Part shown: piece by piece, positions 1-64,000 of the stretch
Numbering within the stretch: position 1 is the stretch's first letter
How the letters are laid out: each line of letters begins with the position of its first letter
DNA from: an uncultured archaeon
GTDB lineage: Archaea; Thermoplasmatota; Thermoplasmata; Thermoplasmatales; Thermoplasmataceae
Length of the DNA stretch: 64,000 nucleotides
Reading direction: 5' to 3'
Assembly (NCBI GenBank): GCA_000965745.1
Contig: CP009479.1
Coordinates: forward strand, 1,248,001 to 1,312,000
The notes under the pieces: model-generated
Told to the model about the DNA's origin: nothing
Databases searched by the model: none
Seen by the model: only the letters and a program-made list of their open reading frames with translations
Translations under genes and position numbers: made by a program

Positions 1-2876
1 TTTCAATCCACGCATCCCTGCGGGATGCGACGCCAGCTCCTACGGCTTCTATGTCAATGGTGTGCTGTTTCAATCCACGCATCCCTGCGGGATGCGACAC
101 GGCAATTCTCCAGAGTCAAACACGATACAGGTTTCAATCCACGCATCCCTGCGGGATGCGACCTACGAGACTTCCGGGGCATCGATTGCTGCAAAGTTTC
201 AATCCACGCATCCCTGCGGGATGCGACCCTGTCTCTGCTTGTCTGACTGGCCTCCAATTATGGTTTCAATCCACGCATCCCTGCGGGATGCGACTAAATC
301 AAATTATTGAAGGTCGATATAAAAATGTTTCAATCCACGCATCCCTGCGGGATGCGACCTGAAAGGCCTATGCGATATTTTGTATCATTCGAGTTTCAAT
401 CCACGCATCCCTGCGGGATGCGACTCACTGTATCAGTGTTTTTATCATAATCCCACAGCGTTTCAATCCACGCATCCCTGCGGGATGCGACTCACATAAT
501 CCCATTAGATATTACCTTGAGATTAGTTTCAATCCACGCATCCCTGCGGGATGCGACGTAATCAACAATATGGTTTAATGCTTGGTCAGGGTTTCAATCC
601 ACGCATCCCTGCGGGATGCGACCAAGTTTGTACATTTCTAATAGTTCATTACCAGTGTTTCAATCCACGCATCCCTGCGGGATGCGACAGCCGCCTGGAC
701 ACGGGCTTCACCCTGGAGGTGTCGTTTCAATCCACGCATCCCTGCGGGATGCGACGCCAAATTATCAGCAATTTAGTACCGGTTTTTGAGTTTCAATCCA
801 CGCATCCCTGCGGGATGCGACTTTACGATCAGTTCAAAGGCGATGATGATCTAGAAGTTTCAATCCACGCATCCCTGCGGGATGCGACCTGACGAATCAA
901 ATCAAAGAGGGAAAAGAAGGAGAGTTTCAATCCACGCATCCCTGCGGGATGCGACATTGCCCATGATATTAATCCTCTGACTGTCATCCTGTTTCAATCC
1001 ACGCATCCCTGCGGGATGCGACGACGAAGTCGATACCATGGAAGAGCAATTCCTAAGGTTTCAATCCACGCATCCCTGCGGGATGCGACAGGATCAGGAT
1101 CGCAAATGGGAAGAACGGTTTAGGGTTTCAATCCACGCATCCCTGCGGGATGCGACGACATTGTTTTTGGTTCAACCGGTAATCTTTACATTGTTTCAAT
1201 CCACGCATCCCTGCGGGATGCGACACAGCGGAGCACTGAATATTGGTGCTAGCGGACTGGTTTCAATCCACGCATCCCTGCGGGATGCGACGAATACCCG
1301 GCTACGCCTCTAAGAAATACCATGAGTTTCAATCCACGCATCCCTGCGGGATGCGACGTGTGTAGAGTGTGATGGAGGCAAAGGAAGGTTTGTTTCAATC
1401 CACGCATCCCTGCGGGATGCGACGAGCTCCTTGAGGGTGGTTCCAACGACTTCATCATGTTTCAATCCACGCATCCCTGCGGGATGCGACTAAGCTGTGT
1501 TGTCTGGCCGTCTCCCCAGTGCAGTTTCAATCCACGCATCCCTGCGGGATGCGACAGGTGAAGAAATGAAAATCAGAGGCCTCAAAGGTGTTTCAATCCA
1601 CGCATCCCTGCGGGATGCGACCCAGAGCAACAGGTCAACTGGCACCTGATGCCAGGGTTTCAATCCACGCATCCCTGCGGGATGCGACTTTACATTCTTC
1701 TCATAACTGGCAAAGCCAGGTGTTTCAATCCACGCATCCCTGCGGGATGCGACACCCGGGACTATAGAGGATTCCACCAATTATAAAAGTTTCAATCCAC
1801 GCATCCCTGCGGGATGCGACGGGCCAGCCGTTAGCCTGAGCTTCAACGCTCCGCAGTTTCAATCCACGCATCCCTGCGGGATGCGACCACAATATTATCT
1901 ATCGACAATAATGTAATTCTTGTTTCAATCCACGCATCCCTGCGGGATGCGACTTATATCCTTATTATATTTTCTTTATAATTGAGTTTCAATCCACGCA
2001 TCCCTGCGGGATGCGACGAGGTGCTGAAGGATCGCTTGCTGAATAGCCATAGGTTTCAATCCACGCATCCCTGCGGGATGCGACGAAGTTCACTCGCTTG
2101 TTGTTGAGAACTGCATACTGTTTCAATCCACGCATCCCTGCGGGATGCGACATACCGGACTTCCACTTCGCAATCAACCTAGTAAAGTTTCAATCCACGC
2201 ATCCCTGCGGGATGCGACTTTTTTCATTGTACATGTAGTACTGACACACATAGTTTCAATCCACGCATCCCTGCGGGATGCGACATTTCTGCCACGTGTA
2301 TCCCGAGCAACCGGTTAGTTTCAATCCACGCATCCCTGCGGGATGCGACGAGGTGCTGAAGGATCGCTTGGAAAATAGCCATAGTTTCAATCCACGCATC
2401 CCTGCGGGATGCGACGAATGGCGGATTTCCATTTCGTAACTAATCGAGTGTTTCAATCCACGCATCCCTGCGGGATGCGACTATTACACCTGTTCAACAA
2501 CTAATAGTGTATAAGTTTCAATCCACGCATCCCTGCGGGATGCGACTTTTTTCATTGTACATGTAGTACTGACACACATAGTTTCAATCCACGCATCCCT
2601 GCGGGATGCGACGACCTGACCTTGTGATCGAAGGTGAGAGTAACAAAGTTTCAATCCACGCATCCCTGCGGGATGCGACATTCGGAAAGACGCAGCAGAG
2701 TGCAAGATACAGGTTTCAATCCACGCATCCCTGCGGGATGCGACGTGGTATGGGAAGGAGTGTGTTCTTGACCTCATGGTTTCAATCCACGCATCCCTGC
2801 GGGATGCGACTTGACGCTATCAGCGGTATCACGAGTTCTATCAGGTTTCAATCCACGCATCCCGCAGGGATGCGAC
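1..2876 (-). CRISPR. Type I-C CRISPR array, 44 repeats (first truncated by the window edge) and 43 spacers of 32-36 nt; probably continues left of the window
   Basis: 32-bp repeat GTTTCAATCCACGCATCCCTGCGGGATGCGAC on + (GTCGCATCCCGCAGGGATGCGTGGATTGAAAC on -) with palindromic core and ATTGAAAC 3' end typical of I-C; period about 66 bp; adjacent to cas2. Confidence 0.99.
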
Positions 2877-3045
2877 TGCAAGATATGCAAAACGCATAGC
2901 GTCTAAGTTGATAAAATCATTTTCCGCGAAAGGGTGATGGAACTGATTTCGAAAAACAAAAAACCTCATGCAAGCAAGGCCTTTAGGCAGTATAGGTGAG
3001 GACCCGCGGAAACACCATAGGTGGAATGTTCGCTTGTGGTTCGCG
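2877..3045 (-). promoter_or_regulatory. CRISPR leader
   Basis: Non-coding stretch between the cas2 stop and the first repeat; repeated GCGAAC/CGCG motifs (3029-3046, 2925-2930, 3004-3010) and an A/T-rich core. Confidence 0.85.
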
Positions 3046-3351
3046 CTAAAAAATAATGGTCCCCTCTGGATCATACCCTTTCTGGGTTCCAAAGTGATCA
3101 ACTCGCTTCTTCCAGTTCTTGCCAAGGAAATAGTATCTGAGGCTGTCTTTGCCTGAGTCGACAATATTCTCAAGTCTATGGCGCAACTCAGTAAACTGGT
3201 GCGGTTCCACCAAGCACTCAAACACTGAGTTCTGAACCCTCTGCCCATAGTTAAGGCATTCTCTTGCAACGTACCTCAAGCGTTTTGCACCATCTGGATC
3301 AGATGTATTAACGTCATATGCTATAACTACCATCAATTCAGTTATCACCAC
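3046..3351 (-). CDS. cas2: CRISPR-associated endonuclease Cas2
   Basis: VIAYDV...YGQRVQNSVFEC...DSLRYYFLG motifs; follows cas1. Confidence 0.96.
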   Translation of the reverse strand: MVITELMVVIAYDVNTSDPDGAKRLRYVARECLNYGQRVQNSVFECLVEPHQFTELRHRLENIVDSGKDSLRYYFLGKNWKKRVDHFGTQKGYDPEGTIIF

Positions 3352-4383
3352 TCATTTCCACAGGAATGGAGGATAGTCGGATAAGTCACCTCTCAAATTT
3401 CTCGCTAGAAGCATGGACTGAACGTATGGGATAAGGCCTATGGGGATCTTCTCATTCAGAAATGGATGCACTATCTCCTCCCTCTTCCTATTCTGCCATG
3501 CCATTATTACTTCTTTCCTCGTGGCATCATCCATCAGAACAGTTCCATTCTCTCGCTTAATAAACCCAGAACCTACTACTTGCTTTCTATTTATAATTGT
3601 CAGTACAAGCCTGTCAGCAACATACGGTCTTAGTTCCTCCATCAAATCCAGGGCAAGACTTTCCCTGCCTGGTCTGTCAGTGTGCAAAAAACCAACTTGC
3701 GAATCCAGTCCCACGGATTCCAGAGCGGAGGAACAATCATGGGCAAGGAGTGTGTAGACAAAGGAAAGTAATGCATTCACAGGATCGGTCGGTGGGCGCC
3801 GGACTCTTCTCTGGAAATTAAACTGATCCTTCTGGTTCAGTATCATACTGTCGAAGTTGGAGAAGTAGAGGGTCGCAGCCTCTCCTTCAATGCCCCTTAC
3901 CGAATCGACTGAGTCTGAATTGTCTATTCTGGAAATCATTTCCTTTAATCTCCCGATAGCAAGCGGTAATCCATTGTCCACTGTGTTAGAATCATGCTCT
4001 CTCACCAATCTCTGTATGACCCTTCTGGAGTTGTGTATTTTTGCGGTAACGAATCGCTTTGTAAGTCTAAGCCTCTCATCATCACTATCCGCCCACCTGA
4101 ACTGCTTCCTTCTCAGGAGTACATTACCTGAAGACCTGCCCGTCACTCTCGCCTGGAAACGCCCGTTAGGTGTAAGGAAAGAGAGCCCCACTCCTCTTTC
4201 AGCGCAAAGCTGCATAGCAGAAGGGCTGGCTCCCATGTGCCCGAAACAGATTACGCTATCAAGATTGTGGACCGGGATACGGAATTTAATTTCATCCTTT
4301 ACCTTAATGAGGAGGTTTTCTCCCTGTTTTGTTAGGTATGAGTCAGGAGTTGTAATAAAAAGTGTGTTTAGAAGCCTTTTCAT
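3352..4383 (-). CDS. cas1: Type I-C Cas1
   Basis: MKRLLNTLFIT start, RGIEGEAA, RRPPTDPVNALLSFVY, GFLH, LDLMEELRP, YPPFLWK end. Confidence 0.98.
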   Translation of the reverse strand: MKRLLNTLFITTPDSYLTKQGENLLIKVKDEIKFRIPVHNLDSVICFGHMGASPSAMQLCAERGVGLSFLTPNGRFQARVTGRSSGNVLLRRKQFRWADSDDERLRLTKRFVTAKIHNSRRVIQRLVREHDSNTVDNGLPLAIGRLKEMISRIDNSDSVDSVRGIEGEAATLYFSNFDSMILNQKDQFNFQRRVRRPPTDPVNALLSFVYTLLAHDCSSALESVGLDSQVGFLHTDRPGRESLALDLMEELRPYVADRLVLTIINRKQVVGSGFIKRENGTVLMDDATRKEVIMAWQNRKREEIVHPFLNEKIPIGLIPYVQSMLLARNLRGDLSDYPPFLWK

Positions 4384-5078
4384 CCCGCACCATCATACCT
4401 GTCGGATAAATGCGACTTAAGGTAATTCTCTACGCTTCTGTCTGCTGTAGTCCACCCAGGCTGGCACACATCATAGAGAGAACAGCTGTTGCAATAGGAT
4501 TTCTTGATCGCCCGGGGAACCACTCCATTGCCAATCATCTCGTGCATCCTGCGTGAAAGCAGCTCCACCCTACTCCTGAGATTGTCATCGAAATCAACCT
4601 TCACTCTTCTCTTTATTGAATTGTAATAGAGATACCCGTTTTTTATGCTTATTTTGAGCATTTCCTCTAAACAGATGGCCTGGGCGCACAACTGTACCTC
4701 ATCAGCGTCATTGGGCTTTGGCCTGCCTCGCTTATACTCAATGGGAGAAACCCCCCACTTTCCATTCTTTCCACTTATGTGCAAAGACTCGTTGGCTGGA
4801 AGATCATCGTCTCTGGTATACTCTACGACATCGGCTATACCGCGCAGCCCTAGTCTGACCGATTCCACTGGCACACTCCGTGTTATCCTAAGATCTCCTC
4901 TGGTATCGTTCTCAAAAGGATCGTCTGCATGCTCATGCACGTGCCTTCCCTGGACAGTCAGGCTGTTCTCCGCCCATTGCCGCTCTAAATGTATGAGGGC
5001 AAATTGCCGCTCACAGAATGCAATATGCTGTATCCCTGACAGCATAAGGAAATCTTCTTCTGGGTATCCCGATGGCAT
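4380..5078 (-). CDS. cas4: Cas4 nuclease
   Basis: FCERQ, GIADVVE, PIEYKRG, QLCAQAICLEEM and C-terminal CxxCSLxxxC Fe-S motif; start taken at ATG 5078 (ORF track 5093). Confidence 0.96.
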   Translation of the reverse strand: MPSGYPEEDFLMLSGIQHIAFCERQFALIHLERQWAENSLTVQGRHVHEHADDPFENDTRGDLRITRSVPVESVRLGLRGIADVVEYTRDDDLPANESLHISGKNGKWGVSPIEYKRGRPKPNDADEVQLCAQAICLEEMLKISIKNGYLYYNSIKRRVKVDFDDNLRSRVELLSRRMHEMIGNGVVPRAIKKSYCNSCSLYDVCQPGWTTADRSVENYLKSHLSDRYDGAG

Positions 5079-5079
5079 A

Positions 5080-5982
5080 TCAGACCCTTTCAACCAGGGT
5101 TACACCGTCAGGTATTTCCTCTCTGGAAATTGACACATCATAGTCAGAGAAATTTCTGGGAATGATATCGAGGCTCTTCTTACTGATATGAACAGTGTCG
5201 AACAGTACCTGGGCGGGTGCGTTTCCAAGTTTTGACGAATGTTTGAACACGATGAGTTTTCTTGTGCTCATCATTCCTCGAGATGCAGAGCGATCGTTTT
5301 CGAACATATTCTCCAAGGCTGTCCACAGCAATTCAAGATCATCATCGTTGAACCCAGTCTGGTTTGCCAGCGGTGCAGACACAAATCCATGGGCCTTATA
5401 CAATCCATATGGAACTGTGTACTTTCTCCCCATTGTCCTGTTATCCCCATCCTGTTCCTTGGAATCCTTCTCCGTTGTTACTGCCATTCTTGTAATGCTG
5501 TGTTCAAGAGCTACAACCGGATCGACAGATCTCCCGAATGTTAGCTGCACCGGGCCTCTAACCTGTCCTGCATTAGCCCCTGTGGTCATTACAGCACCAA
5601 ATGTTCTTATGTCGAAGTAATTGGCACACAGGTATTTTTTGGCCTCTTCACGTTTTTCAGAGTTCACCTGCTTACTCTTTTCGTTTTCGTTCTTCACAGG
5701 CTTGAACTCCACTCCAAGCTTTGAGTATACCAGATCAATAGTTCTGTTAAGAACTGATTTTTCCTTTATGAATATGGCATATGGTTCTTTTCCTTCCTTT
5801 GCAACTTCCACATAGTTCCGGACTTTTCTCTTGAGGCTGACGTCAGTAACTATTCCATGGCCGGTTTCTGCATCCAGTCTCGGAAGGTTGCCTGCATCCG
5901 GGTCTCCGTTGGGATTCCCATCCTTTACATCAAACAAAATCACAAAATCATACCTGTTCTCTATATTGTCTGTCACGTTCAA
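5080..5982 (-). CDS. cas7: Type I-C Cas7 (Csd2)
   Basis: NRYDF...GNPNGDPDAGNLPR, TDVSLKRKVRN, DIRTFGAV, VRGPVQ, TMGRK. Confidence 0.97.
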   Translation of the reverse strand: MNVTDNIENRYDFVILFDVKDGNPNGDPDAGNLPRLDAETGHGIVTDVSLKRKVRNYVEVAKEGKEPYAIFIKEKSVLNRTIDLVYSKLGVEFKPVKNENEKSKQVNSEKREEAKKYLCANYFDIRTFGAVMTTGANAGQVRGPVQLTFGRSVDPVVALEHSITRMAVTTEKDSKEQDGDNRTMGRKYTVPYGLYKAHGFVSAPLANQTGFNDDDLELLWTALENMFENDRSASRGMMSTRKLIVFKHSSKLGNAPAQVLFDTVHISKKSLDIIPRNFSDYDVSISREEIPDGVTLVERV

Positions 5983-6374
5983 TCACTCCTTGTCTCTTCC
6001 TTCATTTCATGTTCGGGGGCAGCAGCATTTCCACTATAGAAGTTCTGCCTCTGGTGATAATATCCTATAGCAAACATTCCCTGCTCATGCAGATCCATGT
6101 GATTAGGGAATGAACCAATGTTGCTCAATATCTCACCAATGGTTTTTTCAAACCATATTACCATCCCTTTGGAATCAATTTTGGCAAGATGGTGGTTTTT
6201 CAGGCGCAATAATGTGGGGAAAACGCTCTCGGGGGAAGTGCAAGCAGCTCCATAGTATCTCTGTCTGATGGTTGCATTTAAATTTGGACTGGCCTTTTCC
6301 TGAATTCTCTCAAGAGTAGCAAACAATCTCCCTACATGATATCCAGTTGACTGCTGGTCTTTGTCAAGTGCCAT
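5979..6374 (-). CDS. cas11: Cas11c small subunit, internally translated from cas8c (131 aa)
   Basis: In-frame ATG at 6374 (MALDKDQ...) preceded by GAGGAG (6381-6386) at the position where I-C Cas11 starts in bacteria. Confidence 0.7.
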   Translation of the reverse strand: MALDKDQQSTGYHVGRLFATLERIQEKASPNLNATIRQRYYGAACTSPESVFPTLLRLKNHHLAKIDSKGMVIWFEKTIGEILSNIGSFPNHMDLHEQGMFAIGYYHQRQNFYSGNAAAPEHEMKEETRSD

Positions 6375-7757
6375 TTTTATCTCCTCGAATCTTCTGTCAG
6401 GATTGAACTCGTAGTATCTATTTAAATATGCCTTTATTGTTGCTGCTCGAACTCTTTTAACTCTGTAATCTGTGTCAGCACGGATTCTGTTCAGTGCGAG
6501 CTGCAGAAGCATGGACGGGTAAGCAGTGCCGCCGAGTATGGATCTCATAAGATCTCCTGCCACAGATGGTGGCAATCTATCTTTATCGTCCCTTGGTGAA
6601 ATGTATTTTAGTATGGATTGCAATGAATAGTATTCCGGATCTTTAGGTCCGCCGATTATAGCGAAGTCATCGAAATACTGCTTTATTCTTTGTGAGAACA
6701 CCGAAACTTTCCCCGGCTCCCAAAAGCGAACAGCAATTCTGGCAGCGTTAGGGGAAAGTCCCAGAACATAGAAATTGGGATCTTCGCTTTCTTTTATGTA
6801 CGCTCCTGATTTCACGGAATCAAAAAGCTCGCGAACAACACTTGCACCGGAATCAGGGTCTAACCTCTCCGGTTCCTGGAAAAATGATGCAAGATTATGT
6901 TCTAGATTGCTCTCTTTGCTCGCCCAGAATACAGTGTGGGAATCACCGACAAGCATTCTCTGATTTCCCGATTTCAATAGCATATTCAGGGCGGTTGTGT
7001 ACGCAAATTCTGTGGATCTGATTATCGGGGCATTTGCCCCCTGCTGCTTACCATAGGAGTCATAGCCCTGCCCTTTCTGAAAGCTTATGAGAACCCTGGA
7101 ATCCTTGGTTATTGGGGTACTGCCGTGTATTCTGGCAATAGGCCCCTCCTCGCCTGTTACGAGGCAGGTTACAACATCTTCGTTAGAACCATTTCCATCC
7201 ATGCTCATTTGGCGCATTATGTATTCTCTAGCAGTGGTGCTCGATGGTATAGGCACAGTTTCACTCTTCAGCCTGAATGTAATGTTGCATCCTGGGATTT
7301 TCTGGCATTCAACAAATTCTGAAGTTGATTTAACGCTGGAAACACCGTTTCTTTCGTAGAACTTCAGAATGGCTTCGATATAAGCCCCATCGCCCACTTT
7401 CCCCTTTAGCTGTCTTAATCCGGCCAACCAGGATTCATGCTGCTTCGCAGCCAGTTCTTTATCCTTCTGGCTATTATCACGCGGCTCACCTAATACATAC
7501 CCGATGTGATCCCAAAGGAAGTTTGTTTTTTCATAGCTCCTCTTTCCGGATCTTGCAACCGATCTCGGAAGAAGGAATCTCTTAGCTTTAAGGCTCTTTC
7601 CATGAGTTTCTCTGGTATCCTCCAGATTTATGAAGTTACCCCGGCGGTCAATTACGATCAGGAAAGGCAGATCCTTCCACTCAAAACCATTTAATGGAAC
7701 CTCACTTCCCTCCTCAGCTTTTCGGTCATAATACTGTTTCAACGCCTGTAATATCAT
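5979..7757 (-). CDS. cas8c: Type I-C large subunit Cas8c (Csd1)
   Basis: MILQALKQYY start, CLVTG, SYGKQQGANAP, LSPNAARIAVRFW, GRLFAxLERIQE, GYYHQ. Confidence 0.96.
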   Translation of the reverse strand: MILQALKQYYDRKAEEGSEVPLNGFEWKDLPFLIVIDRRGNFINLEDTRETHGKSLKAKRFLLPRSVARSGKRSYEKTNFLWDHIGYVLGEPRDNSQKDKELAAKQHESWLAGLRQLKGKVGDGAYIEAILKFYERNGVSSVKSTSEFVECQKIPGCNITFRLKSETVPIPSSTTAREYIMRQMSMDGNGSNEDVVTCLVTGEEGPIARIHGSTPITKDSRVLISFQKGQGYDSYGKQQGANAPIIRSTEFAYTTALNMLLKSGNQRMLVGDSHTVFWASKESNLEHNLASFFQEPERLDPDSGASVVRELFDSVKSGAYIKESEDPNFYVLGLSPNAARIAVRFWEPGKVSVFSQRIKQYFDDFAIIGGPKDPEYYSLQSILKYISPRDDKDRLPPSVAGDLMRSILGGTAYPSMLLQLALNRIRADTDYRVKRVRAATIKAYLNRYYEFNPDRRFEEIKMALDKDQQSTGYHVGRLFATLERIQEKASPNLNATIRQRYYGAACTSPESVFPTLLRLKNHHLAKIDSKGMVIWFEKTIGEILSNIGSFPNHMDLHEQGMFAIGYYHQRQNFYSGNAAAPEHEMKEETRSD

Positions 7758-8473
7758 CCTATGACCTGCACTCCCCGTCTATCGGTATTTATAATTCCCT
7801 TCTCCATGACCGCCCTGAAGAATAGGGGAGGAGGAGATTCCCGATTCTGCTCAAAATTCATGTCGTAAAGCATGAAACCCAGATCCCTGTACTCATTTAT
7901 GGGTGTAGAAGGATCAACTTCCGGATCTACAAGCCTGAAATAACATGAAAATTCGCGTGTGCCCAGGTAAGGCCTGTGGAAGCACTGCCCTTTACTTGCT
8001 CGCCTTTCAAACATGGCAGCATACTTCTCCTCACTTTCATCGTTTCTCACTGAAGACTCGTCTGATTTTGCCTCTGCAGTTTCTGTTGATTTCGTTTGGC
8101 CTTCTTCAGGGAGAAAGTCAAAATATCCATGTATACGGTATTTCACATCCTTAAGGCAGAGGGATGCACGCTGCTGGCGTGCCTCTTCTATATATATACC
8201 ATCAGGAATACCAACCTCGCCACGTATCTGTCTGGCAGTGGGAGGCGAAATAGTCTTTCCAACTTCGTTTCTCCTGATCGATACAAATTTTATTGGGTTC
8301 AGTACTTCTATCTTCGTTATATTCCATTTAATTGAGGGTTTCCATAGGACAGCTTCAAATATTGCTCTTGCCGCTGATGGAGTGATCACATCATAGCTCA
8401 CCCTCTCTACCTTCATCTCAGGTCTTGTGAAACAGGCGTAATCCCCCCAAATCTCAAGACACCAGTCTTTCAT
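7754..8473 (-). CDS. cas5: Type I-C Cas5 (Cas5d, crRNA-processing)
   Basis: GDYACFTRPEMKVERVSYDVITPSAARAIFEA, IRRNEV, GQCFHRPYLGTREF; no cas6 present, as expected for I-C. Confidence 0.97.
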   Translation of the reverse strand: MKDWCLEIWGDYACFTRPEMKVERVSYDVITPSAARAIFEAVLWKPSIKWNITKIEVLNPIKFVSIRRNEVGKTISPPTARQIRGEVGIPDGIYIEEARQQRASLCLKDVKYRIHGYFDFLPEEGQTKSTETAEAKSDESSVRNDESEEKYAAMFERRASKGQCFHRPYLGTREFSCYFRLVDPEVDPSTPINEYRDLGFMLYDMNFEQNRESPPPLFFRAVMEKGIINTDRRGVQVIG

Positions 8474-8483
8474 CGTTCAGCTC

Positions 8484-10772
8484 CTACTGGAGAATATACC
8501 TTTCAACATCATATAAAACTTCTTCAACCATCAATCCCAAATTCTCATCATAATCAAAGCTGGAGGTGAGAGCAAATATACCGGGTTGGACCTCCTCCAC
8601 TGAACCTTTGGCTAATAACTTCTCGAATTCAGGATTGTATATATTTACGGTATAACGTTGAAGTCTTCTTATCAGCTTTCTGTCTGCTCCATTCATTTTC
8701 AGCTCTTCTACTAAATCATCACTCTCCCCATATCTGACTATCACGGTTTTTTGAACAGAGTCATCTATTATGTGAAACATATTCGAGGCAGTTCTGAAAG
8801 AAATTCCAAACTCGGGCCTATCCGGTGAAAGCAAATTCATAATCCCTCTATCATCAAATGAATTGACTTTCCAGTATAACTCAGAAAAGAAACGATTGAA
8901 TGCTTCAGGGACCAGGGGATTCTCCTTTATATCGGAAACAAATTCTAAAGTCGTACTCTCAGCTTTCCTGAGTATGCCGGCAGGCGGATGCCTTGGGCCA
9001 TTGAAAACTACAACCTTGCCCGCCTCATTCATAAGGCCTTCTCTATTGCACCTCCCTGCTGCCTGTGCTATTGAATCCAGTCCAGACATTGCCCTGTAAA
9101 CAACCGGAAAATCGACATCAACTCCCGCTTCTATCAGTTGCGTACTTATGACCCTGACTCGTTCACCCTCCCTTAGCCTATCTTTTATTTCTGCTATTTT
9201 CCTGCTCCTATGTTCACCACACATAAGGGCCGAAAGGTGGTAGGTTCCTTCTGGCATGAGCCTGTACAATTCCCGGCAACTCTTCCTGTCGGAGACAATG
9301 CACAACACCTGTTCGTGAAGTTTCAACTCATATGAAATTTCCTCCCAGGTCTTCTTTGAATGAAGGTCATCGGGTAAACTGACATCCACTCTCCTGATCT
9401 TTTCAAAGATTTCAGAGACTTCTCCACCCATTATTTCAGTGATGCCTTTAAACCCTGGAAAGAGTCCGTTGGTGGATTCGTGCTCTACCAAAGCAGGCTG
9501 GGTTGCAGTTGATAATAGTATAGTTACACCGTAGTGCTCCACAAGAAGTTTTAAAGTAGCCATTATGGGCCCAAGAAGCTGGATAGGCAATAACTGGGCC
9601 TCGTCAAAAATTACAACTGAGTTGACAATATTATGCAACTTTCTGCATTTGCTGGATTTGTGGGAGAACAATGATTCGAAAAACTGGACGGATGTGGTAA
9701 TTACAAACGGGGCATCCCAATTTTCCGTTGCCAGCCTGGCTTTAGGGGTTGTGTCTTCTTCGGATATGTTTGAGTGATGTTCAATAACGTTGTCATCACC
9801 CAGTACTCTGCGGAAAACCCCTGCATTCTGCTCAATTATGCTGGTGAACGGGATTACATATATTACGCGGTCCATCTTGTTAATTTCCGCATGATTGAGG
9901 GCAAAAGCAAGGCTGGAAAGCGTTTTTCCGCCACCAGTGGGGACTGTAAGTGAGAAAACCCCGCGGGGCATATTTGCAGCCTCTGCGCAGCGCTGCCTGA
10001 CACATTTTCTGATACGGTTAACTGCTCTATCCTTTGCGCCAGCCTCAAATTCCTCCATGTAGTTGTTGTATTTAACAAGCAAAGCTTCGAGACTGGCGCT
10101 CCCGCCTCTAATTTCTGATTTTAAACTATCCATGTATGATTCTGTATCAAGAAAATCCGCGTCTACTAAACTGGAAAACAGCATTCTGATCCATAATGAC
10201 AGATCAAGTTTATTGTCAAAGGCCCACCCGGGTCGTGGAAGTTCTGGCAGATCGAGGCTGTGGAGCAGATCTTTGTCCAAACCGTCAATAGTAAGCGATT
10301 TCTCTAACTGATACTTTAATGAGGAGGCGGCACTGAGTGATGTGGACCAGTCGGGAAGGCCGGTGTGGTGACCCGCAATGCCGTATGAAATGAGCCTTCC
10401 TTCGAATGGGTATTTTTGCTCAGCGTAAACCGCCCCGTATATGGCATGTGGTATTTTGCCATTCTTACCCTCCAAATGGGCTTCAGGTTCAAATCCACTT
10501 TTTGTCCTCAAATAGTTTTGCCACTCGGCGCGACTCTTTCCTAAATCGTGCAATAAACCCATGGCCTCAGCCCAAGGCCCAGAGCCAAATTTATCTGCGA
10601 AAGTCCCAGCCAGTCTTCCAGTTCCGACTAGGTGTTCTATCAATGGATGCGGACTATCCCATAACCCGTCACCTTTCTGATGCACATGTGCTATCAATCT
10701 TTCTTTATTAATCCCAGAATCTCCACCAACAAAACTCATCTGAAAGACCCCTGTAGACCTGAGTATAGGCAC
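8484..10772 (-). CDS. cas3: Cas3 HD nuclease-helicase
   Basis: LLHDLGK HD motif, GHHTGL, LVDADFLD, PTGGGKT, DEAQ, QAAGRCNREG; true start may be ATG 10739. Confidence 0.97.
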   Translation of the reverse strand: MPILRSTGVFQMSFVGGDSGINKERLIAHVHQKGDGLWDSPHPLIEHLVGTGRLAGTFADKFGSGPWAEAMGLLHDLGKSRAEWQNYLRTKSGFEPEAHLEGKNGKIPHAIYGAVYAEQKYPFEGRLISYGIAGHHTGLPDWSTSLSAASSLKYQLEKSLTIDGLDKDLLHSLDLPELPRPGWAFDNKLDLSLWIRMLFSSLVDADFLDTESYMDSLKSEIRGGSASLEALLVKYNNYMEEFEAGAKDRAVNRIRKCVRQRCAEAANMPRGVFSLTVPTGGGKTLSSLAFALNHAEINKMDRVIYVIPFTSIIEQNAGVFRRVLGDDNVIEHHSNISEEDTTPKARLATENWDAPFVITTSVQFFESLFSHKSSKCRKLHNIVNSVVIFDEAQLLPIQLLGPIMATLKLLVEHYGVTILLSTATQPALVEHESTNGLFPGFKGITEIMGGEVSEIFEKIRRVDVSLPDDLHSKKTWEEISYELKLHEQVLCIVSDRKSCRELYRLMPEGTYHLSALMCGEHRSRKIAEIKDRLREGERVRVISTQLIEAGVDVDFPVVYRAMSGLDSIAQAAGRCNREGLMNEAGKVVVFNGPRHPPAGILRKAESTTLEFVSDIKENPLVPEAFNRFFSELYWKVNSFDDRGIMNLLSPDRPEFGISFRTASNMFHIIDDSVQKTVIVRYGESDDLVEELKMNGADRKLIRRLQRYTVNIYNPEFEKLLAKGSVEEVQPGIFALTSSFDYDENLGLMVEEVLYDVERYILQ

Positions 10773-10866
10773 TTGAAAGTCTTTTAAGGTTACGGTTTAA
10801 ATGTCACGTTGAAATTTCGATGAGAATTAGCGTTAATGTGCAGATATTGCTTCTATGAAAGAAGTC

Positions 10867-11082
10867 CTACAGATCCTGCAAACCCTCCATTCTCAAATAC
10901 TTTCTTTTCGTGATCCATTCCTCATTCATGTCCATCAATATCGCTCCAGCAAGCCTAATAAAAGAATTCCATGATGGAAATTCGTTTACTCTCATTGCTC
11001 TTCTCATGGTCTCATAATTCAAGCCCCAACTCATGTTTGTTGCCTGCGTCCTAATCAGTGCTAATTGCATACTGTCATTCAC
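10867..11082 (-). pseudogene. IS256-family transposase C-terminal remnant
   Basis: TNM..LN.E.MRR.MRV..FPSWNSFIRLAGAILMDMNEEW resembles the IS256/mutator C-terminus; no DDE core present. Confidence 0.65.
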
Positions 11083-11400
11083 ATCATCAACATTCTACGA
11101 AGTAATTATTTTGAGGATCTTGTATGGGATGCTCTTCAGGATCGTCTGCATAATCAGACTTCAACAATTCATATGGAAATCAGTAGAATTTCGGATTTTG
11201 TCCTTATCATGATATTTAATGACTAAATCATAACAGAACCCAGACTTCTATGCTTATTCGCGAGTCCTTATGATAAACATAGGGCAAAATCTACCCACAG
11301 TAAAGTGAAGAGAGCCATCTTTTAAAAACCTAGTAAGGTGTCTTATTTTTCAATGTGGGTAGAATTAGTATTAATATTGTATTCGAATAGAAAAACATAG

Positions 11401-11485
11401 TGCGGAGGGCCGGATTTGAACCGGCGTATCCCTTCGGAAACAGATCTTGAGTCTGTCGCATTTGACCTAGCTCTGCTACCTCCGC
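11401..11485 (-). tRNA. tRNA-Leu(CAA)
   Basis: Reverse complement GCGGAGG...ACAGA-CTCAAGA-TCTGT...long variable arm...GTTCAAATC...CCTCCGCA; CCA not encoded. Confidence 0.96.
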
Positions 11486-11542
11486 CTGCAACGTTTATTG
11501 GGTTGTGATTAATTTTATTTTGCTTCTCTGCCTACTCTGACA

Positions 11543-11788
11543 TTGGTGAAGGATTCAAAGAAAGGAAAAATAGAGTTCGACCTTTCAGTCGATGTTGATC
11601 CTGAAACATGCGAGATGATACGAAAATCGCTCAATCCAGATAACGACCCAAATATAACTATGGTATGTTCAGGGGGAAAACTGAGCGTTAATGTAAGAAA
11701 CCTCAAAATTAGTTCCCTGTACAATATAACGGACGATATTCTAAGATGCTATGAAACTTCAAAAAAAATAGTAGATGGAAGGATTTAG
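11543..11788 (+). CDS. pcc1: KEOPS complex Pcc1-like subunit
   Basis: About 80 aa; IRKSLNPD...ISSL....DDILR pattern typical of Pcc1. Confidence 0.65.
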
Positions 11789-12747
11789 GCTTCCAGTTCC
11801 TGTTCCACTTTCAGGTCGAGCTTTTCTGTAAGCTCTTTGTATCTGTTTCTTATGGTCACTTCAGTAACGCCCGCGACTTCAGCAACAGCGCGCTGTGTCC
11901 TTCTCTCTTCTGTGAGAAGTGACGCGATATATATCGCAGCAGCAGCCACCCCTGTAGGACCTTTTCCAGATGTCAGATCAGAGTCTTCAGCCATCTTCAG
12001 GATCTCAGATGCCTTTTTCCTGGCATCCATTGAAAGCTTCAGCTTGCTGCAGAACCTGTTGACGTAATCTTCAGGCTTTGAAGGCATAATGTTAAGCTTC
12101 AGATACCTGCTCATTATCCTGTAGGTTCTACCTATCTCCTTCTTCTTAACTCTTGTAACAGCAGCGATCTCGTCAAGTGTTCTCGGAACGTTCGTTATTC
12201 TGCACGCAGCGTATATTGCACCTGCTACGACTCCCTCGATGCTCCTTCCTCTTATCATGTTCTGCTTCACTGCTTTCCTGTAAATTACAGCTGCAGTCTC
12301 ACGGACATCATTGGGTATGCTAAGGTTGGATGCCATTCTCTCAAGCTCCTGAAGGGCCTGAGAAAGGTTCCTCTCAGCGGCATTGGATACCTTGATCCTC
12401 TTCTGCCATTTCCTAAGCCTGTAAAGCTGGGCTCTGTTTCTGGTCGGGATGGATTTCCCGTATGAGTCTTTGTTCTTCCATGATATATCTGTCGACAATC
12501 CCTTGTCGTGGATTGTGAAAGTCATAGGAGATCCCGCTCTTGCCCTGCTCTCATTCTGCTCGGAATCGAAAGCTCTCCACTCGGGTCCCTGATCGATATA
12601 GCTTTCGTCGATAACTATACCGCAGTTGTTACATATGAGCTCACCTCGCTCATAGTCTCTTACGAGTTGGGTAGAACTGCATTCTGGGCATCTGGTTATT
12701 TCATCAATATTTTCTTTTTTCTTCTTCTCTGTTTCTGTCATACTCAA
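11785..12747 (-). CDS. tfb: Transcription initiation factor IIB
   Basis: Zn ribbon CPEC...[15 protein letters not shown]-reader, two cyclin repeats, [13 protein letters not shown]. Confidence 0.98.
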
Positions 12748-12754
12748 CCACCAT

Positions 12755-12967
12755 TCACCTCGTATACACTTCTTCGACGTCCCTCATAGACGGGGCGTCC
12801 AGTTTAACCACACCATAGGGTTCGGCTACAGGTCCAAGAATCCGTACAACTTTCCCTATCTTCTTTCCGCTTGAGTCATAAACCTTCTCGTACATCTTTA
12901 GCATTTCTGGAATTCGCACGAGAATTTCGTTAGTAAATCTATTAACGACGACGCAGCGGTTCTTCAT
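12755..12967 (-). CDS. gar1: H/ACA RNP protein Gar1
   Basis: [24 protein letters not shown] pattern; conserved gar1-tfb linkage in archaea. Confidence 0.85.
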
Positions 12968-13323
12968 GGTATTACCTATATTTGGTCTAGGTATTTAAGT
13001 ATTTCGAAAAAATATTATGATGTTCTGGAATCATATTAAAGCATTATTACATATAATTGTTTGATTTGAGAAATGCTTCTCTTCCATCTCTATCAACATT
13101 TAGCCATCCTTGCATTGGCATGAAGCTATGTCATCAGGGGTGGAACTATTTTACTAACTAATTGGTTATAATAAAACGCTTATTTAATAGTTTCTTTCGC
13201 ATTGAAAAAATAACTATCGCAATTACAAAAGGAAGCGCGCTATATACACTAACAGAAAATCAAAAAGGTTTAATATTTACTTTAATGTAGTTGAGAAGTA
13301 AGCTTGCTGTTGTAGGTGTTCAA

Positions 13324-14259
13324 ATGGAATCTGAAAGTGGAGATAGTATTCAAAAGCGATGCTCAGAGTGTAATTCTGAGCATCTAGTTAGGGATTATGA
13401 AAGAGGAGAGTTGCTTTGTAATGATTGTGGAATGGTTCTTGAGGACTCCTTTATAGACCAGGGACCGGAATGGCGTGCATTTGATTCTGAACAGGACGAC
13501 AGAAGGGCCAGGACAGGGTCCCCGATGACATTTTTGAGCCATGACAAGGGTCTGGCCACAGAAATATCCTGGTCAAACAAGGATTATTATGGAAAGAGAA
13601 TTCCACATAAGAACAGGGCACAGATATACCGAGTAAGAAAGTGGCATCAGAGAATAAGGGTAAGCAATGCAGCGGAGAGAAATCTTTCACTGGCGCTGCA
13701 GATGCTTAACGACAACGGTGCCAAACTTGGAATACCGAAGGACATAAAAGAAACTGCCGCGCTGATATACAGGAAGGCAGTTGAAAAGAATCTCATCAGG
13801 GGAAGAAGCATAGAGAGTATTGTTTGTGCTTCTGTATATGCTGCATGCAGAAAGGTCAACCTCCCAAGGACGCTTGACGAAATATCAAAGGCCTCTGAAG
13901 TAAACAAGAAGAAGATTGGAAAAGCCTATAGGCACCTCGCAAAAGAGCTAAACCTGAACCTCAAGCCAACAACACCATACTCTTACGTTGCTCAGTTCTG
14001 CAGCAAGCTTGAACTTGACAAACAGGCAATCGTACTGAGCGAGGACATTGTCAGGAAATCCATTGAACTTGGAATATCTTCTGGCAAAGGGCCAACCGGT
14101 GTCGCAGCCGCATCCATATATATAGCTTCGGTAGTGGTGGGCAAACCCAGGACCCAGAAAGAAATCGCGAGGGTCTCGGGAGTAACTGAAGTTACCATCA
14201 GGAATCGTTATAAAGAAATTAGCAAGGCCTTGGGCTTGCCCGGAATAGACACGTCCTGA
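13324..14259 (+). CDS. tfb: Second TFB paralogue, divergently transcribed
   Basis: CSEC...[27 protein letters not shown]; start at ATG 13324 after AGGTG. Confidence 0.97.
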   Translation: MESESGDSIQKRCSECNSEHLVRDYERGELLCNDCGMVLEDSFIDQGPEWRAFDSEQDDRRARTGSPMTFLSHDKGLATEISWSNKDYYGKRIPHKNRAQIYRVRKWHQRIRVSNAAERNLSLALQMLNDNGAKLGIPKDIKETAALIYRKAVEKNLIRGRSIESIVCASVYAACRKVNLPRTLDEISKASEVNKKKIGKAYRHLAKELNLNLKPTTPYSYVAQFCSKLELDKQAIVLSEDIVRKSIELGISSGKGPTGVAAASIYIASVVVGKPRTQKEIARVSGVTEVTIRNRYKEISKALGLPGIDTS

Positions 14260-14265
14260 GGCCGA

Positions 14266-14841
14266 ATGAAGATTTACGTAATAGACAACGGGGGACAATG
14301 GACTCACAGGGAATGGAGGGTTCTCAGAAACCTTGGCGTGGACTCCAAGATTGTCCCCAACACCACACCTGCAGAAGAGCTGAAGGAGCTTGACGGCCTG
14401 GTCCTTTCTGGAGGGGCCCCAAGCATAGTTTCTGAACTCGATAAACTGGGAAACGTAAAAGAATACCTTTCAACGCTGGACTATCCTATCTTTGGAATCT
14501 GCGTGGGAGCACAATTCATAGCACTAAACTTCGATGGAGACGTAGGGCCGGGGGAAACTCCTGAATTCGGCCGGACCGAGGTATTCTTTGATGATACCGG
14601 GGGAATCTTCACAGGGCTCCCACAAATGATTGTAGCATGGGAAAACCACAACGATGAAATCAAGAATCTCAATGATGAATTCATTATTGCTGGTTACTCC
14701 AAAACGTGCAAAATCCAGGCTTTTTACCATAAAACAAGGCCCATATACGGCGTTCAGTTCCATCCGGAGGTCAGCAACACAGAATTCGGCGAGGAAATCT
14801 TCAAGAATTTTGTGCAAGAATGCAAGTCCCGGAAGATCTGA
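14266..14841 (+). CDS. guaAA: GMP synthase glutaminase subunit A
   Basis: IDNGGQWTHR, GICVGAQ, QFHPEV class I glutamine amidotransferase triad. Confidence 0.93.
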   Translation: MKIYVIDNGGQWTHREWRVLRNLGVDSKIVPNTTPAEELKELDGLVLSGGAPSIVSELDKLGNVKEYLSTLDYPIFGICVGAQFIALNFDGDVGPGETPEFGRTEVFFDDTGGIFTGLPQMIVAWENHNDEIKNLNDEFIIAGYSKTCKIQAFYHKTRPIYGVQFHPEVSNTEFGEEIFKNFVQECKSRKI

Positions 14842-14883
14842 ATCTTCCCAAGATTTATATTTAAATATAATTTTACTGTGTGA

Positions 14884-15141
14884 ATGGAAATGTTGGCCGA
14901 GGTAACAGAACTGCTGGGAACTGAAGTTTACAGCGACAAGGGCATTCTTGTGGGGACTATCACCGATATAATCCTTGACATGGAGACGCAGTTCATACAC
15001 GGTCTCTTCATAGAACGATCAAACCCCTCCCTTGTGGAAGGCGGCGCATCAATTTCCGTGCCTTACAGGTGGATAAAGGCCATAGGGGAAATAATACTTC
15101 TGAAAAAGTTTCCCGAATTCGTGAAGATTGGAACCGAGTGA
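14884..15141 (+). CDS. PRC-barrel domain protein
   Basis: LLGTEVYSDKG..VG.I.DIILD...VPYRWIKAIGEIILLK. Confidence 0.85.
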   Translation: MEMLAEVTELLGTEVYSDKGILVGTITDIILDMETQFIHGLFIERSNPSLVEGGASISVPYRWIKAIGEIILLKKFPEFVKIGTE

Positions 15142-15143
15142 CC

Positions 15144-16802
15144 TTATCTGTGAAGGAAGTAAGCGGTTCCGCTTCCATCAACTATGTTAACGTAACCATA
15201 CCTTTCCAGCTGGACGACGCCCTTGGCTTCCTTGATGAGGGGTTCAGCAACCCCGTGATCTACGCTTCCGTCGGGTTTCAGGACTGCAAAATCCCCGGAA
15301 TCATGGGGCGCCCACTGAATTATCTTGGTTTTTGATGGTGGCAGATTGGTTTCCTGGCAATTGGCATAGTTCCCGTTCTTGACAACAGCAGCAAGATCCT
15401 TCAGCCTGATCAGGGAACCATTATCCTGGCTGCCCCAATCCTCGGACGGAACATAAACAACAGGGTCCCGGCCAAGGGTGTATTCCCTTCTTCCCATCTC
15501 CGGATTTGAGGGGTGGTAGAGCATGCTCCCCTTCAGCCCTGATTTGCAGGATATATTCACTTCAACCGGGTCGGGAACGAAGAAGAACCTTCTGGCACCG
15601 GGATCCACAATCTCCTTGTTCATCGAATTGAAAATATCCCATGAAAACTCTGCATCACTTTCCCTTAGTCCAGACTCAATCCAGTACCTGCGAAAAGTGT
15701 CCTTCGAATAGCCCCTTTTCCTCAGTGCACGTATTGTGCCAAGCCTTATGTCATCCCATCCGGTATATTCGCCTCTGCTTATCCCCTGTTTTATTATCGA
15801 GGTCTTGAGAACAACATCAGGCATATTGACCATTCCATAATGGTAGTATTCAGGAACTGCCCAGCCGTTATAGTCGAAAATATACTTCTGCTTGTCCGTA
15901 TTGGTCAGCTGATCCTTGCCCCTCAGGACATGGGTGAGTCCAAGGTAGTGATCATCGACCGCCACGCTGAAGCTCATCATTGGATACACCCTGAACCTGT
16001 CGGCAGTTCTGGGGTGCGGCGCCTCAGAGATCCTGAATGCGATCCAGTCCCTGATGGATGGATTGGGATGCTTCAGGTCCGTTTTGACAACAGCTACCGC
16101 TTCACCCTGGCCGTAAGTACCATCTATCATCTTCCCGAACCTTTCCATGGATTCTTCCGATGGGACATCTCTGTCCGGGCATGCCTTCGACTCAAGCTTG
16201 AATTTCCTGAATTTTTCCTGCGGGCAGAGGCAGACATAAATCTGTCCCGCTTCTATCAGTTTCCTTGCCTCATTATAGTAAAGATCCATCCGGTCAGTCT
16301 GGGGAACGATCTTTGTAACGTTGACCCCGAGCCACTCAAGATCTTCAGGGATCATGGTATAGGCGTCGGGATCCACGTTCGCGGGATTTGTATCTTCCAG
16401 TCTGAGAATGAGTTCTCCACCATACCTTTTGACATACTCGTCGTTAAGGATGGCCATCCTCGAATGCCCAAGGTGAAGTGGCCCTGATGGTGAAGGCGCT
16501 AGCCTCATTACCACTTCACCTTTCACATTTCTAAGGTCCGGAAGCCTGTGCTCCTGCACCTTCCTCTCAACTTCAAGGAACTCAGGGAACTGGGATTTGA
16601 CAATATCATCCAATTTCTCCTTTCCGAGGGCGTTGACCTCGTCAACCACGTCCTTTATGGAAGGTATAAGCGATTTTATCTGCTTCCTGGCTTCAGGAAA
16701 TTCTCCGATTACTTTGCTGATCACCGAACCCTGATCAGCCTTTCCGTCATGCATGAAGGCATTTTTCAGGGCATGCTTCCTTATTGATTCCCTATCGACC
16801 AT
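15144..16802 (-). CDS. gltX: Glutamate--tRNA ligase (archaeal)
   Basis: RLAPSPSGPLHLGH (HIGH), LRLEDT, THVLRGKD, GWDDIRL, QLERYGY. Confidence 0.96.
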   Translation of the reverse strand: MVDRESIRKHALKNAFMHDGKADQGSVISKVIGEFPEARKQIKSLIPSIKDVVDEVNALGKEKLDDIVKSQFPEFLEVERKVQEHRLPDLRNVKGEVVMRLAPSPSGPLHLGHSRMAILNDEYVKRYGGELILRLEDTNPANVDPDAYTMIPEDLEWLGVNVTKIVPQTDRMDLYYNEARKLIEAGQIYVCLCPQEKFRKFKLESKACPDRDVPSEESMERFGKMIDGTYGQGEAVAVVKTDLKHPNPSIRDWIAFRISEAPHPRTADRFRVYPMMSFSVAVDDHYLGLTHVLRGKDQLTNTDKQKYIFDYNGWAVPEYYHYGMVNMPDVVLKTSIIKQGISRGEYTGWDDIRLGTIRALRKRGYSKDTFRRYWIESGLRESDAEFSWDIFNSMNKEIVDPGARRFFFVPDPVEVNISCKSGLKGSMLYHPSNPEMGRREYTLGRDPVVYVPSEDWGSQDNGSLIRLKDLAAVVKNGNYANCQETNLPPSKTKIIQWAPHDSGDFAVLKPDGSVDHGVAEPLIKEAKGVVQLERYGYVNIVDGSGTAYFLHR

Positions 16803-17761
16803 GGCATATCACGCTGCAGTTTTTCGTACAGTATTTTTTTCAGATTGTCCAGCGTCTCTTCCATCCCCACTGACACTGTTATATCCTCCCTGACTTCCTG
16901 CTCAATATCTATCTTGCTCTGCAACCTTATTATGGGTTTCCTCAGTATCTCACTTATTTCGCTGAAAAGCCTTTCCTGGGAGTTGTAAGAGTATCCGGAC
17001 TGGCCAGTGCCGTCAAATATGAACAACACCGACCCCGCTATATCTTTAAGGGCCAGAAGGGCTTTCTTCTCCATCTCATTCCTTTCCTCAGCAGGCCGGT
17101 CAAGGATCCCGGGGGTATCTATCAGCTGTATCTTCCTGTTGTTCACAGTAAGATACCCTATGTGTATGGACTGGGTCGTAAACGGATAGGGCGCAACCTT
17201 AACCTCATTTCCAGTAAGGGCCACAATCAGGGAGCTTTTTCCAACATTCGGCATTCCTGCAACAATGAATGTGGGGATTTCTGTATCAACCTCGGGGATT
17301 TTTCTCATGGAATCCCTGCAGTTTCCAAGGAAGAGCAGAGCATCACTGGCATCATTTATGAGGGAAGAGACGCGTCCGTAGTACTCCTTCATTATCTTGT
17401 TCATGTGGTAGATTTCAGACTCCTGCTTGAGCCTCTTTATGTAGTAGGTGCTAAGACTCTCAATCTTCTCTGAAATCCACTGTATCTTTCCAAGGCTCTT
17501 CTTATACTCATCCACGTCAAAAAGAAGATCTACTAGATCTTCATAGAAAGGGTGTATTTTTTCTATCGTGGGAAACTTCTTGATTAACTTCTTGAAATAG
17601 GAACAGGCAATGCCCTCTATTGTGGAAATCCTGTCTATGACTTCCTTGCGGACCTTGTCCGCTTTGTTAGGGAAGTAGGGCTCCTCTATCTTAGAGGCCT
17701 TTGAGAAGCATTTGTCAAGTATCTCCTGGCTTCTCAGTACGGTTGGAATGCGAGTAAACAC
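16781..17761 (-). CDS. NOG1-family GTPase
   Basis: GMPNVGKSS, YPFTT, DTPGILDRP..ERNEME, SKID. Confidence 0.92.
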   Translation of the reverse strand: MFTRIPTVLRSQEILDKCFSKASKIEEPYFPNKADKVRKEVIDRISTIEGIACSYFKKLIKKFPTIEKIHPFYEDLVDLLFDVDEYKKSLGKIQWISEKIESLSTYYIKRLKQESEIYHMNKIMKEYYGRVSSLINDASDALLFLGNCRDSMRKIPEVDTEIPTFIVAGMPNVGKSSLIVALTGNEVKVAPYPFTTQSIHIGYLTVNNRKIQLIDTPGILDRPAEERNEMEKKALLALKDIAGSVLFIFDGTGQSGYSYNSQERLFSEISEILRKPIIRLQSKIDIEQEVREDITVSVGMEETLDNLKKILYEKLQRDMPWSIGNQ

Positions 17762-17818
17762 AACGGGGTATTAAAAGGCAAGTTATTACTTTATTGATTC
17801 TTTCTGCTTCTGAAGAGA

Positions 17819-18004
17819 TTAATCTACTTCTTTAACGACCTTGTCCACTTTCTCTTTCAGTTCGTCGGTGAAGTCGTAAAACCCGTGTGCATATTTTGCG
17901 TGCATTCTCACATTGGAGAATATCTCATTTCTCGTTCCAACGTTGATTTCATAGCTGCAGTCCTGGTTGCCGATATCCTTGCACTTGAATGTATAACGAG
18001 TCAT
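17819..18004 (-). CDS. Small metal-binding protein (DUF1059-like)
   Basis: FKCKDIG..C......HAKYAH pattern; ATG 18004 preceded by GGGAGG. Confidence 0.7.
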   Translation of the reverse strand: MTRYTFKCKDIGNQDCSYEINVGTRNEIFSNVRMHAKYAHGFYDFTDELKEKVDKVVKEVD

Positions 18005-18124
18005 CCTCCCATCAATGTTAGAGATCGATAAATAATTATTGCAGTCATGAAGAAGAATATCGGCTTTTCTCCGTTGCAGACCAAGTCTTGACAAAGTCTA
18101 ATAGTGAAAATGCAATGTAGATCT

Positions 18125-18376
18125 ATGCTCGTTGAAGATCACAGATACATATCTTGTGGAGGCGATCCATTCAATTACATAAAGAGCACGATGAAAGGGC
18201 TTTACTTTCAGCTAGACCCTGGCCAGGATGCTCAGATACTGCTTCTGAAGGAGAAATTCCCCTATGACCGGAAGACCTTCGAAGGGGTGGCAAGAACATC
18301 GAAGCTTACGCTGTTTGATTTCAAAGAGGAAAAGGAGGAACTATCCCTCTTCGTGAGAAGGACAAATGAAAAGTGA
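18125..18376 (+). CDS. Small hypothetical protein, possibly TusA/SirA-like fold
   Basis: N-terminal EDHRYISCGGDP recalls the D.RG..CP.P motif; similar size. Confidence 0.4.
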   Translation: MLVEDHRYISCGGDPFNYIKSTMKGLYFQLDPGQDAQILLLKEKFPYDRKTFEGVARTSKLTLFDFKEEKEELSLFVRRTNEK

Positions 18377-18482
18377 ATATAATCTAGACACGGTGTTAGA
18401 GCGTTATTTTAAGGCGAAATTTCTAGATTGAAAAGGAAAAGTTATAATAATCATGCGAATTGTTGGAGTGCTTTGTACATAA

Positions 18483-20462
<1,980 letters not shown>

Positions 20463-20471
20463 GGTGGATAA

Positions 20472-22849
20472 ATGGAAAAGAAATCAATAGAGGAAGAGAT
20501 TAAAAAATCCTATCTGGAATACGCCATGAGCGTAATTGTAGGCCGGGCACTGCCAGATGTCAGGGACGGGCTAAAACCTGTCCAGAGGAGGATACTTTAC
20601 GCAATGCATGAACTGGGGTTCACGCATGACAAACCTTACAAGAAGTCAGCAAGGATTGTGGGAGAGACAATGGGTAAATACCATCCACATGGGGACACTG
20701 CCATATACGACACACTTGTCAGGATGGCCCAGAATTTCTCCTTCAGGTATCCGCTCATAGACGGCCAGGGAAATTTTGGGTCTATTGATGGCGACTCCCC
20801 TGCTGCCATGAGATACACTGAAGCCAGGATGACACAGCTTTCTGAGGAAATGCTGGAAGACATCAAGAAGGATACTGTAACATACCACCTGAATTTTGAC
20901 GGCTCACTCGAGGAACCTGATTTCCTCCCTGGAAAAGTGCCGCAGCTGCTCGTGAACGGTGCCTCCGGAATTGCTGTCGGAATGGCAACCAACATGCTCC
21001 CACATAACCTCAACGAGGTTTCGGATGCCATTATCCATGAAATAGACAACCCGGGCGCTTCAGTTGAAGACCTGCTTAATCACGTAAAGGCACCCGATTT
21101 TCCGGGGGCTGGTATTGTATTTTATACGCCTGAACTTGTAAATTCATACAAAACCGGAAGGGGCAAAGCAATCGTTCAGGGTGAAGTGGACCTCAACGAA
21201 AGCAGAAATATAATAATAACAAGCCTTCCCTACGGCGTCAACAAGGCACTTTTCATAGAAAATGTCGCAAACCAGGCAAAGCAGGAAGTTCTTAAGGGAA
21301 TCACCGACATCAGGGATGAAAGTGACAGGGACGGGATGAGGGTAGTCATCAAGGTCAGGGATGACGACATGAAGTCCCTGGTACTGAACCAGCTTTATGA
21401 ACATACTCAGCTCGAGACTTCAATAGGGATCATAAACCTGGCTCTGGTAAATAATGAGCCCAAGGTCCTGACGCTCAAGTCGATGGTGGAAATCTTCATA
21501 GACCATCGGCTCGAAATGATTCTGAAGAGATCGGAATACGATCTCGGGAAGCTCAAGCAGAGGGAGCATATCCTTCTCGGACTGAAAATTGCCCTCGACA
21601 ACCTGGACGACGTGATCGCATTAATAAAGGGCTCCAAAGACACTCCTGCCGCCAGAAAAGGTCTCATGGAGAGATTCGAGCTCACAGAGGAGCAGTCAAA
21701 TGCAATTCTTGAGATGAGGCTCCAGAGAATAACAGCCCTGGAGACTGAAAAGGTTCTGAAGGAGCTACAGGAGGTCAGAAAGGATATATCCAGGCTGGAG
21801 AAGATAGTCGAGAGCGACAGGGAGAGAAGAAAGATCCTCAAGAAAGAGCTCGAGTACCTGAAGAAAAAATACGGAGACGCAAGAAGGACAAAAATATCAT
21901 TCAGGGAGATCAAGGACAGATCGGTGGAGGACCTTATCCCTAAGGAAGAGGCACTGGTCGTCCTGAGTGAAGGTGGCCTTCTCAAGAGGCTTTCCCCGGA
22001 AGAATACAGGGCTCAGAGAAGGGGCGGAAAAGGAATAATCACTTCAAGCAGAAAAGAGGATTTCACAAAGACTGTAATAGCCTGCCCACCCATGATTCCG
22101 TTTATTTCTTCACCAACACTGGAAGGGTTCTAAAGACGAAAGCTTACGAGATACCAAAGAAAACAAGGAAAACAGTTGGAACAGTTGCAGAAGCCATAAT
22201 ACCTTTGATGGAGAGCGAAAAAGTAACACAGGTAATGAAGGCCCCTGAAAAGAAGGGGGAACACCTTATAATGCTCACAAAGAACGGTTTTATAAAGAAG
22301 ACTCCCGCAAAGCACCTCTTTGAAATGAGGGTGTCCGGCCTAAAGATCATCACTCTTGGCGAGGACGACGAGCTTATTGCCGTTGAGCACACCGAGAAAC
22401 CCGCAAAGATGTTCGTCGTTTCCAGCGCCGGCAAAGCATCACTGTTTGATACAAACGAAGTGAGGAGCACCGGCAGGACTTCCAGGGGCGTGAAGGCAAT
22501 AAGGCTCAAGAACCACGACTACACAATTTCCGGTTTCCTGGTCACACTGGAGTCCAGTGTCCTGAGCGTTTCAGAGAAAGGCATCGGGAAGAGAACAAAG
22601 GCAAAGGAGTTCCCAATGCACCATAGGGGAACCACCGGAGTCTATGTTTTCAAGGAAAGCACAAGGACAGGCCGCCTTGTCAAGGCACTTCCGGTGAGTG
22701 AAGAGGATGAAATTCTCATAGTTTCGAGGCTGGAAAAGACAATAAGGCTCAGGGTGAGCGACATAAGGGAGCAGTCCCGCCTCACTTCGGGAGTAATATT
22801 GATTGACCTTTCAGAGGGAGACAGCGTCATAGCGGCAACTGTCCTCTGA
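20472..22849 (+). CDS. gyrA: DNA gyrase subunit A with a 1-nt frameshift near 22085
   Basis: [28 protein letters not shown], GyrA-box QRRGGKG in 20472-22133; C-terminal pinwheel repeats continue in another frame ([14 protein letters not shown]... into ORF 22205-22849). Confidence 0.95.
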
Positions 22850-22888
22850 GGCCAACAATTATTATATTTTACATCCAAATCAGATTCC

Positions 22889-23893
22889 GTGAACATCTCT
22901 TTAATCGGAATTGGCAACGTTGGAAAAAGGGTCCTTGAGATAATACGCGACGCTCAGTCCGGACTCAGGGAGCGGTCCGGCGAATCAATAAAAGTGATAT
23001 CGGCAAGCGATTCCAGGCATACGGTATATTCGGAAAATGGAATGGACGTCAGCAGGGTTCTTGAGGCAAAGTCCCGGGGAGACATAAGGAAATCCGGGTA
23101 CAGGGAGCTTGTATTCGATGAAATTTTTTCACTGAAAACGGAAGCGATTGTTGATGTGGCTTCAGCCACTCCGGACGGCATTGCAGGGAGGGACCTCTAC
23201 CTCAAGGCTTTCGGGGCAGGCAAGGATATTGTTACCGCAAACAAGTCACCACTGGCCCTTCACTGGGAACAGATAATGGACGAATGCAAGCAGGCAGGGA
23301 GAAGGATAAGGTTCGAGTCAACAGTCGCTGGCGGGGTGCCTCTTTTTAACCTGAGGGACTTCTCAATAATCCCGTCAGAGGTTCTCCAGTTCAGGGGTGT
23401 TGTGAGCTCTTCCGTGAATATTATTCTTAACGACATAATAAATGGCAGGAGCTTCGAATCATCAGTTGAATACGCCATAAAACAGGGAATTGCAGAGACC
23501 AACTACCATGACGACACCTTGGGCCTTGATGCCGCAAGAAAGACGGTTATACTTGCAAACGCACTCTTTGGCACCAATCTCACATTAAACGACATACAGT
23601 ATGAAGGTGTTGAGGGGAATATGGACAAGGTCAGTTCACTAAAGGGCAAAGGGGGCCTGTACAGGGTCGTTTCCAGCATAAGGAAGGAAGGCTCACGCAC
23701 TTCAGTATTCTCAGGGATTGAGGAAATCGGGGAAAAGGATCCTCTTAGAGCCCTGGGAAACGAATCGCTGGGCTATACCATGCGCACAGACATGAATGGG
23801 GAAGTACTGGTGGTTGGCCTGGAAGACACACCGCTGGAGACTGCATCCGGAGTTGTCAATGATATTGCACTTCTGGCAAAAACCAGGGCGTGA
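22889..23893 (+). CDS. hom: Homoserine dehydrogenase
   Basis: GIGNVG, VTANKSPLA, FESTVAGGVP, GLDAARK. Confidence 0.9.
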   Translation: MNISLIGIGNVGKRVLEIIRDAQSGLRERSGESIKVISASDSRHTVYSENGMDVSRVLEAKSRGDIRKSGYRELVFDEIFSLKTEAIVDVASATPDGIAGRDLYLKAFGAGKDIVTANKSPLALHWEQIMDECKQAGRRIRFESTVAGGVPLFNLRDFSIIPSEVLQFRGVVSSSVNIILNDIINGRSFESSVEYAIKQGIAETNYHDDTLGLDAARKTVILANALFGTNLTLNDIQYEGVEGNMDKVSSLKGKGGLYRVVSSIRKEGSRTSVFSGIEEIGEKDPLRALGNESLGYTMRTDMNGEVLVVGLEDTPLETASGVVNDIALLAKTRA

Positions 23894-24119
23894 CATCATT
23901 AATCATTTGCAGATGTTCCAATGAAACAGTAAAATAGTATGCCGGGATTAATACTCGATGTTCTGTTGTTTCAGTAACACACACAGGCAGAATGGCCACA
24001 CAGGGAAGAAAAATACAGTGAGTAGGACTTGTATCATTCGATTGACATAAGAAAGCAAGGGGCGATAATTTCTGGACGTTTACAATAAGGCACAAGAGAG
24101 TCTGTCCAGCCATACATCA

Positions 24120-25070
24120 GTGAGATCTTATGAGATTCCCATAAGAATCCGGGCGCTTAAAACAGCCAACATATATGTGGTTGAGACAGAAAGCAGGAAA
24201 ATACTTGTAGACTCGGGCATGGGGCCGGAAGTTGACAATTTTCTGAAATTCTCCGGCGAAGATGCAAAGACATTCGATCTGATTATTCTGAGTCATTTGC
24301 ATATAGACCATATCGGGGGTGCAGTTCACCTCAGATCCAAGTACGGCATTCCGGTCGGTATGGGTGCTGGAGACATAGACCTGATGAACAGGATAAAGGG
24401 CGATCCAAACTGGTTTGAGAAGAGCTATACCGGGCAGCTCAAAGAAAACGGCATGCCGGAAGCCCTGCTGAACAAATACACGAGGGAGACCCCAATCATG
24501 AGGGAGATCGACTACTACCAGAATTTTGAAGTTGACGAGAGGCTTGACGGCAATTACAGTCTTGGCACGAAAACCGGAATAAAGCTCATAGATGTTCCCG
24601 GGCACTCTCCCGGCTCAATATGTGTGTATCTGCCCAATGAGAAGACAATCTTCACGGGAGACCATGTTCTCCGGAATATAAGCCCGAACATCAGCAAATA
24701 TGTCGGGATAAGGGACTCACTTGGCAGTTACCTGTCCAGCCTGGAGAAACTTGCAGATCTTGAGACAGAATATGTCCTCCCGGGCCATGGAATGCCATTC
24801 AATTCTCTTCATGACAGGGTTTCTGACCTGATATCCCACCACAGGGCAAGGCTGGATGAGATAATTGAGATTGACAGAGACTGGTATTCCGCATACGAAA
24901 TTGCAGGAAGAATGAAATGGAGCAAGGGCAGGAGCATGGATTCTATGAACACGATGGAGACAATATTCGCCGTTGGTGAAGCCACTTCGCACCTCGAAAG
25001 GCTGGAAGAAGAGGGGAAAGTAAAGGCCACTGACAGAGATGGAGTGAAACTTTACAAGACCTCCACCTGA
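24120..25070 (+). CDS. MBL-fold metallo-hydrolase
   Basis: SHLHIDHIGG, PGHSPG, TGDHVL, PGHG. Confidence 0.9.
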   Translation: MRSYEIPIRIRALKTANIYVVETESRKILVDSGMGPEVDNFLKFSGEDAKTFDLIILSHLHIDHIGGAVHLRSKYGIPVGMGAGDIDLMNRIKGDPNWFEKSYTGQLKENGMPEALLNKYTRETPIMREIDYYQNFEVDERLDGNYSLGTKTGIKLIDVPGHSPGSICVYLPNEKTIFTGDHVLRNISPNISKYVGIRDSLGSYLSSLEKLADLETEYVLPGHGMPFNSLHDRVSDLISHHRARLDEIIEIDRDWYSAYEIAGRMKWSKGRSMDSMNTMETIFAVGEATSHLERLEEEGKVKATDRDGVKLYKTST

Positions 25071-25075
25071 ATAAT

Positions 25076-25873
25076 TTATTCCTTCAACATTCCATAATCA
25101 TGATCCGAAAGCTCAAATTCCATTGCTTCCACAAATTGCATTATATGCTCTTTACTGGAGGATTTTGGTATGGGTATTGAACGTTTCATCAGGTAGTTGA
25201 GTGCAACGGAAACAGGGCTGTGACTGATATTCTCAGCTAATCTGTTGAGGGATTTCAAACTCTTCAGGTTCCCCCGGTTGATTGGTGAATAAGCAATTAT
25301 CCTCACATTGTTCTCTTCGCAGTACGGGATTATGTCTGATTCACACTTCCTCTTCACGATGCTGTATTCAATCTGGTTGGCAACTATTTCATGGCGGGAT
25401 GCATTTTCCATGGCTTCCTGAACCTCATTCACGTCAAAGTTGCTTACTCCTATATTCTTTACAAGGCCCTGGTCCACGAGCTCTTCCATGGCTCCCAGGG
25501 TTTCCCTCAGAGGCACGGACCTGTTGGGCCAGTGGATCAGGTAAAGGTCAATATATGGTGTATCGAGCCTCGACAGGCTCCCTCTTGCAGCCTTTATGAC
25601 TTCGTCGTGCCTGAGATGATTGTGCCAGACCTTGGTCGTAACGAAAACATCTTCCCTTGGAACGTCTCTTATCGCCTTTCCCACAAGCTCCTCGGAATGC
25701 CCGGCTGAATATACTTCCGCCGTATCTATGAACGTGATGCCCTGGTCAATTGCGAATTTCAAAGCCTCGATGTGTTCCCTGTCGTGCCTGTTATCCGCTG
25801 CGCTTGTGCCGCCAATGCCCCAGGTGCCAATTCCAACAGGCGATACCTTGCGCCCTGCAATTTCACGAATCAT
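25076..25873 (-). CDS. Aldo/keto reductase
   Basis: GIGTW, IDTAEVY, DLYLIHWP, IGVSNF, IPKSS. Confidence 0.93.
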   Translation of the reverse strand: MIREIAGRKVSPVGIGTWGIGGTSAADNRHDREHIEALKFAIDQGITFIDTAEVYSAGHSEELVGKAIRDVPREDVFVTTKVWHNHLRHDEVIKAARGSLSRLDTPYIDLYLIHWPNRSVPLRETLGAMEELVDQGLVKNIGVSNFDVNEVQEAMENASRHEIVANQIEYSIVKRKCESDIIPYCEENNVRIIAYSPINRGNLKSLKSLNRLAENISHSPVSVALNYLMKRSIPIPKSSSKEHIMQFVEAMEFELSDHDYGMLKE

Positions 25874-25980
25874 GATGGGATAGCATGTGAAGGCTGATAT
25901 TTCAATTTAGGCTATATTCTCATTTTTCATCAGGTTAATGAACCTCCCGGCCCTACCATCATGGCACAGGTGCAAGATAT

Positions 25981-28365
25981 ATGGCCAGGGCATTCGGAAA
26001 GCCAGGAATTGAACCAAAATGGACTCATGGAAACAAGGACGGCATAGGGACTGCATACCATTCAAGCAGCCAGATCTGGTTTACCATATGGAATGGAATT
26101 CTAACTGAGATATACTACCCGACAGTGGACAAACCACAGGTGAGAGACCTGCAATACCTCATCTCTGATGGGAAGGGACTGTTCCACGAAGAGAAGGTCG
26201 ACCTGGTGCACAGGATTGAAAAGATCCATATGGACGGCCTCGCATACAGGATCACAAACACAGATCCAGACGGAAGGTATGAGATCAGGAAGGAAATAAT
26301 ATCCGACCCGCACTCTTCTGTTATTCTCCAGCATACGTCCATAGACGGCAAGGAGGACTTTCTCAGAAGAATGAGCCTCTACGTCCTGTGTGCACCCCAC
26401 CTGGACGTTGGCGGCTGGTCAAACAACGGCAGCACTGTAAGGATAAACGGCAGGGATGTGCTTCTGGCGGAGAAGAACGGGACTTACCTTGCGATATCCG
26501 CATCGGTGCCGTTCAAAAAGGTATCCTGCGGATACGTCGGACAAAGCGATGGCTGGACAGACATATCGCAGAACCACCGCATGACATACGAGTTCAACTC
26601 CTCGGAGGATGGAAACATTGCCCTTACGGGGGAGATTGACCTGTCAGCATCCAGGGAATTTGTACTGGGAGCATCACTTGGAGACAGCATGCACAGTGCA
26701 GTGACAAGGCTTTTCCAGGCATTGTCCATGGATTTCAAAGAAAGCAGGAAAAGATATTTCCAGCAATGGGAAAGGGGCCTGAGCAGGGTGGTGCCGCTTG
26801 AGGAATTATCCTCTGACGGAGGGAAGCTTTACAGGTCCTCGTACAGCATACTCCTTGCACATGAAGACAAGACCTACGAAGGGTCGGTCATCGCATCATT
26901 GTCAATTCCATGGGGCGAGGTGGCAGGAGACAACGACAGAGGGGGCTACCACCTTGTCTGGACAAGAGACCTGTACAACAGTGCTACTGCCGCTCTTGCG
27001 GCGGGAAACAGGGAGCTTCCATTGAGGGCTCTCATATATCTTTCAGTATCCCAGCTTGACGATGGCGGATTCGCACAGAATTTCTGGATAGACGGAACTC
27101 CATACTGGCACGGCGTCCAGCTTGACGAAGCTGCTTTTCCCATAATACTTGCGTGGAAACTGAGGTCTGAGAACGCACTGAGGACTTTTGATCCATACAC
27201 AATGGTCCTGGAAGCCGCTGCCTTTATCGTGAAGAATGGGCCGGCTACACAGCAGGAGAGATGGGAGGAGGCATCAGGATACTCACCATCCACAATAGCA
27301 TCAAACATTGCAGCTTTAGTATGTGCCGCATCGTTTGCCAGGGATGGTGGGGACCAGGCCACCGCAACATACCTGGAAGAATACGCAGACTTTCTGGAGT
27401 GCCACATTGAATCCTGGACTGTTACAACACAAGGGACCCTTGTCCCGGGAATACCGCGCCATTTCATCAGGATACGGCCGGCAAGTGTTCCCGACGGGGT
27501 TCCGGATGAGGACCCAAACACCGGCACTCTCCACATCAACAATATCTCGCCAGAGGAAACTTCCGACTTTTCTTCAAAGGACATTGTCGACGGCGGATTC
27601 CTGGAATTTGTCAGATACGGCATCCGAAAGGCTGATGACACTGTAATCCTCGACTCAATAAAGGTCATAGACAATATTCTGAAGGTCGACACGCCATACG
27701 GTCCGGTATGGCACAGGTACAACCATGACGGCTACGGCCAGAGAGACGACGGCTCAGCCTATCAGGGTTGGGGAAGGGGCAGGGCATGGCCTCTGTTGAC
27801 AGGCGAGAGGGGGCATTATGAAATTTCGGCCGGGAACTCCCCTGACAGTTTTATCAAGGCCATGGAGAATTTTGCATCGCATACCATGATGATTCCGGAA
27901 CAGGTGTGGGACAAGCCGGATTTTACCGAAAGGCACTTGCATCTCGGAAGGGCAACCGGGTCCGCCAGGCCTCTTGTGTGGGCTCATGCAGAGTACATCA
28001 AGCTTCTGAGGTCCGCAAGGGAGGGGAAACCGTACGACAGGATCGACATTGTTGAAAACAGGTACATCACGGATCGTTCAGCATGCAGGAAATTTGAGGT
28101 GTGGAAACACAATAGAAGAATCGGAAAAATAGGTGAAGGCCTCACTCTGAGGATACAGGCTGACAGGCCCTTTACCCTCCACTGGTCAAACGACAGCTGG
28201 AAAACGCAGAACGATTCGGATTCCAATGCAACAGGGCTTTCAGTGTATTACACGGATATACAGCCCGCGGACCTTGAAGCAGGATCAGTAAAATTCACGT
28301 TCAGATGGTCCGATGACGGGAGCTGGGAAGGGCATGACCATGAAATACTTGTCAACAAGGATTGA
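25981..28365 (+). CDS. GH15 glucoamylase with glucodextranase-type N-terminal domain
   Basis: GYHLVWTRD, QLDE, QERWEE, WPLLTGERG, MIPEQVWD, PLVWAHAEY. Confidence 0.92.
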   Translation: MARAFGKPGIEPKWTHGNKDGIGTAYHSSSQIWFTIWNGILTEIYYPTVDKPQVRDLQYLISDGKGLFHEEKVDLVHRIEKIHMDGLAYRITNTDPDGRYEIRKEIISDPHSSVILQHTSIDGKEDFLRRMSLYVLCAPHLDVGGWSNNGSTVRINGRDVLLAEKNGTYLAISASVPFKKVSCGYVGQSDGWTDISQNHRMTYEFNSSEDGNIALTGEIDLSASREFVLGASLGDSMHSAVTRLFQALSMDFKESRKRYFQQWERGLSRVVPLEELSSDGGKLYRSSYSILLAHEDKTYEGSVIASLSIPWGEVAGDNDRGGYHLVWTRDLYNSATAALAAGNRELPLRALIYLSVSQLDDGGFAQNFWIDGTPYWHGVQLDEAAFPIILAWKLRSENALRTFDPYTMVLEAAAFIVKNGPATQQERWEEASGYSPSTIASNIAALVCAASFARDGGDQATATYLEEYADFLECHIESWTVTTQGTLVPGIPRHFIRIRPASVPDGVPDEDPNTGTLHINNISPEETSDFSSKDIVDGGFLEFVRYGIRKADDTVILDSIKVIDNILKVDTPYGPVWHRYNHDGYGQRDDGSAYQGWGRGRAWPLLTGERGHYEISAGNSPDSFIKAMENFASHTMMIPEQVWDKPDFTERHLHLGRATGSARPLVWAHAEYIKLLRSAREGKPYDRIDIVENRYITDRSACRKFEVWKHNRRIGKIGEGLTLRIQADRPFTLHWSNDSWKTQNDSDSNATGLSVYYTDIQPADLEAGSVKFTFRWSDDGSWEGHDHEILVNKD

Positions 28366-28403
28366 AGCAGAAACAGCATGTCGGTGGAAAAGAGTATTGT
28401 GCA

Positions 28404-29882
28404 CTAATCCGTCGTCTCTGATGTATTTGTGAACAGGAAAGCATTCACCGGAATTTTGTTCCTGGTAAACCTGTCAGCATTAAGTGAGATGTTGGTGCTG
28501 AGCCACATAACCGGCAGGGTGAATCCCCAGAGGAGGAGGCTGAACTGAAGCTGCTGCCCCATCCCGAATTCCGGCCATATAACGGTAAGCCCTATGGCGC
28601 TAATGTAGAATACCACTATCGCCAGCATGCTGAACATCATCGTGATGAATTCAAGATAAAGCATCCTGACCTCATTTTCATTGCCTTTGAATACCATCCC
28701 GGAAAGGATTCCGGAAGCCACAGAAACTACTCCCATCACCGAGAATACGAGGGAACTGTTGACAGTGGGCAGTGTTATCTGCGGAACATACCATATGAAC
28801 ATGCCTATGGATGATAGCGCCACAAGGAGATAGGTGAGCACGACGGGCATTTTCCTTTTCACAGGCAGGACCCGGTTTACAAGATACACAACAAATATGC
28901 CGTAAACAAACATCAATATATTGACGCTGGAAAATACGGCCAGATTACTCTGCAGCGACAGGTAAACGACATAGGTGCTGTATACGGGTACGGCAATCAG
29001 TGATATTATCATGGAAAACATGAACCAGCCGCTTTCGGTAACCTTCCATATTGAATCAAGAAGCCTGACCCTCTTGCCCTTGAGGTAGAACTTGATCAGC
29101 AGGATATCGGTCAGAAGAAGGAACACAATGCTCTCACTTATAAGCGGTATTATCGCAGTGAACAGAATTGCAGCTATTGCGGAAGGGAAGGAGGCGGTTA
29201 TGCCTTCACACTGGCAGCTGAGAACAGTAACTGCATTGCTGACCGTCTTCCTGACGCTACCAGAGCCCTTGAAGCTCAGGAGCTTGAAAATCAGGTAGTA
29301 ATTTTCAGTAAGCACCACGGAGAGCACAGTGAAAAGGGTTACAATGGGAACACTTACAGAGAGTATGAAGTACCGGGAATAGAAGACTATTCCATCCGTG
29401 AACATCAGGGGAACTCCGCCGGGAAGGACATCATCATATATGGATCCAAAGGCCATTGCGTAACTCGGTGGACCTGTATCCATTCTCAGGGAACTCCCGA
29501 GAATGAACATCGCAAATATCACGCCTATGAACGCAGCAAGCTTGGAAACTGTCCTCCTGCTGAAACCCACGGTTCTGGAAAAGTATGCAAGTGATGAAAT
29601 CAAGGATACTGCTGAAAAGGGAAGTAGTGAGAAATAGGGGATTGTTGCAACAAAAAGCAGGGAATACACGGTGATCAGGACTCCGATTATGTAAATCTCA
29701 GCCTCCCTGTACACGGTAAGGAAAATTGAGGCAACTGTAAGCAGAGCAATTATGATCGGAGGAACATACATCTGGGAAGCGAGTATTGGGTCAACGTAAA
29801 CGAGCCCAAGTTTAATCCCGAAGAAGAAAAGCATCAGGTATGAAGCGAGGGATACGACAGCATAGAACAAGGAGCTCTTCAT
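28404..29882 (-). CDS. Polytopic membrane protein with SCQCE motif (paralogue of 42736-44217)
   Basis: Many hydrophobic segments; LTENY...VTxLSCQCE...FP and IWPEFG are shared with the paralogue. Confidence 0.8.
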   Translation of the reverse strand: MKSSLFYAVVSLASYLMLFFFGIKLGLVYVDPILASQMYVPPIIIALLTVASIFLTVYREAEIYIIGVLITVYSLLFVATIPYFSLLPFSAVSLISSLAYFSRTVGFSRRTVSKLAAFIGVIFAMFILGSSLRMDTGPPSYAMAFGSIYDDVLPGGVPLMFTDGIVFYSRYFILSVSVPIVTLFTVLSVVLTENYYLIFKLLSFKGSGSVRKTVSNAVTVLSCQCEGITASFPSAIAAILFTAIIPLISESIVFLLLTDILLIKFYLKGKRVRLLDSIWKVTESGWFMFSMIISLIAVPVYSTYVVYLSLQSNLAVFSSVNILMFVYGIFVVYLVNRVLPVKRKMPVVLTYLLVALSSIGMFIWYVPQITLPTVNSSLVFSVMGVVSVASGILSGMVFKGNENEVRMLYLEFITMMFSMLAIVVFYISAIGLTVIWPEFGMGQQLQFSLLLWGFTLPVMWLSTNISLNADRFTRNKIPVNAFLFTNTSETTD

Positions 29883-29972
29883 TGAACGCTACTTGATTTT
29901 CTGAAGTTATAAGTACGTTGCTGAATCCGGTCCTGGATCAAGTTCTTAATGGAAGCAACATTCACATTACCC

Positions 29973-30428
29973 ATGTCACGCGTTTTACTGGAAACAAATT
30001 CGGGCGATATCGAGGTTGAGCTTTTCGAGGACACAATGCCTGTCACAGCAGGCAACTTCAGGAAACTGGTTGAAAAAGGATTCTACAACGGCGTAATATT
30101 TCACAGGGTGATCCCCGGTTTTGTAATTCAGGGGGGTGATCCCACAGGTACAGGCATGGGCGGTCCGGGTTACTCAATAAAGGATGAATTCACAAAAAAT
30201 AACAAGAATGACAGGGGGACCCTTTCAATGGCAAATGCAGGGCCGAACACAGGAGGGAGCCAGTTCTTCATAAACCTTGCCAACAACAATTTCCTTGACG
30301 ACAAGCACCCTGTCTTCGGAAAGGTGACCAGGGGACTGGACGTTGTCGACAGCATAGCAAAAACCCAGACCGACAGAAACGACAAGCCCAAGGAAAAGAT
30401 GTTCATCAAGGAAGCAAGGATGCTGTGA
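29973..30428 (+). CDS. Cyclophilin-type peptidyl-prolyl isomerase
   Basis: [42 protein letters not shown]. Confidence 0.96.
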
Positions 30429-30533
30429 GGGATCCTCCATTACTCATACTTTCCCTTAACCTTATGGATTTCCGGATTGGCTCTTATCGAGCACATAATA
30501 AAATTAATAAGACAGGTTCAACTAGAATTCCCG

Positions 30534-32174
30534 ATGAAAAACCTTTTTTCTGAACTTTTTCTCTCAAAGGGAGTAAATTATTTTACAGGGGACAAGCCGC
30601 TCAAGTCAATTCTTGACTTCTTCGGCCTGGGCGATAAGCTGGATCTTGCGGAAATGGGGAAGTATGTGTCAGAAGAATTGATCGAGCTTCTGGATTTCAT
30701 AGACCATAGTGCCAAGCCGATGCTGCACACCTGGAGTGCATTGGGTGAAAGGATCGATTACGTGCGCCTGTCTCCAGATCATTACAACGCCCTTATAGAG
30801 CTGCAGAAAATGGGCGTTATTGGAAGCATGTTTTCCCCCTCAAACTCCCTGATGCAGCATTTTCTCTCGGGTTACATAATTTCGGATTCAGGGATATTCT
30901 GTACATTGACCCTTACAGCCCAGACTGCATACGCAGTTGACAAGTATGCAGATGAGCCGATAAGAAGCAAGTTCATGAAGCTGTTCCTCGATGAGAACAA
31001 CCCTTGGTTTGGCGCCACTTTTTACACCGAGACACAGGGTGGAAGCGACCTTGGTGCAAACCTGACCGTCGCTTCCCGGAAGGATGGCTGGTATTACCTT
31101 TCTGGAACAGACAAATATTTCGCGAGCAACGCCGGAGTTGCCGACCTTGCCGTCGTAACAGCACGTGTAGAGGGTTCCCACGAGGGGGCGAAGGGAATAT
31201 CCGTTTTTCTTGTCCCCGCGTATCTCGATGATGGAAGCCAGAACTACAGGATCAGGAGAATAAAGGACAAGTTGGGTACTACAGCAGTTCCTACTGGTGA
31301 AGTCGAATTTGAAAACTCGAAAGCCTACCTACTGGGCGATTCTCCTGAAGGCATCTATATTGCAATGGAGATCCTTACAATATCCAGAATAGACGACGCA
31401 ATTGCCGCAGTGGGAATGGCGAGAAAAGCTCTGTGGGAGGCAGTAAGGTTTGCAGACAGAAGAACTGCTTTCGGAAAGAGGGTTATAGAGCAACCCCTGA
31501 TGATCAAGGATCTGGCAGAGCGTGAAGCTGAACTTGAGGCAGCCCTTGTTGTATCACTTCTGTCCGCCCTGAAATTCAACTCAGCAAAGGGCAGGAAACC
31601 TCCGTACGATGATGAATATCAGTATGCGAGGCTCCTCAGCAGCATGGCCAAGAACATGGCCTCAGACACCAGTGCGGAAATCACCAGATATGCAATGGAA
31701 ATAGAAGGCGGGATAGGTTTTCTCGAGGAATTTCCAATGGCCAAGTTCCACAGGGATTCCATCGTTACCTCAATATGGGAAGGGACCAGCAATATTCAGG
31801 CACTGGAATTCCTTGAGGTATTGGCGAGGAAGAACGGCTCACAGCTCTTATTCTCCGATCTGGAGCGGAACATCGGGGCAATCAGGGACAGCAACGCGTC
31901 CGAAGTGCTGAACGAGCAACTTCTGAGACTAAAGGGAAGGGTGAAGCAGATGCTCTCATCAGACAACCCTCAGTTCTTCTCGAAGGACGTCCTCAGGGAA
32001 TCCGGTTTACTGCTGGCTGCGGTATACATGTTCCGGATAGGTGAATCGGGGACTGGTGATTCAGCACTGATGTTGAAAAGTGCCGAAATTTTTGCGAGGC
32101 GCCATTTCAGGCCGGATGACCCCGAGCTTGAGAATCTCATAATGTTGTCAGGATTGTTTGACTGGATGAGGTGA
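30534..32174 (+). CDS. Acyl-CoA dehydrogenase family protein (AidB-like)
   Basis: TETQGGSDL, KDKLG...PTGEVE, R.AFGK, GGIGF, SIWEGTSNI. Confidence 0.88.
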   Translation: MKNLFSELFLSKGVNYFTGDKPLKSILDFFGLGDKLDLAEMGKYVSEELIELLDFIDHSAKPMLHTWSALGERIDYVRLSPDHYNALIELQKMGVIGSMFSPSNSLMQHFLSGYIISDSGIFCTLTLTAQTAYAVDKYADEPIRSKFMKLFLDENNPWFGATFYTETQGGSDLGANLTVASRKDGWYYLSGTDKYFASNAGVADLAVVTARVEGSHEGAKGISVFLVPAYLDDGSQNYRIRRIKDKLGTTAVPTGEVEFENSKAYLLGDSPEGIYIAMEILTISRIDDAIAAVGMARKALWEAVRFADRRTAFGKRVIEQPLMIKDLAEREAELEAALVVSLLSALKFNSAKGRKPPYDDEYQYARLLSSMAKNMASDTSAEITRYAMEIEGGIGFLEEFPMAKFHRDSIVTSIWEGTSNIQALEFLEVLARKNGSQLLFSDLERNIGAIRDSNASEVLNEQLLRLKGRVKQMLSSDNPQFFSKDVLRESGLLLAAVYMFRIGESGTGDSALMLKSAEIFARRHFRPDDPELENLIMLSGLFDWMR

Positions 32175-32197
32175 CCCGCCTCAACAGTGTTCACATA

Positions 32198-32581
32198 TTA
32201 TCGGAGCCTCAGATTCAGGTATGGCTCCAGGGACATCAGCAGCTTGTTCCCGGCCTTGTTTATGTGCTCCTGCATGGTGGACTTCGAAACTCCATGGATC
32301 GTTGCAGCCATTCTGATGGTTGAGTTTCTGACAGAACACATGCACCCCATCATTACAGTGAGCCTCCCTCCATGGAGATTCCTGTGGGTCAGGCTGCTGT
32401 GAAGCTCATCTGCAAGCTGTCTTATCTTTTCTTCCGCCCGGGAAAGAACATGATCGCGGCCGTATATTTCAAGATAGCCGACTAGCGAACTGCACCACCT
32501 GTAAATTCTCAATTCCGGAAACATCGAGGACAGTTCTGCAAACGGAAGCCTGTTCGAAAGTCTCATCTCAAGTTCGTACAT
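32198..32581 (-). pseudogene. Bat-type HTH regulator with probable internal in-frame deletion
   Basis: C-terminal GVSKSTMQEHINKA recognition helix joined directly to the N-terminal domain; the preceding helix-containing segment usual in this family is missing. Confidence 0.55.
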
Positions 32582-32605
32582 GGTTGAACCGTTCTAGAAC
32601 GGTAT

Positions 32606-33006
32606 CAAGTATTTCTCCAAGGAGCCGCAAGAAAGCCTCTTGAGTGAGCGGAGGGGAGGAATTGCGGCAAGATTAGATGTTGAGTAACAACATCAATACC
32701 GTGTACAACACCCTTAAGGTAAATCTTCTCCCCGATGAGAAACAGACAGATGCACTCATTGACACTTTCGTGAAATTCAACGAAGCGTGCAATTTTGTGG
32801 CCCGTCTTGCATTCGAGAGAAAGCTGTACAATATGATTCAAGGGCCTTGTCATGGTAAGACTCAATACGGTGAGAGGGAGGTGAAAGTTCCAATAACAAC
32901 AGGAAAATACAGGTAACTGCCTCTTGACTATTGTAGCGGGTGCTATTTTTGATCAGTCTTTGATTCCCCAGCGACAAGCCCCATCCCTAAGGGTGGGGTA
33001 GTTGAC
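32606..33006 (+). mobile_element. Internally deleted IS200/IS605 (tnpB-only) remnant
   Basis: Left-end-like hairpin (GCCGCAA...TTGCGGC), TnpB N-terminus TLKVNLLPDEKQ..L..T...FNEACNF (32677-32916), right-end hairpin GCCCCATCCCTAAGGGTGGGGT followed by AGTTGAC; left boundary approximate. Confidence 0.75.
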
Positions 33007-33057
33007 ACAACCTATATCAGGCTGATTGGATTCTGTGATATATAATCCATAAAGGAA

Positions 33058-33669
33058 GTGCGCCGATTGGAACAAAACCTGTACCTCAAGGGGGAAGAGA
33101 AATTCGGCCGGTTGACATCCGGGCTTTATTCAAAGTTTTCAGGGGTATCCTCAAACATGGCGTACGGACTGATTAGGACGACCATAGTAAATGCCAACCC
33201 CTCGGCACTGCTGGATGTCGGTTGCGGCCCGGGCGATATTCTCGCCAGGGTGGCACTGGAAAACAGCGAAATGAAGCTCTATGGAACAGATCCTTCGCCC
33301 CATATGGTGGAAATAGCAAACAGGAGGATATCCAGGTCTGGAATGAATAACCGTGTGTCAGTGAGGCTGGGAAGCAGTAGAAACCTTCCCTTCGACAGGA
33401 AGTTTGACATGATCATCTCTTCTTTTTCATTCCATCACTGGAAGGGTCAGAAAGAAAGTCTTGAACTTCTTCTGGCAGCGCTTAACCCTTCCGGGAAGCT
33501 TGCCATGTTCGAATTGAACTCACGAAGCTTTCCGGGGAGGTTCCCGTTCGTAAAAAGTCATGCCATGTCAAAGGAATATGCCATGAGCTTCAACTTCCCT
33601 GGTTACGTTTCCAGGGTGGAATTTTCGGACAATTTCAAAATCATCTCCCTTGTTATAGAAAAGCGCTGA
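33058..33669 (+). CDS. Class I SAM-dependent methyltransferase
   Basis: LLDVGCGPG, DPSPHM, FDMIIS..SFHHW, L.PSG. Confidence 0.9.
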   Translation: MRRLEQNLYLKGEEKFGRLTSGLYSKFSGVSSNMAYGLIRTTIVNANPSALLDVGCGPGDILARVALENSEMKLYGTDPSPHMVEIANRRISRSGMNNRVSVRLGSSRNLPFDRKFDMIISSFSFHHWKGQKESLELLLAALNPSGKLAMFELNSRSFPGRFPFVKSHAMSKEYAMSFNFPGYVSRVEFSDNFKIISLVIEKR

Positions 33670-33959
33670 TCACGGATCAAACTGTTTTTGCGCTCTTTTA
33701 AACGGGAAAATGTGATTTCTAGCAATATTTTTAGAGCAAACAGTCGCGTTTTCTTTAGGTATATTGCCGCTTCGCACACATATTTCACACTGAGGATAAA
33801 GCCGGTTAGACAAATGACGAAACATCTACAGGAAAAGTATAAATATTATTTCGTAAGGGAGCTTTAAGTATATCAACCTGCCACACTATCTCACAGATGC
33901 TCTAAAAATAACTATTATTTGAATATTATCATACTCGTCATATATCGAATTCCCAACTC

Positions 33960-33975
33960 CTAAACTTTAAATATT
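33960..33975 (+). promoter_or_regulatory. Putative TATA box for a leaderless oxidase-operon transcript
   Basis: TTTAAATA at 33966-33973, about 25-30 nt before ATG 33997; no SD before the ATG, whereas the downstream genes have SD-like sites. Confidence 0.5.
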
Positions 33976-33996
33976 GTTATCAAGTACAGACTTTCG

Positions 33997-36453
33997 ATGG
34001 ACATTCATGGAAGTGGATCTGGATATTCCAACCCCAGTGAAGCAAGGCCTGAGTCCTGGGTAAGAGACTGGCTGTTTACAACAGACCATAAGAAAATAGG
34101 AATATGGTACTTTGCCACAGCATTTTTCTTCTTTCTGCTTGCAGGCTCAATAGCTCTTATGATCAGGACTCAGCTCATCCTGCCAAACATGCATTTTCTG
34201 GATGCGGCCCAGTACAGTGAGGCCTTCAGCCTCCATGGTTTCACGATGATGTTATTCTTCCTGACTCCATGGAACTTTGCGTTTGGCAACTATTTTGTTC
34301 CGCTTCAGGTTGGAACCAAAAGGCTTGCTTTTCCGAAGCTGGAGTCTCTCGCATACTGGCTGTATCTGCTGGGAGGCATTCTCCTTTTCACTGGACTGTA
34401 CTACCCGGGAGGAGCTTTGAATCTTGGCTGGACACTGTACGCGCCGTTGAATCAAGACGTATTCTTCCCGAATGTAGGTGACACAATTGCACTGTTTGCC
34501 CTGATGATGGAGCTCGTAAGCCTGATCATTGCGGCCCTGAACTTCATAGTTACAATAGTTGGAAGAAGGGCCAAAGGAATGAGGATGGTAGAGGTGCCCC
34601 TGTTCACATGGGCCATACTGTTTGTTAGTGTGCTTCTATGGTTCTCGGCACCCGAGCTTCTGGGGCTTGACACTACGCTTATTCTTGATCGTGTATTCCA
34701 TTTCAGCACTCTGCTCTCTCCAGCAGGAGGGGCTCTGCTGTGGGAACTTGAATGGTGGTATTTCGGCCATCCCGAAGTTTACGTACTGGTCTTACCTGCT
34801 GCGGGTGCGATAGCTGATATGACCAGTACTTTTGCCAAACGGCCTGTATGGGGCAAGAAGATGGTGATAGGAGCCTTCGGGTTTGTGCTCTTCATGAGCA
34901 TACTTGTCTTCTTCCATCACATGTTTATGACCGGCATCCTCATGCCAATGCTTCAGAACGCTTCCGTCTGGACCGAGACCATCTCGATACCGGTGGGAGT
35001 TATCTGGCTGGCCATAGTGGGAACAGTTGTGGGAGGCAAGATCAACGCCAAGAACCCCGCCATGCTATTCATAATCGGGGCAGGAATCAATGTCCTTGTC
35101 GGAGGAACTTCGGGGGAGCTCCTGTCAGCCATTGGAATGGACGTCGGGGTTCACGGGACATTCTTCGTAGTTGGCCACTTCCACTATTTTGTTGTTGGCC
35201 TTGGAGTATTTGGGCTCATTGCAGCAACCTACTACTGGTTCCCAAAGATGACAGGGTTCATGCTGAACAGAAAACTGGGGGTGATTCATTTCATCATATC
35301 CTATATCGGCATCAACCTGCTTTACGGCCCGATGTTCTTCCTTTACAACATGCCCAGAAGGTGGGCATTATACCCGCCCGGGCTTGGATTTACGACACCA
35401 AACTTCATGGCCTCAATTGGAGCCTACATATTCGGAGGGGCACAGGTTATACTCCTGGTGAATATGATCTACACCCTTTACAGACAGGGGCCAAAAGCCC
35501 CGGACAACCCATGGGGCGGATACCAGCCGGAGTGGCTCACCACATCCCCGCCACCAGAACACAACTTTGACGGCCTGATGAACGTAAAGCACACAAAGGA
35601 AGCCATCAAGATTACGTTCGAGCCTCTGAAGAAGATCTACAAGCCTGAACTCTCACCATATCCACTGATTATCTCCGTGGGCGCGTTCATATTCTTCACG
35701 GGAGTTGCACTCTACGTGATGTATTATCCGCCGATAGTCTGGATGGTTGGAGCTGCCATAGTGGCATACGGATTCATAGGCTGGATGTACCAGTCTGCCA
35801 GGCTTAGAGACTACCTTGGCGAAGATGTGCATGAGAGGAACATGAAAGGGTTCTCAGGAATAAATCTGACAGACTTCGGAATGTTCGGGTTTATAACAGG
35901 ATTTGTCCTGTTCTTCAGTTCCTTCCTGGGAACAGGCGTATTCGGCTACCTGCAGACAAAGGCGTTCTCCATACTGGGCGCTTTCCCGTTTTCGAACGAC
36001 CCGCCACTTGCCTTGGGTTCAATAATGCCTCACTATCAGATGGCGGCTGCCACTATCCTGGCAATCGTTTCGACGGTGGGATTGGGAGTTGCCTATGAAG
36101 GAGCAAAGTTGAGAAAATACACGGCAATAAATTCGGGCCTCGGGGCAGCTGCTGTGATGATCATAGCTGTTGTTGTGATGTATCTTTCCAGTTTTGCCAT
36201 AATGGGAACGGACGGATACGGCTTCGCAGCAGCGCACAACAGCATGCTTCTGTCAACGTTCTATGACAACTTCATACCTCTGACCGCATTCTTTGTGGCT
36301 TCGGCAGCAGTTGCCATTTACATGATGATGAACGCTCTGAGGAAGAAGATCACGATGACTCCGAGAATAACGAGCATGAGGGCATTGCTGATCTTCAACA
36401 CCTTCACAACAGCATTTGCAGTGATCGCGTACATTGTAGTTGGGGCGCTATAA
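33997..36453 (+). CDS. coxA: Heme-copper oxidase subunit I with C-terminal subunit III-like extension
   Basis: TTDHKKIG, LHG, GWTLYAPL, WYFGHPEVY, HHMF, HFHY, MPRR; about 270-aa hydrophobic C-terminal extension. Confidence 0.95.
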   Translation: MDIHGSGSGYSNPSEARPESWVRDWLFTTDHKKIGIWYFATAFFFFLLAGSIALMIRTQLILPNMHFLDAAQYSEAFSLHGFTMMLFFLTPWNFAFGNYFVPLQVGTKRLAFPKLESLAYWLYLLGGILLFTGLYYPGGALNLGWTLYAPLNQDVFFPNVGDTIALFALMMELVSLIIAALNFIVTIVGRRAKGMRMVEVPLFTWAILFVSVLLWFSAPELLGLDTTLILDRVFHFSTLLSPAGGALLWELEWWYFGHPEVYVLVLPAAGAIADMTSTFAKRPVWGKKMVIGAFGFVLFMSILVFFHHMFMTGILMPMLQNASVWTETISIPVGVIWLAIVGTVVGGKINAKNPAMLFIIGAGINVLVGGTSGELLSAIGMDVGVHGTFFVVGHFHYFVVGLGVFGLIAATYYWFPKMTGFMLNRKLGVIHFIISYIGINLLYGPMFFLYNMPRRWALYPPGLGFTTPNFMASIGAYIFGGAQVILLVNMIYTLYRQGPKAPDNPWGGYQPEWLTTSPPPEHNFDGLMNVKHTKEAIKITFEPLKKIYKPELSPYPLIISVGAFIFFTGVALYVMYYPPIVWMVGAAIVAYGFIGWMYQSARLRDYLGEDVHERNMKGFSGINLTDFGMFGFITGFVLFFSSFLGTGVFGYLQTKAFSILGAFPFSNDPPLALGSIMPHYQMAAATILAIVSTVGLGVAYEGAKLRKYTAINSGLGAAAVMIIAVVVMYLSSFAIMGTDGYGFAAAHNSMLLSTFYDNFIPLTAFFVASAAVAIYMMMNALRKKITMTPRITSMRALLIFNTFTTAFAVIAYIVVGAL

Positions 36454-36464
36454 GGAGGTGATCT

Positions 36465-36734
36465 TTGATAATGGAAAATAATGAAAATATGAAAAAGAAA
36501 ATGGAAACTCCGGTGAAGGAACCAACTACGCCGAAACCGGAGGAAAAATACTTCGAAGAGGAGGAGGAATATGAGGAGGCAAAGGAGCCTGTTGACGATC
36601 CTTACATCGAGGACGCCGGCACGACAAAAGGAGGCCCTTACTTCGCCTTCTTTGCAGCATTGATAGTCATGTCGCTGATGCTCGCTGTATGGCTCTTCTC
36701 AGCCCTGTACTTCGGGAGGTGGAACCTGATATGA
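36465..36734 (+). CDS. Small single-TM protein with acidic N-terminus; putative oxidase accessory subunit
   Basis: GGAGGTGA SD; translationally coupled to the next gene (ATGA overlap); one TM helix. Confidence 0.7.
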   Translation: MIMENNENMKKKMETPVKEPTTPKPEEKYFEEEEEYEEAKEPVDDPYIEDAGTTKGGPYFAFFAALIVMSLMLAVWLFSALYFGRWNLI

Positions 36735-37420
36735 ATACGAAAAGGGCAGCAATGATCGCTGGTGGGCTGTTTCTAGCAGTCTTTCTGGCGGCAGCTGATT
36801 TCACGATTGCGGTTCACCAGCCCACATGGCAGGACGTAGTCCCGGTGCAGCCGCAGCTTCAGCCACATTATCTCCCATGGTCCAACAACACTACCATGGG
36901 GACTGATAACGGGACAATAGCTATTCATATGAGTGCAGACCCTGGAACGCAGCCATACAACTTCAACGGCACATCCTGGGGGCGCCTGAACTACTATCTG
37001 CCTGCGCATGTGAACATCTGGCTCACTTTCACCAATAACATGAACATCTCGCACAGCGACCACCTGTTCAGGGCTCCTTCGTCCTGGAACGGACAGGAGC
37101 GCATACCGCAGGTTGCTGACCCCGGAGCGGCCGGATGGACTCAGATAGGTCCGGCAATTGGTTCGCTGCTGCCGACAACAGCTCAGTACAACAATGAAAC
37201 CGGACTGATTTCCAACACATCAGGGTACAATTCCCATTCAAATACAGTCTTCATCCCCGGGGAAAACCTGACCTCCGGGCTCTACCTGTTCATATGCGGA
37301 GTCCCGGGGCATGGTGAGGACGGGATGTATGCCTATGTCCACGTGAGCAACTCCATACAGAACCCTTACTATGTTGTTATCAACAAGGGCCTGACCTCGG
37401 GCCAGCTAGGAGGAAGATAG
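36731..37420 (+). CDS. Membrane-anchored blue copper protein (sulfocyanin/rusticyanin-like)
   Basis: N-terminal anchor, SHS His and YLFICGVPGHGEDGMY type-1 copper Cys/His/Met ligands. Confidence 0.88.
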   Translation: MNTKRAAMIAGGLFLAVFLAAADFTIAVHQPTWQDVVPVQPQLQPHYLPWSNNTTMGTDNGTIAIHMSADPGTQPYNFNGTSWGRLNYYLPAHVNIWLTFTNNMNISHSDHLFRAPSSWNGQERIPQVADPGAAGWTQIGPAIGSLLPTTAQYNNETGLISNTSGYNSHSNTVFIPGENLTSGLYLFICGVPGHGEDGMYAYVHVSNSIQNPYYVVINKGLTSGQLGGR

Positions 37421-37421
37421 G

Positions 37422-38351
37422 ATGGATGTAATAAGTATAGTTAACACGGTATTTGGATACAACCCGTCGTCCTTCACGAGGTCAAACTTCTGGTTTGACT
37501 TCATGAGGTACCTCATAATCGGGTTTGTAGTATCCGTAGGATTCGCCATATGGTTCTACATTGTGCACAGGAACGCGGCAAGAAGAAAGGAGGATCCAAA
37601 GGATGCAGTGAAGCCGGGCAGGATACCTTCGCCAAATGCAAGGACATACAAGAAAGTCTGGCTTGTATTCATCCTGCTGGTAATGCTGATGTTCTACAGC
37701 CTTATCGTTGCGTCTCTCCCGAATGATGCAAATGTCAGGACTCCGCCCGCATCCGTGCAGTCGCAGTACCAGCACAGCCTTAACGTATATGTCTACGGCC
37801 AGCAGTGGCAGTGGCAGTACTACATTCCGAAGTACCACCTGTGGTACCTCTACCAGACGAACCTTCCGGCCAACACGATAATCTACTTCCATGTCACGAG
37901 CCGGGACGTCATGCATGACTTTGCCGTCCCGGCTTTCAAGATAAAGGTGGATGCATTCCCGAGCCATTGGAATACAGTCTGGACAGAGGTGTCCACCCCG
38001 GGAACCTATATGGCCGAATGCATGGAATACTGCGGAATAGCTCATTATCTGATGAGATCGCCGCTGACAGTGATGACTTACGGAAACTTCACAACATGGG
38101 CACAGAACCATGCAGGCCAGAAACTGATCGGAGCCTACGGGCCATACGTTCAGGAGTCTGGCCTTCAGCCGCACACACTTCAGCACAACAACCAGGCACT
38201 TGCAAACCAGACAGCGGGCCTCCTTGGTTCGAAGAATGTAAACAGCCAGAGCAACAACACGTTCAGCGTACTTACAAAGAACCTGAACAAAGACACGCAT
38301 ACGGTAATGAGGCACATAATGGAGGACGGGTCCAGGCTATTCGAACTCTAA
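37422..38351 (+). CDS. coxB: Heme-copper oxidase subunit II (CuA)
   Basis: Two TM helices, GQQWQWQYY, SRDVMHDF, CMEYCGIAHYLM CuA motif. Confidence 0.94.
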   Translation: MDVISIVNTVFGYNPSSFTRSNFWFDFMRYLIIGFVVSVGFAIWFYIVHRNAARRKEDPKDAVKPGRIPSPNARTYKKVWLVFILLVMLMFYSLIVASLPNDANVRTPPASVQSQYQHSLNVYVYGQQWQWQYYIPKYHLWYLYQTNLPANTIIYFHVTSRDVMHDFAVPAFKIKVDAFPSHWNTVWTEVSTPGTYMAECMEYCGIAHYLMRSPLTVMTYGNFTTWAQNHAGQKLIGAYGPYVQESGLQPHTLQHNNQALANQTAGLLGSKNVNSQSNNTFSVLTKNLNKDTHTVMRHIMEDGSRLFEL

Positions 38352-38388
38352 AATGACCGTCTCAGAAATTAACTATTTTTATTTTTTT

Positions 38389-39690
38389 GGTTCTTCCTAG
38401 TTTTGTGTGGGCTCATGGATAAAGCTCCAGATTTCCGCATTTGAAATATATTGCTGTCTTGAGATGGCCTCTGTTCCTGAATCCATACGCCATCTTCTCT
38501 ATCAGCGCGATCTTTGAATTGATTCCCTCTGCCTTTGCGTTTGTTATCCTGTGGATGAAATAGTTCAGTATCTTGTCGATGTGCATTCGCATCATCTTCG
38601 CCACCTTCTTCATTGCATCAATCGAGGAGTGCACGATCCAGGAGTGCCATCTCTTCCAGTAATCCATTGCATCCTCCATTGAGGGGAGATTCCACAGGTT
38701 CCTTATGTTCTCCTTCATGGAGTACGCCTTGCCCGTCCTTAGATCTGAATTCCTTAGCTCATTGTACCGCTCCCTGTACCTTTCGGGAAGGCGATCGCCG
38801 GAATAGAGCCATATGTACCTTGATCCTTTGAGGTCCATGATACCCTTCTTCACCAGTTCACGATTCTCCTCCTTCCTCACCGCATCAACCGCTTCATTCA
38901 CATGGCGCATGACATGAAACCTGTCGAAGACGATCTTTGAATGAGCCTGTGGTACATGCTCAAGCGTGGATGATATGTACGGATCCCACATGTCCATTGA
39001 TACCGCATCTATGCGAGATAATTCATCATCACTCATCGTTTTGTAATACTCATCGAGTGATGATTTCCTCCTGTCCATGGAGATGAACTCAACACCGCTG
39101 TTCTCCATGTCCATCACCAGCGTGATGTACTTGTGCCCCTTCCTGTACGATTTGTCATCAACGCCTATGATCCTTGGCCTTGATGTTTTCCTTGACAGTC
39201 CTCTCTTAACCGCATGATCGATGATGTTCCATGCCCGGCTCCAGGAAATGTCCATTACCCGGGTGAAATTCTCAACATCCATGTTCTGGAGCATCCTTAT
39301 GGATCTTGATTCGAATCTGAGAGTGAACCTTGATCTCTTCTCGGAGAGGGGCATGACCGCCTCTCTTATGCCATGCTCCGGACACTGTATCCTTGGTGAT
39401 CTGGCATGAATGAATGTCTTGAACCCTATGCTGTCAAGATCCCTCCAGACCCTTTCCCTCAGATGATCGTAGACCATGCACTCCCTCCTGCACTCGGGAC
39501 ATGGGAGCTTAGCTCCCCTGTCGTGTGCTATGAAGACTTCAACAACCTTGTCATTTGAATCAAGTGAAACACTCTCAACCCTCCAGGGGTTCTTGAGCCC
39601 TAAGAGCTCGGAGTACAACTGTTCAGCATCCTGCATGGCAAATATAATGAAAAGAAGGATAAAAATACCCACACATTTCTAGGATGAACC
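38389..39690 (-). mobile_element. Complete ISL3-family insertion sequence
   Basis: 23-bp imperfect IRs GGTTCTTCCTAGTTTTGTGTGGG / GGTTCATCCTAGAAATGTGTGGG; 8-bp target duplication ATTTTTTT at 38381-38388 and 39691-39698. Confidence 0.95.
38413..39636 (-). CDS. ISL3 transposase
   Basis: CPEC zinc finger, IGVDD, SMDMW, FDRFHV, TNAKAEGINSKI...AYGFRN. Confidence 0.95.
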   Translation of the reverse strand: MQDAEQLYSELLGLKNPWRVESVSLDSNDKVVEVFIAHDRGAKLPCPECRRECMVYDHLRERVWRDLDSIGFKTFIHARSPRIQCPEHGIREAVMPLSEKRSRFTLRFESRSIRMLQNMDVENFTRVMDISWSRAWNIIDHAVKRGLSRKTSRPRIIGVDDKSYRKGHKYITLVMDMENSGVEFISMDRRKSSLDEYYKTMSDDELSRIDAVSMDMWDPYISSTLEHVPQAHSKIVFDRFHVMRHVNEAVDAVRKEENRELVKKGIMDLKGSRYIWLYSGDRLPERYRERYNELRNSDLRTGKAYSMKENIRNLWNLPSMEDAMDYWKRWHSWIVHSSIDAMKKVAKMMRMHIDKILNYFIHRITNAKAEGINSKIALIEKMAYGFRNRGHLKTAIYFKCGNLELYP

Positions 39691-39703
39691 ATTTTTTTGA
39701 AAG

Positions 39704-41455
39704 GTGATAAGAATCTTCAGTGAACAGCCCAACAGCAGAAGCTACCCGATGCGAAGCAACGCTTCAGGGAAACAGGGACTGAAATTTGTAGCCGTCGGCA
39801 TACTGTTCTCACTCGCGCTCATGTCATACTGGTACTTTGTCCAGGACGGCGTGGCGTTCATGCAGCCAGGAAAGGTTGAAAGGCTGATGATTCTCTTCTA
39901 CATTATTTTGTCATCTTCTATTTTCATGGTCGTCCACGGCTTGAGAAAATTCTACCGCCAATATATTGAAGAAACGGCTGAAGTCCAGAAAATCGTCAGG
40001 TTTCTCACAGTATTGTACAGCATATTCTATCTCTATTTCTCCGGGATCGTAGCGTGGCAGCCGAAAATTGACTTCACAAGAGTATACGGGGTCACACACG
40101 CAACTATTATCGGCTTCCCGGCGTCCGGTTCATTCGGCCAATATCCCTCTGTAAACATTTTCGCCCCTCCATCCTGGCATCTGGGGGCGGAGGTGCTTCC
40201 CCTTGATCTCATTCTGATGTCGGTGATTATTCCCATGGTGGCGCTCAATTTCGGGATAATCCTGACAACACTGCGCAGGCACAGGCGCATGAGCAACGCA
40301 CCACTAAACAGCACAGGTGTCGCCGCAACCATATTCACTTCGTGTCCCACCTGCGCGGTGAGTGCGATAGCTTTTGGTGTCAGTGGCATAGGGGCCGCCT
40401 CATGGTATGCAACGCTCGCGTCATACCAGTACCTCTTTGTGGCCATAGTTGTCCCCCTGCTTCTGGCTCTGCCCTTCATCAATGAACCAGCATTGAAAGG
40501 TGTATGTAAAATGACTAGTTTAAGTGATAAAGGTGTTAAAAGACCGTTTCTGTCACCTGGTTATGAAGATAAGAAAATCAGGAGCGGCGTTTCAGCAAAG
40601 GATTATATCAGCCTGATGAAGCCGGGTATATCATTCCTGCTCATAGTGGAGGCTGTATCATCCTATCTAATAGCAGATTCTCTTGCAGTGGGGATTGTGA
40701 CCCTGCTGTCGCTGATAGCTGCGGGCTTCCTCTCTTCTGGAGGGTCAGCTGCCATCAATAACTTTCTGGAGAAAGACAGGGATTCCCGGATGGAAAGAAC
40801 ATCTCGGAGGCCGGTCGCATCAGAAAGGATCTCACCAGGGAAGGCTCTGGTATTCGGCATTCTGTCCATATCATTTTCCCTGGCTATTTCCGCGATATTG
40901 ATCAACCTGTTTACAGCAGTTATGATCTCCTTTGGGGCAATCTCATACATATTCCTCTACACTCTGTTTCTCAAACCCAGGACCGAGATGAACATCGTAA
41001 TTGGAGGGATAGCGGGAGTCTTTCCAGCCCTGGCGGGTTGGTCAGCGGCAACAGGGTCTATCGGACCACTCGCATTTCTCATAGGGGCAATAGTTTTTCT
41101 CTGGACTCCACCACACTTCTGGGGGCTCGCGACAAAATACAGGGATGACTACAGGCTTGCAGGTTATCCTATGCTCCCAGTGAGCAGGGACATAAAAGGA
41201 ACCGTGAGGGCAATAACAATCTGGTCTGTTCCGATGCTTGTTGCGCCATTTGTTCCACTGATAATTCCCCAGATAGGCACTCTTGGCATTATGTATTATG
41301 GGGCTGCAGCAGTGGTTACAGCCATATTTGTCAAGATCGATGTGGACATGCTCAGGGAGCCGACGGAGAAGAACGCTTTCAGGGCGTTTACCTTTTCCAT
41401 ACCGTACCTGTTTGTGATACTCCTGGCAATGATCGCGGGAACAATCACACTTTAG
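39704..41455 (+). CDS. ctaB: Fusion of an unknown membrane domain (SCPTC) and heme o synthase (protoheme IX farnesyltransferase)
   Basis: C-terminal half has LMKP, D..MERTSRRP, LYTLFLKPRT..NIVIGG, WTPPHFW, DDYRLAGYPMLP. Confidence 0.88.
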   Translation: MIRIFSEQPNSRSYPMRSNASGKQGLKFVAVGILFSLALMSYWYFVQDGVAFMQPGKVERLMILFYIILSSSIFMVVHGLRKFYRQYIEETAEVQKIVRFLTVLYSIFYLYFSGIVAWQPKIDFTRVYGVTHATIIGFPASGSFGQYPSVNIFAPPSWHLGAEVLPLDLILMSVIIPMVALNFGIILTTLRRHRRMSNAPLNSTGVAATIFTSCPTCAVSAIAFGVSGIGAASWYATLASYQYLFVAIVVPLLLALPFINEPALKGVCKMTSLSDKGVKRPFLSPGYEDKKIRSGVSAKDYISLMKPGISFLLIVEAVSSYLIADSLAVGIVTLLSLIAAGFLSSGGSAAINNFLEKDRDSRMERTSRRPVASERISPGKALVFGILSISFSLAISAILINLFTAVMISFGAISYIFLYTLFLKPRTEMNIVIGGIAGVFPALAGWSAATGSIGPLAFLIGAIVFLWTPPHFWGLATKYRDDYRLAGYPMLPVSRDIKGTVRAITIWSVPMLVAPFVPLIIPQIGTLGIMYYGAAAVVTAIFVKIDVDMLREPTEKNAFRAFTFSIPYLFVILLAMIAGTITL

Positions 41456-41464
41456 TGATCTGAA

Positions 41465-42250
41465 ATGTTAGTGTATTCACTTTCCATTGCAGAAGCAATA
41501 TTCGCGGGCTCCATCATAGTCATAGGAGGGATGGTTGAGGGAACCGGAAAAGGCCTCTCTCTGGGTACAAAATGGCCTTATACCAGGAACATGCCGGGGC
41601 TTGCACTGAAGCTGGATTCAGAGGTCTGGCACAGAGTCGTTGCCACTATTCTGGGATTGAATGCGGTGGCAATACTGATACTTGGAAGGGGGGAACTTGA
41701 GATAGTGGGATTTCTCCTTGTTGCAGCTACGGCCCTCCTTGGGCTTGGGACCCTGTACACACAGGCAGGAAAAGCCCCGTCACTTATTCAGGGGACTCAT
41801 GACATTCTTGCTTACCTGACCCTGTTGACATATCTCCTGCTTGCTGTAAGCGACCCTGTCAACTTCGGCTCATTCCTCCTGCATGCCATCCCGCTTCATT
41901 CATTCCTTCTGGTCGCATTCATGGGGGGTGTAACTGCAGGCCAGAGAGGTTTTGGAAAAGCAATAGGGCAGTTTGTGGTTCCGAAGACATTTGCACAATG
42001 GGCATGGGTTGTTCATATGCTTTCTGTCCTGATCTTTATCCTGACGCTGGCGTATTTCTTCCCGAACTATGACGTGGCCTTTATCCTGACACTTGTCCAG
42101 ATGGGGGTTGGTCTTTTTTCATACCAGTCGGTCAACAAAAACCCAAAGAGGCCTGGAATGCTCATACCGACACATCAGCTTTTCTCTGTGCTGATAGTGG
42201 TATCTATATTCTTCGGCTTGTCTATAAACGTACCATTTCTTATGAAATAA
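41465..42250 (+). CDS. Heme A synthase-like (CtaA/COX15) membrane protein
   Basis: GG.V...G.GL...WP, EVWHR, internal His and terminal HQ; lies next to ctaB. Confidence 0.6.
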   Translation: MLVYSLSIAEAIFAGSIIVIGGMVEGTGKGLSLGTKWPYTRNMPGLALKLDSEVWHRVVATILGLNAVAILILGRGELEIVGFLLVAATALLGLGTLYTQAGKAPSLIQGTHDILAYLTLLTYLLLAVSDPVNFGSFLLHAIPLHSFLLVAFMGGVTAGQRGFGKAIGQFVVPKTFAQWAWVVHMLSVLIFILTLAYFFPNYDVAFILTLVQMGVGLFSYQSVNKNPKRPGMLIPTHQLFSVLIVVSIFFGLSINVPFLMK

Positions 42251-42341
42251 ATCAATCTTTAATTAATATTAATTTACCTAAATTATATCTTCCTGTTTTT
42301 ACCTTCATCTTCTCCCTTTTTGGGAAATAGTTAAGTAAATT

Positions 42342-42539
42342 ATGGCCATGGTTAGGTATATGAATAAACTGATGGTGGTCGCAGGTTTCGCGCTTATCGC
42401 CTTTGGGGTATTCTACATGCCATTCTCCAGATTTGCAGCCTGGGACCTTTACCTGGAGGCCGCCGCCTCTATGATCTTTATAGCAGGCGCACTTTTTTTC
42501 GAGAAAGATGAAGACTTCATAGATGAGGATGAAGAGTAA
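42342..42539 (+). CDS. Small two-TM protein with acidic tail
   Basis: Two hydrophobic segments, DEDFIDEDEE end. Confidence 0.6.
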   Translation: MAMVRYMNKLMVVAGFALIAFGVFYMPFSRFAAWDLYLEAAASMIFIAGALFFEKDEDFIDEDEE

Positions 42540-42735
42540 TCCCGGATGGGGCAAAATGCAAGACGTTACATTATCTTTTAATACTATTACATAGATGAAA
42601 ATTTTAAAAGTGATGCTACAATTACGACATAAAATATTGGGTTTGCAACTGAGCAACCCACAGGAAAGTAGATAAGCTCAGATATGGTATAATCCAATAT
42701 GTTCAACGGGCATCGAGCCCTATGGAGACTTTAGA

Positions 42736-44217
42736 ATGGCCGCAAGAAACATCCTGGCAGGAGGAATATCATCTTTCTTCATACTCCTGTATATGGTGGT
42801 AGTGCTTAACGTCGGTTATGTCTACATCGATCAGTTTGCACGCCAGGAAGTCATCATGGCATTCATCGTTGCCATGGCTCTCCCTGTACTTGCAATGATC
42901 CCGTCCAGAAGGCTTGGGAAGGCTCAATTTTACCTGGAGCTTGTAGTGCTCCTGTACACATACGGAATGGCAATGCTGGCGATACAGAAGCCCGTTCTTC
43001 TGTTCATCGCATTGGTCCCGTTTATAATCAACCTGCTTCTCTTCCAGTCAAGGTTTCTCACGACGGGCAGGCAGAAGTACAAAGCGGTCACATTTGTTGC
43101 ACTCCTCGTTTTTATGTACTTCGTATCAAGCGTTATCAAGGTTGAAATTCCCGGTGTCAGGGGATACGAATTTGCCATTGCCCTTTATGACGACAACATC
43201 TCGCCACAGGGAATACAGTTCATAATGACAGGGGCCATAACCCTTTTCACAAAGCTGTTTGTAATCGATCTGAGTGTCGGGGATTTTCTCCTTTTCATCA
43301 CCATATCTGCAATTCTCACTGAAAACTACAGCATGATATTCACTTATCTGAAGAGCAGGAACAAGGGAATGGTGAACACCACGCTTTCAGGCGCGGTGAC
43401 TGCACTCAGCTGCCAGTGTGAAAGCCTTGCCGCGGCCTTTCCAACAGTGATAGTGCTCCTCCTGTCCGTGATAATAGTGCCACTCATGGTTGAAACTGTC
43501 GGCAGCATCATACTTACGTCATTCCTTCTCTCGAGGCTGTATCTTAGAGGGAGAGGCTGGGGATTCGTACACCGCGTGGAAGAATGGTCAAGGGGAAACG
43601 GATTTCTCAAGGTGATGATCCTCCCTTACCTTGTCGTGCCGCTGTTCGAGACGTTTGGGATCTTCCTGGGTTTTCTGAACATATTCATGTTCTTTGCCGG
43701 AATAAATTTCCTGATGTTCTTCACAGGTATTTCAATCCCGGTTGTAATCAAAAGAGTTGTGGGGTTCAGGGGATTCAGCAGCCGTCTGCCCCTGATAGGC
43801 CTTACCGCTCTTTCCGCTTTTCTAATGTACGTATGGTTCTTGCCTTCTCTGACCCTTGTTGCATACACTTCTCCCGCCTATTTTGCAGTGATGAACCTCT
43901 CCGCTGTCGCCTCTGGATTTCTTTCGGGTGTTGCATATGCATCCACCCGCAGCCATGAAAACAGGAGGCTTCTGCTCGAGTTCATCACGATGATGGAGAG
44001 CATGTTTGCAATAATTGTGTTCTATATTTCTGTGGTAGGCAGGTATACAATATGGCCCGAGTTCGGCCTTCTCCAGGCCACCGAATTTGCAATTGCAATG
44101 TTTGGAGTGACTCTCCCATTCATGTGGATGAGCACCCACATGACCCTATCGGATTATGCTGTTGATGATACTCCCACGAAGGTTAGAAGTGGAAGAAACG
44201 ACGCCGTAAAGGCCTGA
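42736..44217 (+). CDS. Polytopic membrane protein with SCQCE motif (paralogue of 28404-29882)
   Basis: LTENY, VTALSCQCE...FP, LEFITMM, IWPEFG shared motifs. Confidence 0.8.
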   Translation: MAARNILAGGISSFFILLYMVVVLNVGYVYIDQFARQEVIMAFIVAMALPVLAMIPSRRLGKAQFYLELVVLLYTYGMAMLAIQKPVLLFIALVPFIINLLLFQSRFLTTGRQKYKAVTFVALLVFMYFVSSVIKVEIPGVRGYEFAIALYDDNISPQGIQFIMTGAITLFTKLFVIDLSVGDFLLFITISAILTENYSMIFTYLKSRNKGMVNTTLSGAVTALSCQCESLAAAFPTVIVLLLSVIIVPLMVETVGSIILTSFLLSRLYLRGRGWGFVHRVEEWSRGNGFLKVMILPYLVVPLFETFGIFLGFLNIFMFFAGINFLMFFTGISIPVVIKRVVGFRGFSSRLPLIGLTALSAFLMYVWFLPSLTLVAYTSPAYFAVMNLSAVASGFLSGVAYASTRSHENRRLLLEFITMMESMFAIIVFYISVVGRYTIWPEFGLLQATEFAIAMFGVTLPFMWMSTHMTLSDYAVDDTPTKVRSGRNDAVKA

Positions 44218-44233
44218 CATTGGTGGCAGGCTT

Positions 44234-44893
44234 TTATGTCGGGCCCATAAGGTATGAGATTATATTGACATACCATGGTACAATGGGGAGCGCCATAAGC
44301 AACAGGCTGAGATGAATCGACATGGAAATGTAAACACTTTTCCTCAGGTAATATACAACTCCGTAGATCAACCCGATCGACATCATCGAGAATATGAAGA
44401 TAACGGACAGGAATACGTTCGGCCACGTCCCCTGGTAGAAAAGTTCGTAATATGCATACCAGATCCCGAAAAGGATGCCCTGTATTATTACCGCTTTCTC
44501 CCTGCTGAGCGCGTTCCCCAAATATTCTATCAGTACAAACCTGAAATTCACTTCTTCAAGCAGCACAGGGGCATAGAGTGCAAAAAGGACCTGCTCCCTG
44601 CCGAAGCCGTAGAAGGCATACAGAAAGAACCAGAATGAAATTGTGCCTACGAGCACGAGAAAGTCAGTGGAAATGAACGCTCTTCTAGCTGACTCTGCCA
44701 ATCTGTGGTCGAGAAGTATCATGGCTGATAGAACTGCTGGCATACCTATCAAGTAGAGCAAGTACGTGTCGTAGCTGACAACAATGGTGAACAGGTAGTA
44801 TATCGCAAATATTATGGCCTCAAGGAATATGAACAGGACCGGCCCAATGTTTCTAGATCCCGCCGTCTCACGTGCATTTTCAAATGATACCAT
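44234..44893 (-). CDS. CPBP/CAAX-family intramembrane protease-like protein
   Basis: EEVNFRF and S..IH motifs; the FxxxH motif reads FGIWY, so it may be degenerate. Confidence 0.7.
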   Translation of the reverse strand: MVSFENARETAGSRNIGPVLFIFLEAIIFAIYYLFTIVVSYDTYLLYLIGMPAVLSAMILLDHRLAESARRAFISTDFLVLVGTISFWFFLYAFYGFGREQVLFALYAPVLLEEVNFRFVLIEYLGNALSREKAVIIQGILFGIWYAYYELFYQGTWPNVFLSVIFIFSMMSIGLIYGVVYYLRKSVYISMSIHLSLLLMALPIVPWYVNIISYLMGPT

Positions 44894-44916
44894 CCTATTC
44901 CGGCCTCCCCTTTGAT

Positions 44917-46989
44917 TCAGTCCTTTGGATTTGCATCACCCCTATTCCTGTCCTTTCTGATTTCAGTGACATAATCCCTGACATCATAGAAGTAGATGTT
45001 ATCGTACGGGCATGCCTGGAGGCATGACCCGGACCCCACGCATTTTGAGCTCTTGAAGTACCCCTGTTTTATGAACTGTGAAGCAAGGTCGCCCAGACCA
45101 ACCTCACAGTTCGTCACACAATCCTTAGTGGGGCATGTGACGCATGTCTGTGGACTCCTGACCTTGAGCTTGAACAGCCCTATCCTGCTGAAGAAACCCA
45201 CGAACGTGCCCGTGGAACACCACCCATAACGCCTGCACGGGCTCATTCCGACGAAGGGGATGGAAACGAAGAATATGTACCAGAGGAAGTTCCATATGAA
45301 CAGGGTGTAAAAAACAGTGGTGTCAATGCCGTATATGGTCAATCCTGAAGTGCCAGTAACAGAATAATATGAAATAACAGAGAACAGTATCGCAATGATC
45401 CATGAATTGTATGCTACCGTGAGCACAGAATCCTTGTACCTGCTTCCAATGTGTTTCCTGCTGAACTTGGACTCATAATTGTACGATATCATGCTCTGCC
45501 CGAGAGTGCCCCCGTACATCACTGCAGAAGGGCACAATGTGCTGCAGTAGCTTCTCCTCCCGAAAAGGAGCGCCAGGACCGCGAATATCACGTAGCTGAA
45601 TACTATGCCTATGGCAAATGCGGGATAGAAGGCCCCAAGCTCACCAACATTGGGCCAGAACGGAAGAGCGTATGCCGACTTCCCGAAAAGAGAGGTCCAC
45701 CATTCGCTCTGGAACCACACAGTCCATATCCAGAAGGCAGACAGTGCGAGGGCGAGATTCCAGCGTTTCCCTTTCCATTGGGTGCTGCGCATCCTGAAGA
45801 CAACCAGAAAACTCATTTCCAGACCCATTATGGTCCAGAACCAGGGGCTGTCAGTAACTATTCCTATCAGGTATAGTGAGTCCAGAACCGATGATGCAGG
45901 GTTGAAAGCTGATACGCCGGAAAGCATATTTGAGAAAGCCGTGAAGTCAGTCATGCCGCCGCCGAAATTTATCGCAGGGACAATGGAGTACGGTGTACCG
46001 GCATTTTGAACCATTAAGGCTGCGGAAATGAACCACTCGGAAACAAACGATGCCAGTAAAACGGTAAAAAGGAAAAGCGGGTTCCTGATCCACCCGGTTC
46101 TTGACTTTTTATGGACGTCTGCCTCAACAGGCCTGATTACGCTGTTGAAGTAGACCCCCATCGTGACGGACATCCCTCCTGCATAGAACAGCCAAGCGAT
46201 AAGGAAAGGACTCCGGAACACAGTACCAAAGAAAATTCCGAATGACATGAATGCGAAGGAAATGAACAGCCATCTCAACTGGTTCTTATCTTCCGGCTTC
46301 ATCGTGTTCCTGCTGTGTGAGATGCGCTCGAAAAGAAGTACCATGAACAGAATCATCGCTGCTGTAGTCAGCAAAGTCCCCATTCGCAAAAACCCATAAT
46401 TTCCGAGGATAGTCGGCGAGAACAGAGCCATGCTGAGAAGGGAAAGCAGAATATACAGATGAAGCCCCCTGGCTTTTGTTAACAGGAGCACAATTACCAT
46501 TTCGGCGGACATTGGGGCAACAAACAGGTATGAGTTCACGCCAGCACTGAACATGTAGAGGATGTATGATGCCCCCCCTAAAACACCAGGAAGTGCTGAA
46601 ATTCCTCCAGAACCAAATCCGAGTGAATAAGCGAGTACTCCAAGCGAGACTTCATTCCAGACAATCATCCCCACGATGAGCCTTGTCACGGAAGCCGTCA
46701 GCCCGGTAAACGGCCTTCCAATGGCGAAATAGATGAGGTAAAGGATTGTGCCCCCCATTATGAACATGACGTAAACCATTGCAAGGAACAGATTTGCAAA
46801 GGAGGGGCCCATGTCAACGTAGAAGGATATGGCGTTGAACATGCTAGCCATCATTGTCAGGACAATAAACACAATGGCACCATGTTTAAGCGTAAAATCA
46901 TACCGGTTCCTGAGTATGAGCAGCAGCAGGTAAGTTAGGACTATCGGCATCCCGGCTTCTATCAGAAGTATAAGCCCAAGGTATCGCAA
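44917..46989 (-). CDS. Large membrane polyferredoxin (NapH/CcoG/FoxG-like architecture)
   Basis: Many TM helices then RRSYCSTLCP, PCRRYGWC, CVTCPTKDCVTNC and CVGSGSCLQACP. Confidence 0.8.
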   Translation of the reverse strand: MRYLGLILLIEAGMPIVLTYLLLLILRNRYDFTLKHGAIVFIVLTMMASMFNAISFYVDMGPSFANLFLAMVYVMFIMGGTILYLIYFAIGRPFTGLTASVTRLIVGMIVWNEVSLGVLAYSLGFGSGGISALPGVLGGASYILYMFSAGVNSYLFVAPMSAEMVIVLLLTKARGLHLYILLSLLSMALFSPTILGNYGFLRMGTLLTTAAMILFMVLLFERISHSRNTMKPEDKNQLRWLFISFAFMSFGIFFGTVFRSPFLIAWLFYAGGMSVTMGVYFNSVIRPVEADVHKKSRTGWIRNPLFLFTVLLASFVSEWFISAALMVQNAGTPYSIVPAINFGGGMTDFTAFSNMLSGVSAFNPASSVLDSLYLIGIVTDSPWFWTIMGLEMSFLVVFRMRSTQWKGKRWNLALALSAFWIWTVWFQSEWWTSLFGKSAYALPFWPNVGELGAFYPAFAIGIVFSYVIFAVLALLFGRRSYCSTLCPSAVMYGGTLGQSMISYNYESKFSRKHIGSRYKDSVLTVAYNSWIIAILFSVISYYSVTGTSGLTIYGIDTTVFYTLFIWNFLWYIFFVSIPFVGMSPCRRYGWCSTGTFVGFFSRIGLFKLKVRSPQTCVTCPTKDCVTNCEVGLGDLASQFIKQGYFKSSKCVGSGSCLQACPYDNIYFYDVRDYVTEIRKDRNRGDANPKD

Positions 46990-47270
46990 TACAGATCACA
47001 CGATTCCCGAATTTAGTATTAAAATATAACTATTACCGATACAGTTCAAAATATCTAGGTGGCACTCAGGTTTTCGTATTCTAAAGGCATGTTTTTGGAA
47101 TGAGTTCAGTATATAACCAGTCATAGGCTGCTGCCAGGTTAAATTACAATATATGATAGTATTATAACTTAACTGTTATTATAAAATAAGCAAATCCTCA
47201 TAGAATAATGTTAAATATCTATCATGATTTTTGGAAACATAACACATAATAACATAATAAACTGATTGAA

Positions 47271-47729
47271 ATGCTTAAACGGAGAGAATGGGACAGGACC
47301 GTTATAAAGGTAATCTTTGTCATGGTCAGGGTACTTCTTCTCGTTGCAATAGTTATCGAGATCTATTTCACGGGGCAGCTCCTTTATCAGAAGATACCTG
47401 AGGGGGCTTCAGCAGTGACCCAGGATCTGGCAAACCTTGTGTCTGGAAGCCTGCTCGCACTCGCCATCATGGACATCTATCTTTCCGTTGGGGTCTATTC
47501 AAGGGGCGACATAAAGAACCTGGTGTACATCATCGACGCTGCGGTCTTCTTCGTGGTAAGGGACATCGTCATTCAACTTTTCAACGGTGAAAGCATTCCT
47601 CAGTATAACGTATACATTTACAGGGTGGGAATTCTCGGGGCAGTGGTTCTCGCACTGGTTGCAGCACGATTTGTGGCAATCCTGTCTTCTGAAAAGGCAA
47701 TGCAGGTTAACAGGGATGAACTTTCGTAG
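47271..47729 (+). CDS. PsiE-like membrane protein
   Basis: Four TM helices; IID.A..FVVRDIV pattern. Confidence 0.55.
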   Translation: MLKRREWDRTVIKVIFVMVRVLLLVAIVIEIYFTGQLLYQKIPEGASAVTQDLANLVSGSLLALAIMDIYLSVGVYSRGDIKNLVYIIDAAVFFVVRDIVIQLFNGESIPQYNVYIYRVGILGAVVLALVAARFVAILSSEKAMQVNRDELS

Positions 47730-47748
47730 CTTACCTTCAGCATCGTTC

Positions 47749-48537
47749 TCATCTCCAGTGTCCCTTTCCAATAAAAAAAGCTATGACAAAAACAACGACA
47801 CCGGATATTACCACCAAGGGTCCTGCCGGAACGCCTGAAAAGTATGAAATAACGACTCCAATCACCGCGCTGAACCCGCCGAAAAATGCACTGAAAAGGG
47901 CATAATTCCTCAGATTTCTGCTTATGTTCCTCGCAGCAGCCGCAGGCACTATTACGACCGCTCCCACGAGAATAGTCCCAACCTCCTTTATGCCGATTGC
48001 CACAACCGTCGCTACAAGGATAAGGTAGATGAGATTTATTCTCTCCACTTTCACACCCATCGAGAGGGCCATTTCCTTTGAAATCATGGACATGGCCATA
48101 TCTCTGTAGATCAACCTGGTTACGAGCACGGTGAAAAATGCTATAACGCCTGTAATGGCAGTATCCAGGGGTGTAATCGTACTGATATCACCGAAAAGGG
48201 CATGCAGAAGCTCCGTCTCAGGGGTTATCAGCAGTCCCACCGCGAGTGCCAGGACGAACAGCACGCCTATGATGGTTTCAATAGGAAGGACTGTGGACTT
48301 TTGGAGGTACCAGGTAGCAATCATAACTGCTACAAGAAAGCTGAATGCTCCAATAAACGGGTTGAAATTCAGAAGCAGGCCTATGGCAAGACCAGGGAGG
48401 GCAACATGCGACAGGGCATCTCCAACGAGGGCCATTCTTTTTGAGATCATGATGGATCCAAGGTACCCTGCGGTAGGGCCTACGAAAATACCGACGATGA
48501 TAGGCAGAAGCAATGCGTATTGCAAGGTGTCAGTCAC
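47749..48537 (-). CDS. znuB: Zn/Mn ABC transporter permease
   Basis: MALVGDALSHVALPG, LFGDI, VGTILV....IVPAAAA. Confidence 0.9.
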   Translation of the reverse strand: MTDTLQYALLLPIIVGIFVGPTAGYLGSIMISKRMALVGDALSHVALPGLAIGLLLNFNPFIGAFSFLVAVMIATWYLQKSTVLPIETIIGVLFVLALAVGLLITPETELLHALFGDISTITPLDTAITGVIAFFTVLVTRLIYRDMAMSMISKEMALSMGVKVERINLIYLILVATVVAIGIKEVGTILVGAVVIVPAAAARNISRNLRNYALFSAFFGGFSAVIGVVISYFSGVPAGPLVVISGVVVFVIAFFIGKGHWR

Positions 48538-49228
48538 CCTCCCCCTCTGATATACCCGCCATAAGCTTTATGAGATCATGATGGGGGATTGTTCTGGTTT
48601 TCCCAAAATAAAACTGCTTCCGGTTAATGGCAAGCAGGAAGTCTGAATAATGGGAAATCACATGAAGATTGTGAGAGATGAGGAGAATTGTGGTCCCGTG
48701 CCTTTCCTTCATGGCAAGTATTCTTTCATAAATCGGCTCTTCGGCACCTATGTCTACTAGTGATGTCGGCTCATCAAATAGAAGAATGTCAGGGTTATCT
48801 GCGATTGCCCAGCCAAGCAGAACTCTCTGAAGCTCACCTCCTGATAGCTCAGAAAGGCTCTCCTTTAACATCCCCTGATTGAGCCCGACAGATTCCATGC
48901 ACTCTTTGTGATCTGATATGCTCTTCAGACCCAGAAACTCTTCGACCGATACAGGCAGGTCTGTGGAAACAAGTGTCTGCGGAACGTATCCGATCCTCGC
49001 CCGCCCTGACCATTCGACCGTTCCAGTGTAAGGTATCAAGTTCATGAGAACTCTGAATAGCGTTGTTTTTCCCGCTCCGTTTGGGCCCACAATGGCTAGT
49101 GTTGTGCCTCTTTCAACGCTAAAGTTAATGTCTTCCAGAATTGGTCTTCCTCTCTCTTCAACGTAAAGGTTTGAAACTCTAAGGATCAACCCCCCACTTC
49201 TGTACTCCCTTTCACTCACAATGATCAC
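48530..49228 (-). CDS. znuC: Zn/Mn ABC transporter ATPase
   Basis: GPNGAGKTT, IGYVPQ, LSGGELQR, DEP, SH. Confidence 0.9.
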   Translation of the reverse strand: MIIVSEREYRSGGLILRVSNLYVEERGRPILEDINFSVERGTTLAIVGPNGAGKTTLFRVLMNLIPYTGTVEWSGRARIGYVPQTLVSTDLPVSVEEFLGLKSISDHKECMESVGLNQGMLKESLSELSGGELQRVLLGWAIADNPDILLFDEPTSLVDIGAEEPIYERILAMKERHGTTILLISHNLHVISHYSDFLLAINRKQFYFGKTRTIPHHDLIKLMAGISEGEGD

Positions 49229-49422
49229 TATTCATATCCAGAGAGAATTTTTGCCCTTGTCGGGGACGCCTCAGGCCATAAATCAGTCCCTGCAATTCTT
49301 TTTCGGTTATTATCGACAGGGTCAAGATAACAATGATGCCGAACTATTGAGAGACCATTATGCCAAGGGTCCTGCATTTCAGGGAAGGAAAATGTTTAAC
49401 AGAACCACAACGATAATCGCAA

Positions 49423-49929
49423 GTGCGGAAAGAAAGTTTAGAGGAAGCGCAGGGATATTTTACTACAACAGTTGCACTAGTAACATCGCAGAAAGGCTCT
49501 GACATAAACGTGATGTCGGCAGAGTGGTCGCTCAGAGTGTCGTTGGAACCTTTCCTTATGTCTGTGTTTGTAGGCTATGAAAGGGCTACTTATGACAAGA
49601 TAAGTGATTCAGGGGAATTCGGCCTGAGTTATTGCTCAGACGAACAGGCACACCTTGCACACATCGCGGGCAATTTTTCCTTCAGGGAGCACGACAAGTT
49701 CAAGCTGGCGGACTTCCGGACATTCCAGTCCAGGCACATCAGGCCTCCTCTTATCGACGGCGCAATTTCTAAGTTTGAGTGCGAAGTCATAGATGAATTC
49801 AAGGTAGGGGACCACGCAGCTTTCATTGGCAAGGTAAGGGCAGCTTATTTCGACGAAGCCAGGAAGCCTCTTGTTTTCCACAATGGTAAATTCTGGAAAT
49901 CCGGGGCAAGGATTCCCAAGGGAAGCTGA
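49423..49929 (+). CDS. Flavin reductase family protein
   Basis: T.VALVT...VSLEP...ECEV.....GDH..FIGKV. Confidence 0.88.
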   Translation: MRKESLEEAQGYFTTTVALVTSQKGSDINVMSAEWSLRVSLEPFLMSVFVGYERATYDKISDSGEFGLSYCSDEQAHLAHIAGNFSFREHDKFKLADFRTFQSRHIRPPLIDGAISKFECEVIDEFKVGDHAAFIGKVRAAYFDEARKPLVFHNGKFWKSGARIPKGS

Positions 49930-50033
49930 CCCCAGTCATATTTTCTGCAATTCACACAATAATTATCCATACCCTTAGAGGTATGGCGCCTGACTTTAAT
50001 CACCTCATGGAAGTACAAAGGTGAGGTGGAAAG

Positions 50034-50558
50034 ATGAAAGTTATTGTTGTTTACGACTCGATGTACGGTAATACGAGAAAGATTGCCGAATCAATCTCGA
50101 GTGCGTTTGATGGAACAGAGTGTATAAAAACGCTTCATGTTGAAAAGGCAACACCAGAGGATCTGAAAGGCTTTAGTCTCATTATCATTGGCTCTCCGAC
50201 CCATGGTGGGAGGCCAACGCCAGCTGTACATAAATTCATGGATAACCTGCCGGGCGCAGTCAAGAACGATGTCCATTTCGCATCCTTTGACACCAGATTC
50301 TCGGTTAAGGAACAGGGAGCTGGACTCAGATTCCTAATGAGATTGATCGGATACGCTGCAGAGAAAATTGACAGGAAAATGTCAGAAAAGGGGTACAAAC
50401 CAGTGGTAAAGCCTGAAGCGTTTATAGTTGTTGATAAGGAAGGCCCTCTCAGGGAAGGAGAGGAAGAAAGAGCCAGAAACTGGGGAAAAATAATAGAGGG
50501 TAAGATTGCACTACACAAAGGGGAAAATGTGACGGAACAGACACCACTCCATGGGTAG
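50034..50558 (+). CDS. Flavodoxin family protein
   Basis: YDSMYGNTRKIA, GSPTHG, FDTR, GPLREGE. Confidence 0.9.
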   Translation: MKVIVVYDSMYGNTRKIAESISSAFDGTECIKTLHVEKATPEDLKGFSLIIIGSPTHGGRPTPAVHKFMDNLPGAVKNDVHFASFDTRFSVKEQGAGLRFLMRLIGYAAEKIDRKMSEKGYKPVVKPEAFIVVDKEGPLREGEEERARNWGKIIEGKIALHKGENVTEQTPLHG

Positions 50559-50680
50559 GTTGCCAACCCGTTTAAGGAGAAACATTTTTCACCGTCGATT
50601 TATAGAAAAAATCTGCCATGCCACCGGATACGGGACTTTTGGAAAAAAGAGAAGGGTCAATGAACACCGAAATCTGATTA

Positions 50681-50696
50681 ATGGGGCTGACCGGGT
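50681..50696 (+). repeat. att site (displaced tRNA 3' end)
   Basis: Identical to 59298-59313. Confidence 0.88.
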
Positions 50697-50732
50697 ACGT
50701 CATTCAGGGTTCATTCCCGGAGGTGATGCCTG

Positions 50733-50891
50733 TTGCAGCCTGATCTGCACAACGTTAATCACATTTTTGAAGAAGGGTACAGAAGAGGGTTCAGGAAATC
50801 CGACCTGAACGAGCTCATTGAAGAATACCGGCTTGAGTACAGGGATGAGCCAAAAACTCTGCTGCAACTTCTTCTGGGGGTGGTATCCTGA
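50733..50891 (+). CDS. 52-aa element protein absent from the ORF track
   Basis: GGAGGTGA SD at 50719-50726, TTG start, MQPDLHNV...LLLGVVS; stop overlaps the next ORF. Confidence 0.6.
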   Translation: MQPDLHNVNHIFEEGYRRGFRKSDLNELIEEYRLEYRDEPKTLLQLLLGVVS

Positions 50892-51151
50892 TCATAAGGG
50901 ATTTCAACGATCAGGTTGCATACCACAGAGAAAGGGCCTTAACAGCCGTCTCCAATGACTTCAGGAACGCGACTAGCGAGTTGTGGACCTACATCAAGCT
51001 GAGCGGGAAGGCTACCCACGAGGAGCTGATGTATGTCACCACTGAAGAGAAGTCTCAGGAATATCTGAAAAAGGTGGTGAAATCATACCAGGGCTCCTGG
51101 CCTATTTACAATTCTAACGTGAAGGGCTTGATCCAGGAGGTGCGTGGATGA
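50888..51151 (+). CDS. 87-aa element protein absent from the ORF track (CTG start)
   Basis: GGGGGTGG SD, CTGA overlap with the upstream stop, open to TGA overlapping the helicase ATG (ATGA). Confidence 0.55.
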   Translation: MIIRDFNDQVAYHRERALTAVSNDFRNATSELWTYIKLSGKATHEELMYVTTEEKSQEYLKKVVKSYQGSWPIYNSNVKGLIQEVRG

Positions 51152-51559
51152 GCGATATCACAGGCAGTCTGCTACACAGGGGCTCCTCAATCACTCCGGT
51201 TGAGATCGAGCCGGGGAAAATAAAATTATCCGATCTCGAACAGAGGAACATTATAATTGGCCGGCCTGGCACAGGGAAGACCACAACCTTGAAGGAAATC
51301 ATCGGGGAGTTCCTGAACAGGGGGAACTCACCATCCGAGCTTCTTTACCTCACATACAGCAGGGCAATGGCCTCAGACGCGAGAGAGAAAATCGGGCTGA
51401 AAAGGCACCAGGCAGGGACCATACATTCTATTTTTTCCATAAAGCTGGGCTGGAGGCACTCAAAGAACCCGAACAAATCCGCGTTTCTTTCTGACAAAGA
51501 TATGAGCGATTTCGCAGAGGAATACGGGATCAGGAAAAAATTCAAGGCAAGGCCCAGGG
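51148..51559 (+). pseudogene. Truncated UvrD/Rep-family helicase (N-terminal part)
   Basis: GRPGTGKTT Walker A, YLTYSRAMA motif Ia, GTIHS motif Ib; similarity ends near 51560 where intron sequence begins. Confidence 0.8.
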
Positions 51560-51850
51560 AAGAGCACGGAAACACTCATCAAGGAGCTCAACGTCCTCGT
51601 AAGAAGATGGACAGACTACTTTAATCATGCGACAAGGCAGTACGAGAGCCTCCAAAACTTTGTCCGCTGGAAGGTCTCAAAATTTTACTGCGACTTGCAC
51701 AAGATTCCACGAGTCTCTAAAAGAAAGGAGTACGTAGGTATTGCGGCTACCTCCGGTTTAATAAGAATGGCAAGTAGGAGATCCTATCCATACACCGCAT
51801 GGTGAAGCACACCGGAAAGGCGTATTCGGAAAAATCGACCGTACGGTTTG
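51560..51850 (+). pseudogene. 3' remnant of an outer group II intron: maturase domain X plus domain V
   Basis: Frame 51560-51805 reads KSTETLIKELNVLVRRWTDYFNHA...LQNFVRWKV, homologous to the inner KSEDDVIRELDQLTIGWTNYYNHS...LWNFLCWRL; DV-like hairpin 51817-51849 with triad AGG. Confidence 0.85.
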
Positions 51851-53798
51851 GCACGCCGAGGAATACATATAATCAACCAATGTAAGTTTGGTACTGGAAA
51901 TTGCTGGTTTATCCAGTTAGCTACCAACGCAGTTAGTGGGGTGATCTACTGGCTGAAGTTGTTGGGATGCGAACCTGCAAGCCGTAGCGAGAGCGAACAC
52001 GATGTAGCACCGAGAGGTGTAGGAGGGAAGGCCGAAGATGTCGAACCGGCCTGAAGGCTATCATCGCATGGGAAGAGAACCAGAGGGCCATGCGGCTTCC
52101 CCGGTGTTTCAGTGGCGGCGGGCAGCGAAGGCCATGTGGGATAACTCGGGAGAACACACGGCGTCCTACCGTATTCATGGGGAGAGAATAGAGAGCTCTA
52201 ATGCGAGCCAATATTCGGGATACGAGCAGGTAGCCGGACCTATAACCCAAAAGGGAAATGGAGGCAATGCGCCGTGTGTAGTCGGAGTGGTTCATAGTAC
52301 TTATGACAGTGGGGACAGCATAACCTCACCAGAGGGAAGGGACCATACTCGGAACACGATCGTTCACAACCCGGGAGAGACCCATTCCCGAAAGGGTAGG
52401 AGGTCATAGCATGCTCGAAGGGTTGCAGGACGGTCTCTACCGGAGGGCTAAGGAAAACAAGGATGCTAGATTCAACACGCTCCATGACAAGATATACAGA
52501 ATGGACGTGCTGCAAGAGGCATGGAGACTGGTATGGGAAAACAGGGGATCGGAAGGTGTAGACAACCAGACGCTTGATGACATAAGAGAAGAAGGGATAG
52601 AACAACTGCTTGAACAGATACAGCATGAACTCAAAACAGGCACCTACAGGGCATCATGTGTCAGGAGGGTATTCATCCCGAAATCAAGCGGAAAACTCAG
52701 GCCGCTCGGTATACCAACAGTCAAGGATCGCATAGTGCAGCAGGCAGTTAAGTTGATCATTGAGCCCATATTCGAAGCAGATTTCTTGGAATTCAGCTAC
52801 GGATACAGGCCAAACAGATCGGCAAAAGACGCCTCTCTAGAAATATACAAGTGGCTCAACTACGGTCTCACCAACATAGTAGACGTCGATATAGAAGGCT
52901 TCTTCGACCACATAGATCATGAGCTTCTCCTCAAATTCGTGAAGGAAAGGGTCACGGACGGATACATACTTTCACTCATAAAACAGTGGCTCAAGGCGGG
53001 CATAGTATACGGAAAATCTGTGACAAATCCAACGGAAGGCACGCCTCAGGGGGTGTCATTTCTCCGTTGATTGCAAACACATATCTCAACAAGCTTGACC
53101 ACGCATGGGCTGAGATGAACATGGACAGCAATACAGGGCACAATGCGCACCTGATCAGATACGCGGATGATATTCTGGTGTTGACAGACGATGCACGCTC
53201 CTTCACCTTCAGTGGAAAGAATCACGCAAGGAACGTCATGAAGATCCTCTGGATGCTCGTAGGGAAGCTGAAGCTCAAATTGAGTGAAAGCAAATCCCGT
53301 ATAACAACCGCAGAGGAAGGTTTTGATTTCCTTGGGTTCCACTTCCTCAGGAGGTACTGGGAGAGATACGGAAAATGTGTATCCAGATTCTTCCCGTCGA
53401 AGAAATCTGAACTTAATTACAAGGCAAAGGTGAGTGAGATCACATCAAGACGACACGCGCACACAAAGAGCGAGGATGACGTAATCAGGGAATTGGACCA
53501 GCTCACAATAGGCTGGACAAACTACTATAACCACAGCCATGCATCGGAAACGTACGCAAAGCTCTGGAATTTCCTCTGCTGGAGACTAACGCAGTTCATC
53601 AGGTACAGGCACAAGCGCCGTAGCCTCGCTGTGGATTACGTCAGGCTGCGATCCTATGGCCTCATGCCCCCATACGGAAGAATAAGGCATAATTATACCG
53701 TGTGCCCACGGTGAAGTTCCCCGGATAGCCGGATTCGGGAAAACTGACAGTCCGGTTAGAGGCGGAAGGGTCAGGAGAAATCCTGATCTTTACCCCAC
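51851..53798 (+). mobile_element. Group II intron (inner) with RT/maturase and no endonuclease domain
   Basis: DV 53726-53758 (AGC triad), DVI ending TTTACCCCAC with bulged A; 5' end inferred at GCACG followed by CCGAG pairing with CTCGG at about 52145; 5' boundary less certain. Confidence 0.85.
52411..53714 (+). pseudogene. ltrA: Group II intron reverse transcriptase/maturase, frameshifted in a G run near 53050
   Basis: RPLGIPTVKDRIVQ, SYGYRP, DIEGFFD, GTPQG/GVISP split, RYADD, GFDFLGF, domain X. Confidence 0.93.
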
Positions 53799-53894
53799 GG
53801 GAACTGGAAATGGAGTCAGAGGATAACCGCAATGACTGGTTGTCATGGTATTGTTAGGAAACTCTGTGACCACTGCACTTGCTCTATACTCGAC
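53799..53894 (+). ncRNA. Probable domain VI and 3' end of the outer group II intron
   Basis: GGGAACTGGAAATGGAG...stem...CTATACTCGAC resembles a long DVI with a branch A 7 nt from an AC end. Confidence 0.55.
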
Positions 53895-55327
53895 TGACCG
53901 CACACATAACTGACCTATTACGGTTGTAACCCCATATGAAACCCAACGTTGTTGTGTCACTTCCGCCATATAGTGACCCAGTGTCAGAACGAGGCTGAAA
54001 TTGGCCTCCTGTAGACATCCAAATAGTTACAGTGTATGTAAACGACTCGTATGTTGACTGGCTTGGTTGGAAGTTGAATTGATCCGAACTTGATTGCATT
54101 CCGAAAATATAAGCGTTCTTAAAAGTCGGGATAAAGCCCCACTTAAGGTAAGTGGATCCAATCAAATTGTAACCATATCCAGTAGCGGAGGTCCACTGAC
54201 CTGCATCTTGATTGAATATCCAAGAGTTATAATAGATCGTATCCACAGACCCTGCACTTACGACACCAAACGGGCTTATCAAAGGTACGTCGTAATAGGT
54301 TGCCACCGCAGAAATAGCTGCCCAAACAAGATCTGCAACTATCAGGGAGAGGGCACTCGAATTACCATGCTCCTGCATATCAACATTTGTCACATGAATC
54401 TTTAGCCCTTGTGGTTTGTTGCTTGGATTGTTTCCTAAAGTGTCCCCCGTCCATTTGTAAGCTTGGTTTATTTGGTTTACTCCGAAGGATGTTTGTATAG
54501 GCTGTATCGTAGTAGCTGCTTCTAAAGCAAAATTATTGTCTTCCCACTCATAATCCGAAGGTACTCTTGCGCTAAGCATAAACTTCGCTATCAGGTTCCC
54601 AGAGCTGTCGTATATCGGAGTTTTGCCAGTAGTAAACTTGTATTGACCAATTGTAGGATCAATAGTATAGGTCGCATTTCCCGGAATTTTGATGGGCGCA
54701 AAAACAAGTGTGATGTAATTTGCACCACTTGCCATAATAACGGACCCGGCAACAAAATTTGACTCCGCCCCGAGCCACGATAGAAACAACCCATTAGACC
54801 CGATCATGTAACTACCATGTGATATAGCGTAAGTTTTGCTTTGGTGTTTTCCGTTGAAATCAAATTGACCAGAGCTATTAAACCTCTTGACTGCAATAGT
54901 ATTTGAAGCAGGCATCTTTATATGTTCTACGACAATAAATGTGCTATTATGTGGTTCCTTGTTTGTTATTATAAGACTCTGCTCTAAGTCTGCCATGGTG
55001 ACAGAGTTCACTGTTCCGATCTTTGCAGTGGAGTAATTAGCACTTCTATAGATGTAGGTATGACCCTTCGGACCTTTTATTTGGGGATGCCCCAAGTTCA
55101 TGGGTAGCAAATGTTTTCCTCCGGCGACCATCTGATATACGGACCAAGATTGCTTGACATGCGATGTTCCTAGGCTAAATGAATTTTGGGACGATGTAAA
55201 CGTTAGAGTCGCAGGACCTTCTGGATAGCCGTGCGTGGTGGCATCAACGGCTAAAAATGTCAACCCACCTGTCACCATAATTACGGGCACAGCTAATGCA
55301 AGAAATTTTTTTTGTGTTCCCTATCAT
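53884..55327 (-). CDS. Secreted Ser/Thr/Asn-rich cargo protein; signal peptide frameshifted in an A8 tract
   Basis: 468-aa open frame; removing one A at 55306-55313 gives MIGNTKKFLALAVPVIMVTGGLTFLAVDA from ATG 55327. Confidence 0.7.
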
Positions 55328-55445
55328 TTCTTTCAATACACCACGCAATAACTTTATAGAAATCTTTTTCTATACCATCACTTAGTATTAAAACTCTCCA
55401 CAAAACTTAACTTCGATAGTTTATTAACTTGATTTGGGTACGTTT

Positions 55446-56042
55446 ATGCGTGCAAAAAGAAAGAATAGCGTGAAAATATTGATAGCTATAATTCTTGCCG
55501 TTGCGGTGATAGCCCTATCAAATATTATAACGGCGCCACCAAACCTGCACCCCTCGAAAGTTTCCATATCTACTCCTTTGAATCAAGTGAATGTCTCCAA
55601 ATATAGTATATTCATGGATCCCATGGGCAGTAATACTACCTTTCAGATTGGTGGGCCTCATGCTTCCTCTAGTTATATTGCTTGGATAAATGGCCCTACA
55701 AATTACGTAGGGTCAGGAAATAATTTTGGTGTGCAAGTCTATTTGATGCAAACCTCACAAAATGTTACATCCTTATTCACAGGCAGCTCAATAAATGTTA
55801 TCCATGCAAGGTATATTCCTAATCGAGGCAATACGGTAACTTCCTATTCCGAAACTGCATACCCTGGTAGTGTGGGAGATTCCGGCATAACGATCTCCTT
55901 TAACGATCTAAGCAACGTTAACACCACGTCAACAGCAACTGTTAATATAACATTAGTTGAAGAGTCGATAATTGGCCCCTTTCATATATGGGGGCAGCAA
56001 AAGAATATTTCTTTGTCTTTAGAATTCAATATGACAAGGTAG
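55446..56042 (+). CDS. Membrane-anchored extracellular protein, divergent from the secreted protein gene
   Basis: Basic N-terminus, one TM helix, S/T/N-rich body with several N-x-S/T sites. Confidence 0.7.
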   Translation: MRAKRKNSVKILIAIILAVAVIALSNIITAPPNLHPSKVSISTPLNQVNVSKYSIFMDPMGSNTTFQIGGPHASSSYIAWINGPTNYVGSGNNFGVQVYLMQTSQNVTSLFTGSSINVIHARYIPNRGNTVTSYSETAYPGSVGDSGITISFNDLSNVNTTSTATVNITLVEESIIGPFHIWGQQKNISLSLEFNMTR

Positions 56043-56074
56043 GGATAACATTACTTGCAAATACCCACCTTAAG

Positions 56075-56635
56075 GTCTTTTTATCTTCTCCGGGCTCTTC
56101 ACGCTTCTCATGCCCCGGATCTGAAACGATGAATGTTGCATCCTGTGCCGGTCCTCGCTTCACCTAGATGCCCTTTGCTTCCAACTGCCTCTGGAGCTCG
56201 TTCCATATGACACGATCCTTTCCCGTTTCCGATAATCTCTCCCTGAAGTACAATATTGTGCGTGCATCCGGCTTCTCAGTGGTAAAATCAAGGAAATTCA
56301 TGAAAGATATTCTGTCGTGAATCTCCTTCTCGGCCTTTTCGTCAGTGAGGTTGTACAGGTTCTGCAGATACAGCACCTTGACCATTGTTATGATGGGAAT
56401 ATTCGGCCTTACTCCATTCTCTGTTTCATTGTGATACAGATCCTTGAGGAGTGGAGGGAATCTGGACCAGTCAATTGATTCCTTGGCGAATTCCAGGTGA
56501 TCATTGGCAAATATTGCTTGTACTTCCCCCTTAGAGCTGTGTAATGAGGGTCACTCATACAGTAACATGGCTGATTCATGAATAAAGATGACTGTTACTG
56601 GACCTGTTAATCTTGGGATGTTTTTGGAAATTCTC
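56075..56635 (-). pseudogene. IS5-family transposase remnant (5' part)
   Basis: IDWSRF...RP.......MVKVLYLQNLYNLTDE...DRISFMNFL...PDARTI, in-frame stop, QDATF; GAGAATTTCCAAAAAC terminal-like sequence at 56635. Confidence 0.75.
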
Positions 56636-56882
56636 ACGAGTCTCAAGCCATAGCAGACTTACAATTTTTCGTTGCGAGATGTTATCCATATTTTTGACAA
56701 TGCCCCCTTTAAAACAATGTTACCTACAGAGCAGCAGTCAAGGCAAGCCTGAAAGGGTTATCCCAGCCAGTTTCAACTACTCTTTACTTTTTCTTCATTA
56801 ACATTTTAGATGGATAGTTACGGTTTGAACTGTATTTGACTGAAACTCTAACGTTATTGATATGCCCGCACTAAACTAATGA

Positions 56883-58347
56883 CCTGACTTTCTCCTATCT
56901 TTTATACACTAGGTTCCTGATCTCCTCCTGTTTCTTTGACAGTTCAACATTTGCACCCCACTCCATGCCGGATTCAGAATCTTTCAGCTCAACCCTGTAC
57001 CCATGGCTAAGGATGTCAAGTGCATCCGATCCGGAGATTCCTGTCTTTTCTATCCTGTACTGCAGTGTCGCAAGGATGGCGTACGAGAGATAGCAGATCT
57101 TTATGTGCGCATTCACGTGGGAGAGCATCCAGAACCTCACTGGCCTTAGGGACAGTATGCCCTTCATCTGTTTGAACGCCCTCTCCACCACATTCTTGGC
57201 ATAGTATTTTTTCACAACATCCGCATCTTCCATGCCTGTGTTGTGATATATGAGCGAATATCCCAACAGGGACGCGATTTCCTCATCCTCAGAGTGATCG
57301 TAATAATGCTCCCTCCTGATGGATTCAAGATACGGATTGTACACAACAATGAGTTTTCCGGACAGGAAGTCCATGGATTGCGTATAGACATGCGTGTTTC
57401 GCAGCTCGATGCGATTTCCCTTCCTGTATACCCTGCTTTTGTCGATCTTGAGCAGAATGTCCCTGAAACTCTTATTCTTCACGACGCCGCATATTATCTT
57501 CATGCGAAGCTCAAGTGCATCATCTATATTCTTCCGGGAATAGAAGCCACGGTCCAGGATGACTGCTGAATAGCCCTTCTCCTTCAGCAGTGAGATCATC
57601 TCCCTGTACATTCGTTTTCCGGAGATATTTCCTCCGTGCGTGCGGTGGAAGAGCGGAAAACCATGATCCTCTGTGACAGCAAGGGCGATCTGCACCAGCT
57701 TCTTCACCTTCTCCTCCTTGCCCCTGCGTGCCTTGCCTTCAATGCTGTCACCTTCGAAATATGTGTCTGTTACATCGATTATGACTGCATTCCTGTCATC
57801 AATGGACGAGAAGATTCCTGACAGTGATTCCTCCATCCTGGAGAAATCCATCTCATTCAGGGTGTCCAGGGAATCGTAAAGCCTTGCTGTACTTGTGGCT
57901 TTGATGCCAAGGATATCAAGCATGTCCGTGTATGAGAGCCACTCCTCCATCCTGTTGATCGACGGACGATCAAGAAGCTGCGAATACACAAGGATCAGGA
58001 TCTCACTGTCGAGACTGGTGATTCCCAGATCAGAGGCGATCCTGTGGATTATTTCAATGTCAAGATGCTTCCGGACTGCCTGTACCTGTACGGAAGAGGA
58101 CATGATCCTCCTGACCACCTCTCCCTCAACGTCCTTGCCTATGTACCTGATGACCTTCTGCCTGGTTCTGCCATTCTCCCACACAGATTCCACCTCGGCA
58201 AGATATGTCCCTGAAGGCTTCTTGATCTTCCGTATGAAGGACATGATGTATAAGATATACATCATGCAGTTATTAAAGCTATCTACAATAAAGCAGTGAA
58301 TAACAAGGTCACAAAGCATGATGTATAAAATGGGTCAAAAACTTAGG
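56883..58347 (-). mobile_element. Complete IS1634-family-like insertion sequence
   Basis: Imperfect IRs CCTGACTTTC / CCTAAGTTTT; 6-bp target duplication TAATGA at 56877-56882 and 58348-58353. Confidence 0.85.
56895..58244 (-). CDS. DDE transposase (IS1634-like)
   Basis: MSFIRKIK...YLAEVES, IDVTDTYFEG, LDRGFYS, VERAFKQMK..L.LRP, AHIKICYL. Confidence 0.88.
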   Translation of the reverse strand: MSFIRKIKKPSGTYLAEVESVWENGRTRQKVIRYIGKDVEGEVVRRIMSSSVQVQAVRKHLDIEIIHRIASDLGITSLDSEILILVYSQLLDRPSINRMEEWLSYTDMLDILGIKATSTARLYDSLDTLNEMDFSRMEESLSGIFSSIDDRNAVIIDVTDTYFEGDSIEGKARRGKEEKVKKLVQIALAVTEDHGFPLFHRTHGGNISGKRMYREMISLLKEKGYSAVILDRGFYSRKNIDDALELRMKIICGVVKNKSFRDILLKIDKSRVYRKGNRIELRNTHVYTQSMDFLSGKLIVVYNPYLESIRREHYYDHSEDEEIASLLGYSLIYHNTGMEDADVVKKYYAKNVVERAFKQMKGILSLRPVRFWMLSHVNAHIKICYLSYAILATLQYRIEKTGISGSDALDILSHGYRVELKDSESGMEWGANVELSKKQEEIRNLVYKR

Positions 58348-58466
58348 TAATGAGACCTCATAGTATCAAGTTATTCCGATAACGAACACGAACAAGGTCG
58401 AGAACCGGTTGCCCAAGAGACAACAGGGCAGCGAGAAGAGTAGCTTCACTGACGAGGCACATCGAC

Positions 58467-59339
58467 GTGCTGAATCCAAAACAGGGAGAGGTCAACACAT
58501 ACTTCCAGAAGAGGATAAGAGACACATCACTTTCAAAGACCACGATCATAGCTGAAGTGAATGATCTCAGACTGTTCTGGAATGGATACCTTGAGCTAGG
58601 AATAAAGCTCCTTCCGTTAAAGACACCTCCAGAGAAGGACGTATGGATACCAACTGACCAGGAGGTTATCAGGATAATGAAGGCAGCGGAGCATTCAAGC
58701 GCTGACAAGGGAATAGCGCTCAGGAATTCACTGATCACCAGGATGTTCTTCCTCGGCTGCATGAGAGTTGGGGAAATGATGAGGATCCGCTTAAACGACG
58801 TAGATTTTGAGTTGGGCGGTGTCAATATCAGGTCAGAAAAGGGTGAAGCTGATCGTTTTGTCGGTTTCCATCCGGACATCTTGAAAGACCTGAAAACTTA
58901 ATTGAATGTTTACAGACCCCGCACTACATTCACTCAGCTCTGGATCGCGACGAAAAAGGGAAAAACCCAGAGTTCTGTGGAGCCTATCACCTACGCTGGG
59001 CTTCGGAAGCTATCCAAGGTCATGGGGCTTTCCGCAGGCGTGACCCAATTCCATTGGCATGCTGCGAGGCACTGGGGCGCAACAGCCTATCTATATGGGC
59101 GTCTGGGAGTACCACCGTTGGGAATCAGATCGGTTCAAAAACTTCTCGGTCATGTGTCATTAAAGACGACTCAGAGGTATACTCACGTCACAGACAGGGA
59201 CGTTGCAAAAGAGGTGATATCCGCGCAAAGAAAATTATTTCGCGGGCATGAAAAAAATGAGGGATTAAGGGGCGTGAAAGCCCCTATACCGAACCCTATG
59301 GGGCTGACCGGGTTTGAACCGATGACCACCTGGTTATGA
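58467..59339 (+). pseudogene. Tyrosine integrase with in-frame nonsense codon at 58899-58901
   Basis: GCMRVGE (R), KG, HAARH (HxxR), LLGH and TTQRY; the two ORF-track pieces are contiguous in one frame. Confidence 0.9.
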
Positions 59340-59372
59340 GCCAGGCGCTCTACCTAGCTGAGCTACAGCCCC
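59299..59372 (-). tRNA. tRNA with CAT anticodon, probably tRNA-Ile(CAU)
   Basis: GGGGCTG acceptor stem, CCTGG-CTCATAA-CCAGG, A73; lacks initiator features; Ile versus elongator Met is an inference. Confidence 0.9.
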
Positions 59373-59374
59373 AG

Positions 59375-59447
59375 CGCCGCTGGTCGGATTCGAACCGACG
59401 ACCGCTCGGTTAACAGCCGAGTGCTCTACCAGCTAAGCTACAACGGC
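59375..59447 (-). tRNA. tRNA-Asn(GTT)
   Basis: GCCGTTG...CTCGG-CTGTTAA-CCGAG...GTTCGAATC; 2 nt upstream of the CAT tRNA. Confidence 0.96.
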
Positions 59448-59476
59448 AATGTAACACGGAAAGGTCTCAAAACTCT

Positions 59477-60541
<1,065 letters not shown>

Positions 60542-60556
60542 TTACCGGTAAAAATG

Positions 60557-61060
60557 TCAGATCCCACTGACAAGCTCGATTTTGTATCCCTTGATCTGGA
60601 GTATGTTTGAGCGCTTTACAATTCCTCTAAGCAGAGTTTGTGAAATGGACAGCTTTTCGGCAACATCTCCAACAAACACCCCCTTCTCGGCGCCCATCAT
60701 CTCCTTGATCTGGCCTTCGTAGTCCACAAGCTGCTCTTCCTTGAGTGTCGTAGCATATATGATATCTGCCAGGTCGCTCATGGATCCGATTAAGTTGATC
60801 TGGACACTAGTGTAGTATGTGTGATAAGCCTTTTCGGGACCTTTTTCTCCTGTCATCCACTGACTCTCTATGAGCTTTATCTTGTCCAGGTACAGAAGGG
60901 CCCTCTTGCCTTCCACTCCGTATTTTTCCTCAATCTTTGGCATAGTGACCCAATTTGTGGAAAGATCTAGCATAAGTCTCCTCTTAACATCAGTATCGGC
61001 CGCATGAAAAATTGAGACAAGCTCTCCAACGTCATTAACTACTTTTATACGGCTTACCAT
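60557..61060 (-). CDS. Archaeal ArsR-like/winged-HTH protein
   Basis: VND..ELV...LIESQW...PEKAYHT.Y pattern; start at ATG 61060. Confidence 0.7.
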   Translation of the reverse strand: MVSRIKVVNDVGELVSIFHAADTDVKRRLMLDLSTNWVTMPKIEEKYGVEGKRALLYLDKIKLIESQWMTGEKGPEKAYHTYYTSVQINLIGSMSDLADIIYATTLKEEQLVDYEGQIKEMMGAEKGVFVGDVAEKLSISQTLLRGIVKRSNILQIKGYKIELVSGI

Positions 61061-61606
61061 TCTAACGATATTAAAAGATGAAATATAATTATTTCCAACG
61101 TTAGAGATATTTTTGCTTCTCACGTTCCGCGCTAGCTTGTAGCTAGGCAGAGACAACATTATTGATCCTAACTGATCAAGTCTTCTTTCAGGACCAGCCC
61201 CTGACTACTCCTTGAACTTTACCTTAGGCGTCTGAACAGGTTGGACCAGAAAACTCTGAACATATTTTCCCCGACATAGGGGCTTATGCAGCAAAAATTG
61301 CCGGGAATAAAATCTCAGACATTCTGGTGAATATTGCTACAAGAACGATCGGCATAAAGACAGCAAGGCTTAGGACAATGTCCTTTATCAATCCACCAAT
61401 GTCTTTCTTGCAGGCTACTTTTGGCACTCGATTTCCTCATTGATAATATTCTGTCTTAAACCACATTTTCTTGAATATAACTTTGTACCGATACGCAACA
61501 GAAGCCTTCATTCTCATCAGTGAATACAGCTTTCACCTGCGCTTAAGGAATCTTGCTATGCGGAATCACAACATGTTGACTGGATACTGTGACGTCAATC
61601 TTACAC

Positions 61607-62104
61607 TTACTCGGGCTCATCTTTCTGCATTATCTTAAAAATGCTGTCCAAGACATCTTTCCTGCTTATGACTCCGACAATCTTCCCGTCGTCGACCACA
61701 GGCATCCTGTTTATCCTGTATTTGGAGAGGTAATGGAGCGCCACTTCTATGTTGTCATCTGATTTTACAGTTATGACCTTCTTCCACATGACATCCTTCA
61801 CGGGCGTTTCCCCTATCTTTTTCGCCTCAGCCTCAAATTTGCCGGCGTCGCTTCCGGTTGGTTCATAGAGGAACACTGCATCAAAGAGGGAGAGGTGGAG
61901 GGGGAGCCCAGAAGAAGCAAAATTTTCCTTGATTTTACTGATTATGTCCCTCTCTGTAACGAAGCCTGTCAGGTTGTTGTCCCGGTCAACTACCGGAGCT
62001 CCGGATACTGAATTGGACAGAAGGACTTTGGTCGCTTCCTGTAGTGTCATATCCTCACTGAGAACTATCACATCAGTACTCATGAAATCCTGAACAAGAG
62101 CCAT
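61607..62104 (-). CDS. CBS-domain pair protein
   Basis: VQDFM...SGAPVVD...GFVTERD; VKDVM...RMPVVD..IVGVISRKD. Confidence 0.92.
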   Translation of the reverse strand: MALVQDFMSTDVIVLSEDMTLQEATKVLLSNSVSGAPVVDRDNNLTGFVTERDIISKIKENFASSGLPLHLSLFDAVFLYEPTGSDAGKFEAEAKKIGETPVKDVMWKKVITVKSDDNIEVALHYLSKYRINRMPVVDDGKIVGVISRKDVLDSIFKIMQKDEPE

Positions 62105-62113
62105 GTTAAACCC

Positions 62114-62500
62114 TTACTTCTTTCTTCTCTTCACGTCGTAGAGGAACATTTTGTCATATTCCACGGAAACCTTGATCTTCTTTGCCTTCAGGATTTTGGC
62201 CATCCTTTCTGTTATGTCCTTGATATCCTCGGACATCAGTCCCCTGTAGATGATCATTTCCCTGTTCCCGAGGGGAAAAACCATCCTGAATTTGGCCCCT
62301 TCCTTTGTATAGCCAATTGGCTTCTTGTTCTTCCCAATCTCTTCCTTGTTCAATTCGAGGTAAAGGGAATCATACTGAGCCTCCTCCTGGTTCTGCTTAG
62401 TTTCTTTTGTTATTGCATCCCACATATCAGGGAATGCTTTATCGAGGTTTTTCCACTCGAAACCTTCATCAAAATATATATGGCCACTCCAGTTTTTCAC
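62114..62500 (-). CDS. Hypothetical protein
   Basis: 128-aa ORF in operon-like spacing with the CBS gene. Confidence 0.65.
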   Translation of the reverse strand: MKNWSGHIYFDEGFEWKNLDKAFPDMWDAITKETKQNQEEAQYDSLYLELNKEEIGKNKKPIGYTKEGAKFRMVFPLGNREMIIYRGLMSEDIKDITERMAKILKAKKIKVSVEYDKMFLYDVKRRKK

Positions 62501-62661
62501 AACATTTCATATTAAAATCATTATTTAATCTTGCCCTCTCCACATAGGACCTTAAAGGCATGCTTAATTGACACCACATGTCATGGTGTTCGTTGCAAGC
62601 GCTCTGTCATGAGATGACGGCGAAACCATTAAAAGTCTGATGATTATAATCTGTGCACAAT

Positions 62662-62734
62662 AGCTCCGTGGTGTAGTGGCCAAGCATTACGGGCTCTGGA
62701 CCCGTCGACGGCAGTTCGAATCTGCCCGGAGCTA
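62662..62734 (+). tRNA. tRNA-Gln(CTG)
   Basis: AGCTCCG acceptor stem, ACGGG-CTCTGGA-CCCGT, GTTCGAATC. Confidence 0.96.
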
Positions 62735-62852
62735 TCTCACAGAATACATTGAAAGACAGCATGCAGGTGCATTCAACACCTCAACATTGTTTCGCAGTTG
62801 TCGCTCCCCGATTAAGGAAAATAATATACTTATCGGACATTTACCAGTTCTT

Positions 62853-63338
62853 ATGAGCATGCCGGACCGAGAGGAAGAGGACTACACCTCAGACTACTGC
62901 GAAATCACAGACTCAACAATTCCAAGATCACACATTTTCTTCAGGTATGATGCTGAAATGAAGCTCGCTCTTGCATCTCTGGGACTTGCCGTATCCCAGG
63001 GGGAAAGAATCCAAGCTACAAGGGAAATTCTCGACATGCTGGACACGCTCTACAACAACATGATCGACCCGGACTCAGCCCTTCCGGACAGGCAGAGAAA
63101 AAATCTCAACCACGCAGACAGCGTTTGGCTCGACCTGAAAGAGAAACTCAGCCAGGGCAGTTCAAGGACAGCACACCTGTTTGCAGCCCATTCTCATATG
63201 CAACTTGCCTTGTCATACCTTATCGGACTTAAGAATGAAAAGGAGTTCTCGGAGCACATCAGCGATTATCTTATCAAGTACCTTGGAAAACTGAGTGTAT
63301 TCACTTACAGGGAAGCGATTGGGCACGTTATGCTTTGA
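62853..63338 (+). CDS. Hypothetical helical protein
   Basis: ORF-track start overlaps tRNA-Gln, so the start is reassigned to ATG 62853. Confidence 0.65.
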   Translation: MSMPDREEEDYTSDYCEITDSTIPRSHIFFRYDAEMKLALASLGLAVSQGERIQATREILDMLDTLYNNMIDPDSALPDRQRKNLNHADSVWLDLKEKLSQGSSRTAHLFAAHSHMQLALSYLIGLKNEKEFSEHISDYLIKYLGKLSVFTYREAIGHVML

Positions 63339-64000
63339 GCATTTCGTCGAGATATTTTGAGTAGGTCATTGGCTCCTTGACCCACCTGTTCAGCTGTGAG
63401 GTCTCTCTGTAGTAATCAAGGAGAAGCATTTTTACCCTTTCAGCAGAAATTATTCCAGTACCGTCTATACCTTCTACCGCTTTCTTGATTCCTCCGGGCC
63501 TGTTCTTTATTGCAAATGGTTTCTTTCCTCTCTTTTCCCTTATCATGTTCACCATGTCCGCAAAGCTGATCTTCTCAAATGAATTCAGGTAAACTGCACC
63601 GTTTATGCTCCCTGAGTTTTCAATCACTTTGACAAAGTCGTCTATGTAAACTGGAGCAAGGCTCTTGCCAAACGGAAGCTTGATCTTCTCATTGGAAAGT
63701 TTTACAAGCATATCTGTGAGTGGGTCTCCCCTGCCATAAACGATGGATGTTCTTACATTAAGGTGGTTCTTGTACAAGTCTACATTGTCTTCGGCTATTC
63801 TTCTTGTCCTGAAGTATTCAAAGGAACCGTAATGAACATTTATGGCAGAGATGAAAATCAGCCTCTGATCTGTATCGTTCTTTTTCATGGCGTTTACGAC
63901 GTTCTTTGTTCCGGTTACTGTGACATCATAATGCTTCTGCTCCTTCTCATCCCAGACACCTGAGGCGTTGACTACCATGTCATAGTCCTTCACTGCAGAA
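63328..64000 (-). CDS. NAD-dependent epimerase/SDR-like protein, 5'-truncated by the window edge
   Basis: DMVVNASG, GTKNVV.A, FISA, YxxxR..AE, R.SIVYG. Confidence 0.8.
   Translation of the reverse strand, partial: SAVKDYDMVVNASGVWDEKEQKHYDVTVTGTKNVVNAMKKNDTDQRLIFISAINVHYGSFEYFRTRRIAEDNVDLYKNHLNVRTSIVYGRGDPLTDMLVKLSNEKIKLPFGKSLAPVYIDDFVKVIENSGSINGAVYLNSFEKISFADMVNMIREKRGKKPFAIKNRPGGIKKAVEGIDGTGIISAERVKMLLLDYYRETSQLNRWVKEPMTYSKYLDEMLKA

Follow-up and report, generated by a model that had tools for sequence, protein, structure and literature searches.

How are protons delivered in a heme-copper oxygen reductase in which residues of both canonical proton channels are substituted? The question is raised by a gene cluster in the window (the whole stretch of 64,000 nucleotides that was analysed), for which the original prediction proposed rewired proton delivery from a coordinated loss in two subunits. 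The protein at its centre, a fusion of subunits I and III (COX1-3, here P0001), is an intact, strongly conserved A1-type enzyme of an acid-loving archaeon.

The gene cluster and its products

The three open reading frames of the original prediction (33997–36453, 36689–37420 and 37422–38351) were found where it placed them (Table 1). In P0001, the subunit I domain (residues 1 to about 545) is followed by a seven-helix subunit III domain (about residues 546–818). P0001 scores 357 bits against Pfam COX1 and matches PDB chains with HMMER E-values down to 1e-110. The Pfam and NCBIfam COX3 models do not match its carboxy-terminal domain; the fusion is evident from the single 818-residue reading frame and from the seven carboxy-terminal helices, which overlay those of the caa3 I+III chain. 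The small subunit P0002 matches no known family, and its position in the cluster is conserved in relatives.

The sulfocyanin is encoded in a reading frame that at its longest spans 36689–37420; the ATG at 36731 overlaps the stop codon of the P0002 gene and agrees with the gene length in a relative. The protein scores 67.6 bits against Pfam SoxE (cut-off 21) and 80 bits against TIGR03094, below that model's cut-off of 168, and contains the copper motif C-x4-H-x4-M at residue 203. It is the product of the only SoxE gene in the genome and is probably the electron donor to CuA. Subunit II, which stays below the cut-off of TIGR02866 (119.6 bits, cut-off 147.7), has all its CuA ligands intact (H165, C200, C204, H208 and M211). 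Both genes lie beside COX1-3 and are, like the CtaB gene, syntenic in relatives, the sulfocyanin in L001 and L021. In a relative, CtaB and the membrane domain are two separate genes, and the insertion sequence is absent. The oxidase cluster contains no Rieske/cytochrome b genes; two such complexes are encoded elsewhere in the genome.

Table 1. Position of genes and residues in the window (bovine equivalents in brackets unless indicated otherwise).
Feature	Position	Strand	Basis or remark
Fused subunit I+III (COX1-3), A1-motif heme-copper oxygen reductase	33997..36453	+	818 aa (P0001)
Re-modelled D-channel entry, residues 104-121 (QVGTKRLAFPKLESLAYW)	34306..34359	+	gap-free HMMER alignment
R109 (D91)	34321-34323	+	HMMER alignment
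E116 (N98)	34342-34344	+	HMMER alignment
A119 (S101)	34351-34353	+	HMMER alignment
E172, helix IV (A153; R. sphaeroides S197)	34510..34512	+	lineage-specific extra carboxylate
GHPEVY motif, residues 257-262: H258 (CuB ligand), E260 (E242, D-channel top), Y262	34768..34785	+	invariant columns
A273 (S255)	34813-34815	+	alignment
Helix VIII, former K-channel: T326, E327 (M310), V333 (T316), I336 (K319)	34972..35004	+	alignment
E374, outer end of helix IX	35116..35118	+	lineage-specific
Small single-helix subunit, acidic N-terminal tail	36465..36734	+	P0002, 89 aa
Membrane-anchored sulfocyanin (SoxE-type blue copper protein)	36731..37420	+	Pfam SoxE
CuA subunit II, without cytochrome c domain	37422..38351	+	Pfam COX2 above cut-off
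K77 of subunit II, at K-channel entry Glu (E62; R. sphaeroides E101)	37650-37652	+	HMMER vs 2yev_B
ISL3 transposase, between subunit II and CtaB genes	38413-39672	-	Pfam DDE_Tnp_ISL3
Heme O synthase (CtaB) fused to 290-aa N-terminal membrane domain	39704..41455	+	TIGR01473 277 bits; Pfam UbiA

Residues of the two proton channels

Alignments were made with HMMER and MAFFT, with Mycobacterium CtaD (7rh6_R), which has the canonical motifs, as reference. The HMMER alignment has no gaps across both channel regions and pairs GAPDVAFPRLN with GTKRLAFPKLE and TFLIAVPTGIK with TETISIPVGVI. In the D-channel, bovine D91, N98, S101 and S157 are replaced by R109, E116, A119 and L176, while N80 (N98 in P0001), N163 (N182), Y19 (Y38), S156 (S175) and E242 (E260) are kept. 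In helix VIII, T316, K319 and M310 become V333, I336 and E327, and S255 becomes A273. The predicted changes at D91, N98, T316 and K319 and the new helix VIII Glu are thus upheld: a proper alignment, which might have restored Asp and Lys to the canonical sites, gave Arg at D91 and Ile at K319. Invariant columns likewise bear out that the metal ligands (H80, H258, H307, H308, H394 and H396), the cross-link tyrosine Y262 (bovine Y244) and the GHPEVY glutamate are intact. The AlphaFold (AF2) model of P0001 (pLDDT 89.3) overlays bovine subunit I with a TM-score of 0.94 and an r.m.s.d. of 1.7 Å, and the caa3 I+III chain (2yev_A) with Foldseek TM-scores of 0.84/0.88, which makes an alignment artefact unlikely. 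The same substituted residues occur in two further genomes of the genus, encoded with synonymous codon differences, and are therefore not sequencing errors.

When subunit II is aligned to that of Thermus thermophilus caa3 (2yev_B) with HMMER, LEVVW is paired with YKKVW, so that K77 takes the place of the entry Glu, as predicted (ETIW to KKVW). From the canonical K-channel set (K354, T351, S291, Y280 and subunit II E78), only the tyrosine is kept, as Y262; the others are I336, V333, A273 and K77. K319 and the subunit II entry Glu are both missing in all examined Thermoplasmatota COX1-3 fusions, and a Lys at the K319 site is present in only 86 of 214 A1-motif rows, a sample enriched for relatives. 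Loss of the K-channel is common to this whole fusion clade and to many other archaeal and bacterial A-type oxidases; the coordinated loss in subunits I and II is an old clade trait and not peculiar to the P0001 gene. For the K-channel, the enzyme falls in an already characterised subfamily: the Ferroplasma and Picrophilus COX13 are entered as 'K-channel: no, modified' and still classed as A1-type (PMC8239418, supplementary tables).

The D-channel differs in this respect. Near-invariance, claimed for the residues of both channels, holds for D91 (202 of the 214 rows) and N98 (198 of 214) and fails for the K-channel Lys. Compared with the D-channel set of P. denitrificans (D124, N199, N113, N131, Y35, S134, S193 and E278; PMC3084760), four of eight residues are kept (N113 as N98, N199 as N182, Y35 as Y38, E278 as E260) and four substituted (D124 by R109, N131 by E116, S134 by A119, S193 by L176). 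Since half of the set including the terminal Glu is kept, and a carboxylate is present seven residues further in, the channel is re-modelled and not lost; this part is new. Of the 20 lineage-specific changes at columns that are at least 85% conserved, seven fall in the entry segment, and such clustering at the channel mouth points to directed remodelling and not to decay. Although synonymous change is saturated, the entry motif is the same in three genomes, the one difference being a Leu/Met exchange immediately upstream. The R109/E116 pair is absent from the other diverse oxidases sampled (248–270), a word search of 5.8 billion proteins found none outside the genus, and within it three genomes have the pair.

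E172 is at the position of R. sphaeroides S197, which is counted among the D-channel residues (PMC10341450). An acidic residue is found there only in P0001 and P0006 among 120 hits, and in four others of 150 representatives; the helix limits in the model would put E172 at about the same depth as E260. A carboxylate within the asparagine triad, Glu at N163, is present in 17 of the 214 rows, including the Ferroplasma-type sister clade. The side chains of E116, E172 and R109 are placed relative to the water chain by homology and helix register, and their positions are to be read as predicted.

With the entry Asp changed to Arg and S101 and S157 lost, the mouth of the D-pathway might be shut by R109, and protons might follow an undescribed route via E327, E172, E374 or the subunit I/III interface. 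All 64 rows with E327 are Lys-less and belong to separate clades of archaea and bacteria, and E374 replaces a Val found in 110 of the 120 relatives. However, the association of E327 with Lys loss comes down to about six independent contrasts and is not significant, and E327 is also present in relatives with a canonical D-channel, which leaves the genus-specific changes unexplained. N80, N163, Y19, S156 and E242, needless in a dead pathway, are all kept, and E116 is exactly on the known pathway. Such a route is distinctly improbable.

Family placement and selection

P0001 matches A-family PDB chains with E-values from 1e-110 to 1e-65, no B-family ba3 chain is among the matches within the E-value limit of 0.001, and Foldseek TM-scores to aa3/caa3 are 0.88–0.96. 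The presence of E260 sets it apart from the B family (ba3/SoxB type), the description of which fits the other oxidase of the genome; in place of the alternative B-family K-channel of Tyr, Thr and Ser, V333, I336 and A273 form no alternative polar chain. A nitric oxide reductase derived from heme-copper oxidases was also rejected, with Y262 and the three CuB histidines intact and the CuA subunit II and sulfocyanin genes adjoining. In the tree, P0001 is located inside a 17-row Thermoplasmatota COX1-3 clade (SH-aLRT 100). Its sister grouping with the Ferroplasma type (support 92) joins two long branches and is hence unsure.

The long stem branch of the lineage (1.04 substitutions per site), the insertion sequence within the cluster, a second, GHPIVY-type heme-copper oxidase encoded 85 kb from the COX1-3 gene and the lack of this gene in one genome of the genus (G001, 95% complete) could indicate a redundant paralogue drifting to loss of function, with the cell dependent on the second oxidase. 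Selection analysis largely refutes this, and we consider it highly improbable. The gene is under strong purifying selection, with a dN/dS of 0.02–0.05 in three species at saturated synonymous sites (pS 0.65–0.74 against pN 0.03–0.10). R109, K114, E172 and E374 stay the same while their codons change synonymously, the gene is free of stops and frameshifts in all three species, all ligands are intact, and the insertion is intergenic.

Proton delivery and comparison with known systems

The cluster would encode a functional A-family terminal oxidase that belongs to the Thermoplasmatota COX1-3/sulfocyanin type. Its membrane-anchored sulfocyanin, reduced by either of the two Rieske/cytochrome b complexes or, as in Ferroplasma, by Fe(II), would hand electrons to CuA of subunit II, from where they would reach the low-spin heme (H80/H396) and finally the heme-CuB centre (H394; H258, H307, H308; Y262). 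As there is no K-pathway, as in the whole clade, protons would have to enter via the D-pathway. There, with R109 replacing the surface Asp, the proton-accepting carboxylate would be shifted seven residues inward to the asparagine-gate position (E116), and a second new glutamate (E172) would line the upper channel beside the terminal E260. We favour, with about even chances of being right, a channel that carries both substrate and pumped protons, as in the D132N/N139D and D135N/N142D enzymes. In R. sphaeroides, N139D alone uncouples and D132N/N139D regains full pumping (PMC7196763), in bo3 an Asp at 139 or 142 rescues D135N (PMC3840923), and biochemical activity has been shown for the Ferroplasma sulfocyanin/fused-oxidase complex (PMC13741234). 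The inward shift and its active engineered equivalents support rewired delivery for the D-channel; pumping in the natural enzyme might be reduced, as was also suggested.

Against a pumping channel, the natural Glu is longer than the Asp of the mutants, the Arg at the mouth, unlike their neutral Asn, could hinder proton entry, E172 could shift the pKa of the nearby E260, the parameter that decides coupling in N139D, and a Fe(II) or high-potential sulfocyanin donor, if used, may give too little driving force. Canonical enzymes, moreover, are blocked in the reductive phase when K362 is lost. A natural uncoupled oxidase is possible, if doubtful: its D-pathway would deliver substrate protons only and energy would come solely from charge separation, with electrons from outside and protons from inside. 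The consumption of cytoplasmic protons would suit an acidophile with such a donor. Fe(II) oxidation leaves little free energy for pumping. The Ferroplasma-type complex oxidises Fe(II) (PMC13741234), and this sister clade has Glu at the N207-equivalent site. In R. sphaeroides, P. denitrificans and yeast, a carboxylate at the N98/N139 site ends pumping with turnover kept or raised, an effect that N207D shares (PMC7196763); a perturbed E260 would also fit. However, the natural enzyme is also without D91, and the matching D132N/N139D double mutant regains pumping (PMC7196763); strong constraint preserves the GHPEVY Glu and the subunit III domain, and the presence of two Rieske/cytochrome b complexes suggests that quinol also feeds respiration.

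A natural single-channel A-family pump, in which all eight protons per O2 would pass through a D-pathway of three stacked glutamates (E116 at the gate, E172 and E260 at the top) behind an Arg-capped mouth, is rather unlikely. If true, the K-pathway and the surface Asp would both be dispensable in a coupled A-type oxidase, and evolution would have independently reached the 'recoupling' solution that has so far been seen only in the D132N/N139D mutant.

In the debate on the coupling of proton pumping to oxygen chemistry, the asparagine gate and entry Asp of the D-pathway hold a central place: a single inserted carboxylate (N139D or N207D) uncouples the pump, and taking away D132 restores the coupling. 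Judged by its residues, P0001 has the acid group of its main channel mouth one step inward, an arrangement so far made by laboratory mutagenesis only. This recoupled configuration, with one more buried Glu and no K-pathway, is here fixed in a natural enzyme and conserved in three species. Taken with the Ferroplasma-type sister clade, where Glu occupies the N207 position, it offers two natural test cases, which bear on whether the pKa of the terminal Glu is governed by the gate carboxylate and on whether there is any pumping by oxidases that serve acidophiles and receive their electrons from a cupredoxin. For annotation, an 'A1 motif' is no guarantee of canonical channels.

The engineered R. 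sphaeroides aa3 D132N/N139D and E. coli bo3 D135N with Asp at 139 or 142 share the removed entry Asp and the carboxylate at N139/N142 (bovine N98), and they take up protons and pump (PMC7196763, PMC3840923). P0001 differs in that the change is natural, with Glu where the mutants have Asp and Arg where they have Asn, adds S101A, S157L and a Glu at the S197 site, and lacks the K-pathway. The SoxM supercomplex of Sulfolobus acidocaldarius (SoxM I+III fusion, SoxH, sulfocyanin SoxE and SoxFG; PMC8239418) is also a sulfocyanin-fed A1-type fusion that has a CuA subunit II but lacks cytochrome c. However, SoxM, a distant relative outside the best 120 hits, keeps the K-channel Lys ('hybrid' or 'K-channel', PMC8239418), and here the Rieske/cytochrome b genes are outside the cluster. 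The best structural match, T. thermophilus caa3 (2yev; 820 aligned columns, 31% identity), is also an I+III fusion, but is of A2 type: its D and K residues are canonical, and its subunit II bears a cytochrome c domain.

The nearest sequences outside the genus are the Ca. Sysuiplasma COX1-3 (40–50% identity), in the same fully supported clade, which are likewise Lys-less with Glu at bovine position 310, but have canonical D91, N80, N98 and S101 and, in the one contig examined, lack a sulfocyanin gene between the genes for subunits I and II. The Ferroplasma/Picrophilus COX13 and sulfocyanin (PMC8239418, supplementary tables) come from the same GTDB family and form the sister clade in the tree. 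They share the I+III fusion, GHPEVY, the gene order (small subunit, sulfocyanin, CuA subunit II, ctaB), the Lys-less helix VIII with TETISIP and a subunit II entry without Glu, at only 36–38% identity to P0001. The Ferroplasma sulfocyanin/fused-oxidase complex was reportedly the subject of Castelle et al. in 2015. That D91 and N98 are retained in the Ferroplasma-type and Ca. Sysuiplasma relatives, which are just as acidophilic, weakens the suggestion that the changes suit a steep pH gradient. In the Ferroplasma type, N80 is replaced by Ile and N163 by Glu, whereas in the genus of P0001 these two are kept, D91 is replaced by Arg and N98 by Glu, and E172 is added.

The gene cluster and the fold of the oxidase

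The source genome is complete, in a single 2.23-Mb contig, and window positions 33997–38351 hold four genes, all in the same direction: the fused subunit I and III oxidase protein P0001, the small protein P0002, a sulfocyanin and a subunit II with intact CuA ligands. The best NCBIfam matches are CtaD/CoxA, sulfocyanin and CoxB, every one scoring under the trusted cut-off of its model. P0002 begins with a strongly acidic tail of consecutive Glu and Asp residues, followed by one transmembrane helix that ends in GRW; the protein is conserved across the genus and less strongly so in the Ferroplasma type. The tail was considered as a genus-specific proton antenna offsetting the lost Asp, an idea dropped because the Ferroplasma-type homologue has an acidic tail yet keeps D91. 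The ISL3-family element is not present between subunit II and ctaB at L001, the syntenic locus of the relative with an 85% identical oxidase, so its insertion in the window is recent; it may uncouple ctaB from the oxidase transcript. The two parts of the heme O synthase reading frame are separate genes in this relative.

Coordinates of the oxidase cluster, its neighbours and related features (window positions unless stated)
Feature	Location	Strand	Assignment or remark
P0001, subunit I+III fusion, 818 aa	33997–36453	+	Pfam COX1, 357 bits
E327 of P0001 (helix VIII)	34975–34977		
H386-G387 of P0001	35152–35157		
P0002, single-helix protein, 89 aa	36465–36734	+	no family assignment
Sulfocyanin	longest ORF from 36689	+	Pfam SoxE; probable start ATG 36731, overlapping the stop of the preceding gene
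CuA subunit II	37422–38351	+	Pfam COX2
ISL3-family transposase, complete	38413–39672	−	DDE_Tnp_ISL3, 232.9 bits; zinc ribbon; HTH; between subunit II and ctaB
Heme O synthase, 583-aa ORF	39704–41455	+	290-aa N-terminal membrane domain of no known family
Heme O synthase parts in the 85% relative	L001:14413–16155		separate genes, 294 aa and 279 aa
Second oxidase, same genome	G000:C1:1368412–1370100 (L003:1279–2967)		562 aa, GHPIVY motif
Rieske and cytochrome b gene pairs, same genome	G000:C1:684990–685971 and C1:2147495–2148516		cytochrome b long (~560 aa)
P0010–P0014, relatives of ~1035 aa	L022:6001–9117		Pfam SoxE recorded for P0013

The AlphaFold model of P0001 (pLDDT 89.3, pTM 0.92) can be superposed on bovine subunit I with a TM-score of 0.94 and an r.m.s.d. 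of 1.7 Å, and on the fused I+III chain of the T. thermophilus caa3 oxidase (2yev_A) over 820 columns with TM-scores of 0.84/0.88. It contains seven additional C-terminal helices. Residues 546–818 do not match the Pfam or NCBIfam COX3 models; from the Pfam matches of relatives and the fold match, the C-terminal domain is predicted to be subunit III. Sequence, fold, tree and gene order place P0001 in the A family and in the Thermoplasmatota COX1-3/sulfocyanin clade, outside the canonical D- and K-channel definition of type A1. The enzymes described in print for Ferroplasma and Picrophilus likewise depart from the K-channel part of that definition and are still classed as A1-type COX13.

Residues of the two proton channels

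The original prediction was of an A1-motif oxidase lacking the canonical residues of both channels. In a gap-free HMMER alignment with Mycobacterium CtaD, whose motifs are canonical, GAPDVAFPRLN pairs with GTKRLAFPKLE and TFLIAVPTGIK with TETISIPVGVI, so that R109 and I336 lie at the canonical Asp and Lys sites. In subunit II, LEVVW of the caa3 protein pairs with YKKVW, the entry Glu being replaced by K77. The alignments bear out the predicted substitutions in every detail. Bovine numbering is used, checked with the residues listed for P. denitrificans (PMC3084760) and with the Mycobacterium CtaD alignment. Changed positions, bovine first and P0001 second, are D91 to R109, N98 to E116, S101 to A119, S157 to L176, S255 to A273, M310 to E327, T316 to V333 and K319 to I336; kept are Y19 (Y38), N80 (N98), S156 (S175), N163 (N182), E242 (E260) and Y244 (Y262), and all six His ligands are present. 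Measured against the channel-defining residues listed for P. denitrificans (PMC3084760), four of eight are left in the D-channel and one of four in the K-channel. At residues 386–387, P0001 has His-Gly where canonical oxidases have the Asp of the Mg/Mn site (bovine H368-D369); most members of the archaeal fusion clade have Gly here as well (their consensus reads R-G-T-Y-W), and the Mg site is probably absent from P0001.

The K-channel half of the finding is real but already known, and is a trait of the clade, as follows from the sequences of relatives and from PMC8239418, which lists the K-channel of "Thermoplasmatales COX13" as "no, modified" and gives Leu at K354 and Phe at COX2 E78 for Ferroplasma acidiphilum and Picrophilus torridus. 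The residue changes stand; the predicted lack of both channels overstates how unusual the enzyme is. Among the best 120 matches to P0001, only 24 have Lys at the K319 site; Leu, Ile, Met or Ala takes its place in one bacterial clade and in almost every archaeal I+III fusion. The entry Glu is also missing from subunit II of four relatives, and in a tree of 248 rows the K319 Lys is lost about 12 times. Neither subunit II nor helices VI and VIII of P0001 retain a polar chain for a K-pathway.

The new Glu of helix VIII, E327, is common to 52 of the best 120 matches. Glu at bovine position 310, adjoining the Thr that neighbours a CuB His, is confined to rows without the Lys (64 of 64: P0001 and 63 other proteins), and the oxidases that have it fall in separate clades, archaeal fusions and an actinobacterial-type clade. 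Tested on the tree as a replacement for the Lys, it gave only six supported independent contrasts (sign-test p ~0.25); a link of E327 to the Lys loss is suggestive but not significant, the Glu being a candidate lysine surrogate.

Distribution and conservation of the D-channel variant

About 14,000 homologues are detectable, and the counts rest on the best 120 matches and 150 representatives (50%-identity clusters from 1.84 billion proteins). Asp and Asn occupy bovine positions 91 and 98 in 118 of the best 120 matches, Arg and Glu being found only in P0001 and its 85% relative P0006; P0001 is the sole representative in which the N98 site is acidic. When 5.8 billion proteins were searched by words with residues 88–135 as the query, the motif came back from the P0001 and P0006 clusters only, the next matches all reading G-A-x-D-x-A-F-P-R-L-N. 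The full D/N/N/N set is present in 190 of 214 rows with the H-P-E-V-Y motif. Residues 105–119 hold seven of the 20 lineage departures from columns conserved at at least 85%. Two more Glu residues are lineage-specific: E374, at the outer end of helix IX, where 110 of the best 120 relatives have Val, and E172, in helix IV, a site acidic in just four other representatives. E172 aligns with R. sphaeroides S197, one of the residues bounding the D-channel (PMC10341450). A subfamily with a modified K-channel is already characterised in print. Literature searches for an account of the Arg/Glu D-channel configuration in Thermoplasmatales found none, which is no proof of absence. On sequence grounds this configuration appears to be new, and limited to one genus in the data searched.

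Orthologues of P0001 are present in two other genomes of the genus (93% and 85% identity), and the gene is missing from a fourth (95% complete). The nearest named oxidase relatives are from Thermoplasmatales-type archaea. Outside the genus, the nearest sequences are from Ca. Sysuiplasma (40–50% identity), and fusions of the Ferroplasma type, 36–38% identical and with the same gene order, occur in other genera of the family (four genomes). The tree sets the genus of P0001 inside a Thermoplasmatota COX1-3 clade with full support; the stem of the genus is long (1.04 substitutions per site) and its tips are very short. Its sister relation with the Ferroplasma type joins two long branches and may be an artefact. 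The ~1035-aa relatives carry an extension of about 235 residues before the COX1-3 part, and the SoxE record for P0013 suggests that sulfocyanin and subunit I+III are fused in one polypeptide.

Among the three species of the genus, pN is 0.03–0.10 and pS 0.65–0.74 (synonymous sites are saturated), giving a dN/dS of 0.02–0.05; within P0001, constraint is strongest over subunit I. R109, K114, E172, E374, V333 and I336 are encoded by differing synonymous codons between genomes. This dN/dS largely rules out a pseudogene or drift and leaves little probability for a decaying paralogue. The pattern, rapid change at first and tight conservation since, fits a re-modelled working enzyme. Adaptation to acidity as the cause found no support, and the suggested fit to a steep pH gradient is weakened: D91 and N98 are both present in the acidophilic enzymes of the Ferroplasma type and of Ca. 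Sysuiplasma, so acidophily alone is an insufficient explanation.

The genome encodes two heme-copper oxidases. The second, about 85 kb from P0001 and of a type present in most genomes of the family, lacks the helix VI Glu and is clustered with a 148-aa CuA subunit II, a plastocyanin-like protein and ctaB. It shares with its family-wide homologues a conserved helix IV Glu (AMELIF), aligned exactly with E172 of P0001, which might be a functional stand-in for the missing Glu. The two Rieske and cytochrome b pairs are far from both oxidase clusters and may act as partners for the sulfocyanin and for the plastocyanin-like protein.

Proton delivery and comparison with engineered oxidases

Judging from homology and gene context, electrons would pass to sulfocyanin either from Fe(II) or from a Rieske/cytochrome b complex, of which the genome encodes two at other sites, and on to CuA, the low-spin heme and the heme-CuB centre, the working mode of the cupredoxin-fed Ferroplasma and SoxM oxidases. 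A complex of sulfocyanin with the fused oxidase from Ferroplasma acidiphilum has both Fe(II)-oxidising and O2-reducing activity (PMC13741234).

The D-pathway of P0001 retains the neck (N98, N182 and Y38), S175 and the terminal E260. According to PMC7196763, D132N nearly abolishes proton uptake in the R. sphaeroides enzyme, N139D by itself gives a fast enzyme without pumping, and the D132N/N139D double mutant regains full pumping (citing Branden et al. 2006). As R109/E116 is the counterpart of such pumping double mutants, E116 would be the proton acceptor in its new place, a single turn into helix III, which begins at residue 113 in the model. As estimated from helix limits in the model, E172 and the helix VI residue E260 would lie about equally deep, near the middle of the membrane (12 and 15 residues, respectively, from the outer helix ends), which would put two carboxylates at the top of the channel. 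By analogy, a coupled enzyme with a relocated carboxylate has about an even chance of being correct. A naturally uncoupled enzyme, performing charge separation only and, like N139D by itself, not pumping, is a possible but rather unlikely reading, the double mutant with its pumping regained being the closer likeness. That protons take a different route altogether is improbable; the entry Asp is lost, and the remainder of the D-pathway just described is retained.

A carboxylate within the asparagine triad occurs elsewhere in nature and is not unique to this genus. Glu is found at the N163 site (R. sphaeroides N207) in 17 of 214 A1-motif rows. In all of these, Ile, Val, Met or Thr stands in place of N80, and the K319 site is often Gln; these rows include the Ferroplasma-type sister clade (loci L007–L010 and L021). 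They are a natural counterpart of N207D, an uncoupling mutation as well (PMC7196763). Two related acidophile lineages have a gate Glu at different positions, N163 in the Ferroplasma type and N98 in the genus of P0001; only in the latter is the entry Asp also removed and replaced by Arg. In E. coli bo3, an Asp placed at 139 or 142 rescues the D135N mutant (PMC3840923, citing Garcia-Horsman et al. 1995). With a proton entry that looks like that of the engineered D132N/N139D and D135N/N142D enzymes, the P0001 oxidase is a natural, testable counterpart to a classic mutagenesis result.

Follow-up and report, generated by a model that had tools for sequence, protein, structure and literature searches.

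A clade of group IIB introns in Thermoplasmatales that very probably targets the DV/DVI junction of other group II introns

An intron nested at the 3' end of a decayed domain V

Between positions 51560 and 53894, the window (the whole stretch of DNA that was analysed, 64,000 nt in length) carries one group II intron within the remains of another, the helicase fragment and all parts of the nest being on the forward strand. The N-terminal fragment of a UvrD/REP-like helicase gene (51148-51560; Pfam AAA_19 and UvrD-helicase above cut-off, residues 30-100) comes first, with a frame that enters intron sequence, the gene having been cut off by the same deletion as the 5' part of the outer intron. 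The outer intron itself is represented by a domain X remnant of its IEP, a C-terminus free of internal stops located by tblastn (51554-51805; 56% amino acid identity to the second intron of the genome and 62% to P0112-type proteins), and by its domain V (DV; 51815-51850). This DV is 91% identical at the nucleotide level to the DV region of the second intron of the genome, matches Rfam Intron_gpII below cut-off (22.4 bits), and has its catalytic triad changed from AGC to AGG (51818-51820). Its last bases, GGTTTG (51845-51850), are the IBS1 of the inner intron and form five Watson-Crick pairs and one wobble with the EBS1 of that intron.

The inner intron is 1948 nt long (51851-53798), its boundaries being set by alignment to relatives and by the Rfam D1D4-6 match. 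It contains an Id3 stem-loop (52031-52058) with the EBS1 CGAACC at 52042-52047, an RT/maturase ORF lacking an endonuclease domain (52411-53714; TIGR04416 matches on both halves, on either side of a frameshift at ~53050-53054), a DV with an intact AGC triad and a U-A pair at T53726/A53758 (53724-53759; fold z=-4.0 for DV+DVI), and a DV-DVI linker followed by a short DVI and the 3' splice site (53760-53798), in a form shared by every clade member. Its 3' exon is an orphan long DVI without its 6-7-nt linker (53799-53894), the ends of which match the long DVI of ORF-less-type introns (L182, L255). The preliminary description had proposed a full-length intron directly 3' of the DV of a decayed intron, and we find each of its features (IBS1, intron start and end, CGAACC, T53726/A53758, DVI-like segment) where it had placed them, with a junction exactly at the DV 3' end; the loss of about 6 nt of linker at the 3' junction is also real (6-7 nt). 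The locus is contiguous, with zero differences, in contigs of two public runs, which probably stem from the source sample and hence are not independent.

The nest lies in a probable integrated element, a region with an IS1634 transposase (56895-58319) and a tyrosine integrase gene (58467-59447, split by a stop at ~58901) that adjoins two tRNA genes. The viral contigs searched gave no match.

The inner element is a group IIB intron

Several features establish the inner element as a real group IIB intron. Rfam group-II-D1D4-6 (RF02005) matches it at 51883-52116 with 72.3 bits, for a cut-off of 49. Its 5' end is GCACG rather than the GUGYG consensus, but this start is supported by the second intron of the genome and by relatives, which begin with GCACG or GCGCG, making it a lineage trait. 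The DV of intact relatives passes RF00029 at 42-46 bits; the inner DV of the window is absent from the Rfam matches, and the MFE fold of domain I alone is uninformative (z=-0.28). The IEP, at 434 amino acids, has no endonuclease domain, as in En-minus IEP classes (C, D, E, F, g1-g6); intact relatives carry RVT_1 and GIIM only.

The RT/maturase is intact in P0001, P0128, and P0143. In contrast, both introns of the window are dead or crippled, because the inner RT is frameshifted (a 1-nt deletion relative to L185, within the PQGG codons) and the outer intron is 5'-deleted, with a mutated triad. In most of the clade (P0001, P0002, P0004, P0128, P0139, P0143, and P0150), the RT active site is YSDD instead of YADD; it is YSDE in P0003, FADD in P0007, and YADD in the window copy.

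Besides the window nest, the genome holds one intron (C1:712540-710643; L175, L001), which belongs to the same broad family, has an intact ORF and the same GCACG start, and sits a few bases upstream of a transposase-like ATG, its EBS1 (CCCCAA) matching the G-rich flank. The organism is probably a Thermoplasmatales archaeon, as one protein encoded by a genome of the same family is identical to a protein named from E-plasma.

EBS1 lies in the Id3 loop

CGAACC had been put forward as a putative EBS1. Among 11 relatives, all four upper pairs of the Id3 stem show compensatory change, the stem of the window copy being partly degenerate. Across 14 introns, the hexamer directly 3' of the conserved loop U pairs with the final six nucleotides of the 5' exon, with a loop-flank pairing score of 74 against a permuted mean of 32 (reached in 0 of 100000 permutations; p<1e-5). 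Stem covariation and loop-flank pairing thus identify CGAACC as EBS1, in the Id3 loop as proposed, and position 51851 as the 5' splice site. The equivalent test for an EBS2-like pairing gave p=0.05-0.16. An EBS3 that seemed assignable by eye was rejected after a position-by-position test, in which the first base of the 3' exon had no consistent partner anywhere after Id3.

Recurrent insertion at the DV/linker boundary

The RT of the inner intron falls in a clade of nine proteins, window copy included, with 100/100 support. Members were found by protein search and their contigs were then fetched for flanking sequences; the loci retrieved by look-up for P0142 proved unrelated and were set aside. 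The 5' flanks are DV ends, cut at the same nucleotide, in six of the seven distinct cases (the window, L185, L211, L187, L193, and L194), so that homologues do sit at DV 3' ends, as had been predicted, as long as close homologues are considered. The sole exception, L191, is a sister with a different EBS1 (UGGAUU) that perfectly matches its own non-DV flank, and it was therefore retargeted. The 3' flanks consist of linker and DVI in nine distinct loci besides the window (L163, L229, L185, L187, L192, L194, L199, L227, and L240). At L163, the closest genome match (75% amino acid identity), the linker and DVI of another intron come directly after the insertion. The 3' flank of one clade member (L186/L228) is not a DVI. 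In these counts, L194-197 and L187-190 each figure once and the 5' half of L227 is left out as a chimera; the contigs are mostly short and metagenomic, some are chimeric (L199, L227), several apparently come from one ENA series, and kin are not independent.

Outside the clade, a linker follows the 3' end in 0 of 89 loci, and a DV is cut at the corresponding distance in 0 of 134 loci (one being an intact tandem intron), a background count sensitive only to similar DVs since the profile missed the true host DV of L194. A one-off event, first suggested by distant homologues at unrelated sites, was rejected: these homologues lie outside the clade and have other EBS1s. The site is the DV end, not RYADD codons as in the M.a.I5 type.

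Recombination or misassembly between DV copies, instead of insertion, could be invoked for this arrangement, given that chimeras exist (L227, L199, L240) and that the two flanks of the window look like different families. We regard this as extremely improbable. The product of DV-DV recombination should read DV+DVI+DVI, whereas here a DV directly meets, at its IBS1, the intact 5' end of an intron. Moreover, contigs read through the window locus, and removing the intron from L185 rejoins the host precisely, restoring DV+DVI folding like that of an intact intron. L187 and L194 also refold to two hairpins once the inner intron is removed; the rejoined host of the window has no canonical fold.

By DV, DVI, and domain X, about five host types can be distinguished, including one with an L173/L257-like DVI in L192, and EBS1 changes along with them: CGAACG faces CGTTCG and GGAACG faces CGTTCC, both perfectly, and CGAACC faces GGTTTG. 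Pairing is imperfect at two DV sites (two mismatches in L193, one in L187), both copies being decayed. A single ancestral insertion that was then inherited, or that moved as part of a composite element, would suit the similar host family of L163, L229, L185, and L240, but the diversity of hosts and the matching EBS1 changes already largely refute it, and it is highly improbable as the origin of all nests. As judged by comparison of the loci, insertion has recurred at the DV/linker boundary in about five host types, with EBS1 tracking the host DV. Endonuclease-less group IIB introns of the acidophilic Thermoplasmatales, forming a small clade, thus very probably target the DV/DVI junction of other introns through EBS1.

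This target had been described as near-universal. In a set of 133 collected DV ends, biased toward RT relatives, the EBS1 of the window finds no mismatch with 98 (15 perfect matches and 83 with wobble), in line with that description, but the sister EBS1s CGAACG and GGAACG match none of the 133. Broad target potential is thus restricted to the EBS1 of the window, the sister variants being tuned to local DV variants.

Origin of the 3' flank of the window

The preliminary description had the inner intron part the DV of a single host from its DVI. An inner intron does lie between a DV and a DVI-like segment, but the two flanks resemble different families: the remnant on the upstream side is most similar to the short-DVI family that includes the second intron of the genome, whereas the downstream DVI resembles the long DVIs of ORF-less-type introns. 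Because of this difference, and because 6-7 linker bases are missing, the upstream DV and the downstream DVI probably derive from different host introns. A search of 169 genomes of the order gave no close relative of the outer intron combined with the downstream long DVI. The 5' junction is precise; for the 3' flank, we propose either a later rearrangement or a hybrid host as its source. The 3' junction may have arisen through a deletion of 6-7 nt, through recombination of two inserted copies with each other, or through the collapse of two tandem short DVIs, by which a third intron became exposed.

Do the introns avoid their own DV?

The U-A pair at T53726/A53758, which was held to discriminate self from target, is real and correctly positioned. 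Its role as a discriminating mark is not supported, as it also occurs outside the clade (L082, L164, L172, L165, and L216), and three of these introns (L082, L164, and L172) are at unrelated sites. The DV ends of other clade members are TGTTTG or GGTTTG. A broader version, in which the clade also evolved avoidance of its own DV through fixed DV changes that spoil pairing with its EBS1, is possible but doubtful. None of the four EBS1/own-DV combinations reaches the pairing of a perfect target (5.0, 5.0, 3.5, and 4.5 of 6), the clade has two different derived DV ends, TGTTTG is found in 0 of 133 outside DVs, and no self-nested copy was seen. However, self-nests would be unstable repeats and difficult to assemble, the U-A pair is common to non-clade introns at unrelated sites, and the P0001-type EBS1 pairs with its own DV over all six positions, two of them wobbles and none a mismatch. 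L193 sits at a two-mismatch site, the DV can be exchanged by recombination (L240), and the clade-type DV core is also present in host-family introns (L219, L215, and L226). L180, another host-family intron, carries this core as well.

Mechanism and exchange of DV/DVI modules

The position of the insertions, the identity of EBS1, its covariation, the recurrence of the nests, and the lack of an endonuclease domain are established by these comparisons; the clade is a candidate for mobility, the window copy itself being frameshifted. By analogy with known retrohoming, the RNP would reverse-splice into the DV/linker site, probably while the DNA is single-stranded at a replication fork, and reverse transcription would follow. 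The conserved ribozyme core of rivals may thereby offer a renewable, usually non-essential landing site. Unless splicing of the inner intron comes first, the host DV would be parted from its DVI, and the host would be inactivated.

Alternatively, targeting could take place at the RNA level, through reverse splicing into host intron transcripts and recombination of the cDNA into the chromosome. The target is another transcribed ribozyme, the IEP has no endonuclease, and all nests are sense-oriented, as this route would have it, yet IBS1 is base-paired within the DV helix of folded RNA, DNA retrohoming likewise requires sense orientation, and replication forks are where known En-minus introns home into DNA (PMC4424553). 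We therefore consider the RNA route improbable and retain retrohoming into DNA.

After insertion, DV-DV homology could promote recombination, leaving the host with the DV and DVI of the invader ahead of its own DVI, that is, with an exchanged module. L240 (2290-2440; G105:C8) has the arrangement expected of such recombination, with a host domain X, then an invader-type DV+DVI, then a host DVI. One may further imagine an arms race between introns on the catalytic core, with the DV end as target. Hosts and invader would escape by switching DV base pairs, EBS1 would change in turn, and resistant DV/DVI modules would pass from family to family by DV-DV recombination; we see this as rather unlikely.

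Comparison with known nested introns

Introns that parasitize introns are already known, at protein-coding sites. M.a.I5, UA.I3, P.l.I2, and B.th.I3 use the catalytic RYADD motif in the RT of other introns or retroelements as their insertion site, and nested intron arrays occur in Methanosarcina acetivorans (PMC2504315, PMC4424553). Like the M.a.I5 type, which includes archaeal examples, the clade described here specialises in one conserved motif of other group II introns and gains a perpetual homing site through the formation of twintrons. The M.a.I5 type targets protein-coding sequence in domain IV, whereas the target here is the DV/DVI junction of the ribozyme, a site shared by ORF-less and distant introns, where insertion splits the catalytic hairpin from the branch point.

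In Thermosynechococcus elongatus, TeI3 (F3) lies in TeI4 (F1), forming twintrons (PMC2882425). Both systems show independent, recurrent insertion into a single site of another intron and retargeting by EBS change, but the TeI4 site lies between two ATGs in DIV, a single host family is involved, and the inner intron is ORF-less. The Euglena gracilis psbF twintron has a group II intron within the DV of another (PMC8393795), as here; it is a single, fixed chloroplast event between degenerate introns, and neither a targeting lineage nor EBS1 covariation is described in PMC8393795. Class C (IIC) introns insert after terminator hairpins (PMC4424553, PMC8919778) and resemble our clade in being endonuclease-less and inserted 3' of a hairpin-forming sequence. 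Unlike them, our clade has a IIB-like RNA, and its specificity follows the pairing of a 6-nt EBS1 with the 3' strand of the stem itself.

In the literature searched, mainly reviews, we came across no lineage described as directed at the DV/DVI junction. ORF-less introns and distant relatives are both within reach of such a lineage, which can also disable rivals and provides a route by which families could swap DV/DVI modules and acquire tandem 3' splice sites. With intact members and natural pairs of EBS1 and target at hand, retargeting, the order of twintron splicing, and self-avoidance can be tested directly. As standard pipelines discard twintrons (PMC4028801, PMC8919778), similar lineages may be undercounted.

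Other composite arrangements were observed in the dataset. In L185 (2332-2455), two tandem DVIs follow the invader. Just ahead of the second one stand the final four bases of an L168-type DV, which points to a third intron, interrupted within the 3' strand of its DV. An ORF-less group II intron is nested in domain I of an L167-type intron (L182; G076:C26). In L227 (1-330), the 5' end of an intron lies inside the 5' end of another, itself within an RT ORF, and the 3' half of this chimera comes from the DV-targeting clade. Finally, head-to-tail tandem introns with an intact DV+DVI upstream of the next copy are found in L169/L176 (G118:C37) and in L074.
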